64,000 bases of DNA from an uncultured virus (IMG/VR IMGVR_UViG_3300042934_000632) (lineage: Duplodnaviria > Heunggongvirae > Uroviricota > Caudoviricetes), in the IMG/VR virus record IMGVR_UViG_3300042934_000632; one strand, given 5' to 3'. Each line of letters opens with the position of its first letter. The stretch's first letter is position 1. Shown here in pieces: positions 1-64,000 of the stretch. The notes under the pieces were generated by a model. It did no database searches. It worked only from the letters and a program-made list of their open reading frames with translations, and had not been told where the DNA came from. Both the position numbers and the translations under genes were made by a program.

Positions 1-165
1 GCAACATTGCCCCGTGAAGCCCAGCAAAGAATTTATTTGATGCATTACGGTGACAATGTTGAAGATTTCTACGGTCAAACGGGTGAAATGTCTATTCTTG
101 AACAAGGTGTTTTTTATAACATCGTCAATGGTGTAATTACAAATTGAAAGTGAGGCGCTGAAAAA

Positions 166-993
166 ATGTTTATTGCAGGTACTCAAGTCTATTATGTTGA
201 AATTCGTCAGGGCAGCAAGGTTAAACGGATTGTTCTTCCTATGGAAGACGGCATCTTGGACAAGCTGAAGGCTTTCCTTTCAGAGTATCCTTATCTGTTT
301 CATGCTCGGCAAGGTGAAGCGCAAGTGACTTCTCACGAAGTTGCAAATCCACCTGCTGTGATTTTTGATAATCTCCACTTCAAGGCAGATCATATCATTA
401 ATGCAACAATGTATGGTCATCCCGACATTCCATCAGGCACTCTTCGCTATTCTGCGGAATTGATTGCCGCGATTCAGGCGATGCAGCCGCTAAAATCACA
501 GGTTGTTGAGGAAGAAGTAAAACCTCTTACTCCTGATGAAGAACTTCGGTTGAAGCTTGCAGGTCAACAGAGTGAAGCAGCTCAACAACAAGAAAAATCC
601 AGTGTTCAGACAGTTGCTCCAGCGAAAGAGCCTGTAGTTATTCCTCCGCCAGCACCATCTGGTGAAGATCAGCTTAGACGCCAGCTCGAAGAAGCAAAAC
701 AAAGTAGGGTTTTTACCCCTCAGGCAGGCGCTGCTGGACAGGTTATACCTCATACTCAACAAGAAGCAGGTTCCGAAAGAAAGGTTTCAACGTACGCTTC
801 AGTTAATGACGTTATCGATATTCTCGGAAGAATGAGTACGAAGCTTGATTTCGTGGTTGCTATGAGCAGTTTGCCTGCTGGTAACCTGACAGGAAAAGAA
901 CTCTCAGTTTGGTTTGCGAAATCAACTGTTGAGCACGGCTACGACAAAACGTTTGAAATTTTGGCTTTGAAACTCCAAGGAAAGTTGGAATAG
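166..993 (+). CDS. hypothetical protein with Pro/Gln/Ala-rich linker
   Basis: 275 aa ORF with RBS-like GAGG; no recognised motif. Confidence 0.7.
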   Translation: MFIAGTQVYYVEIRQGSKVKRIVLPMEDGILDKLKAFLSEYPYLFHARQGEAQVTSHEVANPPAVIFDNLHFKADHIINATMYGHPDIPSGTLRYSAELIAAIQAMQPLKSQVVEEEVKPLTPDEELRLKLAGQQSEAAQQQEKSSVQTVAPAKEPVVIPPPAPSGEDQLRRQLEEAKQSRVFTPQAGAAGQVIPHTQQEAGSERKVSTYASVNDVIDILGRMSTKLDFVVAMSSLPAGNLTGKELSVWFAKSTVEHGYDKTFEILALKLQGKLE

Positions 994-996
994 CCG

Positions 997-1404
997 ATGA
1001 ATGATAACACGATTCAATTGATTAGGGACTATGTGGATCAAATATCCGCTTCCCTGGGTGTTGCCGCTGAAAAGGTCTTTGAGGCCTTGATGCGGCAGCA
1101 AATGATCGAAGGTGTAATGGGTATTATCGTTAAGTTGGTATTGTTTATTTCAGCCATTGTCGCTTTCAAATTGTATTATCGCTATGTCTTTACAATGTAT
1201 CTGAAGAATAAAGAAGCAGGTAAATACGACTACTTGGATGAAGGACCTATCTTCATATGTGTAGGCCTTGCGCTTTCAATCGTTTTTATCTTCGTCACTT
1301 TCTTAATTTTGATCTTGAATTTGACAACGCATTTAACTCAAATCCTCAACCCTCAATATCATGTATTGAAAGATCTTCTTTATATGGTAACGGGGAAACA
1401 ATAA
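997..1404 (+). CDS. hypothetical membrane protein (2 TM segments)
   Basis: 135 aa with two long hydrophobic stretches. Confidence 0.7.
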   Translation: MNDNTIQLIRDYVDQISASLGVAAEKVFEALMRQQMIEGVMGIIVKLVLFISAIVAFKLYYRYVFTMYLKNKEAGKYDYLDEGPIFICVGLALSIVFIFVTFLILILNLTTHLTQILNPQYHVLKDLLYMVTGKQ

Positions 1405-1609
1405 AACTTTTTGTTATATCTTGGCAAGTACCTTAAAGTCAAGTATACTTAAAGGAGGCGAGGAAGATGTAATCCTTCAGGTAACAACTAGATTAATTCT
1501 AGTATGCAAAATACATTTGGGCTAAAGGTCGCTAGTATTAGGGGCGGCCCAGCATGGCTTGAGGGGATTAGGGCTATGCACAAAATAATCATCTTGAGGA
1601 GGATGATGT

Positions 1610-3289
1610 ATGTCCTGGAAAAAAGTAAGTGACATCGTAAAAGACAGCCTGATTGATTTGAGGGGTGTCGAGTACAAGGTGATCGAGAACAAACATTCCG
1701 ATCTTCTTGTGGCTAAAGTCAGTAACCCTGCATTCGTACTCAGCTTAGAGACACTGATTGATATCGTTCAAAATGACGACTGGGAAGGATCGGCACATGA
1801 GATTTACGTGAAATCCGAACCCAAACCGCAGATTCCGCAATATACCGCGGCAAGAAAGCCAGGCGTTCAAGAGGACTTTGTTCATTCAGAGATTCAATCT
1901 CGGTTTGCAGCCAAAGGCCCTTCGCTTGAAGATCAGCTGAAAGCTGCAACAGCAGGTACGACACCAGAACGCAAGGTATTTGCAACTGCCGTAGCAGGTC
2001 CAAGCCTTGAAGATCAACTCAGAGCAGCTAGAACCGAATCTGGAATCTCAGAAGTTCGTTCCCAGCTTGCTGGAGTTGGTGTCCAAGCAGCTTCGGCAGC
2101 ACAGGGCGTTGCAAGGGTTGATCAGGCCGTTGAAAAGGTGGCTAAGCTCAATTCAGAACGTCACTACAACGTTCAAGGCCAGATGTCTCGTGTAGAAGGC
2201 TCTGTTCGTAATGTCCAGAATCAGGCTACCGAGCTTAGCTGGCATGTGCAAAGCGTGCAGGACGATGTCGAAAACGTGGTGGAACGCGTAAGTTCCTTAG
2301 AGCATCAGGCGCTCGAAGCCAGAATCAATCAAGACCTGAACACCCAAAAATCGGCGAAAGCCCAAGGAGGAAATTCTATGTCTATCAAAAAATTGCTCGG
2401 TAACTTCACAGGTCTGTTCGGTAAGGTCGAAGGTCAGTTCGCTTATTCCCCAGCTGGTCTGGCAGTTCGTAAGAACCCTAACGAATACGGCTCCAACTGG
2501 ATCGTATACGATGCTAAAACTCGCTCCCTGACTGACGTTCAAGACTTGGTTCTTGACTTCAATATCCCTGCATTCCAGCTGCCTGTCACTGAAGACGCCG
2601 TGAACGAAGGCGACATCATCCTGAACAACGGTAAATTCCAGTACGTTGTTGAGATCAATGATGGATACGTGAAAACGATCTCTCCTTCCGACAGCTCGTA
2701 CAGCAGCGTTATCCCTACCCGTAACCAGTTCCTGAACAAAACGTTCTACACTACGGTGAAGACGCTTAGTCTGGCTGGCGAAGGTGGATTCGATCCGATG
2801 TTGCTGATGGCTATGAACAAAGGCGGCGACAAGCAAGATCTGCTTCCATTCCTGCTCATGAGCGGTGGACTGGGCGGTAATGGCGCAGCTGCAACTGGCG
2901 GCATTGATCCAATGATGCTGGCTCTGATCGGTGACAACACCGAAGACTTGCTTCCATTCCTGCTTCTGCAACAGGGCGGCGTGGCTGACAAAGGTATCAA
3001 TCCTTTGATGCTGCTTCTGATGACTGACAAAGGCGGCGACTCGAAAGATAGCCTGCTTCCATTGCTCTTGATGGGTGGCGGTCTTGGTGGAGCTGGTGGC
3101 GCTCAAGCAGGTGGTATCCAGTCGATGCTTCCGTTCTTGCTCATGAGCGGTGATAAAGGCGGAGACAGCGGAATCAAAGACATCTTGATGATGCAAGCAC
3201 TGGGCGGTGGCGCTGGTTTCGGTAACCTCTTCGGTGGTACAGCACCAGCTGCAACTCCAGTAACTCCAGCGGCTCCAGCGGCTGAGTAA
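1610..3289 (+). CDS. hypothetical protein with coiled coil and C-terminal Gly-rich/LLPFLLM repeats
   Basis: 559 aa ORF, RBS GAGGAGG; repeats GPSLEDQL(K/R)AA and LLP(F/L)LLM. Confidence 0.8.
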   Translation: MSWKKVSDIVKDSLIDLRGVEYKVIENKHSDLLVAKVSNPAFVLSLETLIDIVQNDDWEGSAHEIYVKSEPKPQIPQYTAARKPGVQEDFVHSEIQSRFAAKGPSLEDQLKAATAGTTPERKVFATAVAGPSLEDQLRAARTESGISEVRSQLAGVGVQAASAAQGVARVDQAVEKVAKLNSERHYNVQGQMSRVEGSVRNVQNQATELSWHVQSVQDDVENVVERVSSLEHQALEARINQDLNTQKSAKAQGGNSMSIKKLLGNFTGLFGKVEGQFAYSPAGLAVRKNPNEYGSNWIVYDAKTRSLTDVQDLVLDFNIPAFQLPVTEDAVNEGDIILNNGKFQYVVEINDGYVKTISPSDSSYSSVIPTRNQFLNKTFYTTVKTLSLAGEGGFDPMLLMAMNKGGDKQDLLPFLLMSGGLGGNGAAATGGIDPMMLALIGDNTEDLLPFLLLQQGGVADKGINPLMLLLMTDKGGDSKDSLLPLLLMGGGLGGAGGAQAGGIQSMLPFLLMSGDKGGDSGIKDILMMQALGGGAGFGNLFGGTAPAATPVTPAAPAAE

Positions 3290-3341
3290 GAAAGGTTGAT
3301 GTGTCTTGGGCGAGAAGGAACTTCGGCAAGCTGCTAGAGGG

Positions 3342-3482
3342 ATGTATAAAACCGCTGAACAGATGAAGATGCTCAGACTTGCCCAAGAAGGCACATTGGC
3401 TCAGTATCTTCTCAAGAAAGAGTTCAGCAAGATGCAACGCAAGATGAATGCCAAGGTCCGCAAGGCTCTTGGTATCAAGTAG
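3342..3482 (+). CDS. small basic protein (46 aa, MYKTAEQMKMLRL...)
   Basis: read by eye; GAGGG immediately upstream; followed by a hairpin. Confidence 0.5.
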   Translation: MYKTAEQMKMLRLAQEGTLAQYLLKKEFSKMQRKMNAKVRKALGIK

Positions 3483-3656
3483 TCGAACCGACGTCGGGGC
3501 TCCTTGAAGTGATAAAGACTTCGGGAGCTCTCCTTTCTTAAAGTGACTAGATGAGGATGATGGCTGCGGGTAGGGGCAAGTTGGCTTGCTGTGTAATCTA
3601 GTTATTATTCATTCGTTTTACCCAAACCAAAACCCAAATTAGAGGAGTGTTGCATT

Positions 3657-4007
3657 ATGGCACGCACAGTACACTACGGAACTAACAAACCTTTCACTAT
3701 CTTCGACGACAAACTTTCTATCGAAGACATCAAGAAGACTATGGCCGATTATTTCCCTGAAGTTGCAAACGCTACGGCACGCGTCGAAGGCGACAACATT
3801 TACCTGGAAGTGAAGGCTGGTACGAAAGGTTCGGGACCACGTACTGTTCATTACGGCACTAACAAGCCGTTCACAATCTTTGACGAAAAGCTGTCGATTG
3901 AAGACATCAAGAAAACCATGGCTGACTACTTCCCTGAAGTAGCAAACGCCAGCGCTCGGGTTGAAGGTAACAACATCTACCTGGAAGTGAAAGCAGGCAC
4001 TAAAGGC
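3657..4007 (+). repeat. direct repeat encoding the two Ubl domains (3657-3830 and 3840-4007)
   Basis: only 3 aa differences but many synonymous nucleotide changes. Confidence 0.95.
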
Positions 4008-4022
4008 CTGATCTTGGCCTAA
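3657..4022 (+). CDS. tandem di-ubiquitin-like protein (PRTRC protein C-like, two domains ending AGTKG)
   Basis: two ~56 aa repeats each ending KAGTKG; YFPEVANA motif; upstream of E2/JAB/E1 genes. Confidence 0.8.
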   Translation: MARTVHYGTNKPFTIFDDKLSIEDIKKTMADYFPEVANATARVEGDNIYLEVKAGTKGSGPRTVHYGTNKPFTIFDEKLSIEDIKKTMADYFPEVANASARVEGNNIYLEVKAGTKGLILA

Positions 4023-4061
4023 TCTGCTTCTAGCAGAATTGGCTAGATTCTTGTAAACTAG

Positions 4062-4100
4062 GGCAGGAGGGGCTACCAAGCTCTTTCCTGCCTTTTTTTA
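4062..4100 (+). terminator. intrinsic terminator after the Ubl gene
   Basis: GGCAGGAGGGGC...GCTCTTTCCTGCC hairpin followed by a T7 run. Confidence 0.75.
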
Positions 4101-4143
4101 TGTAACTTTGGGCAAATAGACTCAAAAGGAGGTTCGGAAAACA

Positions 4144-4587
4144 ATGGATGAAATCTTAATTACTAGTATTAATGGTGTACCCATCAACAGAGCAGTCCCA
4201 CTCACCACAGAAGAGGTTTTCTTCGGAGAAGATGATCAAGTTGAAGGCGGTAATGGGCTTGAGCAGGAAGCTGCAACAGCTGTAGAGCCTGAAGCACAAA
4301 AAGACGTCTGGGAAGCTAATGAATTCCAGTCCGTTTATCGTCAGCTCATTGGTCATTTCGAAACATTAGAATCCCGAGACACACTGGATAGTCGGACACG
4401 GGAACTTATGAGCTTGATTGGTGAAGCTACAACTGTTTCCGAATTTGATAGTTATAGCGATGACCAACTCAACAGTTTTCTTTCTCAGATTCATAATGTT
4501 CTTCCGCGTCTTGAAAGAAACTTTAGCCAGTTCGATTCGGATATGGCTAGATCCCGCGCAGTCGTCGCCGATATTGATTTTATTTAA
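4144..4587 (+). CDS. acidic hypothetical protein in the Ubl locus
   Basis: 147 aa, RBS AAGGAGGT. Confidence 0.75.
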   Translation: MDEILITSINGVPINRAVPLTTEEVFFGEDDQVEGGNGLEQEAATAVEPEAQKDVWEANEFQSVYRQLIGHFETLESRDTLDSRTRELMSLIGEATTVSEFDSYSDDQLNSFLSQIHNVLPRLERNFSQFDSDMARSRAVVADIDFI

Positions 4588-4601
4588 GGAGGTGTTAGGT
4601 C

Positions 4602-6230
4602 ATGACAATCGGAGTAATTGATTCAGTTACAATCGCGCAGCGTATTCGTTACATCCAAGACACAAGAGAGCTTAAGTCTAAAGGTGTTCTTGAAGAGCCA
4701 GCTCCTATACCTAGGACCGAGCAAGAATGGAAAGATACTGTTCGCGATATGGTTTTTGCATACTTAAAGAAAACATTCCCTGGATGCTACGTGCGTCCCC
4801 ACCTGGGAACTGAAATTTTTGCGCTCCGTCTCGACACGGAGATATTCATGAAAGCGGAAAAGATCAAGCAATGGTATCGCCAATCTGCATCATGGGGAAC
4901 CTGGTTCCAAAATGCTTATACCAGTTTGTCGAATATCATCACAGATCAATCTTATTTCGATCTTAACAGTGAAACTGTGAAAAAGGTCGTCGTGGACGGT
5001 GAAAATTTTATTCACGTAACCTTTAATATGACGAATATGGGCGGTTACTCCCAACGCGGCATGACGAAGATTATTGAATTGTGTGATCGTATCGTCCAAA
5101 GAGAAACCGCTCTTAGCAACCATTTTGATAATATTCAAGCCGCGATTCGTGTTGAAGAAGCAAGAAGAGAAACTGTGCGTATTGAACGCGCTCGTGTCGA
5201 GAAAGCAAAATATATCCAAGAATTATCTTCTCGATTGTTGGTGCCATTGGGATCTTATAACCCTACAGGTATTACATTCGACGATAAATTCAAGAAAAAG
5301 ATGGCGGAATGGTGCGCCGAAAACGGCCATCAACCAGTCAGAGCTCATGAAGCAACCTATAAAACAATGGTTCCAGTGGATACCGTTGTTCGTTTAATGA
5401 ACAAAGTCGGTGAAAAAGATGCTGATTGGTATGCTGTTCCACAATTCGGTGGCCATGACGTACCAGAAGGATTCAATCTGGTTACGAAAATTGGTAAAGT
5501 TACTGGCCATTCGGAAACAGAAGAGCGTTCGCGCGGTGGCGCAGCTCCGATTGTTGTTGAAAAGTTTGTTTACCTCTCTTTCGATATGAAGTATTGGGAA
5601 CATACTCTTCCAGAGAATTACAGGGAAATTCTTGAAGCGACCCTTCGGATTGAAGAGGAATCTAAGATCGAGTTTGAGCGCGAAGAAGCAATTCGTGAAG
5701 CAGAACGTAAACGTCGTGAAGAAATCGCTTTGCGTGTACAGACGGCGAAGAATCAGATTCGAGAGGAGATCAAGAGAAAAAAGGACTTAGCCAAAGAAGC
5801 TTATTACCAAAGCGTCAGAGAACTGGACATCGAGATGGAAAAGCTTATCAGCGAAATCGTGATCGAAGAACCGCCGTCAAGTCCAGAGATTGAAGCTCAA
5901 GCCTCGCTGCCTTCTTTCGAAGAATTCCTTGCGGGGTTGAAGCCAGTAGCAAAATCATCTTCAGCTGATCAGCTTGACGAAGATATCATGGATGTTCTGA
6001 AGAAGATTAATCACGGCAGAGGTGCCTACTACAACGATAGAGCTGTTCCTTGGGAAAAGTTTGTCGCTGTTCACGGGCCATCGAGAACTATCCGAAAATG
6101 TTTCCCAACTCTTGAGAAGATGAAGGACTACGTCCGAGAACAAGGTTTCTCTGCTCTTACACTGAGGGATTTTGAAAAAGGCGTGTTCGACTATCTTGAT
6201 CCTACGCAGAAGATCTGCGAATATAATTAA
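4602..6230 (+). CDS. large hypothetical protein with coiled-coil segments, Ubl locus
   Basis: 542 aa, RBS AAGGAGGTG. Confidence 0.75.
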   Translation: MTIGVIDSVTIAQRIRYIQDTRELKSKGVLEEPAPIPRTEQEWKDTVRDMVFAYLKKTFPGCYVRPHLGTEIFALRLDTEIFMKAEKIKQWYRQSASWGTWFQNAYTSLSNIITDQSYFDLNSETVKKVVVDGENFIHVTFNMTNMGGYSQRGMTKIIELCDRIVQRETALSNHFDNIQAAIRVEEARRETVRIERARVEKAKYIQELSSRLLVPLGSYNPTGITFDDKFKKKMAEWCAENGHQPVRAHEATYKTMVPVDTVVRLMNKVGEKDADWYAVPQFGGHDVPEGFNLVTKIGKVTGHSETEERSRGGAAPIVVEKFVYLSFDMKYWEHTLPENYREILEATLRIEEESKIEFEREEAIREAERKRREEIALRVQTAKNQIREEIKRKKDLAKEAYYQSVRELDIEMEKLISEIVIEEPPSSPEIEAQASLPSFEEFLAGLKPVAKSSSADQLDEDIMDVLKKINHGRGAYYNDRAVPWEKFVAVHGPSRTIRKCFPTLEKMKDYVREQGFSALTLRDFEKGVFDYLDPTQKICEYN

Positions 6231-6242
6231 GGAGGATTTACC

Positions 6243-7022
6243 ATGGCAAATGAATCTGTTCAAGCTCCAGCTCCGACGGCTGCAACACCGAAAATTACCA
6301 TTGAAATTATGGCAGACCATGCACAAATTACCACCGTGAAAAACGGTGTTCATGCAGTTAAAAGTACAACTCTTGCGGATATTCAAAGCGTTCTTGTTCG
6401 TGACCGTTCACTTGAGACTCCCCTTCTTCCAGGGGAGTTTGGAACTCAGAAGTATATCGCTTCAGGTTCCCGTGAATTGTACGCAGTAACGACTCCTGAG
6501 CATATTCGCAAGGTGACTTTCGATGCTCGTGGAGATGGCCGCGGACTTGTTGAATACAAGATTCCAGTTCCATCAATGCTCTGGATCATGATCGTTAATT
6601 GTAAGGACAATCGTCGTAGTTTGCATCACACCATGGCGTACGCAATTCGGAATCCTATCCTTAGTGAAAGAGATCCGATGTACGTATTCCCGTTCTCTAA
6701 TGTGAATCATGAGTACTGCTGCTGGGGTGAAAATGAAGTTTCGATCAGCATCCCAAAAAGTATTCAAACGATCCCTGATCAGTTCATGTCGGGCTACTTT
6801 AACAGTGATCTTGACGGCAATAAATTCCAATCATTCGATTGGAAGAAAAATGACCGTGTGATTTCCGCATTCCGTACGAGTCATTTCTTTGAATATCTGG
6901 ACGAAGAACAGAAGAAAGCTGAAGCCGACGGCAAGAACGCGGAATTCAAGTGGGATGCTCTTCATTCTGCTAATAAGAACTTCGCAGAAGCCATTGCTCA
7001 AGAAGCTCGGCGCTTAGGCTAA
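6243..7022 (+). CDS. prokaryotic E2-like protein (Prok-E2_D / PRTRC protein B-like)
   Basis: TPLLP and FPFSNV...CCWG motifs, F...FNSDL; gene context. Confidence 0.75.
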   Translation: MANESVQAPAPTAATPKITIEIMADHAQITTVKNGVHAVKSTTLADIQSVLVRDRSLETPLLPGEFGTQKYIASGSRELYAVTTPEHIRKVTFDARGDGRGLVEYKIPVPSMLWIMIVNCKDNRRSLHHTMAYAIRNPILSERDPMYVFPFSNVNHEYCCWGENEVSISIPKSIQTIPDQFMSGYFNSDLDGNKFQSFDWKKNDRVISAFRTSHFFEYLDEEQKKAEADGKNAEFKWDALHSANKNFAEAIAQEARRLG

Positions 7023-7167
7023 GAAGGAGAGGAATGTTGTGATCGAATACTGGAAACAGCGCTGGAATCTTGATATCGGCTTTATAACCGAATACTGGTG
7101 GTTGTATATCATTCTTGCAGTCGTATATGTTCTTGTCTTTCTTTTTATGAAAGGACGGGATTAAGAT

Positions 7168-7596
7168 ATGCCACGCAAACCTTGTATAACTCACAATGAT
7201 GTTAAAATTTGGCGGGTATACGACGGCGGAGATTCAAGAGCTTATTGGTTTGCGTGGCATCCTGGCCATACAGAGGACGGCGACGATTTCCAATTCGATG
7301 TTCGTGATCTTTCCACTTACCGTCGTAGCTATGAAGAATATATTAAACAAGGTATGTCTGCTGCAAAAGCTTACGCAGGTTATCAGTCAGATATCAGAAG
7401 ATTCATTAAGGAGGCCATTGATAAAGAAGAGATACTTCCTGATGGCCCCATCCCTCGTGATGACAACAATATTAAAGAACATCGTCCCGAAAAGCTGAAG
7501 TTAATTCGTGAAGTTTATGAAGCTAAGCGGCGGCAAACTTGGGAAGAAATGATCAATCGTTTTAATAAATCAAAATCGGAAGGAATGAGTATATAA
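7168..7596 (+). CDS. hypothetical protein
   Basis: 142 aa, stop overlaps the JAB gene start. Confidence 0.7.
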   Translation: MPRKPCITHNDVKIWRVYDGGDSRAYWFAWHPGHTEDGDDFQFDVRDLSTYRRSYEEYIKQGMSAAKAYAGYQSDIRRFIKEAIDKEEILPDGPIPRDDNNIKEHRPEKLKLIREVYEAKRRQTWEEMINRFNKSKSEGMSI

Positions 7597-8972
7597 TGAC
7601 AAAGAAAGAAAAAGCATTGGCAGCAGCAGCGGCAGCTGAAGCAACAACTGGAACAGCAACTACGGAGGTAACGGCTCCTGTTCAAACAAGAGAAGAAGCA
7701 ATGGCAGCGTTTCGTGCTCAACTTGCTGGTGAAATTTGCCAGTATGTACCATTCTCCGTTGGCTTAACTCTTGATGATGTATCGAATATGCCTACAAACG
7801 TTGTTATCGCAAAAAATGGTCTGTTTCGTGTATCCAAGACACCTATCGGTTATTTTGCAACTCAGCTGGCCGTAGGAGACGCTAAATTCGTTATTCCTGG
7901 TGTTCAGGAAATCAAGAAGGGTGTTACGCTTTCTATTCCAAAAATTCCTTTCGAGTACTGGCTGGAAGTTCTGTCATTTTATCGTGATGTATATAACAAG
8001 GATAAAACAGAAGCATCATTATTGTTCTTCTGGAATGACCGCGAAATTACATTGCCTACTGAATTCACTGATGGTACTCCGATTAAAGGTCTTTCGGAAC
8101 GCGGCCAGCTAATCATGTATTGTCCGTCCCAGAAGAATAGTAGCGGTCTTTCAAACTTCACAGCAGATACTATGGTTCCATGGCTGCGGACGAACACAAC
8201 GCCGTTACTCGAAACCCATTCTCACCATACAATGGGCGCTTTCTGGTCGTCAACGGATAATGACAATGAGAATATGAATCAGTTCTATGGCGTCTACGGT
8301 GAAATTTTGAAACCTGATCCAAAATTCCTTTTCCGTTATGTGCATGGAACAGACAAGTCGGATATTGACTTCTATGAACTGTTTGAAAAACCTGTCACTA
8401 TTACTCAGGTTATCATCGGCGATAAAGTAATTGATATTCAAAATGCCGTAGAATACAAAGGTCCATGGCCAAATCTTGAATATCCTGCTGACTGGATGGA
8501 GAAACACGCTGTTAGTTACACAGTGACTCCCAGTTATGGCGGCGCAGCGGGTGGATATGGACGTGGCGGCCAGGGCGGTGGATACGGTCAAAATAATGGA
8601 TATGGTTATGGCGGCGGCGCAAGCGGGTACGGACGCGGTGGTCTTGGCTATGATGATGACTATGTTGCAAGCCAATATCGTGCAGGAGCTGGAGGAACCG
8701 CAGGTGCTGCGGGACAAGCCAAGCTGCTTGAATTCGATGAGAGCAAAAAAAACACCGTGGACGGGGAGGACGTGGCCGATCTGACCGACGGAGTGGTCAA
8801 AAAGGTTATCGAAACAAAAACAAGCACCGTTGAGATCGTGGCCTTGCAAAGATTGTCCCCCTTTTCCGAAAAGCAGATTTTTTCGCTTTGTGAGGAATTG
8901 TCAGAGATGGGCTACGACCAAGTTATTCACGGGACGATCCAAGCGATGATTGGAATGACGGAGGAGGCGTAA
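7596..8972 (+). CDS. JAB/MPN metallopeptidase (PRTRC protein A-like) with Gly/Tyr-rich tail
   Basis: E...ETHSHHTMGAFWSSTDNDNE (JAMM HSH-x7-S-x2-D). Confidence 0.85.
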   Translation: MTKKEKALAAAAAAEATTGTATTEVTAPVQTREEAMAAFRAQLAGEICQYVPFSVGLTLDDVSNMPTNVVIAKNGLFRVSKTPIGYFATQLAVGDAKFVIPGVQEIKKGVTLSIPKIPFEYWLEVLSFYRDVYNKDKTEASLLFFWNDREITLPTEFTDGTPIKGLSERGQLIMYCPSQKNSSGLSNFTADTMVPWLRTNTTPLLETHSHHTMGAFWSSTDNDNENMNQFYGVYGEILKPDPKFLFRYVHGTDKSDIDFYELFEKPVTITQVIIGDKVIDIQNAVEYKGPWPNLEYPADWMEKHAVSYTVTPSYGGAAGGYGRGGQGGGYGQNNGYGYGGGASGYGRGGLGYDDDYVASQYRAGAGGTAGAAGQAKLLEFDESKKNTVDGEDVADLTDGVVKKVIETKTSTVEIVALQRLSPFSEKQIFSLCEELSEMGYDQVIHGTIQAMIGMTEEA

Positions 8973-9018
8973 TTGCCTCCTGTTTTTCTTTACTAAAAAT
9001 TGATCGGAGGAATGGAAA

Positions 9019-9981
9019 ATGGATTTTGAATTGAAAAATAACTTCGTATTGGATGTAAAAGCAAATGAACCAAAACATTTTGTACTGATCGGTTGCGGCG
9101 GTAATGGCGCATATTTCATTCGGGACTTCATTCGTCAAGTTGCTATTCAAAACATGCAAATGTCTATGTCTTTGGATAAACGTTCGCACTGCGTTACTGT
9201 TATCGATGCCGACGAAGTTGAAGACAAGAATTTGACTCGTCAAAACTTCGTACAGAAGGACGTCGGATCTAATAAATCACAGATTCTTGCAAATCGTTAC
9301 GGTTCAGCTTTCGGCGTACCGATTCGGTATGTGCCCGAATATATTCAGAACGAAGAGCATCTTTTGTCTATCATTCAGGGACAACCAGGAACGCCTGTCA
9401 TCCTCGGAGCTGTCGATAACAATAAGACCCGTAAGATCATCTATGATACCTATAAGAAGCTCAGCGGAGCCTTCTGGATCGATGCTGGTAACGAGCAATA
9501 TGCAGGCCAGGTTGTTTGTGGGTATAACTACCCTAGCGCACCTGACACAAGCAAAGCTCGGGAACCTCATCAGTTCTATATGCCTTGTGCAATTGATATT
9601 TATCCTGAAATCGCTGAAGCAACAGATAAACTTCCTGGTGAATTGTCCTGCGCAGAACGTTCAGTATCTGCACCGCAGAACATTTTCACAAATATCACAG
9701 CTGCAACAATCATGATGGGATTTGCGAATATCATTCTCACCGCATCGAATGTTGCTGAAGGCGAAGGACTTCGCTGTCATGCTGTAACTTTCAATACTCA
9801 TAATACCATCGCTCAGACTACTCGATTGAATCATGAAGATTTATTAGCTGCACGCTATGTAGCTCCTCCTGTAGCTGAAGCACCAGAAGCTCCAGTCCCT
9901 ACACCAGCGGTGAAGAAACCTGCATCCAAGAAAAAGAAAGCTCCTGCATCCGCTGCTCCTGTTCCTGCACCAACAGCATAA
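9019..9981 (+). CDS. ThiF/E1-like adenylyltransferase (PRTRC type)
   Basis: LIGCGGNG, DADEVEDKNLTRQ, GAVDN..TR, WIDAGN, LSCAE. Confidence 0.9.
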   Translation: MDFELKNNFVLDVKANEPKHFVLIGCGGNGAYFIRDFIRQVAIQNMQMSMSLDKRSHCVTVIDADEVEDKNLTRQNFVQKDVGSNKSQILANRYGSAFGVPIRYVPEYIQNEEHLLSIIQGQPGTPVILGAVDNNKTRKIIYDTYKKLSGAFWIDAGNEQYAGQVVCGYNYPSAPDTSKAREPHQFYMPCAIDIYPEIAEATDKLPGELSCAERSVSAPQNIFTNITAATIMMGFANIILTASNVAEGEGLRCHAVTFNTHNTIAQTTRLNHEDLLAARYVAPPVAEAPEAPVPTPAVKKPASKKKKAPASAAPVPAPTA

Positions 9982-9993
9982 CTGAATAAAAAA

Positions 9994-10461
9994 ATGAAGG
10001 GGGAGGCGACTCTCCCTTGTACATATTATATTGAAGGAGGCGCTATGATGCTTGAATTTGGTAACCGTCGGCGAATAGTCCGACTTGAAAATAAAGTAAT
10101 CGAACTGTTGAAAGAAAACAAAGAGCTTCAAAAAAGTTTAAAGGAAAAAAGAAAGTTCTACGATCCTCAATGGGGAAAAGAAATCACCGTCTCTCCTTAT
10201 GTATTTGAAAGGTATATCAAACATATAGGCCGACCCACTCTTGGAGGATACCTGGTATATTGTGAAGATGGTACTTCTTATACGGTAAATATCGACGAAG
10301 AAATGAGTGACGGATATATCCGTTTTGAACAAGCTTTTGAAGAACCACACGGGGAATGTAAATATTGTTCTAAATTTTTTAAACTTTTTGATGGGTACCC
10401 GAAAGATAGTCCTGATTTTTGTAGCCATGACTGCTATAATCGTTTCTTAAAGGAGACTTAA
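9994..10461 (+). CDS. hypothetical protein with C-terminal CxxC...CxxxC (start probably ~10045)
   Basis: CKYC...FCSHDC; GGAGG before the ATG at 10045. Confidence 0.6.
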   Translation: MKGEATLPCTYYIEGGAMMLEFGNRRRIVRLENKVIELLKENKELQKSLKEKRKFYDPQWGKEITVSPYVFERYIKHIGRPTLGGYLVYCEDGTSYTVNIDEEMSDGYIRFEQAFEEPHGECKYCSKFFKLFDGYPKDSPDFCSHDCYNRFLKET

Positions 10462-10462
10462 C

Positions 10463-10768
10463 ATGAAAGTCCTACTTCCTAATGGAAATTGGCCTTATAG
10501 TTTTAGACCTCAATTACCGTGTGCTGTCTTGATGACTATTCAATATGAACAGAAAATTTATCATCTTATTCATAGATCAAATTATAATCCTATTTCCTAT
10601 TCGGGTCTTTTACCTAGAGCCCAATTGCTTTACATTGATCCTAATCATACCCACTTACTTACTCTAATCAATTTTTCAGATTTTATGTGGACTGAAGAAT
10701 CAGAGATTGATCTGTTCGAAGAATTTAATAATGAGTATCTATCCCACAAATTACTTACCGATTTCTAG
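10463..10768 (+). CDS. hypothetical protein with a variant C-terminal tag
   Basis: RBS GGAG; ends NNEYLSHKLLTDF. Confidence 0.6.
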   Translation: MKVLLPNGNWPYSFRPQLPCAVLMTIQYEQKIYHLIHRSNYNPISYSGLLPRAQLLYIDPNHTHLLTLINFSDFMWTEESEIDLFEEFNNEYLSHKLLTDF

Positions 10769-11093
10769 GACCAAGAAAGGAATCAGTTTCTGGCTCTTTT
10801 CTTGGTCCTAGAAAAAGATGTTTCCACCTTTTACGACTCTGACATTGCGGAAACAAGAGTTCGTTCACGCGAAGGCTGAACTTATTCTACTTTTTTTCTT
10901 CAACGACAAAATCCCACCTCTCCCCTTTCTATGACTAAACTAGAAAGTGATTACAATGTAACGGCCCGTCCAAAAGGCGTCAGTGGTTTTGTAGGATGCT
11001 ATCCACGAGGGATAGCGGGATCGAGAGAGCACCAGGAAGTTTCGTGGGGACCTGGGTAAAAGTGAAGCATCTTTCTAGAACCAACCAAATGAG

Positions 11094-11417
11094 GTGATCG
11101 TTATGAGTATGGAAGGTATTCTTAAATTCTATCCAGAAGGTTCTATTATCTGGAAAGGAAAACACGATACAAGAGATAATTACTGTTTTATTAAAGTAGT
11201 AAATCGTGAAAGTGGTTGCTCAATCCCTAAAGAATGTTATGAATATTTACACAAAATAGGATTAGGTGAGTTTACTCATGAAGGTAGAAGTTGGCCCTAT
11301 ACGTTGAGTAAAGGCTGGTCTACTATGGTAGATAGTCTCGACGGTATAGAAGTGGTTCCGCCTTTTCATATAAATAATGATACTCTTATCCATATGCTTT
11401 TGGACGAGGAGGATTAA
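11094..11417 (+). CDS. paralogue family A member with C-terminal tag
   Basis: IIWKG...CSIPKECYEYL; ends NDTLIHMLLDEED. Confidence 0.7.
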   Translation: MIVMSMEGILKFYPEGSIIWKGKHDTRDNYCFIKVVNRESGCSIPKECYEYLHKIGLGEFTHEGRSWPYTLSKGWSTMVDSLDGIEVVPPFHINNDTLIHMLLDEED

Positions 11418-11420
11418 TCT

Positions 11421-11762
11421 ATGCGTCCTAATGATTATATTACAAAATATGTTCCTGACGGAGCAATTGTCTGGGCAGGTTTGGACCCAAGTTCTTCATA
11501 CGAAACATATTGCAAGATTTATGTTTACACCTGGAGGGCTTTTGATGAGTGTTATATCCCAGATGAATGTGCCAAATATTTAAAGCGTATGGGACTGCAA
11601 GATTATATTTACCGTGACCCACATTCTAATGGTTATTTAAAAGGCGAATATCGTTTAATGGGTGGATATTATACTTCTTGTGATAGAATGACATATGAAA
11701 CTGTTTATTCTTTTAACAATTCAACTGCTATTACTTTTTTACCAGATTTGGAGGAGCACTAA
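11421..11762 (+). CDS. paralogue family A member with C-terminal tag
   Basis: IVWAG...CYIPDECAKYL; ends NSTAITFLPDLEEH. Confidence 0.7.
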   Translation: MRPNDYITKYVPDGAIVWAGLDPSSSYETYCKIYVYTWRAFDECYIPDECAKYLKRMGLQDYIYRDPHSNGYLKGEYRLMGGYYTSCDRMTYETVYSFNNSTAITFLPDLEEH

Positions 11763-12064
11763 TGAATAGTATAGCTGACTTCTTTCCAGTTAAAAGTGTA
11801 CTTTGGTCGGGGTTGTCACCGATAGTTAATAGTACCTGTCATATCGAAGTTTGTAGTGACCCTTCCCACCACTGCTATATACCTCCAGAATGTGCTAAAT
11901 TTTTAATAAGCATGGGGTATAAAGAATGCATAGTGGAAGATTATTACTCCTGGGAATACGCTTTAAGAGGAGGATTCCATGTAGGTGGCTTAAAAGAACC
12001 AACAGTCACTTTTAAACAAATCTCCAATTCTACTTTTGCAGAATTTTTGAAAGATACTGAATGA
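11762..12064 (+). CDS. paralogue family A member with C-terminal tag
   Basis: VLWSG...CYIPPECAKFL; ends NSTFAEFLKDTE. Confidence 0.7.
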   Translation: MNSIADFFPVKSVLWSGLSPIVNSTCHIEVCSDPSHHCYIPPECAKFLISMGYKECIVEDYYSWEYALRGGFHVGGLKEPTVTFKQISNSTFAEFLKDTE

Positions 12065-12069
12065 AGGTA

Positions 12070-12098
12070 TTGCAACTGTATTGACGTTATGGTACAAT
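12070..12098 (+). promoter_or_regulatory. sigmaA-type promoter
   Basis: TTGCAA-17 bp-TACAAT with extended TG. Confidence 0.65.
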
Positions 12099-12149
12099 CA
12101 TTTTTGTTGAGAAGTGATCGGGAAAATACATTAAAAAGGTGGAGATAAA

Positions 12150-12698
12150 ATGAACCCAGTTCGAGAAGAAAATAAGATTACAATTGCTGAAACCGTTGCT
12201 GTAAAAACCTATATGACACGTCACCTCAGCGAGCTGCAATCGGAGCGTACTCGTGCTGCTACAGAGGAAGTCGATAAAGGCGCTACTGCTGAAATTCCAG
12301 CACGTAACGTTGATGTAATCACAGATGAAATCTGGGAAACGTTCAAAGATATTCGAACTATTGAAAATCTCCTTGAACAAGCCAACATTCAAAATTATGT
12401 TGAATGGGATGGGCAAAAGATCACTGTTAGCGAAGCAATCTCTTTCGCTAAACAAATTCGTAGCCAAATTGATACGCTGAAGAGTCTCGGCCAACGAAAG
12501 AAGATTGATAAGGTTCCAAATCGTCCATTTGGCACAACGGATTCGGTTCCCCAAATTCGTGTGGCTCTTTACGATCCTGATAAATACCGTGAATATGCGG
12601 CAAAGCTGGAACGTCAAGTCAATGCTCTTTCTAGAGACATTGATCACTCGAATCACACGAATTATATCGTGTTTGACGCTTCAAAATATATCGGATAA
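12150..12698 (+). CDS. coiled-coil protein, DIP1984-like family
   Basis: ITIAE...ANIQN...TVSEAI...YDP...IDHSN pattern. Confidence 0.55.
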   Translation: MNPVREENKITIAETVAVKTYMTRHLSELQSERTRAATEEVDKGATAEIPARNVDVITDEIWETFKDIRTIENLLEQANIQNYVEWDGQKITVSEAISFAKQIRSQIDTLKSLGQRKKIDKVPNRPFGTTDSVPQIRVALYDPDKYREYAAKLERQVNALSRDIDHSNHTNYIVFDASKYIG

Positions 12699-12758
12699 TA
12701 TGGAGGTAGACATAATCATCTTCCTCTTTTACGTAACCTGAGCTAGCACTTTGATGCT

Positions 12759-13608
12759 GCTCAGCTTGAAGGATATAACGTTTATACAGTGTTTTCGCTA
12801 TAGACCGTTGACGCCTTAGCTGCTGAGGTTATATGCGATGTACGGCACTCGAAGACCTTGCATCCTTCAAGCTGAGCGAAGAAGATTATACGACGTGCTG
12901 AAGAGTAGCCATATCCGACGCCTGAGCGAACAGGGGCTAGGCTTTGAAATCCCCTGACTCCTAAGACATTAGCGTCCGAATTCTTCTCCCCAGCTTGAAG
13001 AGTATAAGTGGTAGTAGGCCTGGAAGCAGCCATCTTAAGAGTGGGACAGCGGCTATAACTTGCTCCGTGACACTGGGCTAACTCGGGTAGCGGATAAAAG
13101 CATTTTATAGAGAGGAAATAAGGAGGCACCCCGTAACTGGTAAGGCCGACCTTTCCCTTTAGCGTAATAGCACACCATTTATACTTTTCAAGCTGTTTGG
13201 GGAACAGCAATCGTCTATTTCCAGAAAATCAGCCTCTATCATGAGGGAGGAGAGAAATCTCCTCCACAGCTTGAAGCTCCCAAGTTAAATAAAATAGTCG
13301 TTCAAATCGACGGCGTGGGTTATCCTCGCCAGCCATTGGAGGCACTTGGGAGTTACAAGCTGTGGGAACACAGCAGCAGGAAGATGTGAGCAACAGGGTT
13401 CTAGCCAGCTGACCTGGTTAGACGCGTATCGGCGGTGGTTATCCAGCGTGCGAGACACAACCAAACCAACTTGACATTGGTGTTACCTTAGGCAGGTACA
13501 AGAACCAACGTATAAGCGAATAACGGTTGACACCTTACGATAGTCACATCTAACATACTCCTTTGGATATTTCCTTTCGGAAATTCGGAAAAGTCTCTGC
13601 TTCCTGCT
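12759..13608 (+). ncRNA. array of five stem-enclosed structured RNA cassettes
   Basis: closing stems 12759-12774/12862-12877, 12878-12886/12981-12986, 12991-13012/13174-13195, 13264-13285/13344-13365, ~13375-13383/13600-13608; no credible + strand ORF. Confidence 0.7.
13008..13178 (+). ncRNA. 23S rRNA L11-binding (H43-H44) domain-like RNA with internal insertion
   Basis: GTAGGCCTGGAAGCAGCCATCTTAAGAGT...AGCGTAATAGCACAC resembles the rRNA consensus GTTGGCTTAGAAGCAGCCAYCATTTAAAGA..GCGTAATAGCTCAC. Confidence 0.7.
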
Positions 13609-13677
13609 TTATTTTAATATTCTCTAGGGGGACACATGGTGTGTCCTCTTTTCCATTTCTATAAGGCGGTGATATTT

Positions 13678-14073
13678 ATGAATTACCTTGATCCACGAGA
13701 AGGAAAAGAAATCACAGGTAGTACGGGGGAAATCCGCGTCAGACTCGTTGGTGGATCATTTCATGAATCTGCCTTTGCTACTGTTAAAGAGGGGGACGAA
13801 GTTACCCTTCAAAAAGAACCCAAAAATAAATATGACAGATATGCTATTGTAGTGCTCTCTGAAAATAACCGTGTTTTGGGTTATATTGCCAATAGAGTAG
13901 AAACTATTGGGAGAAACAAAGCAACAAATTCCGCAGCGGATGTATATAGACATATCAACGATAGAACATCAGCTATCATAATTGATAAGAGTCCAAGCTC
14001 TGCCGTACTTTTGATTAATGCTTCGAATGAAGTTTTTTTAAATAGATTAAAGGAGGAGAAGTTCGATGATTAA
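13678..14073 (+). CDS. HIRAN domain protein
   Basis: LQKEPKNKYDRYAIVV...LGYI motif. Confidence 0.8.
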   Translation: MNYLDPREGKEITGSTGEIRVRLVGGSFHESAFATVKEGDEVTLQKEPKNKYDRYAIVVLSENNRVLGYIANRVETIGRNKATNSAADVYRHINDRTSAIIIDKSPSSAVLLINASNEVFLNRLKEEKFDD

Positions 14074-14359
14074 TTCTAGATCATCTTCTTTAGTAGAATT
14101 AATAGAGATGTCTCTCTTAGCTAATCACGAAATTCTAGTTCTTTTATCTCGTAACTCTGGTTTTAGTTCACAAGCTGGAGAAAAAGAAGTAGGTCGTATT
14201 TTAAAATCTATTGGTTATATGAACGAACCTTGGTTTAAAGTTGAATGGAGCATCAGAAGAACTACCAACAATTATCCATTAGAGGATCTTATCATTATTT
14301 CTTCAACGGACTTTAATAATGAAAATCTTTCTAAGATTTATCTTAGAGATATGGATTAG
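14066..14359 (+). CDS. paralogue family B member with C-terminal tag
   Basis: WFKVEW...NNYPLEDLI. Confidence 0.65.
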   Translation: MINSRSSSLVELIEMSLLANHEILVLLSRNSGFSSQAGEKEVGRILKSIGYMNEPWFKVEWSIRRTTNNYPLEDLIIISSTDFNNENLSKIYLRDMD

Positions 14360-14373
14360 GAGGTTCGTTCTAT

Positions 14374-14655
14374 ATGATTACAGAAGAAATTATTTTAAGC
14401 CATATTCGTCATGGAAAAGTGATAGAAGTTTTGCTATCTCGATATTCTGAATACGCTGAACAAGCAAAAGAAGATGAAATCGGAAAAATTACTGGCAAAC
14501 TGGATGATGATGGTGATCTTGAAGGTATATGGTTTCAAGTCGAATGGGATTCAGGCGATGTGAATTATTATCATTTATCAGATCTGATTTTCATTAATTT
14601 TTCTACGGATAATTACAGTATGCTTTCTCTTCTCCAAGATATCGACGACGTATAA
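14374..14655 (+). CDS. paralogue family B member with C-terminal tag
   Basis: WFQVEW...NYYHLSDLI; ends NYSMLSLLQDIDDV. Confidence 0.7.
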   Translation: MITEEIILSHIRHGKVIEVLLSRYSEYAEQAKEDEIGKITGKLDDDGDLEGIWFQVEWDSGDVNYYHLSDLIFINFSTDNYSMLSLLQDIDDV

Positions 14656-14795
14656 AGTAAAGTCACAATAGGATTTATACGCTTCGATATAGTCAAGACC
14701 CGTAGTCTATTACTGGGTTGAAGCCACGTAACCTTCCATCGGAAACGTGGCTGTCTATAAATCTGCCGAAGATCCTATTGTGACTTTACTTTATA
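14651..14795 (+). ncRNA. hairpin cassette with UAUAC/CGAA internal loop
   Basis: 25 bp closing stem TATAAAGTAAAGTCACAATAGGATT / GATCCTATTGTGACTTTACTTTATA. Confidence 0.65.
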
Positions 14796-14812
14796 ATAAG
14801 GTGGGAACATTT

Positions 14813-16972
14813 ATGAGAACGTTAGTCCTTACTCGTGGTATAATGGCTTCTTCAAAATCAACATGGATTGCTGAAAATGGTCTTGCACCTTTTACTTTAT
14901 CTAGTGATAACTTGCGTCTACTCCATTCTGCTCCACAGCTTCAAGAAGATGGCAAGCAGGTAATAGCGGGATCGCAAGAAGGTAAGATCTGGAAACTTTT
15001 ATTTGAAGTTTTGGAGCGACGTATGCAAAACGGCGATTTTACCGTCATTGATGCAACACATATTACTTCGAGTTCCATTTCTGAGTATCGTGAACTGGCT
15101 AATAAATATCGTTATCGCGTGTTTGTAGTGGATTTTACTAATGTTCCTTTGGAAATAGCTTTAGAGCGGAATAAAAATCGTGAAGAATATAAGTATGTTC
15201 CAGAACATAAGATTGAAATAGCTTATGCTAAGCTTTCAGAAAATCATGTGCCTTCTTATGCGAAAGTTATTAAACCAGAAGAATTCTGGGATCATGTTTC
15301 ATATACAAAAATTGATTACAGCTCTTATCGCAAAATTCATCATATCGGGGATGTTCATGGATGCTACAGTGCATTAATGACTTACCTTTCAGGCGAAATG
15401 AAGGAAGACGAGTTGTATATTTTTGTTGGTGATTATCTAGACCGCGGCATTCAGAACCGCGAAGTTTTAGAATTCCTCATTCAGATTAAAGACCTTCCAA
15501 ATGTTATTCTTCTTGAAGGTAATCATGAAACTCATCTTCGCAAATGGTCAATGGATGAAACCGTTAAAAGTTTAGCATTCAACCACTATACCGAAAAAGA
15601 GATTCATGATGTTAATAAGTCCGCTGTTCGTGAACTGTGCAGAAAGTTCAGACAGGTTTGTTATTATGAATATTACGGCAAAACAGTGCTCGTCACTCAT
15701 GGAGGCTTATCCTGCATTCCAAACGAACTTGCTTTGATCTCGACTTCTCAATTTATTAAAGGAGTAGGAAATTATGAAGTTGATATTGATGCTATTTTCT
15801 CGGCTTCTGAACAAGATGGAACGTACCAGGTCCATGGTCATCGCAACATCTTCAGACTGCCTATGCAAGCCGCTGAGCGTTCTTTTAACCTGGAGGGTAG
15901 AGTTGAATCAGGAGGAGACTTAAGGGCTCTTACACTAACTCCTGAGGGGTTTCAAGAGCATTGTATCCAGAATCATGTTTTTACAACAGAACATTCTCCA
16001 ATGCCTCCCGTTGTAGGTTCCAAAACAACTACAGACAATTTCATTGAATACCTTCAGTCACACAAAATGGTTAAAGAAACACAGATAACTGATCATATTT
16101 CATCTTTTAACTTTACACGTAAAGCATTCAATGATGGCGTTTGGGATACGCTTAACATCAAGGCTCGCGGCCTTTTTGTGAATAAGCATACTCGAAAGAT
16201 CGTTAGCCGATCTTATGATAAGTTTTTTAATATTGACGAAGTTCCAGCTACAAAGATGGGAACATTAGCCAATACCCTGGAATTTCCTGTGATTTTGTCA
16301 GAAAAACCGAATGGATACCTAGGTATTATCGGGTATGATGAGGAGACAGATGAACTGATCTACTCTTCCAAGTCTGAAACTCGTGGTACTTATGCGGTAT
16401 CATTCAGAAAACTTTTCGAAGAAAAAGTTCCTGTTGAAATACGTGCTTGGCTTAAAGGATATCTTTACGGAAATGACGTGTCGATAACTTTTGAGGTTAT
16501 TCTTCCACAAGAAGATCCACACATCATAGAATATAAAGAGAATACTTTGATCTTACTCGATATTATCCAGCGAAATGTTCAGTTCCAAAAGAGATCTTAT
16601 TCCGAGGTTGTTGAGCTCGCAATGAATCTTCTTCTTCCATATCGTAAAATCAAATATGTCTTCCATAACTGGTTAAGTTTCTATCACTGGTATCAAAACG
16701 CATCTCAAGATTATTCTGTTAAAGAAGAAGGGTATGTCCTTGAAGATAATTCAGGTTTTATGACAAAGATAAAATTACCGTACTATCTTTTCTGGAAGCA
16801 AATGCGTACAGCAAAATTCCAGGTGAAGATGGAGGGCTATATGCTTCCTCAGTGGTTGCCGCCAATTCCTGACGATCTTAAAAATTTCGTTGGGTGGGCT
16901 AAACAGCAAGATCAGGAGTATTTGAAACGCGTGGATGTTATCCAGTTGCGTACAGATTACGAGGGCTCTTAA
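14813..16972 (+). CDS. Pnkp-like RNA repair enzyme: kinase + metallophosphoesterase + RNA ligase
   Basis: RGIMASSKST P-loop variant and IDAT; GDVHG/GDYLDRG/GNHE/HGG/HGH; EKPNG and EGYV...KIK ligase motifs. Confidence 0.85.
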   Translation: MRTLVLTRGIMASSKSTWIAENGLAPFTLSSDNLRLLHSAPQLQEDGKQVIAGSQEGKIWKLLFEVLERRMQNGDFTVIDATHITSSSISEYRELANKYRYRVFVVDFTNVPLEIALERNKNREEYKYVPEHKIEIAYAKLSENHVPSYAKVIKPEEFWDHVSYTKIDYSSYRKIHHIGDVHGCYSALMTYLSGEMKEDELYIFVGDYLDRGIQNREVLEFLIQIKDLPNVILLEGNHETHLRKWSMDETVKSLAFNHYTEKEIHDVNKSAVRELCRKFRQVCYYEYYGKTVLVTHGGLSCIPNELALISTSQFIKGVGNYEVDIDAIFSASEQDGTYQVHGHRNIFRLPMQAAERSFNLEGRVESGGDLRALTLTPEGFQEHCIQNHVFTTEHSPMPPVVGSKTTTDNFIEYLQSHKMVKETQITDHISSFNFTRKAFNDGVWDTLNIKARGLFVNKHTRKIVSRSYDKFFNIDEVPATKMGTLANTLEFPVILSEKPNGYLGIIGYDEETDELIYSSKSETRGTYAVSFRKLFEEKVPVEIRAWLKGYLYGNDVSITFEVILPQEDPHIIEYKENTLILLDIIQRNVQFQKRSYSEVVELAMNLLLPYRKIKYVFHNWLSFYHWYQNASQDYSVKEEGYVLEDNSGFMTKIKLPYYLFWKQMRTAKFQVKMEGYMLPQWLPPIPDDLKNFVGWAKQQDQEYLKRVDVIQLRTDYEGS

Positions 16973-16999
16973 GAGCCCTTTCTCTTAGGAGGTGAGACC

Positions 17000-17419
17000 A
17001 TGTCATATCATTACTATACAACCTCAACAACTTCGACAACTTATAGTGGTTATTACAATACAAGTCAAAGAAAGAAAGCTGCTAAAAAACACAGACCCTT
17101 ATCAGAAGAGTCAGAATTACTATCCATCATGATATCCGACAAATTAAAAAGGAATAAGGAAGTATTCATAAGCCTTAAAATGGATACCCGTATTTTAAGG
17201 GATTTGAATAGGGTCTCTGGGGGTACGATAAATCAGACAACTGTTTTAAAAGTACTCGGTGTTTACGTGAGTTCCTTTGGAAATCATAGCGTTATTACTC
17301 AGCATCCTGACATTTTAGCAGGAAGAGATATTAAAATATCTTTTTGTGATTTGGAACCAAAATTTGTAAATGAATTCGATACGGAAGATATGTTAATCAT
17401 ACTTCCTGATTTTGAATGA
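17000..17419 (+). CDS. hypothetical protein with C-terminal tag
   Basis: RBS AGGAGGTG; ends TEDMLIILPDFE. Confidence 0.7.
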   Translation: MSYHYYTTSTTSTTYSGYYNTSQRKKAAKKHRPLSEESELLSIMISDKLKRNKEVFISLKMDTRILRDLNRVSGGTINQTTVLKVLGVYVSSFGNHSVITQHPDILAGRDIKISFCDLEPKFVNEFDTEDMLIILPDFE

Positions 17420-17424
17420 AGAAT

Positions 17425-17545
17425 CGCCTAATCAAAAGAGCATACTTATTATACGAACTGATTTGCCTGCCCTCGATGGAGGGTCGCTGACAGTAAGTCG
17501 TTGTGCTTACCTGTTCCGAAGTAAGTATGTTCCTTTGATTAGGCG
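17425..17545 (+). ncRNA. hairpin cassette with UAUAC/CGAA internal loop
   Basis: CGCCTAATCAAAAGAGCATACTTAT-TATAC-GAAC...GTTC-CGAA-GTAAGTATGTTCCTTTGATTAGGCG. Confidence 0.65.
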
Positions 17546-17904
17546 CATATGAGACATCTTTACTCATGCTGTTAAGAGATGGCAGCCTTCTCGTAGGTCT
17601 ATCCTCCGAGGAGTACGAATCGGCTTCGTATCGCGTGTTATGTGAACAAGTCGGCTGGCGTGGTGTGCTGGCTTAATTGAATACCCCAAGTTGCCACATG
17701 CGTAAAGAAAGATCTGAGAACCTAATCACGGTGAGGTTATAAGGACCTAGAGCCATACTTGAGCTAATCCCAGGGAACGTAATTCGAGACGGAAGTATGG
17801 AGAGAGCGATCTCCAGAACCCAAGATCGTAAATCGTAGACGGACGAGGCCATGTCATTACTCAATGTGGTCCTGAATCCTTGCCAAAAAACTTTTTCGCT
17901 GATG

Positions 17905-17978
17905 ACAAGATTAACTCAGTTGGTAGAGTAGCCGCCATTATTGGAGGTCAGTCGCAGGTTCAAGTCCTGCATCTTGAA
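17905..17978 (+). tRNA. atypical tRNA-like element (aberrant anticodon arm, no CCA)
   Basis: D-arm ACTC-AGTTGGTA-GAGT, T-arm GCAGG-TTCAAGT-CCTGC, acceptor CAAGAT/ATCTTG. Confidence 0.55.
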
Positions 17979-17994
17979 AGTGGCGAAACATAAG

Positions 17995-18085
17995 TCAGTA
18001 TTCCGCAGGTATAGCTCAGAGGTAGAGCGGGGCCAGGTTGCTGGTCATGTCGCGGGTTCGATCCCCGTTATCCGTGGAATGCTGA
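17995..18085 (+). tRNA. atypical tRNA-like element with extended acceptor stem
   Basis: D-arm GCTC-AGAGGTA-GAGC, T-arm GCGGG-TTCGATC-CCCGT, 4-6 nt anticodon loop, ~17 bp closing stem. Confidence 0.55.
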
Positions 18086-18212
18086 TGCTTTTAAAAAATT
18101 TACAGCAAGAGGTATTTTCTTCTTGTTTTCTTGCCAATTATTGTTTATATTATCTATAGTGAAAATGTAGATAATATCTGGGCAGGAAAGTAAACCAAGG
18201 AGCTGACACATT

Positions 18213-18632
18213 ATGATTAAGAGATTGCGACCTTTTGTAACTTCTTTCAGCGAAGCCATCATGTCCCAGCACACACATGGGGAAGAGGTATGCGTTGGTG
18301 GAGAAGTTAAACATGTGCTCGACGGCTCCCTATTCCTGAGTGAAAAGGATATGGAAGACACAAATAAGGACCCAGGCGTTTACTTGAAACTAGACGACGG
18401 GGTTGGCTTTAATTATATCGTAGCACCTAAAATCGTTTGCGAACGGTTTGAAAAGGAACATGGTCCCTTACAAGGAGCTGTTGTCCTTGCCGTTGGCAAA
18501 ATAATGGAGCTCGACATGAGGCAGGAGAAAAAAAGAAATGTTACGTTTACGGACCATCCAGAAAAGACCAAGCGCGTGGCTGCGTACTATCTCGGCCTTG
18601 TCCCTGAGCTTAATGAAGAAACTGGTGATTAA
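18213..18632 (+). CDS. stand-alone OB-fold protein resembling the DnaE C-terminal OB domain
   Basis: VCVGGEV...YLKLDDGVG...VVLAVGKI pattern. Confidence 0.5.
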   Translation: MIKRLRPFVTSFSEAIMSQHTHGEEVCVGGEVKHVLDGSLFLSEKDMEDTNKDPGVYLKLDDGVGFNYIVAPKIVCERFEKEHGPLQGAVVLAVGKIMELDMRQEKKRNVTFTDHPEKTKRVAAYYLGLVPELNEETGD

Positions 18633-18664
18633 GGAGGGGTATTCCTCTCCTTGATTATTGGTTG

Positions 18665-18778
18665 TATAGATATTAAAAGAAGCTTTGATTTATACGCGAA
18701 TGACTGCTGATGCCTCCCGATGCGAGGTTTGAGACGTCGATAATTTGCCGAAGATCAAGGCTTCTTTTAGTATCTATA
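18665..18778 (+). ncRNA. hairpin cassette with UAUAC/CGAA internal loop
   Basis: 26 bp closing stem; TATAC-GCGAAT...ATTTGC-CGAA. Confidence 0.65.
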
Positions 18779-18792
18779 TCCATGTTGTTTCC

Positions 18793-18900
18793 TTGAAGGA
18801 AAAGAGAAGCTATACGTAGGCCGTATACTAGAGGCAATTCGTCCACCGTTGGTAGCGGGAGTATATATCTTTATCTGCCGAAACTTTTCTTTTCCTTCAA
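18793..18900 (+). ncRNA. hairpin cassette with UAUAC/CGAA internal loop
   Basis: TTGAAGGAAAAGAGAAG / CTTTTCTTTTCCTTCAA stem; TATAC-GTAGG...TCTGC-CGAA. Confidence 0.65.
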
Positions 18901-18917
18901 CAAAATAATATGATATC

Positions 18918-21531
18918 ATGAGCTTATCTAGGGAAAAGGAAGTGATAGTTTACGTGACCTCGACGCAAGATTTATCTTTAGCCGCTGCGAAAGAAGAGCG
19001 GGGAGTCAGTTCACAACGCTTTACGCATCTTCATCTGCACACACCAGGTAGTTTGCTAGATGGATTTTGTCGTATAGCTGATCTAGTAAAACTCGCTAAA
19101 GAATTTGGTATGGACGCCGTGGGTATTAGTGACCATGGAAATTGCCATTCTCATGTCGAGTTTTTTCAAGCTTGTAAAGAAGCAGGAATTAAACCAATTA
19201 TGGGTATGGAAGGTTATATTACGCCTCACCGTAGTTGGAAAAAACCTGAGTTTACAGCCAAGCATTACAAAAAGCTTTCCTATCGTTATCGCACTAAAGC
19301 AGAGATGCAAGAAGACGGCGCGGAACAAATCGTTATGGATGGCAAGAATCTCGTTCCTAATGAGATCATTGATGCCTATCTCCGTAGTGAATTGGCAAGC
19401 CTAAACCGTTTGATTAAAGATGAGAGAGAAAACGGTAATGATCCAGAGCTGTTGAAGGATTTGTACGCGGCCAAGGATGATACTCGTATCTCAATCAATG
19501 CTTTGATCAGCTCAGGAGATCTTATTTATTCAGCGGTTCCTTCTCTAGCGACAGCAAATCTTTTTGAAATGCGGCCGAAGACGGCACATCTTTTAATGAT
19601 TGCACGAACGAACGAAGGATATCAGAATCTGCTTAAAATCACCAGTATTGCTCAGCTTGAGGGTGTTTATTACAAACCACGTGCTGATTATAAGTTAATT
19701 AAACAGTATGGGAAAGGCATCATTGCTACTAGTGCGTGTCTTGGCGGAGAAATCCCTCAGCTTATTCGTAAAGGGAAAGAAAGACTCGCTAAGAACATTG
19801 CACGGTTTTACCAAAGCTGCTTCGATGAGTTTTACTTTGAGCTACAACCAAGCCATTTGGAAGAGCAACACTATGTAAATGAAGTCCTGATCCGCTGGAG
19901 CGAAGAAATGGATATTCCGCTCGTTGCGACTTCAGATGCTCATATGCTGCGTCCAGAAGACCTGCCTATTCACTCCGCATTAACCAAGATTGGTAAAGCC
20001 CAAGATGATGCGGATATCAACGTTTATGAAAGCTGTTACTTCAAAAGCGCAGATGAAATGCTAGAAGGCGGAATGCCTGTAATTGCACTAGAGAATGCGT
20101 ATCTCATTTCTCAGAAGTGTAATGTTGAGCTTCCCCTCGGTAGAATTCACCTGCCTAGATTCACAGTTCCACCCGAGTATACATCAGACACCTACCTTTT
20201 AGAGCTTACAGACAATGCTTTGTTCCAGATGGCGCTCGAAAAGGATATTGATATCACCGTATATAAAGATCGTTTGAAGGAAGAACTTCTCGTTATCTTC
20301 GAGAAAGGATTTTCTGATTACTTTCTTATCGTTTGGGACTATATTGCTTTTGCGCGGCGTCAAGGCATTCTAGTAGGACCAGGCCGCGGTAGTGCAGGAG
20401 GTTCTCTTGTTGCCTATCTGCTGAAAATCACCAATATTGACCCTATCAAGTATGATCTTCTCTTCGAACGGTTCCTTGACCCTTCGCGTATGGACTTGCC
20501 CGATATTGACAGTGACTTTGATTATGTACGAAGACACGAGGTTGTTGAATATATCGCTGGAAAATATGGTCAAGATCATGTAGCTCAAGTTATTACATTC
20601 GGGTCTCTATCTTCAAAAGCGGCATTCAAAGACGTGGGCCGTATTTTAGGTATTGACCATAATATTATTAACACAATGAATAAACTAATTCCTGTTGTCT
20701 TTGGAAAGCCTTATGGCATTGACAAGGCCTTAGAAGAAGTCGAAGAATTAAGGGAGTATGAAAGACGCTATCCTGAAATGTTCGATCTTGCTCGAAAAGT
20801 TCATTCCCTGCCTCGGTCTACAGGTATTCATGCTTGTGCTCTTGTTATTACACCAGAGCCTATTGAGGAAATGGTACCCTTGATCAAGGGAAAAGCAGGA
20901 GAAATCGTTACCCAGTACGACGGCCCTACATTAGCGGAACAGTACGGTATCCTCAAGGTTGACTTGTTGGGACTGAAAAACCTATCTGTCATTGATATCG
21001 CCCGTAAGCTTGTCCTAGAGCGATATGACCGCGATATCGATCCTGATACATTAGAGTTTGATGATCCGCGCGTATTCAAGACTATTCAACAGGGGCACAC
21101 GGCGGGGCTCTTCCAAATTGAGAGCAGCGGGATGACCAAAATGTTTCAAAGTCTAAACCGCGTTACATTCGATGACCTTGTAGCAGGAATAGCTTTATAC
21201 CGTCCAGGCCCAATGCAGCATATTCCCGACTACTGTGCTCGTGCAAATGGATACACAGAGGTAACTTATCCATGTGAAGAACTGCGTCCTGTGCTAGAAA
21301 AAACGCATGGTATTGCCGTCTATCAAGAATCTATCATGGCAATGTCCAGAGTTATGGCGGGATACACAAAAGCTGAGACTACTAAGCTGCGTAAAGCGAT
21401 TTCCAAGAAAAAAGAAGAGGTTATGCGTCCAGCCTTGGATGAGCTTTTCAAACGAGTCACGATGAATGGCCACTCGGAAGAATTGGCAAAGAAAATCATC
21501 GACATCATCGAGCCTTTCGTAGGCTATGCGT
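18918..21531 (+). CDS. dnaE: DNA polymerase III alpha subunit, exon 1 (start may be GTG 18954)
   Basis: PHP HLHLHT..SLLDG, GPGRGSAGGS, PDIDSDF; ends at ...GYA-T. Confidence 0.92.
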
Positions 21532-22001
21532 TAATAGATGAACGGAAGTGTTCATGAGCGCCCTTGGCGAGCAATCGCCATTGAATAACTAGGTGAATTT
21601 AGGGGAGTCCTGGAGCAACAGTCGTGAGACAGATGTATGGTGACCCTAAGCGAAGTTTTGTGTAGATGGTGGCGGAATAGGTAGACGATAGGTCGGCTTA
21701 GTAGGTTTGGGTTGTGGTTCGAATCCACGATGCGCAATACGCGTAGACGCCGTGACGGTAAAAACCTGGCTATGTGAGGTGCAAATCCTCACCCACTATA
21801 CAAAAAACGTTCAACGACTATTCTTGAAATGGCCATGAGAATTGGCAACAGAAGTAGGGCCTATGCTTATAAAGATAGGCGGGTGAGAGTCCCTTAATCC
21901 GAAGCGCCTAGCATCCTCAGAACTTTGGGGATGGTGATATAGTCTACTCCCTCTCTGCTCGACAGAGAATTCAAAATATGGGGAAACCCAGGGTGAGATG
22001 G
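21532..22001 (+). mobile_element. group I intron without ORF (470 nt) in dnaE
   Basis: interrupts GYAF/NKSH; exon ends in U, intron ends in G; core elements GTTCAACGACTA and GATATAGTCTA. Confidence 0.85.
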
Positions 22002-22933
22002 TTAACAAATCCCACAGTGTAGCATATGCTATCGTCTGCTACATGACCGCTTACTTTAAAACATATTACCCTTTGGAGTTTATGGCGGCGTTGTTAACAG
22101 TATTTGGTAGTAATGTTAAGAAAGCAGTCCCTTATATCGCTGAATGCAAACGTATGGGATTCGAAGTATTGCCACCCGATGTAAACAAATCGGGATACGG
22201 TTTCGTAATCGAAGGCACAAATCTTCGTTTTGGCTTGAACAGCTTAAAAGGTCTTGGTGAAGTTGCGCTTGAACGCATTATAGAAGAGCGTCCTTTTGTA
22301 GATCTGGAAGATGCGATCAAACGAGTTCCGAAGAAGTTCTTGAACAAACGCGTCGTCGATGTGCTTAGCCTTTGCGGAGCCTTTGATGATCTTGCGAATG
22401 AAAAGAATCGGATGAAAATCGTTGAGAAAGCATATAAACTTCGTGGAGAGAAGAAATTTGATCTCACAAGTTTTATTGAAAACTTCGATCAAAAGGCTAA
22501 GCTTGATCATGAGAAAGCTATTCTAGGCGTCTACGTCAGTGGTCACCCACTAGATGGCTACGCTACCGCTGTCGGGCCTTGGCTTGAAAAGTCTGAAGGG
22601 GATCGATTCGATACCGCGGGAATTATTGCCGAATTCAACGTGATTAAAACCAAGAAAGGTGATGAAATGGCCTTTGTAGATTTGGATACTATCGAAGGTC
22701 TGCAAACTATTGTCATCTTCCCTCAGCAGTATTCGTCCATTCGTGGCCAGCTTGTTGAGGAACTGATCATGAAGATTACGGTTCAAGTCGAATACAATGC
22801 TGTGCGCGGCGAACGTAATTACATCGCCAAGAAGATCACGATTCCGAAGAAGATCAATAAGGGACTTTATATCCCGAAAGCTGCTTTGGAAGAAGAAGAC
22901 ACTACCAGTGAATATGAACAATGGGCACAATAG
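22002..22933 (+). CDS. dnaE: DNA polymerase III alpha subunit, exon 2
   Basis: NKSHSVAY, YPLEFMAALL, PDVNKS, RFGL, GHPL. Confidence 0.92.
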
Positions 22934-23110
22934 GGAGGTGATGTAAGTGCTGACTGAATTTGAGAAAGAATTGCTTATAGAAATACTCAACCATCAGATT
23001 AGCTGGCGCTTGCATAATCGCTCCCGCATGAATCAAATCTATGATCTTCGTCAGATCAAGAAGAAAATTGAGGAAATGCCAACGGAGTGACATATCTCAC
23101 AAAGTCAATA

Positions 23111-23139
23111 TTGAAATAAAAGTTTCTATCGTGTACAAT
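23111..23139 (+). promoter_or_regulatory. sigmaA-type promoter of nrdIEF
   Basis: TTGAAA-17 bp-TACAAT. Confidence 0.65.
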
Positions 23140-23211
23140 ATACTTCACAAGGAGCGTTCCTGCTATGGACGCTCCCTTTCTTTCCCCTAATCGTTCAAGG
23201 AGGACTACTAG

Positions 23212-24730
<1,519 letters not shown>

Positions 24731-25726
24731 TAACAATAGCACCTTCGGCCAGTAATGGCCGTCGATCACTCCGTTAAACGGGAGAAGCCCTACATTTGAA
24801 TTGGTGTAGCTGGTCATCCACCGTGCTAAATGCTTATGTTCTTTGAAATATTACAGTTGAAATACTTCAATCAAAAGGTTACGTTCACTCTAGAATGCTA
24901 GAGAGGAATGAACCCTATGGAATCTTATGGTTTTGTTTATGAGACTACTAACAAAATCAATGGAATGAAGTATATCGGTAAATGTGTATATGGTAGAAAG
25001 AATGACTGGGAGAAATACCTAGGCTCTGGGTTGTATCTTAAGCGTGCTATTAAAAAGTATGGAAGAGAGAATTTTATTCGAACGACTCTAGAAGAGGCTT
25101 CTTCCGAAGAAGAATTGCAGTTGCTCGAAGAGAATTACATCAAACGCTTTAATGCGGTTGAGTCTCCTCAATATTACAACATTAAGATGACTTCTATGGG
25201 TGGAGATACATACACAACCAACCCAAACAGAGAGCATATTAGGAAGCTTAAACAGGCCAATATGAGCGGAGAACGAAATCACCAGTATGGAAAACCCAAA
25301 ACAGAATGTATGATTAATTCTGTTAAGGAATCTAACAGGAGAGCTGTCGAAGTTGACGGCGTGTTCTACGAAAGCCAAGTTGAAGCTTGCAAGGCCACTG
25401 GGCTAAAACCCACACTCCTTGCTTATCGTCTTAGCAGTAATCTTTACCCTACCTACATACGTTTACAGCCGAATCAACGTAATAACTCAAAAAACATAAG
25501 CTAAAAGCCTAACGATCATCGAAAGCATAGCCTGTTGAAAGAATACAGGTGAATAAGCGAGTAGAGTACCCCTCAAGCGAGGCCCTGATGCAAAACAGGG
25601 ATAATTCATAAAGGGAAAAGCGGAGCAGCCTACCAGGTCGTGCTGGGGCTGATGATATGATCTCCTCTATAGCGTAGAGCTATAGCCCCATGGAGAGCGC
25701 CTAGCGAGCGCACTTAAAGATATAGG
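24731..25726 (+). mobile_element. group I intron in nrdE carrying a homing endonuclease
   Basis: interrupts SNLC/SEILQ; exon ends U, intron ends G; CCTAACGATCA / GATATGATCT core-like elements. Confidence 0.85.
24908..25504 (+). CDS. GIY-YIG homing endonuclease
   Basis: GFVYETTNKINGMKYIG, YLGSG, YYN. Confidence 0.9.
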   Translation: MNPMESYGFVYETTNKINGMKYIGKCVYGRKNDWEKYLGSGLYLKRAIKKYGRENFIRTTLEEASSEEELQLLEENYIKRFNAVESPQYYNIKMTSMGGDTYTTNPNREHIRKLKQANMSGERNHQYGKPKTECMINSVKESNRRAVEVDGVFYESQVEACKATGLKPTLLAYRLSSNLYPTYIRLQPNQRNNSKNIS

Positions 25727-26683
25727 AGCGAAATTCTTCAAGCTTCTAAAGTCAGTGAATATACCGACTATGGTCTAGAAGACAATATTGGCTTGGATAT
25801 CTCTTGTAACCTGGGTTCAATTAACCTCATCCCTGTTATGCGGAATAAGAGCCTGCGTCAGACTGTTCGTACAGGTATGGACGCTCTTACTGCGGTTGCT
25901 CATACAACGAATATTAAGAATGCTCCTGGCGTAGCTAAGGCTAATGACCTGATGCAATCTGTAGGTTTAGGCTTTATGAACCTTCATGGATGCCTTGTGG
26001 AGCATAAGTTTTCGTATGAAAGTGAAGCTGCTCGTGAATTCGCCAGCGTTATTGCTATGGCGACAAACTTCTATTCTCTGGAACGTTCTATGGAGATCGC
26101 AAAAGAAACGGGTATCAAATACTACGGCTTTGAGAAGTCTACCTATGCATCTGGAGAATACTTCCAGAAATATCTCGAAAATTCCTATCTGCCAAAGACT
26201 GAGAGAGTTGCAAAAGCATTCGAAGGTATGGATCTTCCAGGTCCAGAAGAATGGGCAGCGCTTATGGCTCTTGTGATGGAGCATGGGCTCTACCACGCCT
26301 ACCGACTAGCTGTTGCACCTACAGGCTCAATCTCTTACGTACAGTCCGCTACGGCGTCTATCATGCCCATTATGGAGCGTATTGAGAATCGGACCTATGG
26401 TAATTCCAAAACCTTCTATCCGATGCCTGGACTGAGCCAAGCGAACTGGTATTTTTATAAAGAAGCTTATGATATGGATATGTTCCGCGTTGTTGATATG
26501 GTTGCCGCGGTTCAGGAACATGTTGACCAAGGTATCAGCTTCACGTTATTCTTGAAGAGCGATACAACGACTAGGGATCTCACGAAGATTGATCTGTATG
26601 CCCATCACAAAGGTATCAAGACGATTTACTACGCTCGGACTCGTGATGTCACTAGAGACGATTGCTTGTCTTGTACTGTATAA
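25727..26683 (+). CDS. nrdE: class Ib ribonucleotide reductase alpha, exon 2
   Basis: SEILQ, SCNLGS, APTGSISY, KTIYY, CLSCTV. Confidence 0.93.
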   Translation, partial: SEILQASKVSEYTDYGLEDNIGLDISCNLGSINLIPVMRNKSLRQTVRTGMDALTAVAHTTNIKNAPGVAKANDLMQSVGLGFMNLHGCLVEHKFSYESEAAREFASVIAMATNFYSLERSMEIAKETGIKYYGFEKSTYASGEYFQKYLENSYLPKTERVAKAFEGMDLPGPEEWAALMALVMEHGLYHAYRLAVAPTGSISYVQSATASIMPIMERIENRTYGNSKTFYPMPGLSQANWYFYKEAYDMDMFRVVDMVAAVQEHVDQGISFTLFLKSDTTTRDLTKIDLYAHHKGIKTIYYARTRDVTRDDCLSCTV

Positions 26684-26732
26684 TCAAGGAGCTCATTCTA
26701 AGTCTCCTTGGCAAATAACGAGGAGGCTTAGA

Positions 26733-26918
26733 ATGAATACGGAACTTGTACGAGATATTCGAAAGAAAGACGAGCGAACTCCTGTTGAATATGAATTCCT
26801 GAAACAGAACATGGTTTTATCCATGATTAGCGAGATCCTTGTCGATGTAAGTAAAGACCATCTTTCTTATGAGGAAGGTATTCGATCAATACGAAGCTGT
26901 ATGCAAGATAACCTTTAA
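26733..26918 (+). CDS. small hypothetical protein
   Basis: RBS GAGGAGG before ATG (MNTELVRD...). Confidence 0.55.
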   Translation: MNTELVRDIRKKDERTPVEYEFLKQNMVLSMISEILVDVSKDHLSYEEGIRSIRSCMQDNL

Positions 26919-26946
26919 ATAGTAGATACAAGGGAGAGTATGTCTT

Positions 26947-27915
26947 ATGAAGTATGTATATGATGCGGCGAACTGGTCCGATACGGACGATCATTTTACT
27001 CAGATGTTTTACGAGCAGAATACAAATCAATTCTGGCTTCCTGAAGAAGTAAGTTTGAACGGAGATCTGCTTAGCTGGGAAAGTCTAACCGTGCAAGAGA
27101 AAGAGGTTTATAAAAAGGCTCTAGCGGGGTTAACACTCCTAGACACTGAGCAAGGTGATGTAGGAATGCCGACGATCATGAATCACATTAAAGGCCATCA
27201 GCGTAAAGCTCTACTTAATTTTATGGGAGCTATGGAGAATATCCATGCAAAGAGTTACTCCAATATCTTCCTTACACTAGCTTCTGCTGAGGAAATCCGT
27301 GATCTCTTTTACTGGATCGAAGAAAATAAAGAACTACAGTATAAAGCAGCAACCGTTGTCTCTGTCTACGAATCTATTCAGAACGATGATGAAATTTCAC
27401 TGTATAAGGGTTTAGTGGCTTCTGTGCTGTTGGAAACATTTCTTTTCTATAGCGGATTCTACTATCCGCTTTTGTTCTTCGGACAAGGCAAACTTATGCA
27501 GAGCGGTCAGATTATCAAGCTGATTATCCGCGATGAAAGTATCCATGGTGTTTATGTTGGGCTGCTTGCACAGGAAATTTATAACAAACAGAATACAGAA
27601 GTAAAAACCCAGCTAGATACGTTTGTAAAATCATTGTTTGATGACCTCTACCAAAATGAACTGTTATACACTGAAAGTTTATATGATCCTGTTGGACTTT
27701 CTCATGATGTAAAGAAATTTCTTCGGTATAATGGAAACAAAGCAATGCAAAACCTTGGATTTGATCCGATCTTTGCTGAAGAAGAGATTAACCCTATCGT
27801 TCTCAATGGGCTTAATACTTCTGCTGAATCTCATGATTACTTTAGCATGAAAGGCAGTGCCTATAAAAAGGCGAAAGCTGAAGCAATACAGACTGAGGAT
27901 TTTTATTTCGAATAA
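26947..27915 (+). CDS. nrdF: class Ib ribonucleotide reductase beta
   Basis: [28 protein letters not shown]. Confidence 0.95.
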
Positions 27916-27925
27916 CAAACCTTAT

Positions 27926-27950
27926 GCCTCCTCAGGGAGGCTTTTTTATT
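27926..27950 (+). terminator. intrinsic terminator
   Basis: GCCTCC-TCAG-GGAGGC followed by a T-run. Confidence 0.8.
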
Positions 27951-27989
27951 GTATACTATACATACAATTAACCTTAAGGGAGTGATATT

Positions 27990-28181
27990 GTGTTGCCACA
28001 GGGATTTATCGAGCATCCAGTTATGAGACAAGCTATTCAAGATAGTGCTTGGGATGTCATTGGAGAAATGATTCATCAAGCATCAAAAGCATTGGCTCAT
28101 TTGGAAGTGATCGAAATTGATTCTTTAAAGGGTAATGTCAATAACGAAAATTTTCTTTGCAGACTATCTGACTTTGAATAA
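27990..28181 (+). CDS. small protein with C-terminal tag
   Basis: ends NENFLCRLSDFE. Confidence 0.65.
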   Translation: MLPQGFIEHPVMRQAIQDSAWDVIGEMIHQASKALAHLEVIEIDSLKGNVNNENFLCRLSDFE

Positions 28182-28193
28182 AGGAGGTGTAGT

Positions 28194-28415
28194 ATGTTAC
28201 CAGATATTGATATTGATATGTACCCTTATAGAGCTGCGGGTATAGAATGTACAGCTATGAATATCATAAGCATGATAGTTAAAAAAGCTCCTCCATTAGA
28301 ATCATTCAATCGCGCTCATGCCTTGTCGTATAGCTTTATCAGCCATCCTGACACCTATGAAGGCTTGCTTACTAGTAACGAAAAATGCATGTTTTTACTG
28401 GATGATCAGGAGTGA
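28194..28415 (+). CDS. small protein with C-terminal tag; N-terminus LPDIDID echoes the DnaE PDIDxD motif
   Basis: ends NEKCMFLLDDQE; contains FNRAHALSY resembling DnaE FNKSHS.AY. Confidence 0.65.
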   Translation: MLPDIDIDMYPYRAAGIECTAMNIISMIVKKAPPLESFNRAHALSYSFISHPDTYEGLLTSNEKCMFLLDDQE

Positions 28416-28420
28416 TACCT

Positions 28421-28564
28421 ATGATCGATGAATACAAGCCTATGTCTAGTGAGGAAATAGATCTTTGGATAAAAAAAGTACAGAAGGAAGTTAATGAAAC
28501 TTTAATCCGATTATTGTGGAGAACGAACGAGGATTATTCTAAAGATTTACAAGATTGTGAGTAA
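28421..28564 (+). CDS. 47 aa protein with C-terminal tag (not in ORF track)
   Basis: MIDEYKPM...RTNEDYSKDLQDCE*; RBS AGGAG. Confidence 0.65.
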   Translation: MIDEYKPMSSEEIDLWIKKVQKEVNETLIRLLWRTNEDYSKDLQDCE

Positions 28565-28576
28565 GGAGGTTGGAAT

Positions 28577-28924
28577 ATGTCCTGGGCATGGATCACTGGT
28601 GAACTATCGACTAGAGACGTAACTGAAATCGGATCAAGGAGAGGGAACATTGGATATACTCCGCAGCCTGTCACTTTCCCTGTGTCAAGAGAACAGCAAA
28701 TAGCTAGACCGCTCAATCAGTCTCATATTTATACGTCATTAGATGCTACTGAGTATCTAGTGAATAGTAGTAGGAGTATGCACTATTCAGGTTCCCTAGA
28801 GGAATTTAATCTCATCGTTCGAGATCGCGCTCGCCTGATAGAAAGAGATATTTACCAAACATTTTTTGCTTTTAGCTCCAGATCGAACGAAGATTATATC
28901 AAAAATCTACAAGATATTGATTAG
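28577..28924 (+). CDS. small protein with C-terminal tag
   Basis: ends NEDYIKNLQDID. Confidence 0.65.
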   Translation: MSWAWITGELSTRDVTEIGSRRGNIGYTPQPVTFPVSREQQIARPLNQSHIYTSLDATEYLVNSSRSMHYSGSLEEFNLIVRDRARLIERDIYQTFFAFSSRSNEDYIKNLQDID

Positions 28925-28934
28925 GAGGATTCAT

Positions 28935-29255
28935 ATGGATATCGGTAATGCAATGGGATTAATTAAGGAAGGAAGAAAAGTTGGACGAAAGGCCTGGGGC
29001 AAAAACAATGTATTTGCTTCTTCTTCCAATGATCGTACATGGATTGTTCTTATGCCTGAGTTAAAGCTTCCTGCTTACTCCGCTCAAATTGCTGGAGCAA
29101 AAGTCAATGACAGAACCGCTAAACATATTGGTCATGATACACCACTTAATTCCCAGCCTTACATCGCGCTTTGGGTAGGTGATGGTCGTTGGCAGCCAGG
29201 CTGGATACCTACACAAGAAGACCTCTTGGCCATGGATTATTTTATTGTAGATTAA
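28935..29255 (+). CDS. DUF2829 / Tad2-like protein (candidate anti-Thoeris sponge)
   Basis: MDIGNAM..IKEGRKVGRKAW...WIPTQEDLLAMDY. Confidence 0.7.
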   Translation: MDIGNAMGLIKEGRKVGRKAWGKNNVFASSSNDRTWIVLMPELKLPAYSAQIAGAKVNDRTAKHIGHDTPLNSQPYIALWVGDGRWQPGWIPTQEDLLAMDYFIVD

Positions 29256-29456
29256 ATATGACATGGAGGTAAGACTATGGCAAAAGCAATCATAACTATT
29301 GATGCTGAGGAATTTTGGGTAGCACTTCGTGAGTATATTCAAAAACATTATGGAATTACTGCTATGGATCTCGTCGTGAAGTATAGCAGAGGAGAAATCA
29401 CACAGATTATCGCAGAATATGAATTTAAAAAGATACTTGAAAACTAGCCCACTAAG

Positions 29457-29861
29457 GTGGGTATACATAAAGGATTAGGAGGTGCTAAGCAAATGTATCT
29501 ACTTGAAATCAAATATGAAGATAAAATTCATATTATTGAGAAGATCCAAGTTTTGGAGCAATCTTCTGATTACCCAGAAGTTAAGTTTGCTTACATTGAA
29601 GTGCCACATAACGTACTTCAGCTTTCTCATAACGATAGGTTTCTACGTACTTTTTTTAGCGGTATAGGTTCAAGTTGTTACCCTATTATTTATCAAGACC
29701 CTGATTTCCCTATGGATGAAAATGCACAAACCTCAAGATGTGTGTCTAGTAGTCCGTATCGATGGATTGAAATATCTACTTCGGAAAAAGGAAAACTTGC
29801 AACCTTACTTACCGATGCAGTTAATCAAGAATTTGCTCGTCACTTACCTGATTTTGAGTAG
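29457..29861 (+). CDS. paralogue family C member with C-terminal tag (start probably ~29493)
   Basis: FAYIE...YRWIEIS; ends NQEFARHLPDFE. Confidence 0.65.
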   Translation: MGIHKGLGGAKQMYLLEIKYEDKIHIIEKIQVLEQSSDYPEVKFAYIEVPHNVLQLSHNDRFLRTFFSGIGSSCYPIIYQDPDFPMDENAQTSRCVSSSPYRWIEISTSEKGKLATLLTDAVNQEFARHLPDFE

Positions 29862-29872
29862 GAGGCTTTAAA

Positions 29873-30241
29873 ATGTATACTGTTGAAATTACAGCGAATG
29901 GTCTTCATTTGATCAAGGATGTCTTATACCTTGAAAAGATGACGGATTGGGATAATCAAAGATGGGCGTTTATTAAACTAGATAGTAAAGAAGAACTTCA
30001 AAGATATCGACAAGACGATAGCTTGAGGCATATATTTGGTGTTTTCGGCTGGACCGCATACACTTTTGAATATATACAGCCAGGTTTTCAACTTGCAGAT
30101 AAGCATGATGCGACAATGTTTGGACAAGACTCTATATATCGATGGATTGAAATATCGAATTCATTAAAAGGTCAACACGCTGTACTCCATCGGGCATTAT
30201 ATAATGAAGAATATTTGCCTATACTATCAGATTATGAATAG
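29873..30241 (+). CDS. paralogue family C member with C-terminal tag
   Basis: WAFIK...YRWIEIS; ends NEEYLPILSDYE. Confidence 0.7.
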   Translation: MYTVEITANGLHLIKDVLYLEKMTDWDNQRWAFIKLDSKEELQRYRQDDSLRHIFGVFGWTAYTFEYIQPGFQLADKHDATMFGQDSIYRWIEISNSLKGQHAVLHRALYNEEYLPILSDYE

Positions 30242-30252
30242 GAGGTGCTACT

Positions 30253-30642
30253 GTGTATACCGTATACCTGGCATCCGATCCAGAAAAATTTCGATTTAAG
30301 GTCTGGGCTTTTGAGAAAGTGCATGGAAATTTGGATGCAACTACAAGAGCGTGGGCTTGTATTAAATTCAAAGACAGGGCAGAACATGATAGATTTAAGA
30401 CTGATCCTATCACTTCAGTTCATTATGAGGGAAGCGCTGGCCCACCTAAAAACGATGTCTATTACCGCATCGAAGGTTTCAGCATTGAAGATGATAAAAT
30501 TTTAGAAGAGATGGAACGTGAAAATAGCTGTTATCGCTGGTTACTATCTTCTAACAACATAGAAGATGGAACATATTGGATATACGAACTTGAACCTCAA
30601 TCTAATGAAGATAGTCTATGCTTGCTTTGCGATGCTGAGTAA
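30253..30642 (+). CDS. paralogue family C member with C-terminal tag
   Basis: WACIK...ILEEME...YRWL; ends NEDSLCLLCDAE. Confidence 0.7.
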   Translation: MYTVYLASDPEKFRFKVWAFEKVHGNLDATTRAWACIKFKDRAEHDRFKTDPITSVHYEGSAGPPKNDVYYRIEGFSIEDDKILEEMERENSCYRWLLSSNNIEDGTYWIYELEPQSNEDSLCLLCDAE

Positions 30643-30645
30643 GGA

Positions 30646-30969
30646 GTGTTTCCTATGGTCAATTTATACTGGGTTTATTCGGATCAGAACTGGGTCATTC
30701 AAAAGGGCACAGTAAGTTATTGGTTGACTGATCATATGTATGAAGCAGTAAGGGATGCTAATGGAAGCTTCCTAATTTCCAGTGAATATGAAAATGTAAT
30801 TTTCAATGATATGCCGACAGATATGTTTGAGTTTATTCCAAGGGAGGAAGTTAAAATGCAACCTGTTCTACAGATCACCTGTCTTGAATGTGGCAAAAAT
30901 GCGGATATTAAGCCAGGCGAGCATTGGATTTGCGGCGACTGCAAAAATAAACAGGAAAAAAGCAGTTAA
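30646..30969 (+). CDS. hypothetical protein with C-terminal zinc ribbon
   Basis: CLEC...CGDC. Confidence 0.6.
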   Translation: MFPMVNLYWVYSDQNWVIQKGTVSYWLTDHMYEAVRDANGSFLISSEYENVIFNDMPTDMFEFIPREEVKMQPVLQITCLECGKNADIKPGEHWICGDCKNKQEKSS

Positions 30970-30972
30970 GAG

Positions 30973-31311
30973 GTGATGTTAATGAAATTTCTTGTCTATA
31001 AAAAGAATCCTGATTTGTTTCGAAAGAGAGTTCTTGTCATCGATATATGGATGAAAACAGATAAGTATGCCTGCTTTGAACTTGCCGAGGACGAAAGCTG
31101 TCCTTTTAGCTGCGGAGAAGGTGCTCCAGGATCTGATAGTGATATCTTATATGTTGATCCATCTTTTCAGCTCACCGAAGAAATATTAGAAGAAATGGAT
31201 GCTTCAGATACTCGGTTTAAGTGGGTTAAACTTAGCAATGAACATGTTGAATTCGTTGATGTCCTTGATACAAATGAATCTATGGTCAGTATTCTACGAG
31301 AGTGTGAATAG
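30973..31311 (+). CDS. paralogue family C member with C-terminal tag
   Basis: YACFE...ILEEMD...FKWV; ends NESMVSILRECE. Confidence 0.7.
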   Translation: MMLMKFLVYKKNPDLFRKRVLVIDIWMKTDKYACFELAEDESCPFSCGEGAPGSDSDILYVDPSFQLTEEILEEMDASDTRFKWVKLSNEHVEFVDVLDTNESMVSILRECE

Positions 31312-31717
31312 GAGGTGTTTAGGTGACTGATTATACTCATGTAAAAAAAGAACAATGGACTGCTGAAGAAATTACGGAACATCTTAAAAATATTGGTGTG
31401 ACTGGGCCTATTGATAAGCCTAAAAGTTCAAAGCTAGGTACAACAGCGCCACAACAAAAATACGGTAGTTCTCGCTATGTACAGCGCGGCGGAGAACGAT
31501 GGTAGGAGGTATAGATAATGGAATTCATTGGCGAAAAGGACCGTCAAATCTGGAAAGCATTGTATTCAACACTTACCACTGCTCAGATTGAAAAAGCTTT
31601 ACGCAATGCAAAACTCAGCCATGAAGACTGGATCTTATTTCTTAAAATATTTCACAAATAATTTCGTTGCTACAACCATAACCTTATGGTACTATAAAAA
31701 GGAAAAGGAGCTCTATT

Positions 31718-32002
31718 ATGGAACGCACTGTACAAGAATGGATTAAACAACGGCGGCGACAGATGCTTCTCCATTCCTTCATGTATTATCGTATGGGAGA
31801 AAGTCTAGTGTCGGATGAACAATTTGATAAGTGGGCAAGAGAACTACTCTTTCTACAAACGGAATATCCTCAGGAGTCTCTTGAAGTTGAATTCTATGAA
31901 GATTTCAAGACGTGGGATGCAACAACAGGCTATCATCTTTCTTTCCATGAATATGATTGGCTAGAACCGCTAGCTCGTTCCATGCTTGATTATCATAAAT
32001 AA
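31718..32002 (+). CDS. stand-alone NAD-dependent DNA ligase N-terminal (Ia)-like protein
   Basis: HSFMYY...SLVSDEQFDKWARELL.LQ.EYP. Confidence 0.65.
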   Translation: MERTVQEWIKQRRRQMLLHSFMYYRMGESLVSDEQFDKWARELLFLQTEYPQESLEVEFYEDFKTWDATTGYHLSFHEYDWLEPLARSMLDYHK

Positions 32003-32292
32003 GGAGTGATTTATTAATGAAGAAGATTGGCCATTTTCTGCTTAGGAATATACACTGGGGATTTATTGCTTGTATGATTTACTGGATATTTAACGGAATC
32101 CAGGTGATTAGAGGAGAATGGGTCTTTGACAAAGGAGATTCTGTATTCTCATGTATTATGGTAGCTCTCTTCTTTGCACAGGCCACTGTTCAACACCTTA
32201 GAGATATCAGACGTAATCCTGAGTGGTATGGCAAAGTAACAAAACGGGATGTATAATTCAACTACCATCATTGACGAACAGTAGGTGATACT

Positions 32293-32538
32293 ATGCGTGC
32301 AAGAGGCGAAAAACATTATAAAGCTGTTTTGACCGATATGCAAGTAGCCATCATACGGGAAATGATAAACGACGGTATTCGTTTGAACGAAATCCAAGAA
32401 AACTTTGGTATTTCCAGAAGTGTTCTTCATAGTATTAGTGCGAATTTTAGCTGGAAACATATTGCGCCACCTTCTCGTGCAAAAAAAGGTCGTGCGGATG
32501 GTCGATTGAGAGAAAAAGAAACTTCAGAAAACCCATAA
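32293..32538 (+). CDS. small HTH protein (HNH-associated C-terminal-like)
   Basis: GEKHYKAVLT..QV..IR...FGIS...SWKHI. Confidence 0.55.
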   Translation: MRARGEKHYKAVLTDMQVAIIREMINDGIRLNEIQENFGISRSVLHSISANFSWKHIAPPSRAKKGRADGRLREKETSENP

Positions 32539-32551
32539 AGGAGATTCTAGT

Positions 32552-32869
32552 ATGTTTAAACCAAATGTACATTTGAAGTATGTCATGGAAGTAGAAGATC
32601 TTCTTATAAAAGCTGTAGCTGCTCTCGATGAAGTACAAAGTAAGGATATACTTGATGGTCGCGCTCAATATGCTATTAGCCAAATCCAAAAAATGATTCA
32701 TGCAGTAGATCACGCCATCATTTCAGAACGTTATGTTATGATGAATACGTTTGAAGCTGCAAAAGATAACCAGAAAGAATTATTAAATCGATCTGAACAA
32801 CAACGTTTAGAACGTCTTGAAGGTATTAAAGAAAGAGCAAAAGAAGAAGGTAGCACTTATATTAGGTAA
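32552..32869 (+). CDS. hypothetical protein
   Basis: RBS AAGGAG, 105 aa. Confidence 0.6.
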   Translation: MFKPNVHLKYVMEVEDLLIKAVAALDEVQSKDILDGRAQYAISQIQKMIHAVDHAIISERYVMMNTFEAAKDNQKELLNRSEQQRLERLEGIKERAKEEGSTYIR

Positions 32870-32911
32870 AATTTCTGGGTGGCGGTATGTTCTATCCAGG
32901 CATCGGTGCAT

Positions 32912-32981
32912 GGGGTAGGTAGCCCAAGTGAGAGGCGGCCTGACAAGGGAGGAGATGGCGGCGAAAACCCGCCCCTACCCC
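32912..32981 (+). ncRNA. tRNA-shaped element with degenerate loops
   Basis: 8 bp GGGGTAGG/CCTACCCC; TA-GCC-CAAGTGAGA-GGC D-like arm; GGCGG-CGAAAAC-CCGCC T-like arm. Confidence 0.45.
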
Positions 32982-33019
32982 TATACTTTTTTTATAGAAG
33001 TAGCACTACATAATGGGAG

Positions 33020-33355
33020 GTGAGATCCATGCAAAAACTTATTCGTGACAATGAAAAATGGATCATCGAAGAGTTACACGGCAAAGAAGCATACACTCGA
33101 ACTATTGACGATGATACTTCTTTCATCTATGAAGGCACTAGAAAGCTTCTTCTTGATGCAGGAGAGTACGCAAGATCCAAAGATGTCTGTGAAAATTTGG
33201 AGAAGCTTGCAGATATTCTTGAGATTGTATATGCATTAGGTGCTGCAAGCGGATTTTCTCCTGAGTTATTGGATGAAACAAGACAGAGCAAAGCAAAAAC
33301 ATACGGTCGATTTGATAAGAGGATCTTTCTTGTCGGAATTGATAACGGTCAATAA
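33020..33355 (+). CDS. MazG-like/PRA-PH-like nucleoside triphosphate pyrophosphohydrolase
   Basis: KLIRD...EKLADILEIVYAL...K..YGRF. Confidence 0.7.
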   Translation: MRSMQKLIRDNEKWIIEELHGKEAYTRTIDDDTSFIYEGTRKLLLDAGEYARSKDVCENLEKLADILEIVYALGAASGFSPELLDETRQSKAKTYGRFDKRIFLVGIDNGQ

Positions 33356-34006
33356 GGAGATTTTTCTATGAGAGTTAACTTACAAAATAACGCAATGAAG
33401 CCGCGAATCAAACTCCTATCTCATAAAGAAATTCTTACCTGTTCTGACACTCAGTATGTCGTTAAGGAAAACAATGGATACTACTTGGCAACAAGAGAGC
33501 CAGAACATCTAGGAAGTAGGCCGACCATGCATGTTAAATTCCTTCGTGATTTTATAGTCACTTCTAAACCTAATCAGTCATCAAGAATATACAAAATCTT
33601 AGGATCGAAGTAAACTGAAATTGGGAGGTGAAGAAATGAACGAGAATGAAAAGCTATATCTGTGTGATACTATCACTATTCTCATTGATTACGATGGCTT
33701 TCGTACACCTGAAGGTTTGATGTCCCTAATCGATGAAGTGAAAGAAAGACTCGTTAATATCCGTGACAATAAAGTCACATCGGATATGGTTTAACTTTTT
33801 AATGTGCGCCTCGCTAGTTGGAGCATCAAGCTGGTTCGAGTCCAGCAGGCATGGGGTTGTTGGTGACTCACAAGGCAGCTAGAGGAACCAACAAATACTA
33901 CAGAGGGAGTCCCACCAGAGGGAAATAAGGCTGTGGTTCAAAACTTCCGACACTGAGGTTTGTCCTGGTTTCTCAGTGTCACCCTATATATTAAGGAGCA
34001 ATCATT

Positions 34007-34240
34007 ATGCAGTGGCTATACACAATATTCGAATGGACGTGGCATTTGAATTCTTTCGGGAACTTTATGTGGACTGTTTTTCTGATTGCGATCTTTATCT
34101 GGTCATTTTTGGGCATGCTATTCATCGCTGGAGCTAATGATCCTACGTTAGGTAGATTGATTAGATTTTTTACTATATGGTTTACTAGTCCACTGATTGT
34201 TCTTTTACTTGTTGGTTACATTGGATATTTGTCATTTTAG
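34007..34240 (+). CDS. small membrane protein
   Basis: hydrophobic 77 aa; RBS AAGGAG. Confidence 0.55.
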   Translation: MQWLYTIFEWTWHLNSFGNFMWTVFLIAIFIWSFLGMLFIAGANDPTLGRLIRFFTIWFTSPLIVLLLVGYIGYLSF

Positions 34241-34505
34241 GTATGTCTAGGAGGTTATAAACCTTGAAAATCGGAACAATTGGTAAAGGAAAGTGGCACC
34301 ATATCGTAGAATACCGTAAGAGCTACTCAGGTGAATATTATTACTGGTATCCTATTTGCCATAGTAGTGGACGATCCATCGAAAAGGCTATTGAATATCA
34401 TCCTAATCATGAACGCTACCTGTGTCCTTCATGTGTACGACAAGCTTATCAAGATGGCATTATTCGTATATCCATAGCTGAATAAATATCTGAGGGGGAA
34501 TCTAA

Positions 34506-34898
34506 ATGAAAAAGAAGCTCGCAATTATGGTTATAGCTCTTATGACAATTATCTTAACATCATGTACTAGTGAAGCAGACACCGTATCTCATAACCTATC
34601 GAAGTCCGCGGACTCATTTGAAGTACAAAGACGAGTCGTATTCTTTAATGGGATAACAGATAAATATCTGCTTACTGTTGAAGGTCTATGCTCCCTGAAT
34701 ACTGATAGTGAGAAGAAGTTGACCGTTACTTGTAAGGTTGGAGACGGTCAATACAAGAAACACTACCTTGGTTTGAGCGATAATGTAAGTTATTTTGTGG
34801 AACAAACAGACGCGAAGTATGAAGATGCATTCCACTATAAAGTAATATTTAGACCAGAATCAATCATTCCAAATATAGACCTTCAGACAAGTAAGTAA
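34506..34898 (+). CDS. phage lipoprotein
   Basis: lipobox LTSC; ADSFEVQRRVVFFNGITD motif common in phages. Confidence 0.75.
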   Translation: MKKKLAIMVIALMTIILTSCTSEADTVSHNLSKSADSFEVQRRVVFFNGITDKYLLTVEGLCSLNTDSEKKLTVTCKVGDGQYKKHYLGLSDNVSYFVEQTDAKYEDAFHYKVIFRPESIIPNIDLQTSK

Positions 34899-35267
34899 TC
34901 ATTATGGAAAAGAAGACAAAGCAAGTACGATGTGATAATACAAGATGTACAGCGTTGGTCGATGTTCCTGATGATTTTGAATATGAGTTTTGTTGCAATG
35001 GTTATATGTGCGGCTGCTATGGATATGCAATTAACCCAGTATTTTGTGAAGTCTGCGAGAAAGAAATTCTGGGGAACACGCTCTAGCTGTAACAGAATGA
35101 AAAAAGGAGTTGTTATAATTGAAAACATGGAATGATATGAAAAAGGAAATTACATCTATAAGTCCGAAGAAAAAAGCATTAATTGCTACTTTAGCAAAGA
35201 AAACGAATAATGGTCAGATAACAGAAGAAGAAGCAATGAGCATCTTATCAAAGATTAAATAAAATAT

Positions 35268-35404
35268 GCTGGAAGTAGCTTAGAGGGAGAGCGGCCCTGT
35301 GTAGGGGTGTATAAAGGCCGACATGGATATAGTTTACTGTTCAGACAGTGTTCTAAACATGGCGTCAACCTTAGCAGCGATGGTTCGAGTCCATCCTTCT
35401 AGCA
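35268..35404 (+). ncRNA. tRNA-like element (His-like) with ~60 nt insertion in the variable region
   Basis: 8 bp GCTGGAAG/CTTCTAGC, D-arm GCTT/GAGC, possible CT-GTG-TA loop, T-arm GATGG-TTCGAGT-CCATC. Confidence 0.5.
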
Positions 35405-35723
35405 GTACATATCTTTACCGAAGGGGGTGCTGTAAATATTGGATTATTTCAACTACAAAACTGCATGTGAATATATGGCTAAAAACTATTTGGTATCTGG
35501 CCCAGGTAATTATGATTATTATTTGCTGGTACAAGACAAACTTTATGGACAGTTTAGCTGTGACGATACTATATATCCTATTAAACATACACCTCAAATG
35601 CTTGAAGATATGCAGGATGATGCACTATACTGGTATATAGTTGGCGGATGCGGCGTATGGTATGAAAATAAAGCAGAACACGATCCCCGACCTTACGGCA
35701 TTTCCAGGAGGTGATAAACAACT

Positions 35724-36107
35724 ATGAAATGTCCTTATTGTCAAGGCGAAGTTATGTTTCTCACCAGTAAACAGTTTTATGGAGTAGACTATGGAACAAA
35801 CGTTTATTCATGCAAGCCATGTGACGCTTACGTGGGCACTCACGGTAATACTAAGCAACCTCTAGGAACTCTCGCGAATAAAGAGCTTCGGAAATATCGG
35901 AGTCTTGCACATAAAGCATTTGATCCATTGTGGAAAACTAAAGGAATGACTCGTACTGCTGCTTATCGATGGATGTCTGAACAGATGTCTATTGCGCCGC
36001 AGGAAGCGCATATCGGAATGTTTAATATTAATCAGTGTAAGCAGATAATTGAACTACTCTCAGTAGTAAAATACTTTGTAGAAGGGAATTATGATGAAAG
36101 ATTCTAA
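35724..36107 (+). CDS. DUF3268-like zinc-finger protein
   Basis: CPYC...CKPCDAYVGTH...PLGTLAN...AHKAFDPLW...HIGMF. Confidence 0.8.
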   Translation: MKCPYCQGEVMFLTSKQFYGVDYGTNVYSCKPCDAYVGTHGNTKQPLGTLANKELRKYRSLAHKAFDPLWKTKGMTRTAAYRWMSEQMSIAPQEAHIGMFNINQCKQIIELLSVVKYFVEGNYDERF

Positions 36108-36511
36108 TTTAGTTATAGACACACACTGTGAAGTATGTAAAAGCGATTTTATGATACCTTACAGTACACATCTTGAAAATGATGTATACTGTGATACATG
36201 CAAAAGCCTCTTGGTCAAAAAAGGAGAGTTGGTTTATGAACAATGATATTGTAGTGCGTATCGTAGATCGAATCCTATCCAACCTTACAAACCGTTCTGG
36301 CTTTGGTGAGGTTTGGTGTAGCTGTGAAGAAATCACTCATGAAAACATTAAGGCAGACCTGGAGAATATTGTTCGTCGCGAAATGGAAAGAGCGGGTATA
36401 TCATGAGCCGAAAACCAAAGAAAGAATCTTCGTGGCTGAATATAATTGGAGATATATTTGAAGCCTTGGCAGATCTAGTCGAGGCTATTTTTGTGAAGTA
36501 GGAGGACTCTT

Positions 36512-36856
36512 ATGAGTTTCGTTGATCTTAAAACAATGGAAGACTTTATTACTTTTGAATTAGGTTCTGATGTAGTAGCTGTTGTCTTTAATAATCAATT
36601 TGAAAATCTTCTAAAAAATGGAGAAATCATTTTCTTTACACTTGAAGATGGGTATGGAACTTGTTACATGAAAAAGGGTTTCGGATTTTCCAAGCCTAAA
36701 GTTGAAATGACAATTTTTTCTTTTGACAAGGATGAATTTCTTTCCTATCGCCACAAGGATATTGGAAAAGCAATAAAGGTGTTTGAACAATTTTACAAGG
36801 ATGGAACTCGATTTTTTTATGAGCCAGGTCTTCAACAAGAAAGGCTGATGAAATGA
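36512..36856 (+). CDS. hypothetical protein
   Basis: RBS AGGAGG, 114 aa. Confidence 0.6.
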   Translation: MSFVDLKTMEDFITFELGSDVVAVVFNNQFENLLKNGEIIFFTLEDGYGTCYMKKGFGFSKPKVEMTIFSFDKDEFLSYRHKDIGKAIKVFEQFYKDGTRFFYEPGLQQERLMK

Positions 36857-37120
36857 TGTATCAAGATCCTTACGATACACTCCACCTGGACGTATCAGGA
36901 ATCAAAGTATCCTATGCACTAAAAAGGGATTTTAAGAATGGAGATATTGTACGATTGAGGGAGCCTTACAAGGGCTATACTCATGGTGTTATTGTTTATC
37001 ATAACGAAACCTTGGGTGTTCTTGTACGTCTTCCTGGAACTTGGCAGAATGAACGTGGTGTATGGAATTATCATAAGTATTATTTCGAGCACGAAATTGA
37101 CTGTGTAAAGGAGAATTGAA

Positions 37121-37480
37121 ATGAGTGGTGGAAGCAACTCTAACGCCGAAGCGGGAGGATTAGCCATATTCCCTCTCGTCGGCCTGATATTTATCATCCT
37201 TAAGCTTACTGGAGCAATTGGATGGAGTTGGTGGTGGGTTACCGTTCCATTTTGGGGGCTTCCAGTACTAGGCGGCGGACTAGTTATTGCAGGCATGATC
37301 CTTTATGTTATATTCTCTTTCTTTGGTCTTGTTTTTTCTTCTTTAGCTCTGAATGTAGCTAACAAAACCTTAGATAAAAAGAAAAAAGAAGTAGAGCTTA
37401 AAAGAATGATACAAGAACAGAGTCGTCCATACAGTGCTGATGAAATTCCGTCAAAAACAACAACAAAACATTATCTTTAA
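37121..37480 (+). CDS. membrane protein with WSWWWV..PFW motif
   Basis: LIFIILKLTGAIGWSWWWVTVPFW. Confidence 0.7.
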   Translation: MSGGSNSNAEAGGLAIFPLVGLIFIILKLTGAIGWSWWWVTVPFWGLPVLGGGLVIAGMILYVIFSFFGLVFSSLALNVANKTLDKKKKEVELKRMIQEQSRPYSADEIPSKTTTKHYL

Positions 37481-37544
37481 GTAAGGAGATGATAGTTATG
37501 AAAAAGAAGTTTGATCACCTGTAGGTAAGTCCACCTATAAGGAG

Positions 37545-38186
37545 ATGACTGTTTTGAAATATTATATTCACAGCCTGACGAAGAATACGTACTTTACTCT
37601 CGATTCTTTTGAAGAGATGATTCAATGGTTTGCTCGTCAGAATAGGCCGAATCACCGTCAAATTTTTTACGGGAGTCATCCTTGGGAATATCGCCGCGAG
37701 GAATTGCCTATCAATCCAAAGATTCATCATTGGTCACTGTTCAATAGTGCGCTTGCAGAGATTGCAATGAATCCTACAGATGTTCGTCATCGGTATGATT
37801 GGGATGGAGCAGGTGGATACATTGCCGTCAGAGACATTATGGTGACTGATGAACTGAATCGAACCATTGATCCGCGGCATTACTGGGATAAGATCGCGAC
37901 TACTGTTGTTAACTACACTTATAGAAGTAACATACATCCGTATGTCTACCGCTTTGATCCTGTAGAACGCACGGGAAAGCGTCGCGGAGGACCTTCTTCT
38001 AAGCGTATTGCTACATTCCAAGAGCGAAAGCTCTCTTGCGATCCTGAAATCAAAGAATTTGTTCATCCTAAACGAAACATGATGAATCTTCCTAGTTCTT
38101 GGGATCAGCATCCTCGTAATACAAACCACTGCTGGAAAGCAAAAAAACTAAAGAAGCAGTGGATGAAACACCTAAAAGGAGCTTAA
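37545..38186 (+). CDS. hypothetical phage protein
   Basis: 213 aa; LPSSWD...WK..K.KKQW tail. Confidence 0.65.
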   Translation: MTVLKYYIHSLTKNTYFTLDSFEEMIQWFARQNRPNHRQIFYGSHPWEYRREELPINPKIHHWSLFNSALAEIAMNPTDVRHRYDWDGAGGYIAVRDIMVTDELNRTIDPRHYWDKIATTVVNYTYRSNIHPYVYRFDPVERTGKRRGGPSSKRIATFQERKLSCDPEIKEFVHPKRNMMNLPSSWDQHPRNTNHCWKAKKLKKQWMKHLKGA

Positions 38187-39052
38187 TGAAATGCAAACCG
38201 CCGTATTCGATGCCAATGGTAACATTGTCACTGAGGGAGATTTTGTACGCTCCCTAAAAACAGGATTTACCTGGGTTGTACTGGGAAGCAATGAAGTGAT
38301 TGTTTCCTTAGCTTATGGCCCCATACAAGAAGCAGTCCGTCTTGAGGTATTCCGCACTGAATTTGTGCTTGAAAAATAGAGCATGCTTTTTACGTCCTTC
38401 CTCCCCTAAGGTCCTCAGATAAAGGTAGCTTACAGGTATCTTTATCAATTCTTCATTCATATAACTTACCGAGGGGCAAATCGGTAAGGTGAGGGAGCCG
38501 CCTAAAACTGTTGACCACAGCAGAAGGTTGGAATCGTGGCGGTGAGCGGAACCGTAATAATCCGTTAGCTCTGGAGGTGGGATGTCTTGGTCGGCATTCA
38601 TGTCGCCACCTCTGGGGCGAATCTTTTAAAAAAGGGGGTATATTTATGAGTGACTTTAGCAAGTTAGACCTCGTACATGCCACGCTAAGCGCTTTAAGGG
38701 ACGGGTATAGACCGTCTATTCTATCTCCCGTAAAAACTCATGACGTAAAGCGACAGTGGCACTGTTGCCATATTACATGTGACAATCTGGCTGACTTTGT
38801 ATTACATAGTGATAATCACTTCGAGGATTACACTCATATGTGTACTGACCACGTTGCACATTATCAAGAAGATTATGACCATAAGACGCCTATTACTCGG
38901 CCAGAGAGAGGAGAAACTTAAAAAATGATATTTATTAATGCACTAGAAAAGTTCGTCAATTTTCTTGCTCTTATAGAAATGGTTCTTTTGGAACACGAGG
39001 ATAACTCTTGAAGTCTGTATAATCAAAATCTTGATATGGGAGGTGATATAAG

Positions 39053-39571
39053 ATGGCAAGTAGAAAAATGTTCAAAACTTCACTGTCATGGAGTAATTAT
39101 CTTTGGGTTTTTGCTGTAGAACCTAAACCTCGACCAGATATCATGAGAGGAATTACATCTCGTGGATCGATAAGTCCTTATGAAACTTACAATGCTAGAA
39201 GTTATGTTATTGTAACTGTCGATTCACCATTGGCAAGAACTTTGGGTGTCAGCATTCCAGACATACCTGTTATTCAAGCAATCCTTGATATGGGTTTTCG
39301 TAATGATAAAAAGAGCTCACATTATCCTGGCCACCATTACATTCCAGGACTACGTGTTGAACGTATCGGAGAACAAAGAGCCCATCAAATTGTCAGTGAA
39401 CCTGAACGATTCTTTAGGCAGGATGTCATTGAATTTTATAAGGAGAGAGGAATTACATTGGACCAAATGGTAATAGAACTATTGCAACCTATGGAATCAT
39501 ACGAACTACCCATATCTTTTGAATTACCCAGATATCACAAGCTTGGTCCAGAATGGACCCACTTAGAATGA
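39053..39571 (+). CDS. hypothetical protein
   Basis: RBS GGAGGTG, 172 aa. Confidence 0.65.
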   Translation: MASRKMFKTSLSWSNYLWVFAVEPKPRPDIMRGITSRGSISPYETYNARSYVIVTVDSPLARTLGVSIPDIPVIQAILDMGFRNDKKSSHYPGHHYIPGLRVERIGEQRAHQIVSEPERFFRQDVIEFYKERGITLDQMVIELLQPMESYELPISFELPRYHKLGPEWTHLE

Positions 39572-39592
39572 TCATAAAGGAGAGGAAACGTT

Positions 39593-40054
39593 ATGGAAGA
39601 GAGGGGGACGAGTCAGAACCTATTCTACGAAGCTGAATTCGATGGTTCTTCAAAACCTGATATACAATTTTCTAGTGTTGGCGGTGTGATCTATAACCCC
39701 GCTGGCGATATTATTTGTGAATATGGACGCGAAGTACCTTTCACGAATAATATTTACGAGCTTGAATATTTAGCACTTATTGAAATCATGAAAGAGCTAC
39801 ATCGTTTAAACGTGAAGAATGTTATCATCTCTGGCGATAGCAAATGGGTTATCTACAAAGTTTATCTTGGTAGCTCCAGATTAAAACTCCATGAAGAAAA
39901 CCTTAAGCGTGTTCACGAAAAGGCTAGAAATTTATTCCGAGATTTCGATTATTGCAGACTCAAGTGGGTTTCCCGAGATCTTAATTGCTATGCTCATAAT
40001 CTATGTAATTCAGTTACCCAAAAAGAGAAAGACGAGCAGAAGAGCATAATGTAA
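39593..40054 (+). CDS. ribonuclease HI-like protein
   Basis: FDGSS, TNN..EYLAL, GDSK.VI, WVSRDLN..AH. Confidence 0.8.
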   Translation: MEERGTSQNLFYEAEFDGSSKPDIQFSSVGGVIYNPAGDIICEYGREVPFTNNIYELEYLALIEIMKELHRLNVKNVIISGDSKWVIYKVYLGSSRLKLHEENLKRVHEKARNLFRDFDYCRLKWVSRDLNCYAHNLCNSVTQKEKDEQKSIM

Positions 40055-40159
40055 TCCCTTCGTCTTTCTCTTTTTGGGGTCCTGTAAATTTATTTCGGGA
40101 TCGCAAATAATGTACTTCCCTTACCTAGTATATTTTGCTATGATATCTATAGTAAAGTT

Positions 40160-40600
40160 ATGGATAAGGGTAATCAGAAGAGGAGTGTGAATGTATTGAG
40201 TTATTCGTCTCATAGTTTTATCGGTCGATTGACTAGAGATCCTGAAGGCCGCAATGTGAATGCTGGCGGCGAAGAAGCCCGTGTAGTAAACTTCACAGTT
40301 GCAGTGGATCGCCCAGGCGTTAACAAAGGCGCTGACTATTATCCCGTTGTTGTTTGGCGGAAACTGGCTGAAAATTGTGAACGTTACCTAGGGAAAGGTC
40401 GTCTAGTACATGTTGAAGGCCGTCCTCAGCAACGTAGTTATAAGACTCAGAAAGACGGCGTGGAAGTTACTGTGAATGTAACTGAAATTATCGCCAATGA
40501 TGTTCAGTTCTTAGACCGTGCAGATGCGCCAGCAGCTCAGACACCTCCACCTGAAACGGACTATGCTCTAAATATCAGTGATGACGATTTGCCATTCTGA
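40160..40600 (+). CDS. ssb: single-stranded DNA-binding protein (true start likely ~40196)
   Basis: IGRLTRDPE, VWRKLAENC, KGRLVHVEGR, DDDLPF tail. Confidence 0.93.
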   Translation: MDKGNQKRSVNVLSYSSHSFIGRLTRDPEGRNVNAGGEEARVVNFTVAVDRPGVNKGADYYPVVVWRKLAENCERYLGKGRLVHVEGRPQQRSYKTQKDGVEVTVNVTEIIANDVQFLDRADAPAAQTPPPETDYALNISDDDLPF

Positions 40601-40612
40601 GGAGGTACACTC

Positions 40613-40930
40613 TTGTCTGACCAAAGAAGAGATCGTATCGAGATGCGCCAAGGATTTCACCAATTCATGATGCATATGTATCAATCATATCTTCAGTCTA
40701 ATTCCGAACAAAAAGCTAAAGAGATCGTCGCCGAGTGTATTAAGGAGCAGCTAAACTTGCTAATTGGCGACGATTTTCTGTCCTCTTCGGAGTGTGCAAA
40801 GCTAAAAGAACGGAAAGAAGCTTTGGATAAAGAACTTGCTGCTTCTGACAATTACGACATGCAGCTTTATCTAGCGGAGAAGATTGATACTTTGCAAGGC
40901 GCAATCGATATAATGACTGAATCGTATTAA
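40613..40930 (+). CDS. hypothetical protein
   Basis: RBS GAGGAGG, TTG start. Confidence 0.6.
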   Translation: MSDQRRDRIEMRQGFHQFMMHMYQSYLQSNSEQKAKEIVAECIKEQLNLLIGDDFLSSSECAKLKERKEALDKELAASDNYDMQLYLAEKIDTLQGAIDIMTESY

Positions 40931-40967
40931 ACCCTTGGTTTCAAACAGTATAAAGGAGTAGTGATAT

Positions 40968-42095
40968 ATGGATAGCGATCTGGTCAAACTCTTTAGCACT
41001 ATTAATAAAAATTATGACAAATCCTTGAAGCATCAAACAATTCGAATGTTAACAAAAGAAAACATGCCAGAGATTAAGACTTTCCCTTCAGGTTCTTTAA
41101 ATCTTGACCTTGCGATAGGTCGTGGCGGTCTTCCTCGTGGACGTATTATCGAAGTATTTGGTCCTGAAAGTTCGGGTAAAACAACAGTATGCCTACTGCA
41201 CATCGCTGAAGTTCAGAAAGCAAATGAAGGCTTGTGCGCTTTCGTGGATGCGGAGCACGCTTTTGACCCCATGCTTGCCCATGATTACGGAGTTGACCTC
41301 GACAATCTTGCTTACGTTGATGCTCTCACTGCGGAGCAATCTCTTGATACCGTAGAAGCACTTGTCCGCACAGGGAAATTTCGATTGGTTGTTGTAGATT
41401 CAGTGTCTGCACTTACGCCTACAGTTATTGCAGAAAGTTCTATCGAGAAGCAAACGATGGGTCTTCAAGCTAGACTAATGTCTACAGCGATGATGAAACT
41501 CAATGGTGTTGCCTATCAAAACGATTGTAGCGTTATCTTCATCAATCAGCTTCGTGAAAAAGTGGGCGCATTCAGTCCAATCCCTGGACAGGCTGCTACA
41601 ACTACTTCTGGTGGGCGTGCTCTTCCTTTCTATAGCTCTGTACGTCTGAGAGTTACACGCGTAGAAAATATTGGAGAGAAAGAAAACGTTATCGGTCATG
41701 TCATGAAAGTAAAAGTCGTCAAAAATAAGATCGGAGTACCTTTCAAAGAGGCTACTTTCCCAATCTACTATAATGTCGGTGTTGATAAAGTCTACGAAAT
41801 TGTAACCATCGCCATTCTTGCTGGAATCATTTATAAATCTAGTGGCTGGTATAGCTATCGTGACGGAAACAACGAGATTATTATTCGAGATGGAGAGAAG
41901 TATCAGTGGAATGGTGAATCTTCTGTTATCGACTTTGTTCGTTCTCACGAAACCTTTATGAACGAACTGGAATCCCGTGTACGTGGAGTAGAGGTAGAGG
42001 CTCCGACAGGTGCTCCTGAGTCTGAAGATGGCTATAGCATCGAAGAGGCGGCCGCAGCCGCGGTAGCAGCTGGATTGGAGACCCCTAATGAGTGA
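40968..42095 (+). CDS. recA: RecA recombinase
   Basis: GPESSGKTT, DAEHA, VDSV, QARLMS, GGRALPFYSSVR, KNK. Confidence 0.96.
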   Translation: MDSDLVKLFSTINKNYDKSLKHQTIRMLTKENMPEIKTFPSGSLNLDLAIGRGGLPRGRIIEVFGPESSGKTTVCLLHIAEVQKANEGLCAFVDAEHAFDPMLAHDYGVDLDNLAYVDALTAEQSLDTVEALVRTGKFRLVVVDSVSALTPTVIAESSIEKQTMGLQARLMSTAMMKLNGVAYQNDCSVIFINQLREKVGAFSPIPGQAATTTSGGRALPFYSSVRLRVTRVENIGEKENVIGHVMKVKVVKNKIGVPFKEATFPIYYNVGVDKVYEIVTIAILAGIIYKSSGWYSYRDGNNEIIIRDGEKYQWNGESSVIDFVRSHETFMNELESRVRGVEVEAPTGAPESEDGYSIEEAAAAAVAAGLETPNE

Positions 42096-42438
42096 GGAGC
42101 CCATCCATATCAATGATTCTGAAATGATTGCGTATATCACGAAGCGTGTACTAGAGGAGTATCATTATAAGATATCTCCTAGAGTAGTCTCTATCGTGAT
42201 CGACATGGAATCTGAATACTATGATTCTATAGGGCTTTCAATGTCAGAAGAAGAATTTGATGCGGAGGTAGAAGTTATAGACCAGAAATGGTCTATGGCT
42301 CTACTTAACATCGAAAACATCATCGATGATATCATTGAAATGAGACGAAACGAATCCTTTGACAACTACGAGTCTTTACAGGTTGAAGCAAAAAATTTAC
42401 AGGACATTCTACTCGATCTTTCTGGTAAAAAACTGTAA
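42088..42438 (+). CDS. hypothetical protein
   Basis: overlaps the recA stop. Confidence 0.6.
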   Translation: MSEEPIHINDSEMIAYITKRVLEEYHYKISPRVVSIVIDMESEYYDSIGLSMSEEEFDAEVEVIDQKWSMALLNIENIIDDIIEMRRNESFDNYESLQVEAKNLQDILLDLSGKKL

Positions 42439-42657
42439 TAATTGACAATATTTACCTATAGGGGTTTCAAAATTTCAATATTTTTGGAGGCGATTTTGCG
42501 ATGGAAGAGTTTGAAAATGTAACAATTGACTTTACCTCTCCTGAATTTATCATCAAGACCCTGAATCTTCTTATTGAAGAAGGGCAAACTCAGTTTAGTT
42601 ATGATGATATTCAACTGATCGCGTCTGCTATGATTACTCTTGCTATTGGAGTAGCAC

Positions 42658-43590
42658 ATGGGGAAGTTTGATCATTGGTATGATGAACATGTAAAATACA
42701 TCCTAGAAAACGGGACTTGGGATACAAGTACAGATGTCCGTACGAAATGGGCAGATGGAACTAGCGCCTATACGATTAGTACTGTAGGCTGCCAAGCCCG
42801 TTTTGACAACAGTGAGCTCCTTATCCCAACCAAGAAACGGCTTGCATGGAAGAGCGCTATTCATGAGGGACCTATCTGGTTCTATATTAAGCGCACAAGC
42901 GATGTCACTTACTTGAAGGAAAATAAGGTAAAGATCTGGGATGAGTGGACGCGGCCAGATAATACTATTGGCCGAGCCTACGGATATCAGCTAGGAAAAG
43001 CTATACCAGATATGAAGACGATTCGTAAGGATAAATATGGAACCTCTTATTCCACAACAAATCAAATTCATCAATTGCTTGAGGGATTGAAGAATAACCC
43101 TGCCTCCAGGCGACATATCACTACGCTATGGGATGCTAAAGAGATCTGGGATATGGCTCTAGCTCCCTGCTGGTGGAATACTCAATGGCTTGTGAAAGAA
43201 GGCAAACTGTACTTGATAGTGCAGTCTAGATCTTCTGACACAGGTTTGGGTCTATCTTTTAATATCTTCCAGTATCAAGTACTGCTGAGAATGGTAGCAC
43301 AAGTAACGGGATATGAAGTTGGAGAACTGATCTGTAATATCAGCGATGCTCATATTTATGATCGTCACGTTGAACCTCTTAGCCAGTTAGCAAAACGTAA
43401 AGATTTCCCAGCTCCGAAGCTATGGATTAATCCGAACATCGAAGAGTTCGATCATTTTACAATCGATGACTTTGTACTGGTGCATTATGCTTTTGAAGAT
43501 GAGGAAATCAAAAAATGGTCCCGACAAGATGCATTACTTCACGCATATTACGAGCATGGCGGCAACCTGGAAATGGAAGTTGCCATCTAA
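42658..43590 (+). CDS. thyA: thymidylate synthase
   Basis: IWDEW, YGYQ, NPASRR, MALAPC, RSSD..LG..FN, HIYDRH. Confidence 0.93.
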   Translation: MGKFDHWYDEHVKYILENGTWDTSTDVRTKWADGTSAYTISTVGCQARFDNSELLIPTKKRLAWKSAIHEGPIWFYIKRTSDVTYLKENKVKIWDEWTRPDNTIGRAYGYQLGKAIPDMKTIRKDKYGTSYSTTNQIHQLLEGLKNNPASRRHITTLWDAKEIWDMALAPCWWNTQWLVKEGKLYLIVQSRSSDTGLGLSFNIFQYQVLLRMVAQVTGYEVGELICNISDAHIYDRHVEPLSQLAKRKDFPAPKLWINPNIEEFDHFTIDDFVLVHYAFEDEEIKKWSRQDALLHAYYEHGGNLEMEVAI

Positions 43591-44342
43591 GTGTGAATAT
43601 GTGGATAATCTTGGGGATAACCAAGGAGGTGCCAGTCATGGCAAAGGATCACGATTGTCAAAGTTGTTCATGGTGCCATGACTTTGGCACTTTCGGTTTC
43701 TGTACAAATATAGATATAAAAAGCCCCAAAGATCTTCAAAATCGATTAACATATGAGGACCTCGTTACACAGAACGAATGTCCTGGTTTTGCCGATAATC
43801 TTTGGTTTGGCGGATAAAGATAAAAGGGGAAATGAACGTGAATCGTATTGATGAAATCCTTGAAGAACTAGCACAGCGTCCTGATGTTACGATTACTTAT
43901 GTAGATCGAGGTGCTTCATGGAATGTTAGCAACTTTAAAGGTAGCGAAGGCGTTAGCTATGTAGGTGATGGCAAGGCTGCTATCGTTATTGTTGAATTTG
44001 AGGAGGAATTGTAAATGCCAAAAGAACAAGGTGTTTGCTACAGCACCTGCATCATGAAGGAGCTCGATTATTTTCTTTCTATACTTAGTACGCAGAATCT
44101 GTCGGAAGAAAATATCATTATCGTGAATGGGCTCATATCGCATCTTCTTCATATGTATGCAGAACCTAATGTTGTGATAACTGTATAAAGATTTGGGGCG
44201 CTTCGGCGCTCCTTTTATTTGGAGGATGCTATGTCCGTAAATAAACCGAGCGCTGTGCTTCCACCTAAGTCATTAATCGCTACTAAGAAAAATAATAAAA
44301 CTCCAAAAACCGTATACCGAGTGGGCTATATCGAGAGGAGAG

Positions 44343-44945
44343 TTGGGTTTGAGTCGTCTATGGACTAAAGAAGAGGATGAGATCGCTATTTATTGTTTGG
44401 GCCGTATGACTTATGACGCGATAGGGAAAAAGCTAGGTCGTACAGCGCAAGGTGTTGAGAAGCGTATGATTAAGCTTGGTTACTCAAGCACAAGAGAATG
44501 TTGTCCGTATCTTACCATGCGTCAATTCCAAATGGCGATACGTACTGATCATCATATTGTTACACGCTGGATCAAAAAACACGGTATGCCTATTAAAAAC
44601 ATGAGGATCGCTTATAAACGAGACCTTAAATATAAGAGTTTGTTTGTTGATCCCGAAGAATTCTGGATTTGGGCTGAGCAAAATAAATCCTTGGTCGATT
44701 TTTCACGAATAGAAAAACATGCTTTACTTCCAGAACCTGATTGGGTTGAAGAGGAAAGAATTAAAGGTCCAATTTCAAAGATTAGAGAATGGACTGCTGA
44801 GGATGACCAAGAACTTTTCGAATTATATTATAAACAGTGTAATAGCCAGAAGGAAGTAGCCAGAATCATGGGGCGATCACATACTGTTATTGGAGAGAAA
44901 GTTGCTTTGCTGCGAAATACGCAGAAGAAAAAACATACGGGATAG
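44343..44945 (+). CDS. multi-HTH/Myb-like DNA-binding protein
   Basis: WTKEED...IGKKLGRT and WTAEDD...VARIMGRS repeats. Confidence 0.65.
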   Translation: MGLSRLWTKEEDEIAIYCLGRMTYDAIGKKLGRTAQGVEKRMIKLGYSSTRECCPYLTMRQFQMAIRTDHHIVTRWIKKHGMPIKNMRIAYKRDLKYKSLFVDPEEFWIWAEQNKSLVDFSRIEKHALLPEPDWVEEERIKGPISKIREWTAEDDQELFELYYKQCNSQKEVARIMGRSHTVIGEKVALLRNTQKKKHTG

Positions 44946-44948
44946 GAG

Positions 44949-45260
44949 ATGCGGTTGATGAATCAAATACCTTTAGAATGCGTAATACCAGGAATGCGCG
45001 TAAGGCTATCACCACAATCTCCATTTCACGAAGCTGGTCAGTCTTGTGATTGGGAAGGAAACGAATATGATGGGACCGTAACTTATGTTCACAAGGCTAA
45101 TATAGATTGGTTCCCTATCAATGTAATATGGGACGGCGAGCTAGATCATTCTATTCCAGTCCTTGAACAAAAAGGAGAGTATTGTTATGGTGTTTCTGAT
45201 TTGATTTTTCTCCTTGTAAATAATGAACAGCTTACACTATTCCTGGAAGATTTCGATTGA
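44949..45260 (+). CDS. paralogue family B-like member with C-terminal tag
   Basis: PGMRV...GTV...WFPINVIWD...YGVSDL; ends NEQLTLFLEDFD. Confidence 0.7.
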   Translation: MRLMNQIPLECVIPGMRVRLSPQSPFHEAGQSCDWEGNEYDGTVTYVHKANIDWFPINVIWDGELDHSIPVLEQKGEYCYGVSDLIFLLVNNEQLTLFLEDFD

Positions 45261-45270
45261 GAGGTGCATT

Positions 45271-45567
45271 ATGCAGAATATCCTATCGGATTTCAAACCT
45301 GGTACGCGAGTCGGGATGTCGAAGAACTCTGCATTTTCCCATTTAAATCAATCTTTTGATGCTAGGGGAAATGAATGTCTTGGAACAGTAATAACTATCA
45401 GCTCTAGTGGAAGATGGTTTCCAATCAATGTTCTATGGGATTACGAGGTAAGTCCTGGTTGGAAAGCATCCTGGCACCGAGGTACCTATAGTTACGGCCC
45501 AACAGATCTTGTGATTATTGGCGACAGTAATAGTAGTATGGTAGAATATCTATTAGATATAGAATAG
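45271..45567 (+). CDS. paralogue family B-like member with C-terminal tag
   Basis: PGTRV...GTV...WFPINVLWD...YGPTDL; ends NSSMVEYLLDIE. Confidence 0.7.
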   Translation: MQNILSDFKPGTRVGMSKNSAFSHLNQSFDARGNECLGTVITISSSGRWFPINVLWDYEVSPGWKASWHRGTYSYGPTDLVIIGDSNSSMVEYLLDIE

Positions 45568-45579
45568 GGAGTCGATAGT

Positions 45580-46074
45580 ATGATATCTATAATTACAGCG
45601 ATGGATAGAAACTATTTAATAGGGAAAGAGAATGGCTTGCCATGGAATCTACCTGCTGATATGACACATTTTAAACGGAATACCCTTGGAAAGACAATTG
45701 TAATGGGTAGAAAGACAGCAGATTCCCTTCCGAATCCTTTGGTGGGCCGCAACAACATTGTCCTGAGTAGACAGCAGATGGCGATGAAAGGTTTTGTAAT
45801 AGAAAATTCAGTTGAGAATATATTAAAGCATTATCGCGGTAGTGACATCTTTGTAATCGGCGGGGCTGAGATTTACAGGGCTTTCCTACCTTATGCAGAT
45901 CGCTTAATCATCACTCGAATACTCGATTATTTCGAAGGAGATACACACTTTCCTATTGAAGATGTTAAGTGGGAACAATGGGACCTTTCGCATGCTGAAT
46001 CTCATATGCCAGACGAAAGAAACAAATATAGTTACATCTTTCAGACATATACAAAACGCAGAAATGTGACTTAA
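45580..46074 (+). CDS. folA: dihydrofolate reductase
   Basis: IGKENGLPW.LPAD, MGRKT, GRNNIVLS, IGGAEIY, GDTHFP. Confidence 0.95.
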   Translation: MISIITAMDRNYLIGKENGLPWNLPADMTHFKRNTLGKTIVMGRKTADSLPNPLVGRNNIVLSRQQMAMKGFVIENSVENILKHYRGSDIFVIGGAEIYRAFLPYADRLIITRILDYFEGDTHFPIEDVKWEQWDLSHAESHMPDERNKYSYIFQTYTKRRNVT

Positions 46075-46107
46075 ATCACACCAGTTTTTCCCTGTTTGGA
46101 TTATGAT
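46065..46107 (+). promoter_or_regulatory. Fnr/Crp-type box with -10 element upstream of nrdDG
   Basis: perfect TGTGA-CTTAAA-TCACA at 46065-46080; TATGAT at 46102-46107. Confidence 0.7.
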
Positions 46108-46176
46108 GAAAGTCCACTATATTTTTATCTAGTATATAAACTTTCATCATATAATCCCAAAGAAGAGGTGTCCGAG

Positions 46177-48135
46177 ATGCACGAAAAGCACGTTGAATCA
46201 CTACATCAAATGGCAGAAAACATTATCCAAGTTCAAGATGTTGATCTGGCAAGAGAAAACGCTAACCTGAATGGGGAGTCTTTCTCTGGCAAGATGAGCA
46301 AGATGGGTAGTGAGTTCTCCAAATGGTATGCAAAATCGGTAATGATGCCAAGCAAATTGGTCAACGCCATTGACGAAAACTTTGTTTATGTTCATGATTT
46401 AGACCAATATGTATTAGGTACTACCAATTGTATCTTTATACCGTTTGGAAAGCTTCTTGAACGCGGATTTAATACAGGGAATGGTAGTGTACGGCCACCG
46501 AATTCGATCATGACAGCAATGTCTTTGGTCGCCATCATCTTTCAGTCTCAACAGAACTCTCAATACGGCGGAGTCTCAGGAAACAAAATTGATTGGGACC
46601 TTGCTCCGTATGTAGACAAATCTTTTGCAAAGCATTTCCTGGTAGGACTAGAGTTCCTGGAAGAAACTCTGCCACATCCTTTCACTATAGAAAACAAAGC
46701 TGACCTTACGTTCGACAATGCAATGCTTCGCGCTGTGTGCCCTAAGGCTTTTTCATATGCAGAAAAGCTGACTATCAATGAAACAAACCAAGCCGCCGAG
46801 AGTATGATCCACAATTTGAATACAATGTCGAGTCGTGCTGGTGGACAGATTCCTTTCACTAGTATCAACTATGGAACATGTACTTCACCTCAAGGGCGAT
46901 TGGTTATCCGTGCAATCTTAAGAGCAACCATGAATGGACTTGGGAATGGAGAAACTCCGATTTTCCCGCAACATATTTTCAAATGTAAAAAAGGTGTGAA
47001 CCAATCTACAGAAGATCCAAACTATGATCTGTTCCTCGAAGCAATTGAGTGTTCGTCGAAGCGTCTTTACCCTAACTTTGCGAATATTGATGCACCATTC
47101 AATCTTCAATACTATAACCCCGAAGATCCTGATACAGAGTTTGCAACAATGGGCTGCCGTACACGCGTAATTTCTGATCGCTTCGGCTACAACCATCTTT
47201 CAGGTAAGGGAAACCTTTCTTTCAACACTCTGAATCTAGTAAAGCTAGGGCTGGAATATGGTATCGCTTTAGGAGAACGTTCAGAAGCGGACTTAGAAAG
47301 TTTCTATTACGAACTCTATCACTATATGGATCTATCTTTAGAAGGTTTGATTCATCGCTTTGAGATTCAAGCGGAGCAACAAGCCAAGGCCTCTGATTTC
47401 ATGATGCGTGAAGGTGTCTGGGAAAATGGCGAGAAGCTTGAACCAGAAGATAAGGTTCGTGAACATATCAAACATGGTTCCTTGTCTATTGGTTTTATTG
47501 GAGTCGCTGAGTGTATGAAGGCACTCTTTGGCAAGCACCATGGTGAGGACCCTGAAGTAATGAAGTTTGCAGTTGATCTCATCGATACGATTCGACAATA
47601 TTGTGATCGTAAATCAGACGAGCACAACCTGAACATTACACTATTTGCTACACCTGCTGAAGGACTATCTGGTAAGTTTACCAAGAGTGATCGTCAGTAC
47701 TATGGAAACATAGAAGGCGTAACAGACCGTGAATACTATACAAATTCGTTCCATATCCCTGTATACTACGATATGAAAGCTGCTGACAAGATTCGCGCCG
47801 AAGCACCGTTCCATGAACTGTGTAACGCAGGAGCTATCTCTTATATCGAACTAGACGGAAACGCACGGAACAATCAACTGGCTTTCTTAAAGATCGTACA
47901 GTACGCATTGTCTCAAAACATCAGTTATTTTAGCGTTAATCATCCCGTAGATCGATGCCCTTCCTGCGGCTACGAGGGCTCTATTGGAGACACTTGTCCG
48001 AACTGTGCAGCAGATGAATCTACTCATCCTTTCAGACGCTTACGCCGTGTCACAGGCTACCTGACAGGAGACTATACGACTCGATTCAATAGTGCGAAAC
48101 AAGCTGAGGTTAGAGATCGGGTTAAACATCTATGA
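46177..48135 (+). CDS. nrdD: anaerobic (class III) ribonucleotide reductase, no ATP cone
   Basis: ENAN, HDLD, TNC, MGCRT, TPAEGL, YTNSFH, CPSC..CPNC, RRVTGYL. Confidence 0.95.
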   Translation: MHEKHVESLHQMAENIIQVQDVDLARENANLNGESFSGKMSKMGSEFSKWYAKSVMMPSKLVNAIDENFVYVHDLDQYVLGTTNCIFIPFGKLLERGFNTGNGSVRPPNSIMTAMSLVAIIFQSQQNSQYGGVSGNKIDWDLAPYVDKSFAKHFLVGLEFLEETLPHPFTIENKADLTFDNAMLRAVCPKAFSYAEKLTINETNQAAESMIHNLNTMSSRAGGQIPFTSINYGTCTSPQGRLVIRAILRATMNGLGNGETPIFPQHIFKCKKGVNQSTEDPNYDLFLEAIECSSKRLYPNFANIDAPFNLQYYNPEDPDTEFATMGCRTRVISDRFGYNHLSGKGNLSFNTLNLVKLGLEYGIALGERSEADLESFYYELYHYMDLSLEGLIHRFEIQAEQQAKASDFMMREGVWENGEKLEPEDKVREHIKHGSLSIGFIGVAECMKALFGKHHGEDPEVMKFAVDLIDTIRQYCDRKSDEHNLNITLFATPAEGLSGKFTKSDRQYYGNIEGVTDREYYTNSFHIPVYYDMKAADKIRAEAPFHELCNAGAISYIELDGNARNNQLAFLKIVQYALSQNISYFSVNHPVDRCPSCGYEGSIGDTCPNCAADESTHPFRRLRRVTGYLTGDYTTRFNSAKQAEVRDRVKHL

Positions 48136-48626
48136 ACATTTGCGGATACTACCCAGAAAGCATTAACGAGGGTCACGGCTTACGAGCCGTGATCTTTATT
48201 AGTGGTTGTAAACATGCCTGTAAGGGTTGCTTCAGTGAGAAAACATGGGGCTTCGATGTGGGAGAGCCACTAGATCTTGCAAAGCAATTGGAGCTAATTG
48301 AGGATATGAATAATAATGGTCTTCTCCAAGGAGTTACATTCTGTGGAGGAGATCCTTTTTTCTCTGCTAAAGAGCTTGTTCCATTCGTTGAAATGATACG
48401 AGAGCTGGCACCCCATCTAGATGTATGGTCTTACACAGGGTTTACTTTTGAAGCTCTTATTAAAAATAAAGAAATGTCTAGCTTCTTAAGCCTTTGTGAT
48501 GTTATTATAGATGGAAAATACGTCCAAGATAAAAAGGATTTAACCTTACTTTATCGCGGTTCTTCTAATCAGAGAATCATAAATGTCCGCGCCAGCTTAC
48601 AATCAGGTCAAGTTGTCGAACTATAA
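48132..48626 (+). CDS. nrdG: anaerobic RNR activating radical SAM enzyme
   Basis: GCKHACKGC, GGDP, DG.Y, RGSSNQR. Confidence 0.95.
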   Translation: MNICGYYPESINEGHGLRAVIFISGCKHACKGCFSEKTWGFDVGEPLDLAKQLELIEDMNNNGLLQGVTFCGGDPFFSAKELVPFVEMIRELAPHLDVWSYTGFTFEALIKNKEMSSFLSLCDVIIDGKYVQDKKDLTLLYRGSSNQRIINVRASLQSGQVVEL

Positions 48627-48897
48627 TTGACGAATCTATAAAGGTACAGACAGTACATTAAAGAAAGAAGAAAATACTTGTACTGTCTGTACCTTTATGA
48701 AGGAGGAGATTAAATGCAGGTTCAGCACAAAGGAAGAGTGACAGATACAGGTAAGCATAATGGGACGGGGATGGTATTTATGAAGCTCACTTCTGCCCCA
48801 GGTGTAAACTTTCGTACGGACTTTATGTCTAAGGAAGAAATCGAAGAAGAAAGTGGCCCATGCGTAGTTATTGTGCCAAAAAAGGAGGGTGATAAAA

Positions 48898-49611
48898 ATG
48901 ATTAATAAACCAAGAAGTGAATTGCTGTGGTTCAATCAGATCATGGAAATGAAACTGGCTAAAAATGATGATCGTGATGGATGGAGACATGAAAGGTTCT
49001 CTTATCTTCTTACAAGACTAAAAGATGAAGTTGAAGAGCTTGAAACTCTTCTTCAAATTTCAGGTGGATCTACTGATAATATGGCTCAAATCATGGAAGA
49101 ATCTGCTGATATTGCAAATTTCGCTATGATGATCGCGGATAAGATTGCTTCAGAAGCATCTTACAGAGAGGCCTGGGATCAAGCTGTTGTAAGAGGGAAC
49201 GTCCCTAAAGAGCAGACAAACTTAGCTGTAGATTACTGGGTTAATATTGAAGGTACCAAATTCTATCCAGGTGATATGACTAATGCTCATCTTCAAAACA
49301 CAATCAATCTGATTGAGCGAAAAATGCCAGTTGTCAAATTTTTAGATCCACTAGTGGATCGTCAGGAGTATCTAATCTATTTCCTTCTTAAAGAAGAGAA
49401 ACAATTTCGTGAAAACAAGTCAAAGATGAAAACTTATCAATTCACTGTCACCTGGTTAAAGGGCTGTATCGTTGAGATCCTTGCTGAAGATTCCATTCAA
49501 GCAGAAAGAATGATACATGAACATAATGAGTCTTGTAAAGATGAACCATACGAAGGTCATTATATCGAAGGAAGCTTTGAAATTGATTACATTCAAGAGA
49601 AGGAGTCTTAA
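48898..49611 (+). CDS. protein with N-terminal MazG-like helical domain
   Basis: LKDEVEEL...EESADIANFAMMIAD. Confidence 0.55.
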   Translation: MINKPRSELLWFNQIMEMKLAKNDDRDGWRHERFSYLLTRLKDEVEELETLLQISGGSTDNMAQIMEESADIANFAMMIADKIASEASYREAWDQAVVRGNVPKEQTNLAVDYWVNIEGTKFYPGDMTNAHLQNTINLIERKMPVVKFLDPLVDRQEYLIYFLLKEEKQFRENKSKMKTYQFTVTWLKGCIVEILAEDSIQAERMIHEHNESCKDEPYEGHYIEGSFEIDYIQEKES

Positions 49612-49614
49612 AAA

Positions 49615-50067
49615 TTGAAAAGTACGCTCAGGCTGATAATGATATTATCTATCAGTCTTTTAAGTGCATGTAATTTTGAATATAGTTCTGAGCCTAAGCC
49701 TACTCACTCTGATCAAACAATAACTGTGCATGGAGAAGTATACGATGTCATACTGTACTTCCCGACAGATAGGTATCCTAAGACAGCTGAGCACATCACA
49801 GAAGCTATTGAGAGTGGAGAGTCTGATATATGTACCATCGATAGAGAGGGAGCAGATGAGAACCGTCAGGAGTCTCTGAAGGGCATTCCTACTAAGGATG
49901 GATATGATCGTGACGAATGGCCAATGGCAATGTGTGCAGAGGGCGGCGAGGGAGCCGACATTGAATATGTACCACCAAAAGATAATAGAGGTTCGGGTAG
50001 CTGGGTAGGGCATCAACTAGATGACTATCCTGACGGCACAAAAGTTTTATTTGTGTTAAAACCATAG
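49615..50067 (+). CDS. NucA/NucB-family DNase lipoprotein
   Basis: LSAC lipobox; [30 protein letters not shown]. Confidence 0.9.
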
Positions 50068-50081
50068 TATATATACTGGAG

Positions 50082-50555
50082 ATGTTATATCATAATATGA
50101 GATACACAAATAGAATGTTTGAATCATTGTGCGCCCAATGTGGTTCTAGTTTTATGGTTACTATAGGCGACGACTTTAATCAATACTGTTCTGATATTTG
50201 TAGTGGAAAAGGTTCTAATGATAATAGGCTGCAACAACTTAGCAGAGTCTTAAGAGCAAGAGAAGCTTGGAGATATGTACAGCTTAATACTTATCTCAAT
50301 GAACATAACATTCCACATCAGTTTGAGTTCCCCTTAGGAAATTACGTCTTCGATTTGGCACTTACAGATGAACAACTACTTATTGAATTTGACGAACCGT
50401 ATCATGAAGGATTAACACAGGCCAGTAAAGACCTTCAAAAAGATTCTTACGCCGAACAGCATAAGTTCTCAATCGTTCGAATTCCCGTTGGTGTTAATAC
50501 CATCATTTCAGCTGAGCTTATTGAACCTATCATCAATATCTGTAGGGGGAATTGA
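50082..50555 (+). CDS. zinc finger + DUF559/Vsr-like endonuclease
   Basis: CAQC...YCSDIC; YVFDL...IEFDEPYH. Confidence 0.7.
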   Translation: MLYHNMRYTNRMFESLCAQCGSSFMVTIGDDFNQYCSDICSGKGSNDNRLQQLSRVLRAREAWRYVQLNTYLNEHNIPHQFEFPLGNYVFDLALTDEQLLIEFDEPYHEGLTQASKDLQKDSYAEQHKFSIVRIPVGVNTIISAELIEPIINICRGN

Positions 50556-51029
50556 AGAGTGTCTACGTATCACTATGTAGCTTGTCACGACTGTAAGCAG
50601 TATGGAATGCTACCAAAGAGTAGTGTGCCACATATCTTTGCTGTAAAATGGATTGAAAAATATGGTCATGCTTCTCACAATACCCAATGGGCCAGTGAGT
50701 ATGATGAAGAATTTGAGGCAAGAGTACATGGTTCAGAGATAATCTCCTATGGGTACTACGGACCCGAAACTAGGCGCGTTGCTGAACCTTATAACGATGT
50801 AACGAAACAAACATTGGAGTAAGGAGGATTAGGCATGAGTCATATGGGTGAGGTTAAAATCACTATGGATGAAGTTCATAAAGCTATTAGTGAGTATGTT
50901 GAACGAAAATATAGTGTCAAAGCAACTGGTAATTCTATACATTATACATCCTATGGAAGCGTGACCTTTCAAGGTGCTACAGTCAAATACCAGATGATCC
51001 CGAAAGATATAACATAAGGAGGTGAATTC

Positions 51030-51743
51030 ATGAGTAGGATATTTATCACGGGCGATCTTCATGGTGAAGTGGATATTCACCGTCTCAATACTGGGGGATT
51101 TGTTGAGCAGAAAGATCTTACAAGAGACGATTACCTAATTATTGCTGGTGATTTTGGACTCGTCTGGAACATGGATAAAACAGATCAATACTGGCTGAAG
51201 TGGATGAATGAAAAGAACTTCACTACACTTTTTATTGATGGCAACCATGAAAACTTTGATCTGCTAGATGCTTATCCTGTAAAGGAATGGAATGGCGGAA
51301 AGGTACATCAGATCATGCCGAACATCTATCACTTGATGCGTGGACAAATGTTTACGATCCATGGTAAAAACTTCTTTACCTTTGGTGGAGCATCCTCTGT
51401 AGATATCGAGAGAAGAACAGAAGGAAAGTCCTGGTGGCCTAGAGAAATTCCTTCATATGCTGAGTTCGAAGAAGGACTGGCTACGCTAGAGAAACATGGC
51501 TGGAAAACAGACTATGTTATTACACATAATTGCCCGACAAAAACACTAGAGTGGATGGCTGCAAAGTATGGGTTCTATTTGAAGCCACCTGATGCTGTTA
51601 ATGCTTACTTGGATCGAATCAAAGAGAACTTGGAATACAAACACTGGTTTTTCGGCCACTTCCATGAGAATTTAAATCTTCCAGACAACTTGGCCATGTT
51701 ATACTACGACATTGTCGAGCTGAAAGGAGAAGAGAACTCATGA
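51030..51743 (+). CDS. calcineurin-like metallophosphoesterase
   Basis: GDLHG, GDFG, DGNHEN, THNCP, FGHFH. Confidence 0.9.
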   Translation: MSRIFITGDLHGEVDIHRLNTGGFVEQKDLTRDDYLIIAGDFGLVWNMDKTDQYWLKWMNEKNFTTLFIDGNHENFDLLDAYPVKEWNGGKVHQIMPNIYHLMRGQMFTIHGKNFFTFGGASSVDIERRTEGKSWWPREIPSYAEFEEGLATLEKHGWKTDYVITHNCPTKTLEWMAAKYGFYLKPPDAVNAYLDRIKENLEYKHWFFGHFHENLNLPDNLAMLYYDIVELKGEENS

Positions 51744-52171
51744 AGATCGCTTTAATCATTCTAATCATTACTCAACTAGTGTCTATCCTGATTATTATTG
51801 ATCACAAAATAGCAATTAAAATGTTGCAAGAAATGGTCCATGATTATATGAATAGATATTGGCTCCAGAGTATGAAAGATGCAGGTGCCGAAATTGTTTC
51901 TATTGATAAGGAGGACATGTTGTGAAAGAAGTTGGCAAGTGTGATGAATGCTTAAGCCTTGAAGAACTAACACCTTACGAAAACTCAGACGGTTTTGTTT
52001 CTTATCTCTGCAACGATTGTATTGGTGACTATGTTTTTCACGATTTTATTAAGGAACTAGAAGAAGAAGATAATGAAGAGCTGGAAGAAGACCTGGATGG
52101 AGAAGACGAAGATTAAGTCTTCTTTTTTCTTTGCTCTGTGGTATAATATGAAAACGAAAGAAGGTTTATCC

Positions 52172-52465
52172 ATGAGTCAAGTATGGAAGTTCCCTCTAGT
52201 GCCAATTGGAAATTCAAACATCGTTGAGGTTGATATGCCGTTTTACAGTAGCCCGATATCTGTTACCAATCAACATGGAGATATCATGCTCTATGCACTC
52301 GTAACGCCTCCATTAGAGAATGAGCCTAAAGTAAAGCGCCGTTTTCTAGTTGCACCTACAGGTGGGGAGATCCCCGAGTGGCCCGAAGATCGTTTTATTG
52401 GAACTGTCACGATAACTAATATTTACAATATGCAGTATGTGTTTCACATCTTTGAGGTTGACTAA
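52172..52465 (+). CDS. hypothetical phage protein
   Basis: VWKFPL...TG...FIGTV...VFHIFE pattern. Confidence 0.6.
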   Translation: MSQVWKFPLVPIGNSNIVEVDMPFYSSPISVTNQHGDIMLYALVTPPLENEPKVKRRFLVAPTGGEIPEWPEDRFIGTVTITNIYNMQYVFHIFEVD

Positions 52466-52659
52466 GCTAGGAGGTGATGAAGTTGGAAACCACAAGAATC
52501 AATGAGAAACAATTACTAGAGTACCTTGATACCCTCTACGCTCGTTCGGAAGCACATCGCAGAGCAGGTGAAAAGGATATTGGAGAGGCTCTATTTCGTG
52601 TGACCAATGAAATTCTTCATCTGCTCGGCCATATTTAACAAAACTGGGGAGGTTTATTC

Positions 52660-53433
52660 ATGAGTATTGATTTAGCAAAGAAGCACTTGATTGATCTGAC
52701 GAAGAAAGCAACAGAGGTTGTTCAAAAGGTTGGGTTGGGAGATCAAAAAGCTAAAGTCGCCGTTGCTTTTGATGTCTCTGGATCTATGAGTGATCGCTAT
52801 CGTAAAGGTGAAGTACAAGAAGCAGTGGATCGTATCTTGGCTCTTGCTGTAAATTTTGATGACAACCGAGCGCTAGATATGTTTGCTTTTGATACTCGCG
52901 GCCATAGCATTGGTGAAATTAGTGAAGAAAACTTCTATCAATTCATTAATAAGAATGTGCAACCTCTAGTGGGTGGCGGCACAGCGTATGCTCCTGTCAT
53001 GAAAATGATATTAGCTAGCTATGGGATTTCGATTGATGGAGAGACTGCTCCACAACCAGTAGTAAAGAAACGTTTCGGGTTCTTCGGTAAGAAAGAAGAA
53101 GCTCCTGTGGTAACACAGAGCAATGGGCCACTGGATGAGCCCATCTTTATTATCTTCGTAACCGACGGGGAAAACGGGGACCATCAAGCCACTGAGCATG
53201 TTGTTCGGGAAGCCTCTAAGTATGGTGTGTTCTTCAAGTTTGTAGGTATTGGAAATGAACGTTTCTACTTCTTGGATAAACTGGATAACCTTACAGGTCG
53301 TTTGATTGACAATGCTAACTTCATTAAAGTGAATGACATTGCAAATATTAATGAAGAAGATTTATATGCTGATCTTCTCAAAGAATTTCCTGAGTGGCTC
53401 GTCGAAGCACGTAGCAACAATTTGATTAAGTAA
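52660..53433 (+). CDS. vWA domain protein (TerF-like vWA)
   Basis: MIDAS DVSGSMS, GGTAYAP, FVTDG, FVGIG, IDNANF. Confidence 0.85.
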   Translation: MSIDLAKKHLIDLTKKATEVVQKVGLGDQKAKVAVAFDVSGSMSDRYRKGEVQEAVDRILALAVNFDDNRALDMFAFDTRGHSIGEISEENFYQFINKNVQPLVGGGTAYAPVMKMILASYGISIDGETAPQPVVKKRFGFFGKKEEAPVVTQSNGPLDEPIFIIFVTDGENGDHQATEHVVREASKYGVFFKFVGIGNERFYFLDKLDNLTGRLIDNANFIKVNDIANINEEDLYADLLKEFPEWLVEARSNNLIK

Positions 53434-53450
53434 GACAAAGGAGCGAGGAT

Positions 53451-55376
53451 ATGCGTGATCTTTTAGACAAGCTAGATCCCAGACAGCGAGAGATTGTTCA
53501 AGATACCGAAGGCCAAGTACTTGTATTGAGTGGTGCTGGCAGCGGTAAAACACGCGTTCTTACTTATCGCATTGCTTACTTGATAGAGAATGGTGTACCG
53601 CCATGGGCAATCCTGGCGGTCACCTTCACTAACAAGGCGAAAAGAGTCATGGAAGAACGTATTCAGGAGCTAGTGGGTGACCAAGGTAACGAAGTGTGGA
53701 TGGGTACTTTCCATAGTATCTGTATTCGTATACTACGCCGCTTTGGTGGTCAGATAGGATTGGCTCCTAACTTTACGATCATTGACGACAAAGAACGCAC
53801 TAAGATTTTGAAGGATGCTATTGAAAAAGCGGAGTGCCAGTATGAACCAGAAGTAATGGCTTCAATTATAGGTAATGCAAAGAATGATCTGCTTACACCA
53901 GCAGAACTTCGAATGAATGCTTCCAACAGATACGAAAGAGATGCAGCTTATGTTTACGAAATATATGAAGAAAAGAAAGACAAGTCTGGTTATGTTGATT
54001 TTGATGACATGATTATGAAAACGGTTCGTCTTCTTCAAAATTCAACAGAAGCTCGTGATCTTTACCAGAAACAGTTCCGCTATATACTTGCAGACGAAGG
54101 GCAGGATACAAACACCGCGCAGTATACTTTGCTCAACTTGCTGATGGGCGAACATCAAAATCTGTTCGTTGTAGGAGACATTGACCAGAGTGTGTACCGC
54201 TGGCGTGGAGCAAAGATCGAAAACATGATCAAGTTTCAAGAGGTTTATCCCGAATCTCGTATCCATCAGCTGGATCAGAACTATCGTTCCACTGCTAATA
54301 TTGTCAACGCAGCTAACGCAGTGATTGAGCATAACGTAGAACGTCTTGAGAAGACGGCCTGGACGAGCAAAGAAGCTGGACCACCTATTGTTCTCTATGA
54401 AGCAGAGGATGACTCTCGCGAGGCAGAGTTCGTTGTGAGTGCTATCCAGCGTATGGTGGACGTAGAAGGACAGTCGTATAATAACTTTGCAATTCTTTAC
54501 CGTATGGGTAGACAGTCAAGACTGATTGAAGTGGCGCTTACTCAAGCGGGGATTCCATACAAAGTTGTTGGCGGCAAATCGTTCTATGATCGGAAAGAAA
54601 TCAAAGACCTGGTAGCGTATCTTCGTATCATTGCTAATGAGTTTGATGCCTTAGCTATGGAGCGTATCATTAATGTTCCAAAGCGTGGGATTGGGGACAC
54701 AACGGTAAAGAAGATTGATCAATACGCTAAGGACTGTTCTATCCCGTTTCCTAAAGCGCTGGAGTATATTGATGACATCCCTAAGATTTCCAAGGGCACC
54801 AAGCTTAAGATTGAAAATTTCGATCACTTCATACTTAGTCTTCGTGAGTTTGCTTGTGTCCCTGGGGTTAGTATTCCTGAAATTATTCAGCACATCTTGA
54901 GTCAGACAGGATATCTAACCGAGCTTGATCCTGATAAAGAAGAGGATGAAAGTCGGATTGGAAACATCCGTGAATTGATTAAGGTTGCCGAAGAATGGGA
55001 AAACACAACCTCTAATCCTGGTTGTATCTCAGACTTCTTAAGCGAGACTACCCTCTCAGGAATTGAGGAAGGCGAAGAGGAAGTCGATTCTGTGACTTTG
55101 ATGACAGCACACTCTTCAAAAGGACTTGAATTCCCATGTGTCTTTATGGTAGGTATGGAAGAGAATATCTTCCCACACTCCAGATCGTCTAATGATCCAA
55201 AGAACATGGAAGAGGAAAGACGCCTTGCTTATGTCGCAATTACTCGCGCTGAGTATAGACTTTTCATTACTTACTGTTTCAATCGGTATGAATATGGCGA
55301 TCCTAGACCTAAGAGAAGTAAGGTTTCGAGATTCGTCCTTGAAATTCCCAGCGAATTAGTTAGGAAAATAGGTTAA
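53451..55376 (+). CDS. pcrA: UvrD/PcrA superfamily I helicase
   Basis: GAGSGKT, TFTNKA, DE.QDTN, QSVYRWRGA, NYRS, SKGLEF, EERRLAYVAITRA. Confidence 0.95.
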   Translation: MRDLLDKLDPRQREIVQDTEGQVLVLSGAGSGKTRVLTYRIAYLIENGVPPWAILAVTFTNKAKRVMEERIQELVGDQGNEVWMGTFHSICIRILRRFGGQIGLAPNFTIIDDKERTKILKDAIEKAECQYEPEVMASIIGNAKNDLLTPAELRMNASNRYERDAAYVYEIYEEKKDKSGYVDFDDMIMKTVRLLQNSTEARDLYQKQFRYILADEGQDTNTAQYTLLNLLMGEHQNLFVVGDIDQSVYRWRGAKIENMIKFQEVYPESRIHQLDQNYRSTANIVNAANAVIEHNVERLEKTAWTSKEAGPPIVLYEAEDDSREAEFVVSAIQRMVDVEGQSYNNFAILYRMGRQSRLIEVALTQAGIPYKVVGGKSFYDRKEIKDLVAYLRIIANEFDALAMERIINVPKRGIGDTTVKKIDQYAKDCSIPFPKALEYIDDIPKISKGTKLKIENFDHFILSLREFACVPGVSIPEIIQHILSQTGYLTELDPDKEEDESRIGNIRELIKVAEEWENTTSNPGCISDFLSETTLSGIEEGEEEVDSVTLMTAHSSKGLEFPCVFMVGMEENIFPHSRSSNDPKNMEEERRLAYVAITRAEYRLFITYCFNRYEYGDPRPKRSKVSRFVLEIPSELVRKIG

Positions 55377-55401
55377 CAATCCTATTTTCCTATGCTATAA
55401 T
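55373..55401 (+). promoter_or_regulatory. sigmaA-type promoter
   Basis: TTAACA-17 bp-TATAAT with extended TG. Confidence 0.6.
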
Positions 55402-55431
55402 GATTTTACAATTAAAGAGGAGGCTGTTCAA

Positions 55432-56373
55432 ATGACAAGAAGAATTGTTACTAAGCCTATGATGAGAAAAATACAATCTGCTTTTGAACGTATGCTCGAA
55501 AGTGGTAATTTTGGTGATAGCTACGAACGCCTTACTTTCGGATACAAAGATGTTATCGAATACTCTAACGGTAACTTTGCATTCGCAAGTGATGTTAGTG
55601 GATTGATGAAGGCATTTGAGGCGATCAACTACGTTGTTCGGCTGCGCAGAGGAACTCAGGGTGTTAAATCAGAGTTTAACATTGCAAAGCTTATGAATTC
55701 TTCACCTATTCGTGTTGATGCTACTGGTCCAGAGCCAATCATTCAGGCCGACAACAAATTCAATCATCGAGACACTGTTAATGTGCCCGAATCATCTTTG
55801 AATATTCCTGAATCTGAGGAAGAAGTTGTAGTAACAGAGGAAGAGCAAGTTATTGTAGAGACTGTTGAAGAAGCTGTTGAAGCCGAAGTTGTTGAGCCAG
55901 TTCTAAGTATTCCTGTGGTAGCTCCTGAAGTTATCAAGGTCAGCCGCGAAGAATTTAAGAATGAGATTCGTGAAATGGTCACATTTATGCAGTCCATTCC
56001 TAAACAAATGGTTGGTAGTTTAACTGAAATGCTGACTCAACTTGATAGCCAAGACCCTGCCTATGTTGCCGAGTTGGAGAACATGCTTGATAATACCCTG
56101 AAGGAAAGAGACCAGGCACGTAAGGAAAAAGAAGACGCCTTATTCGAAGTTGCAGTTCTTAAAGAACAGCTGCGTAGCTCTAATGGCATTTCCGACATTG
56201 ACCTGCATGAACTGTATCGTGTTCGTAACTCAATCTTGGATGAAATGGAACGGTATATTTACACTCCAGGATGGAAGAAACAACCGTCTGCTGAAAGTTT
56301 CAGAAAAGCTATAACTTCTAAACTGGATAGCATCTTTGATAAGATCTCGCCTAAAGAAGAAACAGCTGTCTAA
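55432..56373 (+). CDS. hypothetical protein with Glu/Val-rich linker and coiled coil
   Basis: 313 aa, RBS GAGGAGG. Confidence 0.75.
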   Translation: MTRRIVTKPMMRKIQSAFERMLESGNFGDSYERLTFGYKDVIEYSNGNFAFASDVSGLMKAFEAINYVVRLRRGTQGVKSEFNIAKLMNSSPIRVDATGPEPIIQADNKFNHRDTVNVPESSLNIPESEEEVVVTEEEQVIVETVEEAVEAEVVEPVLSIPVVAPEVIKVSREEFKNEIREMVTFMQSIPKQMVGSLTEMLTQLDSQDPAYVAELENMLDNTLKERDQARKEKEDALFEVAVLKEQLRSSNGISDIDLHELYRVRNSILDEMERYIYTPGWKKQPSAESFRKAITSKLDSIFDKISPKEETAV

Positions 56374-56410
56374 TCGTGCGACTAAAATAATTTCATGGGG
56401 GAATCGTTTA

Positions 56411-56878
56411 ATGCATGAGCTTCACTACTTGCCAATTCATATCAAGTTTTTGAGTAACTATAAAGGGCCAAAGGAAGGTCCTAAGTATGGGTCTGATCTG
56501 GCCGCTGCATTTGACTTTAATGCAGGGATTGAAGGGGTAATTGAAATTGCACCAGGAGAAACAAAGTTGATCCCCGCGGGGTTCTCTCTGGCCCTACCAG
56601 CTAGTATTGCGCTACTCCCTGTCCCTCGATCTGGATTGGCACTTAAATTCCAGGTGGGCGTTGGTAATAGTCCAGGTGTTGTAGATGCTGACTACAGAGG
56701 TGAAGTTGGTATTATCGTACAAAACCTTGGTAGCGCAGTATTTACTGTATACCCAGGTGATCGTATCGCTCAAGGACTCTTGGTGGATACGTACCGAGCT
56801 CAGTGGCTTGAAGTTGATGAGCTTCCTGAAACAGAACGAGGCTCTGGCGGATTCGGTTCAACAGGTGTACAAGCTTAG
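56411..56878 (+). CDS. dut: trimeric dUTPase
   Basis: AAAFD, PRSGLA, GVVDADYRGE, GDRIAQ, RGSGGFGSTG. Confidence 0.95.
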   Translation: MHELHYLPIHIKFLSNYKGPKEGPKYGSDLAAAFDFNAGIEGVIEIAPGETKLIPAGFSLALPASIALLPVPRSGLALKFQVGVGNSPGVVDADYRGEVGIIVQNLGSAVFTVYPGDRIAQGLLVDTYRAQWLEVDELPETERGSGGFGSTGVQA

Positions 56879-56907
56879 TTGACCTAAGCGTTACTCTTTG
56901 ATAGAAT
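56879..56907 (+). promoter_or_regulatory. sigmaA-type promoter
   Basis: TTGACC-17 bp-TAGAAT with extended TG. Confidence 0.6.
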
Positions 56908-57685
56908 GAAAGACCAGGTTTGAGTAGGTGCTATCGGGTGAACCAATCACCTTGTAGCACCTTTTTTTATAGAAAGGAGTCAATGAAAATGAGAGAAATG
57001 AATATCAAGCCTTTAAGATGTGAGGTTCTTCGTCAGCAACTTTGGGAAATCCAGTTCGCTGAAGACCCTGCAAAACATGTCGCTAAACTTGCAAGGGTAT
57101 TAGAGGAAATTATTGATATGATTGACCCATTACCTGGTGCGCCAAAGGAGGAAGTATGATGTTTGATCTTCGAAACGACTTTAAAACAAGACTTAATCTG
57201 CCTGATGATACAAGTTTTAGTTTTAAAGAAATTCGATTATATGAAAAAATTGATTGGTGGACTAAAAAATTTAAAAATGGTGATGAAACCAAAGCTATTG
57301 ACTTGAAAAACCTTCTTGATACAAAACATGAATATGATACTAGCATACTGTTATTGAAAGATCTTCTCAATGATTATGTTAATCACGGTAAATATGAAGA
57401 AGTTTCTAACGTTGTTACCCGTATGAAAATACTTGAACATCGCTGGAATTGTTTTAATATGATCCAAATTTAAAGGAGGAAATATAATGTTTGGGCAAAA
57501 GAAAAAAAAGGTTGAGAATGCATACACTCTTGTAATTGATTGGGACAAGGTAAAGACGGTAGAAGATATGACGTCTATCCTAAGACTGATACACCCATTT
57601 TCTTTTATCGTTCTTAACGAAGAAGCAGCTGAAAAAGGTCGTATACTTCATCTTACGAAAAAAGTAATAAAATAGGAGGCACCAT

Positions 57686-58885
57686 ATGATTCCACAAAAG
57701 TTTGTTGAAGAGCTTAAGAGCAAGATTAACATCCTTGATGTCGCTTCTAGCTACTTTGACATTGAGAAATCTGGATCGGTTTATCAGGCTTACTGCCTCC
57801 ATGGAGATAAGAATACAAAGTCTTTAACGTTTTTTCCTGAAACGAATACCTTCCATTGTTTTGGATGCGGTGCGGGTTCAAAGCAGGTTACAGACGGATC
57901 AGATATTGTATCCTTCATGATGTGGGTAGAGAAATGTAACTTTCCAGAGGCTGTAGAGAAACTTGCAGCTCTAGGTGGAGTCGAGGTTCCTCAGAAAGAT
58001 TTGAATGCAGAAGAAAAGAAGCGGCAAACGATGCTGTTCAAAACACTTCAAGAAAATCGACAGTATTATAACACTCTACGTGGTAATGAGGAGATGCTTA
58101 AGTATCTCTGGGGACGTGGTATTGGGAATATGGAGATCGAGAAATGGAGAATCGGATACGTCGGCAAGGACGATGTCACCAAGGCAGCAGGACGTATTGC
58201 TTTTGCGATCATGGATAGCTGGGGAGATACAGTTGGATTCTCTTATCGAAACATGGAATCCTACATACCCTCTGCGGACAATCCAGATACGGGTCCGAAG
58301 TATATTAACTCTCCGAAGTCAGCCCTATTCGACAAGGGAGCGATCCTGTACGGACTGAACTTTATCAAGAAGATGATCCGCGAGAGGGATTATGTAGTCA
58401 TCGTAGAGGGGTTCGGCGATGCGATCATTGGTCAGAAATATGACTGTCCATTTGTAGGCCTCATGGGGACCTCGTTAACTCAGGCTCATTTGGATCTACT
58501 TAGCCTCTATACTAAGAACATTTATGTCTGGTTTGACGGTGATGCTGGAGGACTGAATGCATCTCTTCGTCATATCGACGCGCTACGTTCCAGAGGTTTC
58601 TTGGTTAAAGTTATCTACACACCGAATAATGATCCTGATGATGTCATTCAGGGTGTTGGTTCTGATCTTGAAGAATGGATTATGGATAACGCTATTCTTG
58701 CAGGACAATTTCAGATCAATCTCATCATGAATAAGCACAATTCGGCGATGACAGAACAGAAAATCAAAACAGTTTCTCTCATTAAAAATCTGCTTGCTGG
58801 AATCTCTGATGGACACGAGAAAGAAATCTACTGTAATCAGGTTGCTGAACATTTGGGTGTAGATCCAATCACTTTAAGGAGGTAG
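57686..58885 (+). CDS. dnaG: DNA primase
   Basis: CHC2 zinc finger CLH...FHCFGC, PKYINSP, TOPRIM VEGFGD, FDGDAGG, DPD. Confidence 0.95.
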   Translation: MIPQKFVEELKSKINILDVASSYFDIEKSGSVYQAYCLHGDKNTKSLTFFPETNTFHCFGCGAGSKQVTDGSDIVSFMMWVEKCNFPEAVEKLAALGGVEVPQKDLNAEEKKRQTMLFKTLQENRQYYNTLRGNEEMLKYLWGRGIGNMEIEKWRIGYVGKDDVTKAAGRIAFAIMDSWGDTVGFSYRNMESYIPSADNPDTGPKYINSPKSALFDKGAILYGLNFIKKMIRERDYVVIVEGFGDAIIGQKYDCPFVGLMGTSLTQAHLDLLSLYTKNIYVWFDGDAGGLNASLRHIDALRSRGFLVKVIYTPNNDPDDVIQGVGSDLEEWIMDNAILAGQFQINLIMNKHNSAMTEQKIKTVSLIKNLLAGISDGHEKEIYCNQVAEHLGVDPITLRR

Positions 58886-59178
58886 AGATATGAAACGAAC
58901 TAAAACAAAAATTAAACTGGAGAAGCTGGATGATCTGGCTTCTTCTATTATTTTTTATACTCAAGGTGATCGAAAATATTTCACAGAAAAACACCTTGAA
59001 GGGTATAGATTTAAAGCAGGCGCAAACTTTCAAACTCTTATTGATTTGGGTTTTAGAGCTCGTAAGCATGGTGGGTTTAAGTTTGAGCGTGAAGTTTCTT
59101 ATGTTCGAGCAGAGTTAGAGCAATATATTGAACCGTTAAGAGTTAGGGATCGATGGTTCTTCCCCTGGAATTCATGAC

Positions 59179-59439
59179 ATGGATGCTCCAAAATTCAACG
59201 TAAGGGATGAGGTTGTTGTCACTTTTCCTGACGGATCTAGGATCAGAGGGAAAATATATCCTATTCCTGGGGCTTTTTTAAATGAGAAAGGCTACCTCGT
59301 GCTATATGAACATACAAGATTTTATATTGAAAATGGGAAACGTTATTTCACAAGCGGAGCAAGACACCCTGAGTATATGATCACTTTATTCATAGAGAAC
59401 AATGACTACTACCACCTTCAACTCGACGACCTGGAATAG
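59179..59439 (+). CDS. small SH3-like protein with C-terminal tag
   Basis: PKFNVRDEVVV; ends NDYYHLQLDDLE. Confidence 0.65.
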   Translation: MDAPKFNVRDEVVVTFPDGSRIRGKIYPIPGAFLNEKGYLVLYEHTRFYIENGKRYFTSGARHPEYMITLFIENNDYYHLQLDDLE

Positions 59440-59445
59440 CAAACA

Positions 59446-59474
59446 TTGCCAAATTCCATGATATGTTATATAAT
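59446..59474 (+). promoter_or_regulatory. sigmaA-type promoter
   Basis: TTGCCA-17 bp-TATAAT. Confidence 0.7.
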
Positions 59475-59548
59475 TCATCTAGTATATGGGTGTGTTTTAA
59501 ATAGATTGCAATCCTTGAGACGACCAATGAAATAAGGAGGACGCATGA

Positions 59549-60325
59549 ATGGGTTCTAAGCATTCAGGGCGAGCCTATCGTTTCCTTGTACCTATTGTGA
59601 TTATTGTAGTTCTATTAATTGCATGGGGCACTAGAGAACATAGTCTAAGCCAGAAGCACCAGTCTACGATCTCTTCCCTTAAATCAGAACTAAGTAGCAA
59701 GGGTCAGGTTATTGAGAATAAGAATATCCTCATTCAGCAGAAACAAGCTGAACTTGATCTCCAGTCTTCGCTGCTGGAACAACAGCAAAAGAAGCTAGAC
59801 AAAAGACAGGCTATTATCGAGCTGAATATTAAGGAGGCGCAAGTCTCCGATAATAAGATCGAAGCTCAAAAGAAGACTATCAATCAATTGCAAAAGAAGT
59901 TGTCTTCGGAACAGTCCAATACCAGTTTGAAAGCCAAGCCAACCACTGTAAATGCTACTACAGTCTCGGCAAAAGCATCAGGAAGCTTTCAATCTGGATG
60001 GACTGCAACTTACTATTCGCTAAGCGTGGCTTCCACTGGGAAGAGACCAGGTCACCCTGGCTACGGAATCACGGCTAGCGGACGTAAGGTAGTAGACGGT
60101 GTTACGATTGCCGTTGATCCACGATACATTCCTTTGGGAACTTGGATCGAAATTAAAATGCCTAACGGCGAAGTCATCAAACGAAGAGCCGACGATACAG
60201 GCTCCGCCATTAAAGGACATAAGCTAGATATTTATGTGGCTGGCGTCAGTGACTCATACATCTATCAAGAACTTGGTAAGAAACAAATCTCTATCCGTAT
60301 TCTCGGAAAGGGAGAACTGAACTAA
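59549..60325 (+). CDS. membrane-anchored coiled-coil protein with 3D (lytic transglycosylase-like) domain
   Basis: TM helix; ATYY...ITASG...IAVDP..IPLGT...ADDTGSAIKG..LDIY. Confidence 0.88.
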   Translation: MGSKHSGRAYRFLVPIVIIVVLLIAWGTREHSLSQKHQSTISSLKSELSSKGQVIENKNILIQQKQAELDLQSSLLEQQQKKLDKRQAIIELNIKEAQVSDNKIEAQKKTINQLQKKLSSEQSNTSLKAKPTTVNATTVSAKASGSFQSGWTATYYSLSVASTGKRPGHPGYGITASGRKVVDGVTIAVDPRYIPLGTWIEIKMPNGEVIKRRADDTGSAIKGHKLDIYVAGVSDSYIYQELGKKQISIRILGKGELN

Positions 60326-60389
60326 AAATCTGTAAAAATATACTAGACGCTCTGGGATTGCGTTACTTTGTACTGCTGCGATATAATGT

Positions 60390-60482
60390 TGGTATAGCGA
60401 GAACACACCCTCTCGCTGTGCCGATCTGTGGTTGCAACCAGCAGAACAGCATCAAGGGTTTCTCACTAGAGAGCCCTTTTTG
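60390..60482 (+). ncRNA. candidate small RNA with its own promoter and terminator
   Basis: TTGCGT-18 bp-TATAAT upstream; hairpins; AAGGGTTTCTC/GAGAGCCCTT followed by a T-run. Confidence 0.45.
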
Positions 60483-60558
60483 TTTGTAAATTTTTGAAGA
60501 CGTATATAGAAATATAAGGTATAATACTGTTACTACCATAACACGGAGGTTATGAACC

Positions 60559-60741
60559 ATGGCAAAAAGCAGTGCAAGAAAGAAGAGAGAACATAGGGTG
60601 CGACAAGGAAAATTAAATCCTGAGAATTCCAGAGGCAGTTGGAATGGTGTTATGCCTGTGACTAAGGTGAAACCAAACAAGAAAAAAGATCACCGCTTTG
60701 GTGATTATGATCGAGCTTACAACATTGTTGTAGGTTGGTAA
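60559..60741 (+). CDS. small basic protein
   Basis: MAKSSARKKR...RQGKLNPE..RGSW; RBS GGAGG. Confidence 0.6.
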   Translation: MAKSSARKKREHRVRQGKLNPENSRGSWNGVMPVTKVKPNKKKDHRFGDYDRAYNIVVGW

Positions 60742-60766
60742 ATAATCATGAGAGAGGAGACCAACA

Positions 60767-61084
60767 ATGTGGTGTAGAATCATGGAGAACACGGAGAATC
60801 CTTCTAATATCTTTGAATTTGAAAGCAACAATGATTTAATTGTTCATTATACCGTATCGAAAGAAACAAGCACTCCAGTTGTTGAGATTACAAAGTTAGC
60901 TACTATTGAAAATAGACTGGAAACATGTGCTATTAGTCTTATCAAAAATGAAATTCAGATCCACCTATATACAGGAGAACAGTTATTCAGAGTTTGCGTA
61001 GGTGGAATCAGAAGATTCATGTTGTTTGAGCATAATGATACAGTTCATGAACGACTAATTATTGATGTAACGAAAGACTTGTAG
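60767..61084 (+). CDS. hypothetical protein
   Basis: RBS GAGGAG. Confidence 0.55.
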   Translation: MWCRIMENTENPSNIFEFESNNDLIVHYTVSKETSTPVVEITKLATIENRLETCAISLIKNEIQIHLYTGEQLFRVCVGGIRRFMLFEHNDTVHERLIIDVTKDL

Positions 61085-61095
61085 GAGGAGTAGAA

Positions 61096-61626
61096 ATGGC
61101 CGTACCAGGCAGCCTGTGGGTTCAAGGGACCCAGCTTCGTTTTACGAGTCAAAGCGGAGTCAACTTTGCATATGAAGGTACTTATAGTAGCTCGCCTGCT
61201 GGAGCTAAACCAGGCAGCTCATGGATCGAAGGCGATAACTTCGCTTATATCGACCAGTATGGTTCTAAAAGACTCGTTATTAATTATACTGCTACTAATA
61301 TTCCCGCCGCAGTTGCAGGCAGCTTATGGATTTATGGCAATTATCTTTATTGGATTAACACTAATAAGAATAAAACCTACGGACATGGAGATGCAACTCA
61401 TCAGAATACAAGCTATAATGATGGTAGTTATAACGATTATAATAATTCATCAACATCCCATGGTGATTCTACGGTAACTTTCCAAGATTCGCCGACACAT
61501 GGTAATCATGTACCCTACCATGCGGACTGGCCTGCTTCACATACGGATAGCTATAACTATCAAGATACACACAACAATAGCTACCATACGGATACTCCAC
61601 ATGCTGATTATCCTATTCAAGTGTAG
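61096..61626 (+). CDS. putative radical-SAM substrate: three GSxW beta-repeats plus 14 aromatic-X-D/N motifs
   Basis: PGSLWVQG/PGSSWIEG/AGSLWIYG; HGD, HQN, YND, YND, YNN, HGD, FQD, HGN, HAD, HTD, YQD, HNN, HTD, HAD. Confidence 0.7.
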   Translation: MAVPGSLWVQGTQLRFTSQSGVNFAYEGTYSSSPAGAKPGSSWIEGDNFAYIDQYGSKRLVINYTATNIPAAVAGSLWIYGNYLYWINTNKNKTYGHGDATHQNTSYNDGSYNDYNNSSTSHGDSTVTFQDSPTHGNHVPYHADWPASHTDSYNYQDTHNNSYHTDTPHADYPIQV

Positions 61627-61641
61627 GGAGGAGAGAACACA

Positions 61642-62862
61642 TTGACAACAGAAGTGAGACCTATGGGTGTTTCGTGTCCTTTAAAATGTGTTTATTGCTA
61701 TCAAGAACCCCAGAGGGTTGCGGGAAATACTAATGCAAAATATGATTTGGCGAAGATGATTCAGGAGATCTCAAAGACTCGAACAAAGAATATTAATTTC
61801 TTTGGTGGCGAGATCTTAATGATGCCTATAGAAGATCTAGAGGTACTGCTGGCTTACGCTCATGTTAAGTTCGGTGGATCAGGTGTTCAAACCAGCGGAT
61901 CTATCATGAGAGATGAACATATTGAACTCTTCAAAAAGTACAATGTTCAGCTGGGCTTCTCCATTGACGGTCCTAACGAGCTAAACAGTCTCCGAGTTCC
62001 ACGCAATCCAAAGACTCCTATTGAAAGTACAACGGATAATACAATGAAATATATCAAGCTATCAAAAGAAGCTGGGCTTGATGTAGGCCTTATTATTACC
62101 CTTCATAGAGAAAACTCTACTCCAGAACGTATTCCACGGTTGTTTAATTTTATCAAGTGGTTATGGGATCTTGGTATTCGTAGCGGGAATATTCATACTC
62201 TAGAAATTGAATCTACAATGCCGAACCACGACTTTGTATTGACACAAGAAGAGAACATCTGGGCTTACACCCAACTTGCCGAGTTCTTTAAAACGCTTCC
62301 TGACCATGGATGGAATCCTTTCGCAGAGATTAAAGACTTACTGATGGGTAACGATCAAAAAACTCTTTGTTATTGGCACCGATGCGATCCATTGAATACT
62401 CAAGCTGTCCACGGAATCGAAGGTGACGGTGCAATCTCTAACTGTGGACGAGCAAATAAAGAAGGAATTGACTGGGTCAAAGCTCCTGATAATTATTATG
62501 CAAGATACATCAGCTTCTATCATACGCCTCAAGATATGGGTGGCTGTAATGGATGCCGCTTCTGGACAGTATGCGGAGGAAGTTGCCCAGGTGAATCCGA
62601 TCAGGGGGATTTCAGAAATAAAACAACACATTGCTCTACTCAGAAAGCAATACTTTCCTATTATGAAAAAGAACTTATTGATGAAGGCAAGCTACCCATT
62701 ACGACATCGCCTTTGCTTCCTCTTGTTGAACAGCTCGTTCTTAATGGTCTTGAAAGAGGAGAGAACTTATATCTTAATACTGTTATTTCAATGATTGAAG
62801 AGATGAGAACAGAAGTCATCCAACTGGAAGTCGTAGAGGAGGATATCAATGAAACTACTTGA
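61642..62862 (+). CDS. radical SAM/SPASM peptide-maturase-like enzyme
   Basis: CPLKCVYC, FFGGE, SIDGP; SPASM-like C..C.....C...C (CNGCRFWTVCGGSC). Confidence 0.9.
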   Translation: MTTEVRPMGVSCPLKCVYCYQEPQRVAGNTNAKYDLAKMIQEISKTRTKNINFFGGEILMMPIEDLEVLLAYAHVKFGGSGVQTSGSIMRDEHIELFKKYNVQLGFSIDGPNELNSLRVPRNPKTPIESTTDNTMKYIKLSKEAGLDVGLIITLHRENSTPERIPRLFNFIKWLWDLGIRSGNIHTLEIESTMPNHDFVLTQEENIWAYTQLAEFFKTLPDHGWNPFAEIKDLLMGNDQKTLCYWHRCDPLNTQAVHGIEGDGAISNCGRANKEGIDWVKAPDNYYARYISFYHTPQDMGGCNGCRFWTVCGGSCPGESDQGDFRNKTTHCSTQKAILSYYEKELIDEGKLPITTSPLLPLVEQLVLNGLERGENLYLNTVISMIEEMRTEVIQLEVVEEDINETT

Positions 62863-63793
62863 TTTTAGTATGCCACCATTTGCAAGAACGGTTTGGGCCT
62901 CTCAAGAAATAGAGAAGGAGTGGCGTCCCAAACTGGCTTTAGCCTCTCAAGCTTATGAGCGTTTAGAGTATGAAACGGTTGTTCATGGCCTTAGAGCCTG
63001 TACAACAGCACATTGTACTCCTGATGATATGGTTCGTCGGATTCAATTTTATGCAAAGAAAGGTCTTATGTATCATCCCTTACAGCAAGTAGGTGCTTAT
63101 ACAGGGTTCGCTCATACACACCCTCCAGTTATTCCAGGAAAACCTTGGACCTGGTTCGGTGTTGTAGCTAAAGACCCTCTTGATGCTTACACCTTTGCTG
63201 AGGCATCTGCATTGACAGAAGATTCCGCGGGTAAGGAAATAGATCACTCAACGATTGGCACTCTTCTTGGATACCCTGAATGCTGCCGAAAGTTCTTCAC
63301 AGATGTATGGGCCGCGGGATATGTTGATCCTGTATGGCAACAAGCAGAAAACTGTGAAGGTGAATACGTAGTGAAGAAAGAAGAGCATCTTATTCAGCTA
63401 AGCAAGGAGACTCCATGGGAGACTTCACCACTACTGAGATACATTGGAGTACGTATCATGCCTCACATTCCATGCTCTCATGATTGTAAACCTTCTCTGG
63501 TTATCGCAAGAAGTTGGTTGGATCTTGGTAGAGAGTTGGCCATACCAGGCATGGAAGAGCTTGAGCAATTTCTTCGGATGCCAGTAGAATGGGATTGCTT
63601 GAAGGGGATAGCCTATGTGTCTACTCCAATCTTCAAGATTGAAACGAATTCCATGACATGTTATCCACGGCATGTTGTTCAAAAGGAAGGAACATTTAGA
63701 CCAAAGAGTGGAGCAAAAGGACTGAAGTTTCCTTTTATTCCGCTAGGATCTGATAAGTTTGCTCACCTCTTTGGAGGAGGAAGCGGGTGCTAA
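62849..63793 (+). CDS. Cys-containing accessory protein with LGYPECC motif, coupled to the rSAM gene
   Basis: overlapping start; GYPECC and HIPCSHDC motifs. Confidence 0.7.
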   Translation: MKLLDFSMPPFARTVWASQEIEKEWRPKLALASQAYERLEYETVVHGLRACTTAHCTPDDMVRRIQFYAKKGLMYHPLQQVGAYTGFAHTHPPVIPGKPWTWFGVVAKDPLDAYTFAEASALTEDSAGKEIDHSTIGTLLGYPECCRKFFTDVWAAGYVDPVWQQAENCEGEYVVKKEEHLIQLSKETPWETSPLLRYIGVRIMPHIPCSHDCKPSLVIARSWLDLGRELAIPGMEELEQFLRMPVEWDCLKGIAYVSTPIFKIETNSMTCYPRHVVQKEGTFRPKSGAKGLKFPFIPLGSDKFAHLFGGGSGC

Positions 63794-64000
63794 TTCATGT
63801 TTAAACAACGTTTATGGGATTGCCTTTTGGCAGTCCTTTCTTTTATTGTAGCAATAGTATTAATCATTGGTATAGCTTTTCTAGCTGTTTTCTTGTCAGA
63901 CATCTATTGGTTTAAGATACTTGTAAGTACTGTTGTTATTCTTATCTTGTCCTTCGTTGTTATTATCGCTCTTTCACTGTTTGTTAACTGGCTGTTTATT

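Follow-up and report, generated by a model that had tools for sequence, protein, structure and literature searches.

The uncultured virus IMGVR_UViG_3300042934_000632 (Caudoviricetes) carries, on the + strand between positions 61096 and 63793 of the 64,000 nt stretch analysed here (the window), three tightly packed genes for a protein with a tail of aromatic-x-Asp/Asn triplets, a radical SAM (rSAM)/SPASM enzyme and a DUF483-like partner. Taken as a whole they are best explained as a protein-maturation cassette that would staple the triplets of the tail, a reading to which we give even chances. By sequence comparison the trio is homologous to the published 'rSAM module' of the Thermus phages Cumys and phiMa, and the module itself is thus already known. 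DNA modification was guessed as its role when it was named (bioRxiv 10.1101/2024.08.14.607894 = PMC11437467), and the portion of that account drawn on here makes no mention of protein cross-linking. A literature search found no paper joining radical SAM, SPASM and HxD, only unrelated enzyme-motif papers for His-Xaa-Asp and repeat variants, and nothing on triceptide-modified phage proteins or on radical SAM cyclophanes in bacteriophage virions. Two candidate precedents were set aside: the phage N4 papers considered for phage cyclophanes merely cite an HExxH paper, and a paper on the conversion of Asp to aminomalonate deals with Fe/2OG and HD enzymes, not with this rSAM family.

Gene organization and the triplet-bearing protein

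The ORF listing agreed with the three-ORF unit and the 176 aa first protein given in the first-pass annotation. A putative substrate protein of 176 aa is encoded at 61096-61626 (ATG start), followed by the 406 aa radical SAM/SPASM enzyme (61642-62862, TTG start) and the 314 aa partner (62849-63793, ATG start), the start of which overlaps the enzyme gene by 14 nt; all are on the + strand. Strong Shine-Dalgarno sequences are found 6-9 nt 5' of all three starts, that of the substrate gene being AGGAGGA, and the TTG start of the enzyme gene agrees with the N-terminus of the family, in which M1 and E4 are invariant (31 sequences). A promoter and terminator scan of 59400-64000 gave promoter-like sites at chance level and terminator-like sites that fall within genes, and megablast of 59000-64000 against the phage collection returned no match. 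The substrate protein is single-copy in a near-identical genome of 251.5 kb (record G001).

The N-terminal domain of the substrate protein (residues 1-98; 61096-61389, + strand) consists of three repeats of about 35 residues and is predicted to be all-beta. The motif GSxW[IV]xG recurs at residues 5-11 (GSLWVQG), 40-46 (GSSWIEG) and 75-81 (GSLWIYG), and no other of the window's 317 stop-to-stop frames (60 aa or longer) has three GSxW repeats. An AlphaFold2 model places 11 strands in this part of the protein with a pLDDT of 93-98 over residues 1-90 (about 95), which supports the folded N-terminal domain proposed at first pass. The domain is present in 277 representative proteins (E ≤ 1e-3), S6, W8, G40, G75, S76 and W78 are invariant in 26 homologues, and its identity to Cumys_13 is 34% (E 8e-19). 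No Pfam, NCBIfam or PHROG family was matched by the substrate protein, and a Foldseek search of its model against solved structures returned no chain at E ≤ 0.001. The best VIA row was a weak one, the beta-prism II lectin LlpA (Z 4.0, rmsd 4.4, 91 residues), with two more rows of monocot-lectin type at Z 2.1-2.5; these are at most a hint that the domain might be a three-fold beta-prism. The sole BFVD match to the model, A0A451ED92 (342 aa, 30% identity, E 8e-10), is probably a homologue of the Cumys/phiMa type, judging by its length and identity alone.

The tail (residues 97-176; 61384-61626, + strand) holds 14 triplets, followed by a conserved C-terminal end (D-Y-P-I-Q-V) in which P173 is almost invariant in the family alignment. 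Beginning at residue 97 (nt 61384), the triplets run in the order HGD, HQN, YND, YND, YNN, HGD, FQD, HGN, HAD, HTD, YQD, HNN, HTD and HAD, so that position 1 is filled by nine His, four Tyr and one Phe, and position 3 by ten Asp and four Asn. The last 81 residues contain 10 His and 10 Asp, and nine of the ten His lie within triplets. Composition-preserving shuffles of these 81 residues gave a mean of 4.62 triplets (sd 1.65, maximum 11), and none of 20,000 reached 14; across the 317 frames of the window the substrate ORF has 14 triplets per 80 aa and the next best has seven. The three GSxW(I/V)xG repeats and the fourteen (H/Y/F)-x-(D/N) motifs from 61384 described earlier are thereby confirmed. 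In the AlphaFold2 model the tail is predicted to be disordered: the pLDDT is about 50 over residues 101-170, rising to 82 in the final six. The Thermus substrate proteins have the same three N-domain repeats and then a triplet tail, which differs from that of the window in comprising about 250 residues of near-pure His-x-Asp, as against 14 triplets that include four Tyr, one Phe and four Asn.

The radical SAM/SPASM enzyme and its DUF483-like partner

The assignment of the middle gene as a radical SAM/SPASM enzyme is supported in both its parts. The protein scores 59.2 bits against the radical SAM model PF04055 (cut-off 29.5), and its cluster motif, C12-x3-C16-x2-C19, is invariant in 31 homologues. 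The SPASM motif is defined as Cx9-15Gx4C, then Cx2Cx5Cx3C, then C; the full seven-Cys pattern is present as C248-x14-G263-x4-C268, C302-x2-C305-x5-C311-x3-C315 and C331, and is invariant in 31 sequences. No SPASM model of Pfam was matched at E ≤ 0.1, and the NCBIfam alignments of the enzyme with PapB, CefB and DarW extend across the SPASM region. The first cluster Cys lies at residue 12 in 101 of the 134 family enzymes, which leaves no room for an N-terminal recognition domain, and 15 of the 134 bear a C-terminal HGDHTD-type tail of their own. Over 95% of its length the enzyme is 40-43% identical to the rSAM proteins of the Thermus phages phiLo, Cumys and phiMa (40-41% for the latter two), and the three homologous proteins of the Thermus module (Cumys_13/12/11) occur in the same order as here. 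The family comprises 262 database clusters at E ≤ 1e-3, with 294 relatives in genome contigs and 129 in viral contigs, and occurs in cellular genomes and in phages that infect thermophiles, Bacillota and many uncultured hosts. A scan of viral contigs with the single rSAM protein confirmed nothing, alignment-based scans did find relatives, and a metagenome scan with a single protein gave two distant loci only (36% and 28% identity) and no close relative.

The best chemical guess, made by analogy, is that the enzyme performs triceptide-like chemistry, to which we give slightly less than an even chance. Triceptide synthases are likewise radical SAM/SPASM enzymes found beside a substrate with an aromatic-X-X3 motif, an adjacency seen here with 14 triplets. 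They differ in acting on a short leader-core peptide, whereas the tail considered here belongs to a folded-domain protein and in relatives also to large proteins, and the present system is set apart by its motif number (14 to several dozen), by its carriage mainly in phages and by an obligate DUF483-like partner that is at times fused to the enzyme. No curated cut-off for triceptide or other cyclophane synthases was reached by the enzyme (AmcB 72.5 bits against 425, YhhB 50 against 445, XyeB 38.8 against 450, GrrM 38.7 against 310), nor by any of 31 family members. In NCBIfam these members are equally near to the models of anaerobic sulfatase maturase (anSME), PapB, DynA, AmcB and YhhB, and all 31 match peptide- or protein-modifying SPASM models.

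That equal distance would also accommodate a different reaction between the same enzyme and the same substrate, such as an HXS-like gain of 8 Da, a dynobactin/darobactin-like His N-to-C-beta or ether link, or an anSME-like oxidation of Asp C-beta, which together we regard as possible but unlikely. Among experimentally studied rSAM systems, the nearest with a His-x-small-repeat protein as target is HXS (HxsA/B/C/D; Nat Commun 2026, PMC13128918); its rSAM enzymes have been proven by experiment to modify a whole protein effector, and the change reported, on SHRSS, is +8 Da, not -2 Da. It resembles the present system in joining a folded domain to His-x-small-residue repeats (His-x-Ser), in rSAM maturation and in a small partner, HxsD, bound by HxsC (PMC13128918), and a class I methyltransferase domain in long partner forms hints at extra tailoring in relatives of the module. 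HXS is, however, a bacterial antiphage defence system and not a phage gene set, its five His-x-Ser repeats are basic where the His-x-Asp type is acidic, and it involves two rSAM enzymes, a single site that gains 8 Da, and a product that is processed at its N-terminus and exported. The enzyme of the window scores just 36.1 bits against HxsB (cut-off 370), the repeats of the substrate protein are of the form His/Tyr-x-Asp/Asn, and no HxsD model is matched by the partner. In the viral tails described below, His, Tyr, Phe and Trp replace one another freely at position 1; this is predicted by attack on an aromatic ring and fits imidazole-nitrogen chemistry less well, and the three His triplet enzymes characterised, HaaB (HAA), YhhB (HNR) and HtkB (HTK), all bond His C2 to C-beta of residue 3 (PMC11499958). 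A triceptide-like bond is the one assumed in the mechanism proposed further on.

The overlapping third gene had been singled out for a GYPECC motif, and this lies at residues 141-146 of the partner, with C209-x3-C213 further downstream. The partner is 46% identical to Cumys_11, a 'DUF483-domain protein' (E 2e-86). It scores 19.8 bits against Pfam DUF483 (PF04467), short of the cut-off of 25, and homologues that pass (26.5 bits in L004, 25.7 in L069) share 35-52% identity with it. The Pfam model matches the GYPxCC region, the PF04467 label is carried by several cluster relatives, and 16-34% of the members of Atlas clusters near the partner are labelled DUF483; in the Atlas structure search the partner is about 130 residues longer than the archaeal DUF483 cluster (about 186 aa). 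Ten positions (R13, R49, P143, C145, C146, D160, C213, P245, W248 and P260) are invariant in 44 partner sequences, and long forms in relatives contain the class I methyltransferase domain mentioned above. No NCBIfam model was matched, and the partner model (pLDDT 92.8) gave no chain at E ≤ 0.001 in a Foldseek search of solved structures. Two VIA rows, 2guk_B (Z 6.1, rmsd 3.7, 104 residues) and NleE (Z 4.4, rmsd 3.5, 106 residues), were rejected as leads for partner function, both being below the noise level of about Z 8. The fold searches found neither an established function nor a solved structure for the DUF483 family.

Conservation, triplet grammar and genomic context

The 133 related loci compared here each have an rSAM-family ORF at hmmsearch E ≤ 1e-30, and the strict count of HxD-rich ORFs takes those with at least eight triplets per 80 aa. 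An HxD-rich protein is found somewhere in the locus in 100 of the 133 by this count, and in 13 more by a looser one. Of the 50 viral loci, 44 have a strict HxD-rich ORF no more than 1.5 kb upstream of the enzyme on its strand, as do 34 of the 80 genomic loci and two of the three from isolated phages; a further 3 and 16 loci have one at some other place, and in phiLo the triplet tail is fused to the enzyme. Of the 33 loci left, 13 have sparser HxD tails, which often close proteins of 900-1400 aa, and about 20 of the 133 have no HxD-rich ORF, six of these with less than about 530 nt upstream of the enzyme. The partner was found in 127 of the 133 loci; among 134 loci, 84 have it immediately downstream of the enzyme, 26 as a fusion to the C-terminus of the enzyme and 18 at another place in the locus. 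The first-pass annotation had expected homologous enzymes to have an aromatic-x-D/N neighbour, and with one directly upstream in 44 of the 50 viral loci this expectation held; the co-occurrence of all three parts also supports its proposal that the genes form a functional unit. Because the HxD protein and the partner co-occur with the enzyme across loci, and because 15 enzymes bear an HxD tail themselves, we are fairly confident that the tail, carried here on a folded-domain protein, is the substrate of the enzyme.

The tail-carrying proteins are otherwise unrelated. They include peptides of 63 aa that consist of triplets only, proteins with Tat or lipoprotein signals, giant proteins, and phage proteins with the N-domain or Laminin_G_3, and the sole element common to all of them is the tail. 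In 51 non-identical viral tails, which were chosen by triplet density so that their grammar statistics are partly circular, Asp accounts for 85.5% of the residues at +2 from His, Asn for 10.4%, Glu for 1.0% and Gln for 0.3%; the residues at position 1 include 1879 His, 143 Tyr, 118 Phe and 43 Trp, and Asn stands at position 3 in 338 cases. From these statistics, the aromatic residues, including the non-chelating Phe, appear interchangeable, and the length of the position-3 side chain appears fixed. As a sequence pattern, this grammar fits the omega1-X2-X3 rule of triceptides.

The tip of the long fibre of phage T4 binds iron via repeated His motifs, and the 10 His and 10 Asp among the 81 tail residues would likewise suit a tail that stays unmodified and binds metal or forms a fibre, for example as a His/Asp ion ladder on a trimeric needle. 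The target of the rSAM and DUF483 proteins would then be the N-domain, or the two would serve as assembly factors, encoded in the gene slot usual for fibre chaperones, and in relatives the enzyme/partner pair does stand directly after fibre-type genes. We consider this improbable, since Phe at position 1 and Asn at position 3 are poor ligands and Glu is nearly excluded, since the tail and not the N-domain is common to all contexts, the triplet-only peptides included, and since some enzymes bear the tail themselves; the disorder predicted for the tail in the monomer also speaks against it. Modification of the tail by the enzyme is the reading preferred here.

The flanking ORFs (58890, 59179, 59549, 60767 and 63797) have no relatives in 160 loci save one weak 3D-domain match, and so are not part of the module. 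As had been remarked at first pass for the window, no protease or transporter is adjacent: none was found upstream in the window (PHROGs) or in the 40 kb downstream of the module in G001, and the nearest peptidase-like match is a protein of the 3D-domain cell-wall hydrolase type at 59549-60325. Triceptide-type systems include multi-core precursors in which omega-x-X motifs are repeated, and the tail might be one of these, a classical RiPP from which small peptides are cut out after cyclisation and released. This would call for a very different product from the one suggested by the conserved folded N-domain and conserved C-terminal end, which argue for an intact protein; given also the lack of a protease or exporter over the same range and of flanking ORFs conserved with the module, we hold it to be very improbable. 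An intact, modified protein is assumed in what follows.

In the window the module lies between a primase gene and further DNA-metabolism genes on the same strand, and the 40 kb downstream in G001 contain more replication and nucleotide-metabolism genes and no recognised tail gene. Such a setting would suit an enzyme pair that modifies DNA or a nucleotide, with the HxD protein as an accessory. In some cyanobacteria rSAM and DUF483 homologues occur beside deazapurine DNA-modification genes, and DUF483 fusions to methyltransferases are reported as well (10.1101/2024.08.14.607894). We nevertheless find a DNA or nucleotide target hard to credit, because the NCBIfam models matched by all 31 family members are SPASM-type maturases of proteins, peptides or cofactors, or viperin, and none is DNA-modifying, because the near-obligate neighbour is a repeat protein rather than a DNA enzyme, and because tail genes neighbour the module in most viral loci.

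With a protein as the preferred target, the position of the module in relatives bears on where that protein ends up. In Cumys and phiMa, both of which grow on Thermus thermophilus HB8, the module comes after baseplate and tail-collar-fibre genes, unlike in the present phage; tail/host-specificity genes precede it in L093, L110 and L129, a tail collar gene in L108 and a tail fibre gene in L099, and in L069 it stands between baseplate/tail fibre genes and holin/endolysin. The virion fibre suggested at first pass is thus favoured by the relatives but not by this phage, in which the DNA-metabolism neighbours lend the virion role no local support and would fit early or middle expression. That the modified protein belongs to the virion is, in our judgement, evenly poised.

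Proposed maturation of the tail and its significance

In the mechanism that we propose, the substrate would be made as a folded, all-beta N-terminal domain with a flexible acidic tail of 14 triplets. The rSAM/SPASM enzyme, having no leader-binding domain of its own, would recognise the triplets themselves, jointly with the DUF483-like protein, probably a subunit that contains a Cys-rich metal site. Reductive cleavage of SAM would be followed by removal of a hydrogen from the position-3 residue, most likely from the C-beta of Asp or Asn, and this carbon would be bonded to the His, Tyr or Phe ring two residues upstream. The result would be up to 14 three-residue cyclophane staples of -2 Da each, in a rigid, protease-resistant array; since imidazole nitrogens and carboxylates would be retained, the array could bind metal. 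Many relatives would have the modified protein as part of a tail or baseplate gene block, and the same role may apply in this phage.

A more far-reaching version of this proposal is put forward tentatively. A leader-independent rSAM/DUF483 holoenzyme may staple up to 14 triplets, or dozens in relatives, of the virus's own folded protein by RiPP-type chemistry, and the rigid, pre-organised imidazole/carboxylate array, placed at a fibre tip, may bind metal ions or cationic groups of the host surface. Such a protein would be the first of viral origin with enzymatic C-C cross-links, and DUF483 would represent a new kind of substrate-presenting subunit. The window holds one of the smallest complete versions of the module, with a 176 aa substrate, a 406 aa enzyme and a 314 aa partner without the methyltransferase domain, and the small size of all three parts makes it a convenient construct for a first biochemical test.

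The cases of radical SAM cross-linking known to date are small peptide natural products and a single bacterial defence protein. If the proposal is true, phages would also be using it, on a wide scale, to complete proteins of their own, DUF483 would gain a function, and the enzyme toolbox would gain a leader-independent, repeat-recognising maturase. It could also account for the stability or the adhesion chemistry of fibre tips.

The gene trio and its repeat protein

Three plus-strand genes make up the module: a repeat protein and putative substrate of 176 aa (61096–61626), a 406-aa rSAM/SPASM enzyme (61642–62862) and a 314-aa DUF483-like partner (62849–63793), which overlaps the rSAM gene by 14 nt. 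A strong Shine-Dalgarno sequence lies 6–9 nt 5' of each gene, and the TTG start of the rSAM gene agrees with the conserved N-terminus of the enzyme family. The span of the unit and the overlap agree with the first-pass annotation, which had also described three GSxW(I/V)xG repeats and fourteen (H/Y/F)-x-(D/N) motifs (triplets) in the first protein, and both were found. The repeats GSLWVQG, GSSWIEG and GSLWIYG begin at residues 5, 40 and 75, and the 14 triplets fall within the last 81 residues (the tail). Position 1 is occupied by nine His, four Tyr and one Phe, and position 3 by ten Asp and four Asn; nine of the ten His of the tail are inside triplets, and this copy is unusually Tyr- and Asn-rich. 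In 20,000 shuffles of the same 81 residues the triplet count averaged 4.62 (sd 1.65) and peaked at 11, against 14 observed. Of the window's 317 stop-to-stop frames with 60 aa or more, only the repeat protein exceeds seven triplets per 80 residues, and it alone has three GSxW repeats. The triplet-rich protein is a real feature, far above chance.

In the predicted structure, residues 1–96 form 11 strands (pLDDT 93–98), while the tail has a pLDDT of about 50 and its last six residues 82; this C-terminal end is conserved in the family alignment, with P173 nearly invariant. Fold searches with the model gave weak matches to three beta-prism II lectins, LlpA among them (Z 2.1–4.0), and to beta-hairpin cell-wall-binding repeats only at E above 0.1. 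The N-terminal domain alone matches 277 representative proteins (E ≤ 1e-3). Among the best 150 of these, 71 have HxD tails, 46 have other tails (some Cys-rich) and 33 have short tails or none, and in several proteins of 400–735 aa the domain is placed C-terminally. Its occurrence with varied tails, or as a C-terminal domain, marks it as a mobile module rather than a leader specific to the rSAM enzyme. In six homologues (P0209, P0214, P0222, P0239, P0253 and P0294) Cys-rich tails replace the HxD tail, and these may serve other maturases as substrates or may just be disulfide-rich tips.

HxD-rich tails beside the enzyme

The rSAM family comprises 262 clusters at E ≤ 1e-3. Relatives numbered 294 in genome contigs (80 loci kept) and 129 in viral contigs (77 loci kept). 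A family ORF was present at hmmsearch E ≤ 1e-30 in 134 of 161 sources (160 loci, numbered L001 onwards, and the window's end); the other 27 held distant rSAM genes and were dropped. With an HxD-rich ORF defined as one having at least eight triplets per 80 aa, such an ORF lies upstream on the same strand within 1.5 kb in 44 of 50 loci from viral contigs (elsewhere in the locus in three, none in three) and in 34 of 80 from genome contigs (elsewhere in 16, none in 30). Two of three isolated phages have the upstream arrangement and none has the ORF elsewhere; in the third, phiLo, the tail is fused to the enzyme. A looser count, at least six His-x-Asp per 150-aa window, detected tails in 13 of the 33 loci scored as none, including HxD ORFs initially missed in ORF calling (L022, L033) and 900–1400-aa proteins with sparser terminal tails (L006, L009, L028, L034, L050, L081). 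After both counts no HxD-rich ORF was found in about 20 loci, in six of which the sequence preceding the enzyme is shorter than about 530 nt.

The carriers range from 63-aa triplet-only peptides and proteins with Tat/lipoprotein-type signals to giant proteins and phage proteins with the N-terminal domain or a Laminin_G_3 lectin domain. What these otherwise varied carriers share is the tail, which is therefore taken as the substrate of the rSAM enzyme, an assignment that is likely to be correct.

Three cellular HxD proteins (L013, 4409–4990; L048, 4314–4919; L072, 3381–3872) show by eye a twin-arginine and/or lipoprotein-type N-terminal signal (RR..L..G...AAACG), which suggests putative export of the modified protein. 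Giant cellular proteins with terminal HxD tails adjoin the enzyme in L006, L009, L016, L020, L045, L050 and L081 (upstream ORFs of 880–1615 aa); that of L045 contains beta/gamma-crystallin domains, and no Pfam family was found in those of L006, L009, L016, L020 and L081.

The rSAM/SPASM enzyme and its DUF483-like partner

The enzyme matches Pfam Radical_SAM at 59.2 bits (cut-off 29.5). Its cluster motif, C12-x3-C16-x2-C19, and a complete set of SPASM cysteines (C248...G263-x4-C268, C302-x2-C305-x5-C311-x3-C315, C331) are invariant across 31 aligned homologues. The top NCBIfam match is cyclophane-forming AmcB, at 72.5 bits versus a cut-off of 425. The models of anaerobic sulfatase maturase, PapB, DynA, AmcB and YhhB are each matched by all 31 family members, at best E-values that differ little (1e-21 to 1e-26). 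Among solved structures, the closest sequences belong to anSME and a Radical SAM domain protein (E about 3e-4 to 8e-4). The SPASM motif, together with sub-cut-off matches to several maturase models, indicates a SPASM-type protein or peptide maturase belonging to no curated family. The first cluster Cys is residue 12 in 101 of the 134 family ORFs, a position that leaves no N-terminal leader-recognition domain.

Fifteen of the 134 enzymes bear their own short C-terminal HGDHTD-type tail (L001, L033, L047, L084, L086, L088, L090, L099, L101, L103, L123, L124, L125, L127 and L133), with RPHGDHTDQALVEGIVD occurring several times in that of L127; such tails could be self-substrates or pseudo-substrates. 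Tandem rSAM paralogues are present in L099 (3488–4993 and 4995–6935), and in L102 a homing endonuclease (6260–6952) is inserted between the rSAM and partner genes.

The partner scores 19.8 bits against Pfam DUF483, below the cut-off of 25; its homologues in L004 and L069 are above it, and Cumys_11, an annotated DUF483-domain protein of Thermus phage Cumys, is 46% identical (E 2e-86). R13, R49, P143, C145, C146, D160, C213, P245, W248 and P260 are invariant in 44 sequences and C209 nearly so (His in Cumys), a Cys pattern that suggests a putative Cys-rich metal site. Confidence in the AlphaFold2 model is high (pLDDT 92.8, pTM 0.88), and the structure search found no clearly matching solved structure, the best (2guk_B, Z 6.1) being under its noise level. 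Neighbours in the ESM Atlas are mostly viral DUF483-labelled clusters, some with fused methyltransferase domains, and relatives of 440–650 aa have a weak class I methyltransferase match that the window's partner lacks. Of the 134 loci, 84 have the partner gene next to and downstream of the enzyme gene, 26 have it as a fusion to the enzyme and 18 have it elsewhere; four lack it, and in two it is cut off by a contig end.

Genomic setting, precedents and possible chemistry

The window comes from a large phage genome. Its plus-strand genes include a split DNA polymerase, ribonucleotide reductases, NrdDG, ThyA, DHFR, a UvsX-like recombinase, a primase and a helicase; the helicase is about 52% identical to those of 217–234-kb Bacillus phages. 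The near-identical virus record G001 (251,543 bp, rated complete) carries a single, 100% identical copy of the module. The 40 kb downstream of it encode a dNMP kinase, resolvases, thymidine kinase, helicases, a DHH phosphoesterase, a Cas4-like nuclease, PhoH and an endolysin, and no tail gene, protease or transporter was recognised there. The first-pass annotation had suggested a virion fibre or metal-binding appendage. Baseplate, tail-collar, tail-fibre or host-specificity genes do precede the module in Cumys, phiMa, L069, L093, L099, L108, L110 and L129, and in L069 holin and endolysin genes follow it. Given the different setting here, the fibre reading is reasonable for the family and hypothetical for this phage; whether the repeat protein is a virion component is evenly balanced.

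None of the flanking ORFs was seen to be conserved with the module across the 160 fetched loci. Two genes upstream, and likewise not conserved with it, 59549–60325 encodes a 258-aa product, probably a cell-wall hydrolase, that has a hydrophobic segment in its N-terminal part, is rich in Gln and Lys and possibly coiled-coil in the middle, and ends in a 3D domain (PF06725, E 9e-12). A very hydrophobic ORF (63797–64000, running off the window end) starts 4 nt past the partner gene and has no relatives among the fetched loci. Elsewhere, the DNA polymerase occupies two ORFs (18918–21557 and 21998–22933, gap about 440 nt) and a homing-endonuclease ORF interrupts the class I ribonucleotide reductase large subunit (region ORFs 23561–24733, 24908–25504 and 25793–26683), suggesting intron- or intein-type insertions. 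A 741-aa polynucleotide kinase/phosphatase-RNA ligase fusion of RNA-repair type is encoded at 14747–16972 (phrog_8238, E 4e-237).

Across 95% of its length the rSAM enzyme shares 40–43% identity with genes of the Thermus phages phiLo, Cumys and phiMa. In the latter two the gene order is that of the window: the three N-terminal repeats recur in the product of the upstream gene (Cumys_13, 343 aa), where a His-x-Asp stretch of about 250 residues comes after them, and the downstream gene codes for a DUF483 protein. In phiLo, the HxD tail ends the enzyme itself and an IS605-type transposase lies upstream. The Cumys paper calls the trio an 'rSAM module', notes similar loci in prophages and suggests a DNA modification of unspecified kind (PMC11437467). 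A search of open-access text found no paper linking this module to protein cross-linking.

Triplet grammar was compared in 51 viral tails, no two of them identical (12,463 residues in all), and in 41 genomic tails. In these statistics, partly circular because tails were sampled by triplet density, Asp makes up 85.5% of the viral residues at His+2, with Asn at 10.4%, Glu at 1.0% and Gln at 0.3%, and 91.3% of the genomic ones; at position 1, viral triplets carry His in 1879 cases, Tyr in 143, Phe in 118 and Trp in 43. The middle residue varies (Thr, Ser, Gly, Val, Gln, Ala), and successive triplets are most commonly spaced by five residues. Neither the scarcity of Glu nor the use of Phe is imposed by the density-based choice, and both would fit a reaction needing an aromatic ring and an Asp/Asn-length side chain better than plain metal binding.

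By analogy, the closest chemical precedent is provided by the triceptide synthases HaaB, YhhB and HtkB, which join His C2 to the C-beta two residues on (PMC11499958), and the closest biological one by the bacterial HXS defence system. For HXS, the measured mass change was +8 Da at one site (PMC13128918), so the chemistry of the module may be other than a simple -2 Da staple. In the reading with the best support, the tail triplets would be modified by a leader-independent rSAM/DUF483 holoenzyme, with a triceptide-like cross-link as a tentative product. The earlier proposal of cyclophane cross-links on a fibre protein is partly supported, its gene and motif architecture more firmly than its product or virion role. 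The trio is a member of the published phage 'rSAM module', with a kind of chemistry that may be likened to rSAM maturation of aromatic-x-X motifs, and the window's version is minimal, methyltransferase-free, Tyr/Asn-rich and outside any tail module.
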